Source: Emiliania huxleyi CCMP1516
Taxonomy: Eukaryota
Length of the DNA: 60,585 nt
Direction: 5' to 3'
NCBI RefSeq assembly: GCF_000372725.1
Contig: NW_005201551.1
Coordinates: forward strand, 93,167-153,751
Below the pieces are notes generated by a model. It had not been told where the DNA came from and did no database searches. It saw only the letters and a list, made by a program, of their open reading frames with translations. Position 1 is the stretch's first letter, and each line of letters opens with the position of its first letter. The translations under genes and the position numbers were made by a program. Positions 1-60,585 of the stretch are shown piece by piece.

Positions 1-1250
1 ACCACAAAAGGCACAGCAGACAACGGCCCCTTATGGGCCGTCGAAGAGGCCGTCATACTCCTCCGGCCTCGCCCCCCCTTCCCAACCCTCCCCTGGCTCA
101 GGCTCCTCATCCTCGCGGCGCGCAGTGCGCACCCCGCCCCGCGAAGACGAACCCTTCCGCCGGCGTGCCTCGCGGGACTGCCGCCCGCTGCCGCCGCCCT
201 TCCCCCCCTCCGCCGCCCGCGCCTTCTCCGCCGCCCGTGCGGCCTCCTCCACCTCCTCCGCCGCCAACAGCGCCTCCCTCCGCGTGACCCCTATGGGCCC
301 CTTGCGCATCCAGGAGAGGTCGCGCGAGCGACCTATCCAGGGGTTACTCGAATACGGCGCAACGTAGCCGCTGCGCAGCTCCGAGTAGTCGCCAAAGCCC
401 CCCCCAAATAGCCCTCCAGGCAAGCATCGCAGACCCACTCGCCTAACTGATGTTGCCTGGGCATGAAGGAGAGCTGCTACCGATGACACCCAGCCTTCCC
501 GTTCTCGTAAATAAGGAAACAAAAGGTGAACGGTGCCCCAATTTATGCACTTGGAGCACTTGGAGTGCAGTCGGCAACCTCACGCCCAGGACCGGGGAGC
601 TGAGAAGCGCACCCAGTTGGCCGGACGCTCGGCATCGGGTTGCGGGCAAGAGAGCCCTAGCCCAGGGGGTGCGCGTTCGCAGGGCCATAACACGGGTCTC
701 CGAGGGTTGGTTCTGCGCTCCGGGTTTCCCCTAGCTGCGGAACGCCCCCTCTACTCGGAGCTAAAGAATACTCTCCGAGAGTTAGTCCGCGCTCCAGGTT
801 TCCCCTAGCAGCGGAGCGCCCCCTCTACTCGGAGCTAGTGGACACGACACTAGCTAGTGATACGAGAATACGCACCGTCCCCACGCAATACCTTACTCGA
901 AGATAATACGAGAATACGCAGCTGCGAGACACCTGTCGAGCAGCTTCCGCGGCGGGCAGCTTCCGCGGCCGTGGGGCGTGTGGGTGGGTGGGGGGGGGGG
1001 GGGGCGAAAAGGGAAGCGGCCCTGTACGGGCGCCCAAAAAAAAGATTAGGGAAACCGCGCCGGGGGGGGGGGGGGGGGGGCCCCCCCTCCTAGGAGGGGC
1101 CACCCCCACCAGGGGGGGGGAGGGGGGGGTTCTTTTTTTTGGGGAACTTTGGGGGGAGGGCGCAACCCCCCATCCCGGGCCGGGGGGTTAAAAAGCCCCC
1201 CCCCCGGGCCGGAAAATTCGCCTCGGCTTCGGGCTAAAAAACCCCCCCCC

Positions 1251-1946
1251 NNNNNNNNNNNNNNNNNNNNNNNNNNNNNNNNNNNNNNNNNNNNNNNNNN
1301 NNNNNNNNNNNNNNNNNNNNNNNNNNNNNNNNNNNNNNNNNNNNNNNNNNNNNNNNNNNNNNNNNNNNNNNNNNNNNNNNNNNNNNNNNNNNNNNNNNNN
1401 NNNNNNNNNNNNNNNNNNNNNNNNNNNNNNNNNNNNNNNNNNNNNNNNNNNNNNNNNNNNNNNNNNNNNNNNNNNNNNNNNNNNNNNNNNNNNNNNNNNN
1501 NNNNNNNNNNNNNNNNNNNNNNNNNNNNNNNNNNNNNNNNNNNNNNNNNNNNNNNNNNNNNNNNNNNNNNNNNNNNNNNNNNNNNNNNNNNNNNNNNNNN
1601 NNNNNNNNNNNNNNNNNNNNNNNNNNNNNNNNNNNNNNNNNNNNNNNNNNNNNNNNNNNNNNNNNNNNNNNNNNNNNNNNNNNNNNNNNNNNNNNNNNNN
1701 NNNNNNNNNNNNNNNNNNNNNNNNNNNNNNNNNNNNNNNNNNNNNNNNNNNNNNNNNNNNNNNNNNNNNNNNNNNNNNNNNNNNNNNNNNNNNNNNNNNN
1801 NNNNNNNNNNNNNNNNNNNNNNNNNNNNNNNNNNNNNNNNNNNNNNNNNNNNNNNNNNNNNNNNNNNNNNNNNNNNNNNNNNNNNNNNNNNNNNNNNNNN
1901 NNNNNNNNNNNNNNNNNNNNNNNNNNNNNNNNNNNNNNNNNNNNNN
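1251..1946. other. Assembly gap (N run) flanked by low-quality G/C homopolymer sequence
   Basis: Run of n; poly-G/poly-C read-end type sequence at ~985-1250. Confidence 0.98.
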
Positions 1947-3154
1947 GTTGCGGGGGGGGGAGCGAGAGATGGGGTGGCGGAGGAGGCGGAGGCAGGCGAG
2001 GCGGCGGCGGGGGTTGGCACGGGGGCGGCAGAGATGGAGAGGGGGGAGGGGGGGGGGAATGAGGGAGAAGGAGAGAAAGAAAGAGGAGGAGAGAGAGAGA
2101 GGGCTAGGATGGGGGGGGAGAGAGAGGGGGCAGGGGGGGGGTTTGGAATGTCCGACTCCCGGGTGGAGACACTGCCCTTTGCAGGAGTCACGTGTCCCCA
2201 ACAACCGGCAGTCGGTAATGAGGTTTGGTTGGTTGAGGAAGACGGCCCCCGGTTCCTATACAGAAACAGCGAGGTAAAGTTCGGCGGCTATGATAAACCG
2301 AAAGTTGTCGTAAAACGCGGGCGAAAGCAAAGCAGAGGGCGGGCGCTTTCTGCCGCAGCGATGCCCGCAGCCTGTCGAGCAGCTTCCGCGGCGCACATGC
2401 GCCGCGGGGTTGAACGACAGCCGCGCCTCTCGAGCCACCCGTGCCACACGCGGCGACGCGCACCCTGCGCGCCAGTCGGCGCACTGGCAGTACTGCGCCA
2501 GCCAGCACGGCGTGGAGCAATGCATCCAGGGCATTGTGTTGGGCGCCAGCCAGCATGCCTCAGCACAGAGCAAGAGCGCATGCTGCGCACCCTGGCGCAG
2601 CACCAGCTCGCCTCCAATCAGGCACTCTCACCACTGCACAGCCGCCCACGAGCGCCCGCAGCTGCACTGCTCAACGCTCAAGCTCAGGAGCCTCCCCTTG
2701 TTGTCGCAGCTTTGTGCAGTGCAGCGTGCGAGCAGCGCAGCGCCAGGCAGACCCGTGGCACGCCCGGGCGGCTGTGGGACGGAGGCCCGCCGAGCGAGTG
2801 CGAGCCGCATCGGCGGCCGTGTCTCCCGCAGCCGCGAGCGAGCGGTGCAAAGAGGCAGCGTCGCGCATGCTTTTCCGTAACGGTTCTGGGTTGTCTCTTA
2901 TGATTTTCTTCTTTTTTGCGAAAAATTCGGTAGATCCAGGTTAATGAACCGAATATGACCGTCTGAAAAAATTGCCAGAAGAGGAAAAGAGCCCCCCCCC
3001 CCCCCCCCCAAAAAAAAACACACACACACGGTCTACGTGAGAGCCTCGTACGTCGCTCCCGCGTCACAACTGTGAGGCACAGTCCGCGTGCACCCCTGGG
3101 ATGGGGTGCACCCCTGGGATGGGGTTGAGAGATGGGGCGCGATTACGAGCTTGG

Positions 3155-4714
3155 TCACGCTGCCTTCCGCGCCCCGTCCCAGTCCCGGATCATCCGGCGC
3201 AGCATGTGGTGCGGGAAGAGGCTAGTGTTCTCGAGCTCGCCGCCCGTCATCGGGCTCGTCGACTTGGTCGCGAGCCAGCGCTCGATCGCACACCGCTCAT
3301 ACGCGTGCCCATCGGCCGCCATCACCGGGTCGCTCATGATTTCGGTCGTGATCGGGCAGACGAAGTCGTCGGGCGGCTCCTCCTCCCCCGGCGGCGCCTC
3401 CGGCTCTGTCGGCTGCTCCACCGCCGCCCGCCTCTCCTCCTCCAGCCTCGCGCTCTCTTCGAGCGCCGCCGCCAACTCCGCCTCCTCCGCCGCCGCCAGC
3501 GCTGCCTCATCCTCGGGCTCCCGCGACGGCCCAGCGCCGCCTCCGCCGCCCTTCCCCTTCTTCTTCTTCTTCTTGCCCTTCTTGCTCTCCTTGGCGCGCT
3601 CCCCCTCCTTCTCCGCCTCCTCCTCTGCCAGCAGCGCCTCGGCATGCCGCGCCGCCTCCGCCTCTGCCGCCGCTCTCTCCGCCTCCCTCGCCGCTGCCTC
3701 CGCCGACGCCTCCGCCGCCGCATGCTCCTCGAGGGCGCGCACGCACTCGGCGTGGCCCTCCTCCTTGGCCATCTGCAGCGCCGTCCTGCCGCTCGCAGAG
3801 CACAACGCCGCGTCTGCGCCCGCCCGCAGCAGGTGGAGGACGACGGCGGGGTGACCGTTGCCGGCGGCGTCCATCAGCGCGGTGTCGCCGTCGCTGTTCT
3901 GCTTGTTGATCTCCGCGCCGCGCTGCAACAGAAGATCGACCACCCGCTCGTGGCCGGTGCTGGCGGCGTACATCAGCGCGGTGACGTCATTGCCGTCCTG
4001 CATGTCGACCTCTGCGCCATGCTGTAGCAGCAGCTCAACCACCCGCTTGTGGCCGGTGCTGGCGGCGAGCATCAGCTCGGTGTTGCCGTTGCAGTTCTGC
4101 ATGTTGATCTCCGCGCCGCGCTGCAACAGAAGATCAACCACCCGCTCGCGGCCGTTTCCGGCGGCGATGATCAGCGCGGTGACGCCGTTGCCGTCCTGCT
4201 TGTTGATCTCCGCGCCGCGCTGCAACAGCAGCTCGACCACCCGCTCGTAGCCCTTCTGGGCGGCGTACATCAGCGCGATGCCGCCGTTGCCGTCCTGCTT
4301 GTTGATCTCCGCGCCGCGCTGCAGCAGCAACTCGACCACCCGCTCGTGGCCGTAGCCGGAGGCGCACATCAGCGCGGTGACGCTTCTGCTGTTCTGCAAG
4401 TTGATCTCTGCGCCGCGCTGCAGCAGCAAGTTGACCACCCGCTCGTGGCCCTGGCCGGCGGCGCCCATCAGCGCGGTGCCGCCGTCGCCGCTCTGCAAGT
4501 CGATCTCCGCGCCGCGCTGCAACAGAAGATTGACCACCCGCTCGTGGCTGTGGGCGGCGGCGATCATCAGCACGGTGACGCCGCTCACACCACCTACCCC
4601 GCAAGTCGCGTTGATCCGCCCGCCGCTGTCGAGCCATGCCAGCAGCGCCGCCTCGTCGCCTCGCCCAGCCACTAACGCCTCTGGCATCTCCGGCGGCAAC
4701 GCGGCAAAAGCCAT
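3155..4714 (-). CDS. Ankyrin-repeat protein with charged linker and C-terminal U-box (putative E3 ubiquitin ligase), intronless
   Basis: ATG at 4714 (MAFAALPP). About 9 tandem 33-aa ankyrin repeats (GxTALMxAAxxGHERVVxLLLQRGAEIN), an A/E/K-rich linker, then a U-box (PDDFVCPITTEIMSDPVMAADGHAYERCAIERWL...SPMTG...LFPHHMLRRMIRDW). Confidence 0.93.
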   Translation of the reverse strand: MAFAALPPEMPEALVAGRGDEAALLAWLDSGGRINATCGVGGVSGVTVLMIAAAHSHERVVNLLLQRGAEIDLQSGDGGTALMGAAGQGHERVVNLLLQRGAEINLQNSRSVTALMCASGYGHERVVELLLQRGAEINKQDGNGGIALMYAAQKGYERVVELLLQRGAEINKQDGNGVTALIIAAGNGRERVVDLLLQRGAEINMQNCNGNTELMLAASTGHKRVVELLLQHGAEVDMQDGNDVTALMYAASTGHERVVDLLLQRGAEINKQNSDGDTALMDAAGNGHPAVVLHLLRAGADAALCSASGRTALQMAKEEGHAECVRALEEHAAAEASAEAAAREAERAAAEAEAARHAEALLAEEEAEKEGERAKESKKGKKKKKKGKGGGGGAGPSREPEDEAALAAAEEAELAAALEESARLEEERRAAVEQPTEPEAPPGEEEPPDDFVCPITTEIMSDPVMAADGHAYERCAIERWLATKSTSPMTGGELENTSLFPHHMLRRMIRDWDGARKAA

Positions 4715-4767
4715 CGATCCCGCCGTTTCTTTTGTTGTAAGATTCTTTTGTGGGGACGGCACCACGC

Positions 4768-5270
4768 GAGAGAGAGAGAGAGAGAGAGAGAGAGCTGCTG
4801 CGCGCACGCGGCGGCGCCGCTCTCTCGCGAGACGGCTGGCGACGCGGCTCGCCGCCGACGTACGGTGCGCTCGTCCGACGGTCCGCAGCGTGGCGTGCGC
4901 GGCGCTGAGCGCCGCTCTGCGAGCGCCTCTGCGCCTGCACTGCCTGTCTCTGTTGCTGTTGGTGGTGGTGGTGCTGCTGCTGCTGGTGCCGATGCTGCTG
5001 CTGGCGCGGCGCGGCTGTGCGACTGGGCTCGACGCGCGCGTCGCGAGCGTCTGACGCGGCGGGCGGCGTCGGGCAGGTGCGCTTCTCTCTCGGGTGGTGG
5101 TGGTGGTGCTGCTGCTGCTGCTGGTGGTGCAGATGCTGCTGCTGGTGCGGCGCGGCTCTCCGACGCGACTCGATGCGCGCGTCGCGGCTATCTGACGCGG
5201 CGGGCGGCGTCGCGGGCGGCAGCGGTGGCGGCTCGCGGGTGGAGGTGGAGGCTGGTGGCTGTGGTGGACT
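4768..5270. repeat. (GA)n, (GCT)n/(GGT)n low-complexity tract with an imperfect ~140-bp direct duplication
   Basis: ggtggtggtgctgctgctgctg...gatgctgctgctgg...cgcgcgtcgcg...tctgacgcggcgggcggcgtcg occurs at ~4960-5071 and again at ~5095-5212. Confidence 0.75.
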
Positions 5271-6234
5271 TTGAGTTTATTTCATGGTCGTGTACGGGGA
5301 CCGGGGGGTCAACCGGGAGGCAGGGGGTTCAACCAGGCGACGGAGGACCGTGGGCCATCGCGAGGACGGGTCCGTCCGGAGGACGAGCTCGGTAGATCCG
5401 GATGGTCTTCACGCCGGTGGGTGGCACCGAGGCGTCTTGGACGCTCAGCTCTACCTTAAGCTCCTGAGGGGCGCGTGGTTGTAACCACGTAGTATGACTA
5501 CAACCCACCACAGACACCCTCCCCCACTCCTCACGTGTGTTCACACCCTCACCCTCTCCTCTCTCCTCTCTCTCTCTCTCTCTCTCCTCTCTCTCCTCTT
5601 GTCTGTGCTGTCTGCCTGACTCAGGCACTCAATCTGCCGATGCGTGATTGTGTGTGGGCTGCTCCGAGGGGGCCCTCTGTGCGATCCGACGGGTAGGGGG
5701 GCTGTGCCCGGGCGGTGTCCGGTGTGGAGTCCCCTTCTGATCCCGCCTGGGATGTTGGGTGTGAGGTCGTGGAAGCTTTGATCCCAAGGGGGGGAGCCGA
5801 TCCCACTCATAACCAACTCTCAGGGGCAGTAGGTGGGCGAGCTTCAGGCGCGCTCATCTCGATCGTCAAGACGTTGCTACGCGCGGTCTTCCGCGGGGGG
5901 AGCTGCGTCGACGGGTGCGGGACCGCGGCGCAGCCAGTGCCGTGGCGATGCCTCCGGCTGTTTGCGGCGGGCGGCTTGCTGCTCGCTGCGATGGCGAAAA
6001 ACTCGTCTCGCCACACGCCAAGGGCTTATGCTCTGGCGAGACGTGAGGCGCATGCGCCCAGGAGGGGAGGGGGCATGTGTAACGACACTGCTAGAGATGC
6101 CTTTCGGGGCCCAGAGATAAAACTTCTGTGATGCCATGCGTGACCTAGTAGTGTCCCCAGCTATGGGCGTGTCCACGTTGGAGCCAGGTGTGGTGTGGGC
6201 GCGAGAATAGCTCCGCCGTTCATGGAGGCAACCG

Positions 6235-8305
6235 ATGCGAGTCGACTGGTGTGTGTCGTCGTGGTTTCGTATCAAGAATTCTCTCTCTGGCACCACGCCC
6301 CCACAGCAGCAGCGACCACCCGACTGGACGGCGTACACTGATGGGTCGGAAGACGGAGGCAGGGCAGGATGGGCGTACGCCGTAGTCATGGGCGGGGACG
6401 GCATACGCGACGTAAATGCCATGCTCGTGACCGAAGGCTACGGCCCCGTCGTGACTAGCCCCGTACACGCCGCTTTCGTGGGGGCGCGGAAACACACCAA
6501 TAACACGGCAGAACTGTCAGCGCTTGCGGAGCTTTTTCGCTCACTACTCCACACGGCACCACAACCAGCAGGCTCACGAGGGGTGGTCCGAACGGACAGC
6601 GAGTACGCGATGGCGTGTGCGACGGGGAGAATCTCGCCGGGGGAGAACGCACAACTAGCGAGCTATCTTCGAGCAGCGTGGCGGCATTTAGCGTCGAGGC
6701 ACGAAGTGACATGGAGACACGTCAAGGGGCACAGTGGTCATAAGTGGAACGACTACGTCGATAAGAAAGCTGACCTCGGCAGGAGCGGCGCGAGGGATTG
6801 CGGCGCGCCGGAGTGGCAAGACGAGTCTGTCCCAACAGACGCAGACGACGGGGAGAGCAGCACCGTGGGCGACGACGTGGGTATTAACGGAAGAGGTACA
6901 ACCATCCCACTCGACGACATCGGTGATGGGGCCTCTAGCTACGCCGATGACCCACCCGACTCCCCCGAAAACGAACCGCCGCCTAGCGCCCCGCCCTCGT
7001 CGCCTAAAGCCCCCATCGTGGAGCAGGGGGTGATATGGATTTCATACACGCCGAGCGCGCAGGCGCGACACATCGGAGACAACAAGGGGATCCGGCGTGA
7101 AAGAGCTATCGACATTGACGTTGACCCAGCCGATTCCACCGATGTCGACGTCATTACCTCCGCGGCTACCCTGAGCCCTGGCTGTCAGGCTGTCAGGTGC
7201 TGTCAGGTGATCTGTCAGGCTGTCGGGCAGCTGTCAGGCGCTGTCAGGTGCCTCTGTCAGACCAGCTGTCGGGTGCTGTCAGTGCTGTCAGGTGCTGTCG
7301 GGTGCGTGTCTGACATCAGAGGGGATCTGTAGCTGTCAGGTGCTGTCGGAGCTGTCGGGTGTTGCTGTCAGACGCTGTCGGAGCTGTCAGAGCTGTCAGG
7401 CTGCTGCTGCTGTCAGACGTTGGGCTGTTGCTGTCAGGTGCTGTCAGGTGGTGCTGTCGGGTGCTGTCAGGCTCTGACACACACCAGCCACACTTATGAC
7501 ACTATCAAGAGGAGACCAGCAGGACTCTGCTGCACATACTCTAGTCTCTACTCTGCCTCCGGTCCCACCATCTTCTTCATGGTGGACGTCACCATCTTCT
7601 TGTCTGCCGCACTGAGAGAATAGCAGAGAGGCAGGGTGGAGTGCTTCTTCAGGTACACCTTGCTGATGATCTGGTAGTTGCTGGTCCAGCGGAAGGCCTC
7701 CCCATCGTTGTCGCTCGTCAGCTGGTAGTACTTGCACGCTCTGTGGCTGTCGGGCTGTCAGCGCTGCTGTCAGGCCGCTGTGTGCTGTCGGGCTGTCGGG
7801 CAGCTGTCAGGCTGTCAGGTTAGGGCCTGACAGCGACGGGACGCCTCTGATGTCAGGCTCTGCTGTCAGGCTGTCAGATACGTGCTGTCAGGCTGTCAGA
7901 GAAAGTGCTGTCAACGCTGTCAGGCTGTCGGGCACTGTCAGGCGCTGTCCGGGGTTTGCTGTCAGGCTGTCAGACCAGGGCTCAGCGGCTACCGCGCTTT
8001 CGCTCGACGACACCGTGGAGAATCGCACCGAGGACCTTGCCGAGGCGATAGGCCGAATCACTTTGGGCCCCGCCCCCGCCCCCACCCCTCGGGGTGGGGG
8101 CACCCGCCCCTGTCGGGCGCCGCTTGCGGCGCCTGGCAGGGGCACCCCCTGGGTGGGGGCCGGCGATTCCCATGCCGGCTCTCCGCCACAACCCCCGCCG
8201 GGAGGGAATCCCTGCTCACAGAAAAGGGCTTCGAGCCCTGTCTCGCGCACGCCCCTGGCGGGCGCCGCGGAACTGTCAGCGGGTGGTGTGCGGTTCTTGC
8301 CGTAG
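6235..8305 (+). pseudogene. RNase HI-domain ORF (probably retroelement-derived) interrupted by a MITE
   Basis: RNase H motifs YTDGS, TNNTAEL, RTDSEYA, WRHVKGHSG.KWND.VD..A at ~6320-6780. The frame is broken at 7171 and resumes in frame at 7994 (..TSAAT|ALSLDDTVENR..) when the MITE plus one TSD copy is removed. Confidence 0.8.
7171..7985. mobile_element. Non-autonomous DNA transposon (MITE/deletion derivative), 11-bp TIRs, 8-bp TSD, CTGTCAG/CTGTCGG subterminal arrays
   Basis: TIR ctgagccctgg (7171-7181) / ccagggctcag (7975-7985). TSD cggctacc at 7163-7170 and 7986-7993. Dozens of gctgtcag/gctgtcgg motifs at both ends. Confidence 0.92.
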
Positions 8306-8573
8306 TTCCTCTTCGGTCGCCTAGCCCCGGCGCCGTCTGGCGGACGCCTGCGTGTCACGAGTGCGAGCCGCTCGCGGTTCGTACGCCCGCTTGCGGGTTC
8401 GAGTGGCGGGCTATCCCGCTTGCGGGATGGCTTAGCGGGTTCGAGCCGTCACACATTGGCTGCCGGGGTGTGCCGAGGGGGGCTGGGTGGGCGGTAAGCC
8501 GTCATTGCCCGGCGCTGCTTGGATGCAGCGCTCTGGGTGGTAGTGGCGGCGCTCCAAGAGTGGTGCTCTTGGG

Positions 8574-8751
8574 AAGAGGTTCCTCCTTTCCGCTCCCCCC
8601 CCGCAAGGCGCGAGACACACACACACGCTTAATCCCTTGCCTTCCATGTTAGTTTTCTTTTGAGCTAGCCTCGATGTTAAACAAACCAGTGGCGCGTCTT
8701 TTCTCCATATCGCGCGCGTTGCGGGGGGGGCGCGGAAAAGAGGAACCTCTT
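8574..8751. mobile_element. Short MITE-like element with ~38-bp imperfect terminal inverted repeats
   Basis: aagaggttcctcctttccgctccccccccgcaaggcgcg at 8574-8612 pairs with cgcgcgttgcgggggggg cgcggaaaagaggaacctctt at ~8713-8751. No clear TSD. Confidence 0.65.
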
Positions 8752-8860
8752 AGCGCCATCGCCATCGAAGCAGGACAGGCGCGAAAAACAGATTGCGTAA
8801 ACACGTGCAGACATGTGTCATTTTTTTGACACAATCGACAGTGTCGAACCAGCAACCCCC

Positions 8861-34080
<25,220 letters not shown>

Positions 34081-34554
34081 GGCCTTGCCAGCCCGGCCGG
34101 AGCCAGCACGGCAGAGCCGAAGCCGGTCGGCTCTGCAAGGTCGTTCCTCAGACGAACTGCCCGCAGTCCACAGAAAAAAAGAATTCTAGGCGCGCCCGTC
34201 TCACTACTAGTTACAGGAGTGATAGCTTTACTTAGTCTTTGCTCGCGTCGGCGCCGCCGAGCGCTGCACGGAGAGCATATTCACTGACCACCAACGACAG
34301 GTGTGCGACTACGCGCTCGTCTACGCGGAGAAGAAGAACGACGGCGACGCGCCGTACTCGGTCTCCTTCACCGCGACGCAGAGCGGCGACGTCATTGTGC
34401 AGCTCCACCCGCACTCACAGCTCGAGCGCGCGGTCCGCCATGAGCGGCAGGCGCAGGCCACGGAGCCGCCGCGAGCGCGAGCCCTGCGGCGCCGCCAGCC
34501 CCTGCCGCCGAGCCGCCAGCTGCGGAGCCGGGGGGGGGGGTACGGGGCATGGAG

Positions 34555-35061
34555 GGGGAGAGGAAGAGCAAGGGCGAGAGAGGGCAAGGGACTGGGCGCT
34601 GGCATACCAGGGGGGGCAGGGTGGTGGGCGGCGACCGCCGCATACCGTCCTACGGCGGGGACTATCGCTACGCCAGGGAAGACAAGGGCGTCGAAGTGCA
34701 GCTGCTGCTGTTCGAATCGTTCGGCGGGTTCGGAAAGGGGGTCCGTGAGATCCTCCGGAGAGCGGCGGACGTGCTACAGAACAAGCTGACGCGGGCCCAG
34801 TACCTCGATGAGGTGACTTGGACCACCAAGAGCTGGCTGGGGCTGCAGAAGCAGCGCATCTCAGTCGTTCTTCACACGGCCATCGCAGAGCAGGTCGTGA
34901 ATGAGCTTGCCTGTGGCGGGGGTGGGCGGGTGCACGGAGCTAAGTGCCTCGCCACCCTCGCAGGAGTCGCTTAGGCGGCTCCCGTGGTGTACCTGTGTTA
35001 GTGCCAGTGCGCGCCAGTCCCGTGCCCAGTGTTGTGCGAGGGAGTTTCGTTGTAAGATTCT
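34555..35061 (+). mobile_element. 507-bp left arm of an inverted repeat; encodes a C-terminal fragment resembling RLE-type non-LTR retrotransposon ORFs
   Basis: Peptide GDYRYAREDKGVEVQLLLFESFGGFGKGVREILRR...SWLGLQKQRISVVLH (stop 34974). Near-identical reverse complement at 38112-38618. Partial tandem copy at 35070-35213. Confidence 0.8.
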
Positions 35062-35220
35062 CAAAAAGTCGGAGCTAAGTGCCTCGCCACCCTCGCAGGA
35101 GTCGCTTAGGCGGCTCCCGTGGTGTACCTGTGTTGGTGCCAGTGCGAGCCAGTCCCGTGCCCAGTCCTGTGCCCAGTGTCGTGCGAGGGAGTTTTTTGAA
35201 AATTCTCAAAAAGTTGTAAC

Positions 35221-36748
35221 GCGCCGACGCAGCCGGCAGACGCCCTCCCCTCCGCCCCCGATCTCGGCGTGAGCGAGACGAAACTGGAGCCGCCCAGCCC
35301 TCCCGCCGTCGAACTCGACGTCCCGACGCCCGCCGACACCGCCGCGCCGACGCAGCCGGCCGCCGCCTTCCCCTCCGCCACCGATCTCGGCGTGAGCGAG
35401 GGGAAGCTGGAGCTGTGGCGCAAGCGCGGCGGCGGCGACCTCGAGCCGGTCCTCGCGAGCAGCGCCGTCGCCGTCCTCGACGCGCAGTGGGTCATCAGCC
35501 ACGCCGAGGCGGGCGGCGTCCTCACCCACCGTCAGGCGCTGCCCAAAGAGGCCTTCCTCTCTTTCGCCGACCTCGTCGAGGCGACCGGCGAGTATGGCTA
35601 CCTTCCCGTCGCCGCGCTCTCCTACCCGTGGCTGACCAAGGACCACCCCGACCCGCGCGGAGCCAACCTCGCCCGCGTCGCGAGGGCGCTCAAGGCCCTG
35701 CTCAGCGACCATCCCGTGTTCGGCAAACCCGTCAACCCGCGGCTCGGCGTCTTTTGGGACTTCGGCTCGCTGCACCAGCACCCCGACCCCCCCAACGGCG
35801 TCCTGCGCACCGAGGAGCAGAACGCGCTCTTCAAGCAGGGGCTGAGCTGCCTCGGCACGCTCTACTCCCACCCGAAGACATACGTGCTGCGGCTGACCTC
35901 CTTCCCGGACGGCCACAAGGCGGAGGACCAGGCCGAGGGCACCAACGTGGCCAAGTACTTTGACCGCGGCTGGTGCTCCACCGAGAACGCCTGGGCCAGC
36001 CTGACAAAGGCCGGCCAGCTCTCCCTAGACCTCGGCAAGATGCGCGCCGGCGTGGAGTACGGCTACGGCAGCCTCATCGACGACTGCGTCCAGGACGGCG
36101 GCCGGCGCCCTCCGCTGCTGCCGTCTGCGTTCGCGGCGGAGCTGGAGAAGAAGAGCTTCACCAACGGCAAGGACGACAAGCCGCTGGTGAAGCAGCTGTA
36201 CGAGGCCGCCTTCAAGGAGCAGTTTGGCAAGGCGACCGTGCTGAACTACCGCGGCCTCGGCTGGGGCGACGCGGAGGCGGCGCAGCTGGCGGAGGTCCTC
36301 GCGAGCGGGGCAGCGCCGCGGCTCGAGAGGCTCGAGCTCCAGCGCAACAAGATTGGCGACGAGGGCTGCAAGGCGCTGGCCGCCGCCCTCGGCAAGGAGG
36401 GGGCAGCGCCGCGGCTCGAGACGCTCTCTCTCGGCGAAAACAAGATTGGCGACGAGGGCTGCAAGGCGCTGGCCGCCGCCCTCGGCAAGGAGGGGGCAGC
36501 GCCGCGGCTCAAGGAGCTCTATCTCTTCTGCAACGAGATTGGCGACGAGGGCTGCAAGGCGCTGGCCGCCGCCCTCAAGGAGGGGGCCGCCCCGAGCTTG
36601 AAGGCGCGAGACGCCCCCCTCGCCACACGCCCCTCCCCCGCCCAATGCTCATCGCACCTCCCCTCGCGTGCAGTATCTCTTCGTGGACAACAGGGAGCAG
36701 CCTGAGCTGGTGGCCGTGTGCGAGGAGCGCGGCATCGAGCTCGGCTGA
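35221..36748 (+). CDS. HET-like domain + RNI-like LRR protein, 5' end missing; one GC-AG intron (36604-36673)
   Basis: Motifs VAALSYPWL..HPDP, VFWDFGSLHQ, LGTLYSH, YFDRGWCSTE. LRRs LxxLxLxxNxIGDEGCKALAAAL in 30-aa units. Splicing AAG|GC..CAG|TAT gives ..PSLK|YLFVDNREQPELVAVCEERGIELG* (stop 36748). No in-frame ATG before the HET-like domain. Confidence 0.8.
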
Positions 36749-37589
36749 GCCTCTCCAGCCCCGGCCGGGCGGCAAGGGCGCGGGGCCCGGCGGGACCGCC
36801 GCGCGAGCAAGGCAGAGAGCAACAGACCCTGCGGCTGCGGAGCACGACGCACAGCGGCGGTGGGGGGGGGGTGTCTGCGTCTCTCGGCGCGCTTCGGCCG
36901 CTTGGGACAAGAGCGTCGGAGCGGGCAAGAGGGCGGGGGAGGGGGAAGTGGGGTCAGGGTCTGGTTGGGCGAAAGACACACGGGGGAATAGATGATGCAG
37001 ACCGGGGACATCGATGGCCATTCGGATTGGCGTGTTGCACGTTATAGTGCACGTGTGACTGTGAGCACCGCCGCGGGGGGTCCGGGGAAAGCGGTTTGGG
37101 GAGGGGTGTCGATTTGCACAAACGGGACACCTGAATCTTTTGTTTTAGTCAGCTAGCTTACGCTTTATGGCGCATCCACTGGGCCGTCTGGGCGCTGGGG
37201 CCGCGCTCTCCCCACTCCCGGTCTCAATCCCCACAGACCCCACCATCCCGTCGGACGGGCCTGCGTAGACAGTAAAACACGTAACCACACTCAGAGCTCC
37301 ACACTAGCCGGTATAGGCGAGCCCCGGAGGCCTCACCGTCACCGCTCGCGGCGGAGCCGACGGCGGAGCCACGGGCCGGTGCGACCTTTTGGGGGCCCAT
37401 GAGCTCGCCGGGACGACGCCGATGGCTCGGCGCGCCTCTTCCCGCCAGCGTTAAACGGCCTACACACAGGGGCGAGGGGGGGGGAGACGGAACTGAGCCC
37501 TAGGTTCGTGATCCCGTCGCCGGCAAGGGCTGGGACAGGGGCGGCAAGCGACGGGCGGGTCCGCGACCTTTTGCGAGCGCCCATGAGTT

Positions 37590-37765
37590 GTTGTAGAGAT
37601 TTCACGTTGTAGAGCGCCTCTACATCGCTCTACAACGGAGGCAGTTCGTCACGCGGTGGATGTAGAGCTCTACAGCTCTACATTGCTCTACAGCGCTCCA
37701 GAGCGCTCTACATCTCTACAGCTCTACAGCGCTCTACACTCTACATCCTCTACACCCTCCCTCAG
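37590..37765. repeat. CTCTACA/TGTAGAG motif array (probable transposon subterminal repeat)
   Basis: More than 12 copies of ctctaca or tgtagag in both orientations. Confidence 0.7.
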
Positions 37766-38111
37766 CATCGGCGTCGCCGCGCGAGCGGCGCCGCCACTGC
37801 GCTTGTGAGTCCGATGCGCGAACGAGTCTTATCGCGAGTAGAGTCGTTACGCGTTTTCCTTCACACTTGTTTTATTTTCAGAAGCGTCATTGCGGACGTC
37901 TTACTCTGTACGCGAGGTCTCGTCTTCGAGAGACCTCTCCCCCTTTTGGACGCGCCGGGCCGAATAAATATTCCGTCCTTTGTTCGCGTGCGCTCACGCG
38001 GTGTAGAATTTTAGTGCCCATCGGCGAGATCTAGCCGAGATACAGCCAAGAAAAGAAAAGAGGCTAGCACGCTCGCTCCGCCATCGGCGAGATCTAGCCG
38101 AGATACAGCCA

Positions 38112-38618
38112 AGAATCTTACAACAAAACTCCCTCGCACAACACTGGGCACGGGACTGGCGCGCACTGGCACTAACACAGGTACACCACGGGAGCCGCCT
38201 AAGCGACTCCTGCGAGGGTGGCGAGGCACTTAGCTCCGTGCACCCGCCCACCCCCGCCACAGGCAAGCTCATTCACGACCTGCTCTGCGATGGCCGTGTG
38301 AAGAACGACTGAGATGCGCTGCTTCTGCAGCCCCAGCCAGCTCTTGGTGGTCCAAGTCACCTCATCGAGGTACTGGGCCCGCGTCAGCTTGTTCTGTAGC
38401 ACGTCCGCCGCTCTCCGGAGGATCTCACGGACCCCCTTTCCGAACCCGCCGAACGATTCGAACAGCAGCAGCTGCACTTCGACGCCCTTGTCTTCCCTGG
38501 CGTAGCGATAATCCCCGCCGTAGGACGGTATGCGGCGGTCGCCGCCCACCACCCTGCCCCCCCTGGTATGCCAGCACCCAGTCCCTTGCCCTCTCTCGCC
38601 CTTGCTCTTCCTCTCCCC
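38112..38618 (-). mobile_element. 507-bp right arm of the inverted repeat (copy of 34555-35061)
   Basis: Same peptide in ORF 38199-38552. Three substitutions noticed by eye. Confidence 0.85.
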
Positions 38619-39915
38619 GAGAGACCACTCATATCGCTGTTGCGGGGCGGCAATGTGACTGGACTCGCCGTGCGCGCCCAGCTAACCCTAGCCACCAGCC
38701 TACGCCATACCCAGGTACGGTCGTACCTGTCTCTCCACTTAGTCATCCCAACACCTCAGGCAACCGCGCGGCTGCGCTACACTCACAGGCAGTCTCCCTG
38801 CCTCAGCTGTTACAGGCACCACCCACCGACCAGTCTCGACGACGAGCCGTGGCAGGGCTCGCTGCGCCAGCTGCACAGCAGTACGCCACAACACAACATA
38901 TTATCCAACATAACTTCTCCCTGACAGAGTGCCCTACCCTTGCGGGCTCAGTTGCCGCATTAGGAGCCTTCGCACCGCGAGTGGGCTCAGGTGGGATCCA
39001 CACAGAGAGAGGTTCAGTACAGAGCCGCACTCTACACACACCTTATCCCCCTACTCGGGCGGCATCGTGGTGAGACCCTGGGCAGTCAGAGAGGCTGACA
39101 GTAAGTGGCGGGCTGAGAACTCGGGCCTCTCCCGACCCGCCATCGCTGCCTACGGGAGGATCCTATCGGCCACTAGACCATGACAGATCAGAGGCGCACA
39201 CGCCCTGTCCCAGCTCCCCCACTCCTCACACTGGGTTTGCAGTGCGCGGCCTCGCCACCTCCCTACCAGGGCAAACCCCCTCTCTCCCCCTAGGTGCTGC
39301 ACTTGACGTCCATAGAAGGCGCGCGGCAGAGGCGGGAGGGAGGCGGGGAGAATCTAGCTCGCTCTGGCAGGGAGGCAAGGGTGTGACAGAGTGCTTGGGT
39401 GAGAACAGGCGGAGTGTGTGTGCCTGTAAGGTACGCGATTGGGAGAGCACTTGTGACGAGGCACGGTTAGGCGAGTGGCGGGGATACTCTAGGAATGCGA
39501 CCCGCACATTCTAAAAAAAATTGTTCCAGTCTTAGCAAGCAAAAAGGAGCACACACGACTTAGCAAGTCCGCACCAGCGACTGCCACTTCTTTCCCCGCT
39601 TCTTTCTTTCTGACGCAGTTTGTGTGGTCTGCAGGACAGTTTGTCGGAGCTCTCTTTCCATGAAAAGTGTACACTGCTTCCCCGCGGCATGGGCACTGTA
39701 CGGAATGCTTCCCCGCGGCATGGACACTGTACGGAAATATACGTACGTGGGCTGGCTACTTGCCGGGTCGCTCGCCAGCCGAGGGCCGCGCATGCCTGAT
39801 ATCGCCGATGCCAGAGCGCCACCTCTTCACGCGACGGCGGCGAGGTGGAGCCTCCCTCGCCACTGGCTCCCTAGCTGGCACCGGCACCGGCGTGGCCAAG
39901 AGGCGCGGCGTGCTC

Positions 39916-44648
<4,733 letters not shown>

Positions 44649-45048
44649 GGCCGTGGAGGCTGGCCGACGGAAGGCAGCGGCGAGTGACCAACCTCGGACT
44701 TGCTGTCGGTATGAGGGGTGCGAGGGTGCGAGAAACGTCCGCAAAATAAAGAATTTATGGACCAAAGTCTGCGACTGGGAAATAAAGAAAAGGTGGCGGC
44801 GTGCCGTCCTCCCATCCCTCCCTTGGGTTGTCTGTTTTCTTTCTTTCTTTCTGTCGAAATAAAGAAAAATGGACTCGTGTATGTATGTAGAAAAGGACGG
44901 CTTTGTCGCATCACCCACACTGCCTAGGTGCCTATATCAAATCTATCAATGGTACTAAAAAATGAACTCGGGGGCACGGGACGCGGCACAAACGGGGCAC
45001 AAACGCCAGGCTACAAAGACGGGGAGGCACGTAGTGACGCAGGGGAGT

Positions 45049-45465
45049 CTAGGCGACGGCGGCGTCCTCCGACGCCGCGGCGAGCCTGAGCTCGGTCGCA
45101 ATCTCTTCCGCCGCCGCGAGCTGCAGCGCGACTGACATGCGCTGGGCCTGCAGCGACAGCCACGACCGCGTCGACCAGCTCGCCTCATCCTCGTGCTGCC
45201 GCTTCGAGAGCTTGTTGCGCACCTTGTCCTTCATCTGGTAGAACAGCCGCTTGACCGCGTTGCACCACCCGCCGAAGGTTTCAAACAGGTACATCTGCAC
45301 GTCGGTGTCCGAGCGCGAGAGGGCGTGCGCGTAGTCCGCCTTCTTGTACGCCACATAGCCGCCGCCGTCGCTCGGCCTGAAGTCGCCGTCCCCGACAGCG
45401 CCGCGCTGCTCGAGGCCGAAGACGTCCGCGCTCGTGCCGGGCTCGGTGTTGTCCAACTTCGCAGC
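45049..45465 (-). mobile_element. 5'-truncated C-terminal ORF fragment, diverged relative of the 34555 element (RLE-type non-LTR-like)
   Basis: KADYAHALSRSDTDVQMYLFETFGGWCNAVKRL...RNKLSKRQHEDEASWSTRSWLSLQAQRMSVALQ aligns with GDYRYA..LLFESFGGFG..QNKLTRAQYLDEVTWTTKSWLGLQKQRISVVLH. Confidence 0.7.
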
Positions 45466-46227
45466 TCTGGGGCTCTCTGGATGGATGCGGACATTCAAGA
45501 CGCTCAGCCCGATCCCCACAGCCAGAGGTCCTCATGCCAGAGGTCCTCGCGTGGCCAGAGGACCTCACAGGGGCAGAGAGTGTCCACTCCCCGCTCGCCC
45601 GTGCCGGTCCCCGCAACTTATTAAAGTGCCTTTGGAAGCCTCCTCAAGGTCTCCTGAGGCTCTTGCCAGAGAGGTCTCCAAGGTCCTCACGACCAGCGAG
45701 GTCCTCACGAAGGCCCCCGCACGGGGGGTCCCGGGGGGCACCATGATCGTCCGCCAAGGGTCCGGGGTCGCCCAGGCAAGTGGCCCAAATCCGATGAGTT
45801 TTCCAGGTGTGAACAGCAGCTGAGAGGTGTGAATTCATCCCGGGCGGGGTGCGGGACGGTAGCCCCGCAGAGAAAGTTTTGCGTGCTGGGGCACTGAGAT
45901 CGCAGTTTTCGTTAGTCCACGGCGGATGCCAGCGGCAGCTGTTTCGAAGATTCGCGGTGCCGCATTTGAGCATGAATCAGCGACCTTTCTGCTGGCATCA
46001 CGCATAAGAGAAGCCGAGAGGCACGAGGTCCTCCAATTTGCCGGATCAGCAGCGCGGTCTGGAGCGTGGTTGTGGCGTATGCATTTGCCCCCGCAGTCTG
46101 AATGGACCACGCTCGAGCTCATACTGCGCTCTGTGCAGCCTGTTTAAGCAGTGAACGAGTTCGGCGAAGTTGCGCCACCACTATCGTTGTCGTTCCTGCC
46201 ACGCACACCGTAGGCTGCGGTAGTGCG

Positions 46228-46740
46228 TCTCCAGCCATGTCTACTAAGGATGGCTGCCGTGTGTGTGTTGCAGCCATCGGGCTGAAGGATGTGGCTGCAC
46301 TGCAGCTAGCTCTCAGCCATCCTTAGGTAAGATGGCTGTGAAGGAGCCAGCACAGCCATTCTGGTGTTACATTCCGAGGTTAGCCACAACTGTCGACGTC
46401 ACGCAGAAAAACATGTGTGTGTCCTAGAATACGTTCCCCATGGACGCAGCAGCCCTCACATGCAGCGCTGTCCGCACGGGGCGAACAGGTGAGACGTCTC
46501 TGTCTCACGGGTGTTTCGTCCCTGTCTCAACGCTGTGCCACAAATGCGTCTCAGTAATGTCTCACGGACTCTCACCGATCTCTGCGTTGTAAGGATGTCA
46601 CACACACGGCACAGTCACCTTCAGAGACGTGTTTGAGACACCAGTGAGACAAATGTTCACCCCTGCTGTGTGACACTGTCGTCTCTACTACGTCTCGTCA
46701 TTTCATCTCAGAGCGTCTCACACTCGTCTCACGGTGAACA
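46228..46740. repeat. Short-motif arrays (CAGCCAT/ATGGCTG at 46230-46360; GTCTCA/TGAGAC at 46490-46735)
   Basis: Multiple copies of each motif in both orientations, similar in style to the 7171 MITE arms. Termini not identified. Confidence 0.55.
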
Positions 46741-47627
46741 AGCGGCAATCCTCGCGAGGGGGGTCCCAGGGGGGGGTCGAGCATTCCCATCCCCACATCG
46801 TAAGCAAACCCCGACAAATCCACACGACACGCCTCGTTTCGTCTGAAGGCAGCTTTCCGCTGCCTCTCGCGCTTGCCCCGCCGTACCGCGCCGCCGATGA
46901 GCCGCAAGCTACACGCCTGGATCCCCGCGACGCCTATTGCTCACCCCACCCCGCCCGCACCGCTCCCGCCGTGCGATGCGCTCTCGCTCGACGGCGCCCC
47001 TCAGCCTCGCACTGCCTGCTCCCTCCCGCTCGCAGGCGCCGCTGCCATTGAGGAGCTGCTGTCCATTCGCCACCCTTGCCCCGCGTTAGCCCGCACATGC
47101 GCATCCCATTTTATGCTACTGACGCTCGCTCGCCGTCGCCTGCGCGCCCGCAGATCCAAAACAACGTGAGCGAGGGGAGCCGCCGCGGCAGCTTGCGAGC
47201 TGGACCTCGAGCTGTGAACGCTGCGAGTAGGCGCGGCCCTCCTGAGCCCCCCTTTCTCTCCATTCCCTCTCAAAGATCGCTCTCTCAGCAGCACTTGATG
47301 GCCCAAACATGATGCGCTGCAATCAGCCGAGCAATCCAGCCGAGTGAGATTGCCCGTGATTGCCCGAGATCGCTTCCGGGATCAGCATGGCACTTCCGCA
47401 CCTCGTTGTGGAGGCGCTCTAGCGCTCGCGGGCTGCACGCCGTGGGGTACCGCGCAGCCCGCCTCCTTCTCTCCGCCCTCTCTCCCCGCGCAAGAGAGCG
47501 ACCCTGTCCCGCTCTCGCGCGAGCGTCGCCCGGCTACAGTCCGAGAGACGTAGCAGCGAGTGCCGGTACTCATCGAGACGCGAGCTGACGCCTCCTTCTC
47601 TCTGCCCTCTCTCCCGGCGCAAGAGAC

Positions 47628-47910
47628 AGTAACCAGTAATAATGCGCAGTAGTCCGCAGTAATACTCTGCACAGTCTCCATTAACCAGAGAGTAGTAATG
47701 CGCAGTAGTACTCTGCACAGAGTAGCCAACAGTGCGCGGTAGTACTCTGCACAGTGTCCAGTAACCAGTAATAATGCAGTACTCTGCAGTCTGCAGTAGT
47801 CGTGTAGTCTGCAGTCTCCAGTAACCATCAGTAATGCGCATTAGTACTTTGCACAGTCTCCAGTAACCAGTAATAATGCGCAGTAGTACTCTGCAGTGGT
47901 CCGCAGTCTC
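47628..47910. repeat. CAGTAGTACTCTGCA/CAGTAACCAGTAATA motif array; related array at 49490-49672
   Basis: Repeated gcgcagtagtactctgca and cagtaaccagtaataatgc in the same orientation at both locations. Confidence 0.8.
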
Positions 47911-47953
47911 CACCGAGACGAATGATGACATGTGATGACCAAGATGAATGCTC

Positions 47954-48089
47954 CCTCCCCCCGCACCCCGCCAGACGAGGGTTAAGTATCTGACGCTCAC
48001 CATCCACCCCTCATAGGTAGCACCCTCCCCCCGCACCCCGCCAGACGAGGGTTAAGTATCTGACGCTCACCATCCACCCCTCATAGGTA
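47954..48089. repeat. Tandem duplication, ~69-70 bp period
   Basis: ccctcccccgcaccccgccagacgagggttaagtatctgacgctcaccatccacccctcataggta occurs twice. Confidence 0.93.
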
Positions 48090-48112
48090 CGAGTGAACTC
48101 GATCAATATCAC

Positions 48113-49362
48113 ATGTCCGAGAACGAGGCACTGATGGTCGGCATCATGTCGGCCGAAGACGGCAGCATCAAGGTCGTCATCTCCGCGCCGAAGTCGCCTC
48201 CGCTCCTCGGAGCCAAGACGGTGCGATAAGTGTGCGCATGTCGCAGACCTCCAATCGCCTCCCATGTCATGCCCCCCATCTCCATCTTCCACAGGCGTGC
48301 GGCGCGAAGGGCGTCCCAATCACGGACGGCACCGCGGGGTCACGCACCTCCGCGGCGGTGCTCGACGAGGGACCGGGCTACGTGGTCGGCGTCGAGGCCG
48401 AAGTCCGCCGGCTGGGCGAGAGCGTCGTCTACCAGGCTACGCCCGCCGACGGCAAGAAGTCGCCGTCGCCGGGAGTCCCCACATCCGGCGGCATTGCGCC
48501 CGTGGCGCCCAAGCCCCTTGGCGCGGTCGCGGGCGCGGGGCAGGCCGACGCCGCGTCACGCGAGTACTATCTCGCCGTGCGCGACAAGGCGATGGCCGCG
48601 ATCTTGCTCACCAAGATACAGCGTGCGAAGCTGGACGCCGAGCGGTCGGGGTGCGGGTGCAAGTGCCGGCGCAAGGCCATGCGCTGCCGCAACAACCCCA
48701 AGTTTGGCAAGGCAAAGGGCAGGCGCAAGTCTGGCAAGGCAAAGGGCCGCGGCCGCGGCCGCGGCCGCCGCCCGAACTGGCGCCGCGAGCCGCAGACCAC
48801 GTCCGGCAAGGCGTCATTCGCCGCTGGCACGTGCGGCGCCGGCGCTGGCACATGCGGCGCCGTCGCTGGCACATGCGGCGCCGGCGGTCGTGCCGGCCTC
48901 AAGGCGGCGGCCAACTGCGTGCAGGGCGGCTACACGAAGGCCGAGGGCGCCTTCCGGTGGCTGCTCCTCGTCTGCATGCCCGCCTTTGGCCACTGCGCGC
49001 CCGCCGTGCCTAGCCCGGCGGCGGTGGCCTCGGCCTTCTCGTCTGCCGTCGCCTCGGCGTCCTCTACCTTCTCATCCGGCGTCGCCTCGGCGGCGTCCTC
49101 GGCCTTCTCGCCCGCCGTCGCCTCGAAGGCGGCCTCGCTCGTGAGCTGCTCGCCGTTTCTCATGCCCGCCCTCGTGGTCATCCTCCTCGCCATCGCCTGC
49201 GGCGCCTCCTGGCCGACCGCGGCGAGCGGAAAGGGGGCTCGGCGCGGCGTGGCGTGGGCCGTCTGCGTCGCCGCCGCCGCGGCGTGCCTCCCCGGCGCAG
49301 CAGCGGCTCCCGTGGAATCCCGCTCGCAGGTGCGGCCACTCACCACCATCGAGGAGCTGTGA
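48113..49362 (+). CDS. Hypothetical protein (K/R-rich middle, Ala/Ser repeats, hydrophobic C-terminal segments); intron 48221-48294
   Basis: ATG 48113 and a 36-codon exon (MSENEALMVGIMSAEDG..GAKT). A 74-nt GT-AG intron joins it in frame to ORF 48232-49362. High GC3. The 3' end may splice onward at 49330. Confidence 0.6.
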
Positions 49363-49690
49363 GACGCATGCGATGCCGCCCACTCACCAGCCTTGCCGCG
49401 CGCCAGCCCGCTTCCGACGCTCTGCCCTCTCCCCCATATACCCCCCCATACTTCTTCATAGCAGTGTTTGACCCTCTTTCACGTGCTCCGGTAAGACTAC
49501 TCCGAGTAATATGCAATAGCCAACAGTTCTGAGTAACCAGTAATATGCAGTAGTGCTCCGCAGTAGTCCGCAGTAGTCCCCAGACGAGTAATAACGCGCA
49601 GTAGTACTCTGCAGCATAGTCTCCAGTAACCAGAAATGATGCGCCGTAGTACTCCGTAGTCCGTAGTCCCCATTAATGCGCCCGAGATGT

Positions 49691-49735
<45 letters not shown>

Positions 49736-49884
49736 GACGGGAGGGGTGCGGGGTTTGTTAGTTGAGGGGGAGTTGATTGTTGCACCTTGATTGTTAGGAC
49801 ATCCTTTCGAGCGTTTCGCTTTCGAGCGCTTCGCTGCCGCTCGTCGCCGTCGCCGTCGCCGTCGTCGCTGCCGCCGTCGCTGCG

Positions 49885-52318
49885 TTGCTGCGCCGCAAGT
49901 CAAAGTCTACTGACGCAGACGCGCCCTCGCCGCCGCCGTCGCCGCCCGAACCAACCGTCGTGCCCGAACCCGAAGCGCCGGTGCGGCGCGGTGGCTCTTT
50001 CCTGGATCTGAACGTTCTGAGCTGCGCTGGGCCTGGGAAGCCCGGCCCGCGCGGTCCGAAAGGAGACCAGGGTTCTCCCGGCCAAGATGGCCACGACGGC
50101 CATGACGGCCACGACGGCCCACCGGGGCCTCCCGGCCCCGGGCCGCGTCCGGCGATGATGGCGGTAATCTGCAACGCAATTACCGCCTCCTCCGTGCTGT
50201 CGATCGTGGCCATCGTGCTGTCGATCATAGCCATCACCCGTTCGCCGACTCCTCCCCCGCCGCCGCTACCTCCGTTTCTTTCGCCTCCGCCGCCACCGCC
50301 GCCACCGCCGCCGCCGCCTCCGTTTCTTTCGCCTCCGTTTCTGCCGCCGTCGCCGCAACCGCCGCCGCCGCGTCCTCCGCCCGAGTACAACGTCTGCTCG
50401 CCCGACCCGGAGCTGCTCGTGTGGGACGATCCGCCCGACTGGACCGTCGATCCTGGCCGCCGAAAAGTTCAAGTGGGCTGGCTCAAGGTGCCGATTCTGC
50501 ACCAACAGCCGAGCCTTGAACAGCTCGGCATTCCTCTCGGCGACACCGCACTTCGCGTGACTTTGGAGTTGGCCACCGACCCGGACACAAACGAGGAAAT
50601 TTGCTCACACAACGCGAAGCCACTTTTCACGCACTGCGGCGGACCAGGCTCCGTGAACGATTGCATGGTCGGAAAAGCGCCCGTGCGCAAACTGCTCAAT
50701 AGCGGCCAGTACCACCACCTCGCGATCGCTCAGCGCGGGATCGATCCCAAGGATGCTTTCAACTATGTGAAGGAGAATCCTCCCGGTTACAAATTCGGCC
50801 CCCTTCCCGACAAATGGGTCCAGGAGGGGGTGGAGCGCTTCCCGTACATCTACTGCCATAATGCATTTGATATCCGCGTGATGAATGAGGTGAAGGCGGC
50901 GTATCTGGCGGCAGGATTGAACTGGGAGTCTGTCTGGGAAAACCCTGAATACGTGCAATCTGGGGTAGCCTTTGCAGACCCCGGACTTACCAAGGTGTCG
51001 TCATACTAGAAGCGCCGAGATAGTCACGCTGGCAGCGCCACACAATCTGCCTTTATTCCCTACCACGCAGGTGTTCGCCGAGCTCCAGAACGCGGCGATG
51101 TCCGAGTGCCGCAGGCGGCCTGAGTATCACCTTGGGACAAACTTCGCTCGCGGCACCATGGTCTACCAGGACTTTATGGGCACGCAGGACTTGGCCCATG
51201 ATCTCGACACCCTTCGCACGGCCATCGGCGCGGATAAGCTGTCCGTCTGGGGCGTCTCTTACGGCACAGAAGTGGGCGCAACCTACGCGACGGTGTACCC
51301 GGAGCGGGTCGACAAAGTGATCCTGGATGGAAATGTCGCGATATCGAATGAGATCTACGAGGCTGCGCACCTCTGGGCTCTCAGCTACGAACAAGTTTGG
51401 AACGGACTCGCGGCAGCTTGCAACAACGATTTCTTTGTGGCCGGCGGCATCGACGCCCCTACCCTCCCCGCCGATGACTTTTGCGCGGCGACGCCATATC
51501 CAACGGACAAAATGAGCAAGCTCCTGGAGACAGACGAAACGCTTTTGTTGATGGCTTATACTCTCCTCGGAAAATTCTTCGAGGACTACGGAATTATGTG
51601 GAAGGGTGTCTCTCCCGGCAGCGCGATCATGATGGCGTGCGTCGAGTCCCTCCACAAGAACGGGGACTTCGACGGGGAGGGCTGTTGCGACTACCAGCCC
51701 GAAAAGAAATGTTGCAACGGTAAGATTCAAATTCCAGCCAACTCAAACACCACTTTTCAAGAAATGGAGGATGGAAATCCCACTGTCGCGCTGGTTCGCT
51801 CCGTCGACATGGCAGGACGACTCAGCACCGCGGACATTGCACGCCTCTGGGCCGACCTCAGGGACAAACACCCGATCGGGTTCCTTCGCGCAAACGGTAT
51901 CATCAGCATCGTCTCGGCGCCCAACCTGCCACGCCCGGTGCCTTCTTACGGATCGGGGCTGGACAAGCTGAAGCCTCTCATCATCGGCGACTTTCACGAC
52001 CCCGCTACGACGTACACGGCTTCGCAGGACATGCGAGACAAGTTTCCCAACGGCGCGCTGATGAGCTGGCAGGGCTACCACCACGGCCTCTTTGACGATG
52101 GCGACTTTGGCTTGTCCGACTACACCTCCTACACGTTCCAGAGCGAGGGTTACGGCGCGAAGGATTGCTACGACAGGATGTTGAACTATCTCGAGGATGG
52201 CACGCTCCCACCGAACGGCTACACGTGCCCGATCAATGGCCCAGCCGCAGGCTCTCTCAGCCTGAAGGTTGCAAAGCAGGTGCCCACGTGCCCGCCGGCC
52301 AATGCCCCATCGCCTTAA
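49885..52318 (+). CDS. TAP-like alpha/beta hydrolase (peptidase S33/tripeptidyl-peptidase-like) with N-terminal collagen-like, TM and polyproline segments; intron 50995-51070; start uncertain
   Basis: GWLKVPI, THCGGPGS, IAQRGI, MGTQDLAHDLDTLRTAIGADKLSVWGVSYGT (nucleophile), DKVILDG, IIGDFHDPATTY (Asp), YHHG (His). AAG|GT..CAG|GTG joins ORFs 49885-51009 and 50972-52318 in frame. Confidence 0.88.
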
Positions 52319-52772
52319 CCGGCAGGGCCAATGATCCACTCAGGGTCATCAGGCGAAAAATGGAACCCAGGAGTGAACGTACGAAGGATGCTAGTGCAAC
52401 GCGAGCACGACCAAGCAAGGCGCGCATGTAATTTGCAGATCGATCATCCGACCACCCCTGCATGCGCGGGCCTTGATCCGGTGCCGCTGAACGGCATTGG
52501 GCCAATCCTTGAGTGAGCGCTGAACACTGACTGTGCGTGAGGGAAGGTCGGTATTTGGAATGAGTGAGCCGTGTCTGATTGTGGCAGTCTGGTCTAGCGT
52601 GCGTGCAGCGATGGCTCGGAGCGTAGGTTAGCGCTCTGAGCCACGGCCTGTGGCCGGCTCTATTCCGGTACGGGCCCGCAGCGCTGTCAGCCTACGTCTC
52701 TGGACTGCCCTCTGCCGTCGCCATAGTTGCGTGATCATTTGGCTAGTTCCAGTTCTCACTCTGACACTTTAA

Positions 52773-54869
<2,097 letters not shown>

Positions 54870-54877
<8 letters not shown>

Positions 54878-54958
54878 ACAGTCCTGAGCTTGTCCAGACA
54901 GTGTCCAGACAGCGTCCAGACAGCGTCCAGACAGCGTCCAGACAGCGTCCAGACAGCG
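54870..54958. repeat. 11-bp tandem repeat (GTCCAGACAGC)n
   Basis: About 6-7 copies. Confidence 0.9.
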
Positions 54959-55081
54959 GCACATGGCTCCACTCTTCACAGTAAAGTCTCGCAGTCGTGG
55001 CCGGACGACCCCTGACAGCACCCCTGCCGAGGCCACTCCCCACCCACCCACCCACCCACCCACCCATCCACACAAACAAAT

Positions 55082-55366
55082 CGCGGTTTCTACCACGACG
55101 CGATCTTTGTCAAGCGCAACAACTTCAACCTGCTGCTCCACGAGACGTTCGGCGGCGGCTTCTCGCCCACCGCCGTTCTCAAGCTGCGCCGCCTCGCACG
55201 CAAAGTCGCGCGCGGCAGCGTTGACCGCACGGCCTACTCGCCCAAGTACTCGCTCTCTTTTATGTCCCACCATGCAGAGCGCATCTCTCTCTCTGTTGTG
55301 CGAGGCGTGAACCGCGCCATTCGCTCTCACCTGGCAACCCTGTCTGCACGTCTCGCGCGCGCGTGA
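55082..55366 (+). mobile_element. Third diverged RLE-type non-LTR-like C-terminal fragment (absent from the ORF track), with a (GAACTT)n-like tract at 55498-55541
   Basis: Manual translation: RGFYHDAIFVKRNNFNLLLHETFGGGFSPTAVLKLRRLARK...DRTAY...SFMSHHAERISLSVV...ARA*. Confidence 0.62.
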
Positions 55367-56209
55367 ACAGGGCTCCAGGCCCCAAATTACGTGTGAGTGT
55401 TAGAGTTGTTTGGTATTGCTAAAAATCTCTCTCCCATCCACACGCCGCTTTCTTTACTTGCCATTGAGGGGGGGGGGGGGGGTGCGTCTAGACAGCAGAA
55501 CTAAGAGAACTTGAGAACTTGAAGTTTGAACTTGTAGTTTTNNNNNNNNNNNNNNNNNNNNNNNNNNNNNNNNNNNNNNNNNNNNNNNNNNNNNNNNNNN
55601 NNNNNNNNNNNNNNNNNNNNNNNNNNNNNNNNNNNNNNNNNNNNNNNNNNNNNNNNNNNNNNNNNNNNNNNNNNNNNNNNNNNNNNNNNNNNNNNNNNNN
55701 NNNNNNNNNNNNNNNNNNNNNNNNNNNNNNNNNNNNNNNNNNNNNNNNNNNNNNNNNNNNNNNNNNNNNNNNNNNNNNNNNNNNNNNNNNNNNNNNNNNN
55801 NNNNNNNNNNNNNNNNNNNNNNNNNNNNNNNNNNNNNNNNNNNNNNNNNNNNNNNNNNNNNNNNNNNNNNNNNNNNNNNNNNNNNNNNNNNNNNNNNNNN
55901 NNNNNNNNNNNNNNNNNNNNNNNNNNNNNNNNNNNNNNNNNNNNNNNNGCCTGTCTGCGCGGCGCCGGGAGGGCCACCTCGAGGAGCCTGACTGGGCCGA
56001 CGCCCGCCCGCACCAGCGCGGCGGCGTTGGCGCCCCCGTGGTCGGTGCAGCGGAGCAGCGCGCGCAGAGAGCTGAGCGCCGCCGCGCCGAGTGGGCTCGG
56101 CGAGCCTACGGGCGAGCTGGCGGACTTCTCCCAAGGGCGAGCTGGCGGACTCCTCCGCATGCAAGGGCTGGGCAAGGGCAGGGTGAGACACCAACCCTCC
56201 CCCCCCAAA

Positions 56210-56695
<486 letters not shown>

Positions 56696-56799
56696 TGAAA
56701 GCACGCCCACCCTAGCGGGATTAGGCAAGTGCGTCTGATTCACAGCTTAGGAGAGTCAGCTCGTCGGAGCTGCTGTCGGCCCGCTGTCGGGCGCCACGC

Positions 56800-59700
56800 C
56801 GACACATGCTCCACCTTCAGCTCTCGGCGCCCGCCTGGCGCGGCACGGCGCGCCTTCGCCGCCCTGCCACGATTGGCGGCGGCACGTCCTCTCGCTCGCC
56901 CGCTCGCGCCGGCCTTTGGCCGCGCGGCGAGAGCCCTCTCGGCCAAGCCGGTGGACATTGACCCCTCCCTGCTCGGCGACACGTCCCTCTCCGGCGCGGC
57001 TGGCGACGGCGTGCCGGTCGGCACGCCGCGTCCGGGCTGGAACAAGTACGGCTACGCCACCCGCTGCGCCAGCGTCGTCAAGGCGAGCACCGCAGCCAGC
57101 GAAGCCACAAGCAGCGCCGCGTGCCGCTCTCCCACGCCACGCCGCCGCCGCTGCTCCGTTCGCAGCCGAGCACCGCCGAATGCACCAGCGGCACACGCAC
57201 TCTCGCCCGCAGCGCTCCCTGCTACAGCCGTGCATGCTAACGCCTCCCTTCAGGTCAGCGACTACGCGATCCGGCGCGTCAAGGCGCTCTCGCTGCCGAT
57301 CGTGCTCGGCTCCACGTTCGAGCTCGACGACTCGGCGCATGGCGCGCGGCTGCACGCCAAGAGCGAGACGGCCTACGCCGACGGGGACGGGCGACCGCCT
57401 GCACTCGATCTCGGCTCGATCTCGGCTCGATCTCGGCTCGATCTCAGCTCGATCTCGGCTCGATCTCGGCTCGATCTCGGCTCGATCTCAGCTCGATCTC
57501 GGCTCGATCTCGGCTCGATCTCGGCTCGATCTCGGCTGCTCGGCTCGATCAATCTCGGCTCAATCTCGGCTCCTCTCCGCCGCTAGGTACGTGTACTCTC
57601 GCTGGGGCTCTCCCACCAACGAGGGCGCGGCGAGGCAGGTGGCTGCGCTCCCCGTCTCCTTAGCCTGCGTACGGGCGCCCGTCTCCTTAGCCTGCGTACG
57701 GGCGCAGACCTCGCCTTCTGTGCTGCCATCACCTGCCTCCAACGCCACTGCTGCCAGTCTCCTGGTCAGAGCGACGGGCTGAGGTCGCCTACCGCTGCTG
57801 CTACCGCCTCCAGGTGGCGGCGCTTGAGGGCGTTGGCCCAGACAGCGACGGCGGCTGCATGCTCTTCTCGTCTGGCATGTCGGCCATCACCGCTTCGTTG
57901 ATGGCGGTCCTCAAGGCGAGGTCGTCGAGAACAGCCATCGAGAACTGAACCGCCATCTGGGATCACTAATGGCGGTCCTCGCGGCGGGCGATGGGTGGAT
58001 TGGTGAGTCGGTGGTTCGCTCATTGGTGGTGGGCGGTGCTGCTGGGCGATCACGCGAGACTATGTGATTCTGGCGAGAGATCAATCACCCAGTTTCACAG
58101 CTGGAGGTGTGAAGAGACGCCCTTCACATGGTGTGGCGATGCAATGCGGTTGTGGCGAGCGGCCAATCACGTGTGATGCGGCGCTACCGTTCTAGGCGGG
58201 CGACCACGCAGTCTTCCCCTTCACGGTCTTCGGAGGCACGCTGCGAGAAGCTGAGTCGAGCATCAGCTTGACCACGCGCTGGTTCACTGAACAGGTCTAC
58301 GGAGGGACGCACGAGTTTCTGGTCGAGTTTGCGCAGCACTGGGGCATCGAGTGAGATGTCGCCGAGATGTCGCCGAGATGTCGCCGAGATGTCGCCGAGA
58401 GACAGCCGAGATGCAGCCGAGGTGCAGCCGAGGTACAGCCGAGAGACAGCCGAGAGACAGCCGAGGTACAGCCGAGGTACAGCCGAGGTACAGCCGAGGT
58501 ACAGCCGAGAGACAGCTTGGCTGCTCTTCACCCCACACCACATATCTCGCCGCATCTCGCCATATCTCCCCCTCTCTCCTCGAGGTACTCGCTCGTCGAC
58601 GCGACCGACCCCGCCGCGTATGCCGCCGCCCTCCGCCCCTCCACCAAGGCGGAGCGCACGGCGACGCCCCGCCGAAGGCCGCGCGGCTCTCCGTGAAGCG
58701 GTTCGTTCCTTTGGCGGGTAGGTGGTGTACACCGAGTCGCCGGCAAACCCGACTTGCCGGCTGACCGACCTCGAGGCTTCATTAAGCTGTCTAATTAATA
58801 GTTAATAATCAGACTTTGATTACTAATACTTGCCGGCGGACCGACCTCGAGGCGGTCGGCGAGGTGGTGAAGAAGCATGCCGCCGCGGGGCACGCCAAGC
58901 CATGGGTGATGTCGGGGACGTGTCTAGGAAGTGTCTAGGAAGCGTCTAGGAAGTGTCTAGGCACGCCAAGCCATGGGTGATGTGCGACTCCACCTTCGCC
59001 ACCCCCTTCCACCAGCGCTGCCTCGAGGTGCCGGCCGTGGACACGTCGCGATCTCGCGATCCACTCTCGGGTGATCTCGGGTAATCTCGGGTAATCTCGG
59101 GTAATCTCGGGTAATCTCGCTGCCTCGAGGTGCCGGGCGTGGACGTTGCGATCCACTCCGCCACCAAGTACATCGGAGGCCATTCGGACATCCTCGCCGG
59201 CGCCGCCACCGCCGAGTCTGGCGAGCTCCTGCACGGTGTGAACGGCGTGTCTTCACACCGCCCCGCCGTGAACAGGCGCCGCCACCACCGAGTCTGGCGA
59301 GTTCCTGCACGCTCTTGCAAAGGTGCAAAAGCTGCTGGGCGCCCCGCTCGCCCCCTCGAGTCCTTCTAATGATTACTTATTAGACAGGAACTATTAATAT
59401 TTCATTAGGCGCCCCGCTCGCCCCCCTCGAGTCCTTCTAATGAATTACTTATTAGACATGAACTATTAATATTAATTAGGTGCCCCGCTCGCCCCCCTCG
59501 AGCCCTTTTAATGAATTTACTAGTTAGACATTCCTTATTAGTTAATATCTAATCAGGCGCCCCGCTCGCCCCCCTGGAGTCCTTCTTACTCGCGCGCGGT
59601 CTCCGCACCCTGCACGTCCGGATGGAGAGGCACGGGGAGAATGCGATGCGAGTGGCGAATTTGTTGGTTATTAGTGACAGGTCCCGAATTGACTAATTAA

Positions 59701-60370
59701 TTAGGCACGGGGAGAACGCGATGCGAGTGGCGAAACTGCTGGAGGCGTCGCCCCTGGTGGAGCAGGTCCCTCTACCCCGGCCTGCCCTCCCCGACGAATT
59801 AGTAATTCACACTTGATTGAGGAATGAATGAACCAGGTCTTCTACCCCGGCCTGCCCTCCCACCCGGACCATGAGCTCGCCAAGCGCGTCTTCAGCTCGG
59901 GCGCGGAGTTTGCCGCTGCTCCGCCCAATGGAGCTGAACTCGGGTAGCTAGCCGTGGGTCGCGAGTCGCTGTTCTTAGGCGGGCCGGGCTGCCGCTCTCG
60001 CCGCGCCCAGTCCTTCGGAGGCGTGCCCGCCCTCAGTTCCGAATCAGTTAGTTCACTGGTTAGCCACTGCTTGGTTTGCTAACCAAGCATGCTCGCCTTC
60101 ATTTCCTAGATCCAATCAGTTCGTTCATGGGTTAGCACTAGTTCATTAACCAGGCGTGCTCGCCTTCATTTCCTAGATCCAATCAGTTAGTTCATGGGTT
60201 AGCACTAGTTCATTAACCAGGCGTGCTCGCCTTCATTTCCTAGATCCAATCAGTTAGTTCATGGGTTAGCCACGAAGCAACTGGTTGATTAGGCATGCTC
60301 GCCTTTATCATCGCGGGCGACGACGAGACGGCGCTGCGGCGGGGCCGGCGCCTCTGCGAGCGGCTCGAGG
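56800..60370 (+). CDS. Cys/Met metabolism PLP-dependent enzyme (methionine gamma-lyase / cystathionine gamma-lyase or synthase family), multi-exon, 3' end beyond the window; start uncertain
   Basis: Exonic motifs in order: LPIVLGSTF, YVYSRWGSPTN, LFSSGMSAITASL, VYGGTHEF, VVYTESPANPT, CDSTFATP, HSATKYIGGHSD (PLP lysine), LARGLRTLHVRMER|HGENA, VFYPGLPSHP, FGG|MLAF. The R/A-rich N-terminus resembles a transit peptide. Confidence 0.9.
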
Positions 60371-60585
60371 TGACCACGCTCTCTTTTTTGTTCATTGACT
60401 GAACACGCTCGGGTGGGGGGGCAAGGGGGGGGGGGGGGAAAGGGGGGGGGGGGGGTTCATTTACCTGAACCCCCTCGCGGGGGGGGGCAAAGGGGGGGGG
60501 GGGGGGGGGGGGGAAAAAAAAACACCCTGCTTTTGCGGGGGAGAGAGAAAAAACCCCCCCCCGCCCCCCCTAAAAATTTGGGGGG

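What the first reader, a model, noticed from the sequence alone, without database searches (positions are those of the whole stretch)
58890..59836. Introns built from a duplicated exon edge plus a filler: candidate intron-generating system
Seen: consecutive introns of the PLP-lyase gene begin with a near-copy of the start of the NEXT exon, followed by a filler ending in AG. 58890-58960: GCACGCCAAGCCATGGGTGATGT + (GTGTCTAGGAA)n. 59200-59275: 36-nt copy + hairpin cassette. 59630-59704: ~30-nt copy + AT-rich filler. 59766-59836: ~25-nt copy + AT-rich filler. In 59028-59129 both sides of the junction are duplicated. The same design recurs through VPS13 (10535-10606, 11420-11700, 22345-22505, 28112-28185, 30755-30862, 32460-32620) and ABCB. 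Inference: a staggered break or long target duplication filled with a short AG-ending sequence creates an intron whose donor is whichever G-C/G-T starts the duplicate, which would explain the abundance of GC donors. The duplications look far longer than the few-bp TSDs of known introner transposons, and several unrelated fillers are used.
Basis: partly seen in the sequence, partly recalled or inferred. Interest (0 to 1): 0.88.

Follow-up and report, generated by a model that had tools for sequence, protein, structure and literature searches.

The report
Introns born from long exon duplications
In the alga Emiliania huxleyi most introns examined carry a 15-45 base copy of the neighbouring exon joined to a short filler, many fillers being shared between introns, which likely records an ongoing way of making new introns and makes the origin of introns testable in a cultured species.

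Summary
The window is Emiliania huxleyi DNA. RNA contigs of two studies splice out all five named introns, and DNA runs of other strains carry the duplications. 72 of 105 introns in three genes hold a junction-derived exon copy above the 99th percentile of 10,764 controls; 79 of the 105 are only predicted. Copies are 15-54 nt (median 28), mostly 59-88 nt apart. Fillers form intron-confined families, including a fixed ~40-nt cassette in three unrelated genes. None of the PLP-lyase gene's 16 intron positions occurs in haptophyte-clade genomic orthologues, one VPS13 intron is precisely absent from two DNA runs, and the same design appears in another haptophyte. Best reading: recent intron gain by long target duplication plus capture of an existing intron's 3' half, probably during DNA repair; target-primed reverse transcription is the main rival and the enzyme is unidentified. 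Introners are already listed for this genome with duplications unresolved (PMC9860276 supplement); I found the long-duplication design in none of ten literature searches. New variant of a known kind.

The parts
56807..60381 (+). Cys/Met-metabolism PLP-dependent lyase gene (PF01053), 16 introns up to residue 389 of P0003; 3' end runs off the good sequence
   Evidence: (98% identity to P0003), RNA joints
58890..58960 (+). GC-AG intron, 71 nt: 23-nt exact copy of next exon start + 11-nt repeat filler
59028..59129 (+). GT-AG intron, 102 nt: duplication spans the AG|GT junction (12 nt upstream, 15-26 nt downstream) around 10-nt repeat filler
59200..59275 (+). GC-AG intron, 76 nt: 36-nt copy (34/36) + ~40-nt cassette
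59339..59556 (+). GC-AG intron, 218 nt: three stacked units (70, 71, 77 nt), each exon copy + AT-rich filler ending AG
59630..59704 (+). GC-AG intron, 75 nt: 38-nt copy (34/38) + AT-rich filler homologous to the filler of VPS13 intron 10888-10961
59766..59836 (+). GT-AG intron, 71 nt: ~26-nt copy + AT-rich filler
58776..58851 (+). GC-AG intron, 76 nt, mirror form: AT-rich filler then 24-nt copy (23/24) of the upstream exon end
   Evidence: RNA carries the first copy's allele at 58838 and a compound joint
60021..60292 (+). GC-AG intron, 272 nt: four stacked units (66, 67, 67, 72 nt)
57916..58195 (+). GC-AG intron, 280 nt, with an internal copy of the exon-exon junction (-15..+8) at about 57969-57991
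58226..58294 (+). GT-AG intron, 69 nt, decayed copy (14/16) at its first base
57639..57813 (+). GT-AG intron, 175 nt, decayed copy (10/11) at its first base
8864..34080 (-). VPS13-family gene; 79 introns predicted by my own gene model, 57 with junction copies
   Evidence: partial RNA support
24142..24281 (-). 140-nt two-unit GT-AG VPS13 intron, precisely absent from contigs of DNA-like runs X8 and X9
   Evidence: (table 8)
29574..29641 (-). 68-nt VPS13 intron (own decayed exon copy + cassette); apparent source of the copy at 25472-25539
   Evidence: 65/68
25472..25539 (-). Whole-intron copy of 29574-29641, first base to last, sitting at the 3' end of another intron
39928..44650 (-). ABCB-type transporter gene; 10 introns defined with P0111, 4 with junction copies

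Best explanation
These are spliced introns that likely arose recently in the Emiliania lineage when about 15-45 bases of exon were duplicated and a 30-55 base piece, probably copied from the 3' half of an existing intron, was placed between the two copies, most likely during repair of a staggered DNA break. Shown: splicing, the copies, the filler families, the lineage-specific positions and one presence/absence difference. Inferred steps: (1) a break with a long overhang is filled in and patched with sequence templated from another intron, joined through a few shared bases; (2) an insert survives in coding sequence only if it is spliceable: the duplicate starts with G-C/G-T/G-A (donor), the filler supplies branch site and AG, and the total reaches the ~62-nt floor of intron length seen here; rarer forms take both sites from an AG|G inside the duplicate; (3) fillers that splice well become the commonest templates and spread as families; (4) the flanking direct repeats let unequal recombination stack units and allow precise loss. 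The nuclease and polymerase are not identified.
For: Splicing and strain-wide presence. 72 of 105 introns with copies. Variable copy length (15-54, median 28) with spacing 59-88 nt in 51 of 56 events; shortest introns 62 nt (60 was the floor of my VPS13 model; shortest RNA-defined intron 69). Fixed ~40-nt cassette preceded by 20-35 nt of site-specific sequence in 14 of 15 units. 211 related intron-end pairs against ~11 expected; 105 of 134 same-orientation pairs end in register at the AG. 0 of 16 positions in L006/L007, L028, L049 (full length) and L029, L030, L052 (partial); these fall with or next to Haptolina and Calcidiscus proteins (89/87 and 87/83 support). All 11 of 26 defined introns without a detectable copy are still followed by an exon starting with G. 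DNA-level template: in 13217-13519 and 11032-11173 the duplicate includes the older intron's own first bases rather than the exon's (predicted junctions); two filler families occur in both orientations; a filler shared by 25218-25287 and 26210-26305 goes with 8 identical exon-start bases. In 18 of 19 stacked introns the 3' unit is closer to the exon than the 5' unit (1 tie), as unequal crossover predicts.
Against: A sequence-blind repair process should leave many such scars in unconstrained DNA, yet 56 events lie in 32.4 kb of spliced genes and at most 2 of 13 repeats in 25.8 kb outside look alike (one more at 38018), and filler motifs are nearly confined to introns (cassette 44 in introns, 3 in unmodelled gene parts, 1 outside; motifs were chosen from introns). 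A whole intron was copied from its first to its last base, which suits an excised-RNA intermediate better. Cassette age does not track copy age (e.g. copy 75%, cassette 93-95%; copy 100%, cassette 80%), so fillers may have been swapped after birth. The outgroups are few, unnamed, intron-poor and distant, so 'recent' is not dated; the one polymorphic intron has a decayed 5' copy and may be a loss. No genome-wide data; 79 of 105 introns are predictions.
Confidence: 0.52

Rival explanations
1. Target-primed reverse transcription: a non-LTR-type reverse transcriptase/endonuclease copies short intron-derived RNAs (3' ends, lariats or circles) into a nick, giving a fixed AG end, variable long target duplications and telomerase-like reiterated 10-11-nt fillers.
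For: Variable-length long duplications are typical of this route (recalled, no call). Cassette 3' ends in register at the AG and sense-oriented in nearly all members. Whole-intron copy 29574-29641 at 25472-25539 has the AG-to-donor join of a circular intron (intron circles are reported in PMC10996645, passages). Confinement to transcribed genes. Four short ORF fragments in the window resemble a retroelement endonuclease end (recalled resemblance only).
Against: Predicted AG end of fillers that are free of splice-site selection was not found: 11 of 20 against 9.5 expected, p=0.32 (set includes arrays and misplaced junctions). The ORF fragments matched no Pfam family (2 of 2 tested), no solved structure (1 tested) and only unnamed atlas clusters; I saw no target duplication around them by eye. 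Selection alone can explain AG ends and sense bias.
Confidence: 0.25
2. Plain tandem duplication of ~70 nt of exon around a proto-splice site, with the 3' half later replaced by a filler through gene conversion from other introns.
For: Near-constant unit length; cassette and copy ages are uncoupled; tandem duplication is an established route (PMC3443670, passages); a pure 67-of-70-nt tandem duplication exists at 47953.
Against: An unmodified GC-rich duplicate has no branch site or AG in register in most cases and would break the frame until converted (inference); no intron made wholly of exon copy was found among the 105; 100%-identical copies already sit beside complete fillers (58890, 24761, 22129).
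Confidence: 0.12
3. Old introns partly overwritten by abortive mRNA/cDNA-templated intron loss: the exon copy was read off the spliced message and the filler is the remnant of the old intron.
For: Copies are anchored exactly at junctions, and several introns hold an internal copy of the spliced junction (57916-58195, 22949-23105). Would explain confinement to spliced genes.
Against: 0 of 16 positions shared with orthologues; predicts the best copy at the intron's 5' start, but the 3' unit is the better in 18 of 19 (internal units were selected for score, and 6 of the 7 with a recognisable 5' unit agree, 1 tie); two duplicates include old-intron bases; does not explain shared cassettes or the G at every exon start.
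Confidence: 0.07
4. Conventional introner: a MITE-like DNA transposon moved by a cut-and-paste transposase.
For: Discrete ~40-nt element at unrelated sites; five introner families of mean length 37 or 70 nt are listed for this genome (PMC9860276 supplement rows).
Against: Duplications are 15-54 nt and variable, against 3-9 bp; the cassette has direct, not inverted, end repeats; several unrelated fillers share the design.
Confidence: 0.04

Closest known systems
Introners / introner-like elements (Gozashti et al. 2022, PMC9860276; Roy et al., 10.1101/2020.10.14.339549; review PMC11282704)
   Same: [quoted passage not shown] E. huxleyi CCMP1516 is itself listed with 653 introners in five families, 82% in genes.
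   Different: Reported duplications are 3-9 bp and fixed per family; here 15-54 nt and variable, forming about 40% of a typical intron. No terminal inverted repeats. For E. huxleyi the supplement gives TSD '?' for four families and 'N' for one. I could not see their consensus sequences, so identity of my cassette with their 37-nt families is untested.
Intron gain by staggered double-strand-break repair in Daphnia pulex (PMC4202315; reviewed in PMC3443670)
   Same: Insert flanked by a direct repeat of exon sequence, AT-rich fillers, repeated events at one site, presence/absence among isolates.
   Different: Daphnia intron-exon repeats are 4-12 bp (33 cases among 90 new introns) and most inserts have no known source; here repeats are 2-5 times longer, mark most introns examined, and fillers come from shared intron families.
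Tandem genomic duplication of an AGGT-containing exon segment (PMC3443670)
   Same: Both splice sites can come from a duplicated AG|G junction (59028-59129, 58776-58851).
   Different: Here only part of the intron is duplicate; a foreign filler supplies branch site and usually the AG.
Direct repeats near splice sites generally (Rogers and Bendich 2025, PMC11782384)
   Same: Intron-5'/exon-3' and exon-5'/intron-3' repeat arrangements, break-repair model.
   Different: Mean 11.4 bp, 71-100% alike, chosen from 80-bp windows; no mention of Emiliania or haptophytes in the main text.

Membership tests
Spliceosomal (U2-type) intron | Removed from mRNA with GT/GC...AG ends, frame restored | tested here: met
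   16 introns, 11 GC-AG and 5 GT-AG, 98% identity to P0003 without frameshift; 14 by direct joints, 2 by one compound joint
Introner | Sequence-similar introns at non-homologous sites | tested here: met
   cassette in 14 of 14 aligned sites of three genes; 57 of 105 intron ends fall in a family; similarity covers the 3' part only
Introner | Positions are recent and lineage-specific | tested here: met
   0 of 16 shared (one orthologue intron 5 nt away); outgroups distant, age not dated
DNA-transposon (MITE-type) introner | Short fixed target-site duplication, 3-9 bp | tested here: not met
   15-54 nt, variable
DNA-transposon (MITE-type) introner | Terminal inverted repeats | tested here: not met
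   cassette has direct end repeats and an internal inverted repeat; folding not above shuffles
DNA-transposon (MITE-type) introner | Partner transposase in the genome | not testable with these tools
   no genome held
Break-repair intron gain (Daphnia type) | [quoted passage not shown] | tested here: met
Break-repair intron gain (Daphnia type) | Same scars in unconstrained DNA | tested here: inconclusive
   rare outside spliced genes, but only 25.8 kb, partly young repeats and unannotated genes
Break-repair intron gain (Daphnia type) | Presence/absence among isolates, with gain polarised | tested here: inconclusive
   one precise difference; direction unknown
Non-LTR (target-primed) retroposition | Variable-length target duplication with a fixed element 3' end | tested here: met
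   (splice selection gives the same pattern)
Non-LTR (target-primed) retroposition | Element 3' end abuts the duplication where selection does not require it | tested here: inconclusive
   11 of 20 vs 9.5, p=0.32
Non-LTR (target-primed) retroposition | Partner reverse transcriptase sharing the 3' tail | not testable with these tools
   no genome; candidate fragments unannotated
Tandem genomic duplication intron | Whole intron derives from exon duplicate | tested here: not met
   fillers unrelated to the exon and shared between genes

The most novel reading that the evidence does not exclude
Haptophytes run a transposase-free intron factory: pieces of excised introns are reverse-transcribed into staggered nicks in transcribed genes, each insertion making a 15-45 nt target duplication that supplies the donor, so that intron 3' ends behave as self-propagating elements and have generated most introns of Emiliania, its GC donors and its intron minisatellites.
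Probability: 0.25. Interest if true: 0.92.

Novelty: new variant of a known kind. Interest (0 to 1): 0.76.

Why it matters
The source of most new spliceosomal introns is unresolved, and mechanistic signatures are usually a few bases long. Here the signature is 15-54 nt, marks most introns examined, gives each intron a built-in age gauge (copy versus exon), and lies in a cultured alga with many sequenced strains, so birth, stacking and precise loss can be counted and the repair-versus-retroposition question tested directly. It offers a partial explanation for the reported 56-65% GC donors of E. huxleyi (PMC4028052, which ascribed them to genome GC content) and for failing gene models (P0001 misses several exons), since exon copies inside introns mislead aligners. 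The same design in L028 suggests it extends to other haptophytes.

Tried and rejected
No whole genome was held, so no genome-wide test. Homologue searches with a 45-residue PLP-lyase exon and a VPS13 exon found nothing; VPS13 introns therefore rest on my own codon/splice-site model, which recovered 13 of the 16 training introns and visibly misplaces some donors. The second read-laying run (32) had its joint table swamped by repeats (15 shown, 306 not), so only contig pieces were usable. The cassette pattern was absent from viral and prokaryote contigs. No Rfam match in 57000-60400. Assembly artefact and retained duplicates: rejected. Hairpin stability of the cassette: not above shuffles. AG polarity of unconstrained fillers: not significant. 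Local capture (cassette similarity falling with distance): rho -0.33, p=0.10, and the pattern found only 11 copies. Mismatch spectrum of copies: contaminated by edges, not used. Candidate retroelement ORF fragments: no annotation. 13 exact 12-mer repeats remained in one predicted VPS13 cDNA segment, 0 in the other four spliced sequences. Earlier findings of the scan: none for this genome or sequence; word hits concerned self-splicing and tRNA introns and were not used. Literature: ten searches found no description of long exon duplications in haptophyte introns; the 2013 genome paper and later introner papers did not appear in them and were not read, and the introner supplement was cut when stored, so prior description cannot be excluded.
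Full report
Setting. A 41-residue stretch of the gene matches EMIHUDRAFT_106701 of Emiliania huxleyi CCMP1516 at 100%; the gene is a Cys/Met PLP-dependent lyase (PF01053). No whole genome was available, so all counts come from the 60.6-kb window, eight laid sequencing runs and 80 metagenome loci.

The observation. Spliced alignment of the transcript-derived protein P0003 gives 16 introns, 11 GC-AG and 5 GT-AG, at 98% identity. RNA contigs of X10 show 15 listed joints covering all 16 (two through one compound joint, in which the aligner laid the exon on its decayed intron copy); X12, from another study, shows 12 of the 15; DNA-like runs X5 and X4 show none, and their contigs span the duplications. 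The five named introns are as described. Nearby introns show a mirror form (58776-58851) and stacked units (59339-59556, 60021-60292).

Is it chance? 9 of 16 introns beat the best of 200 controls. Adding 10 ABCB introns defined with P0111 (probably a model of the same or a sister gene, so not independent RNA evidence) and 79 VPS13 introns from my own gene model, which uses no duplication information, 72 of 105 pass a 99th-percentile threshold from 10,764 controls. RNA pieces support four VPS13 introns: 22949-23105 directly, and 23912-23988, 24014-24083 and the join at 24137/24278 through length arithmetic (25+54=79 nt). An annotation-free scan finds 56 duplication-plus-spacer events in 32.4 kb of spliced genes, 51 of them 59-88 nt apart, median copy 28 nt, against 13 repeats in 25.8 kb outside, of which all but about two are protein repeats, satellites or low-complexity sequence.

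Anatomy. Commonest is donor + copy of the next exon + filler ending AG; rarer are mirror and two-sided forms in which the duplicate spans AG|G. All 26 RNA- or homology-defined introns are followed by G, including the 11 without a detectable copy, and the donor equals the exon-start dinucleotide in 20 of 26 (p=0.0007), but in only 6 of those 11. A G-starting downstream exon is also reported for introner-built dinoflagellate introns (10.1101/2020.10.14.339549, passages). Fillers form families: 211 related pairs of intron ends against ~11 expected, 105 of 134 same-orientation pairs in register at the AG, 48 of 105 introns unassigned. The largest is a ~40-nt cassette with fixed ends and direct end repeats in all three genes, preceded by 20-35 nt of site-specific sequence in 14 of 15 units. 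Others are 10-11-nt minisatellites, telomere-like repeats and AT-rich stretches; the fillers of 59630-59704 and 10888-10961 are homologous. The motifs are almost confined to introns. One whole 68-nt intron, with its own decayed exon copy, recurs 4.1 kb away at 65 of 68 bases, and a ~150-nt family occurs at 29713, 41590 and 53017.

Old or new? A scan with 28 aligned homologues returned 80 of 194 loci; many are intronless contigs of transcript size and were not counted. Those with introns or long flanks and 74-79% identity group with Haptolina brevifila and Calcidiscus proteins at moderate support. L006/L007 (one lineage) have no introns, L028/L029/L030 (one lineage) three, L049 five, the partial L052 one; none of the 16 positions is shared, the nearest being 5 nt away. 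More distant low-GC relatives also lack them. Parallel loss in intron-poor outgroups cannot be excluded but is less parsimonious. L028's intron at residue 273 is itself two stacked units with a 22-nt exact exon copy, and L049's at 393 starts with 11 of 12; the other 7 of those 9 orthologue introns show no clear copy. Within the species group, contigs of X8 (organism B) and X9 (organism A) join 24137 to 24278, lacking the 140-nt intron exactly while keeping its two neighbours; X8 is on record as '?' and X9 as 'DNA?'. Its 5' copy is decayed, so precise loss through the repeat is at least as likely as gain.

Mechanism. Overwriting of old introns from spliced mRNA is disfavoured: positions are unshared, the 3' unit of stacked introns is the closer copy in 18 of 19 (with an ascertainment bias noted under rivals), and two duplicates include the older intron's first bases. 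A cut-and-paste transposase is disfavoured by long variable duplications and no inverted ends. That leaves repair of staggered breaks with templated capture from other introns, filtered by splicing (my best reading, 0.52), and target-primed reverse transcription of intron RNA (0.25). For the first speak fillers in both orientations and shared bases at joins; against it the scarcity of scars outside spliced genes and the end-to-end intron copy. My one discriminating test was negative for the RNA route but weak (11 of 20 vs 9.5). Uncoupled ages of cassette and copy mean fillers may be exchanged after birth. That the introns arise as duplication plus insert, whichever enzyme acts, I put at about 0.85.

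Prior knowledge. I read passages (not whole texts) of PMC4028052, PMC3443670, PMC4202315, PMC11782384, PMC13518057, PMC11282704, 10.1101/2020.10.14.339549, PMC10996645, PMC9860276 and PMC3488318, and matching rows of the PMC9860276 supplement. GC donors in E. huxleyi are known (56-65%). Introners are listed for this genome: 653 copies, five families of mean length 37 or 70 nt, duplications unresolved in four and called absent in one. Daphnia break-repair introns have 4-12-bp repeats; introner duplications are 3-9 bp. Ten searches found no account of the long-duplication design; the library lacks many subscription papers. Statements on non-LTR duplications and polymerase theta are recalled.

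Verdict. Real, RNA-confirmed, pervasive in this window and probably wider in haptophytes. It works like an introner or break-repair intron gain but fails the defining tests of MITE-type introners and of pure tandem duplication. New variant of a known kind; interest 0.76.

Noticed in passing
window 24142-24281 (-): VPS13 intron precisely absent in contigs of X8 and X9 while neighbouring introns are kept: intron presence/absence difference, direction unknown.
   Followed up: partly
window 25472-25539 and 29574-29641 (-): A complete 68-nt intron, including its exon-derived 5' part, is copied 4.1 kb away in the same gene (65/68), joined AG-to-donor as in a circular intron.
   Followed up: partly
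window 29713-29856, 41590-41744, 53017-53167: A ~150-nt family (73-83% alike) with a CA tract and a CCTTA-repeat 3' end, in a VPS13 intron, an ABCB intron and an unannotated place; may be a more conventional introner.
   Followed up: no
window 34555-35061 (+) and 38112-38618 (-); related ORFs 45052-45462 (-), 55088-55255 (+): Two 99.4% identical 507-nt elements in inverted orientation flank an LRR gene; one has a 135-nt duplicated 3' end. Their ORF ends recall a non-LTR endonuclease (recalled resemblance; no Pfam match for the two tested, no PDB or named atlas match for the one tested).
   Followed up: partly
window 18959-19225, 30540-30740, 32833-32984: Telomere-like repeats as intron filler, on the strand that reads as a branch-site-like motif; interstitial telomeric tracts are reported as frequent in Calcidiscus (PMC13518057).
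   Followed up: no
window 27385-28000, 14112-14350, 26624-26870, 20164-20620: Arrays of about 3-9 units of 68-118 nt, each exon copy plus filler: expanded introns that look like minisatellites.
   Followed up: partly
L028 11088-11237 and 2218-2440: Another haptophyte-clade genome shows the stacked exon-copy plus filler design with a different filler family.
   Followed up: partly
L028 10725-11010 and L049 2883-3160: Introns 2 nt apart (247.1 and 246.2) in sister lineages: sliding or parallel gain.
   Followed up: no
window 715-837, 38018-38115, 47460-47626, 47953-48089: Direct repeats of 35-67 nt outside modelled genes; possible unspliced products of the same process.
   Followed up: no
window 57651-57704 and 57958: A 27-nt tandem duplication is absent from X5 and X4, and 20 nt present in X10, X5 and X4 are missing from the window: intron length changes among strains.
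   Followed up: no
window 3164-4660 (-), 35239-36750 (+), 51068-52318 (+): Ankyrin/U-box, LRR and alpha/beta-hydrolase genes have long uninterrupted reading frames, unlike the intron-dense PLP-lyase, VPS13 and ABCB genes; possibly young or little transcribed.
   Followed up: no
window 39928-44650 (-): The ABCB gene appears to encode only one membrane domain and one ATPase domain although its best relatives are full-length transporters of ~1300 residues.
   Followed up: no
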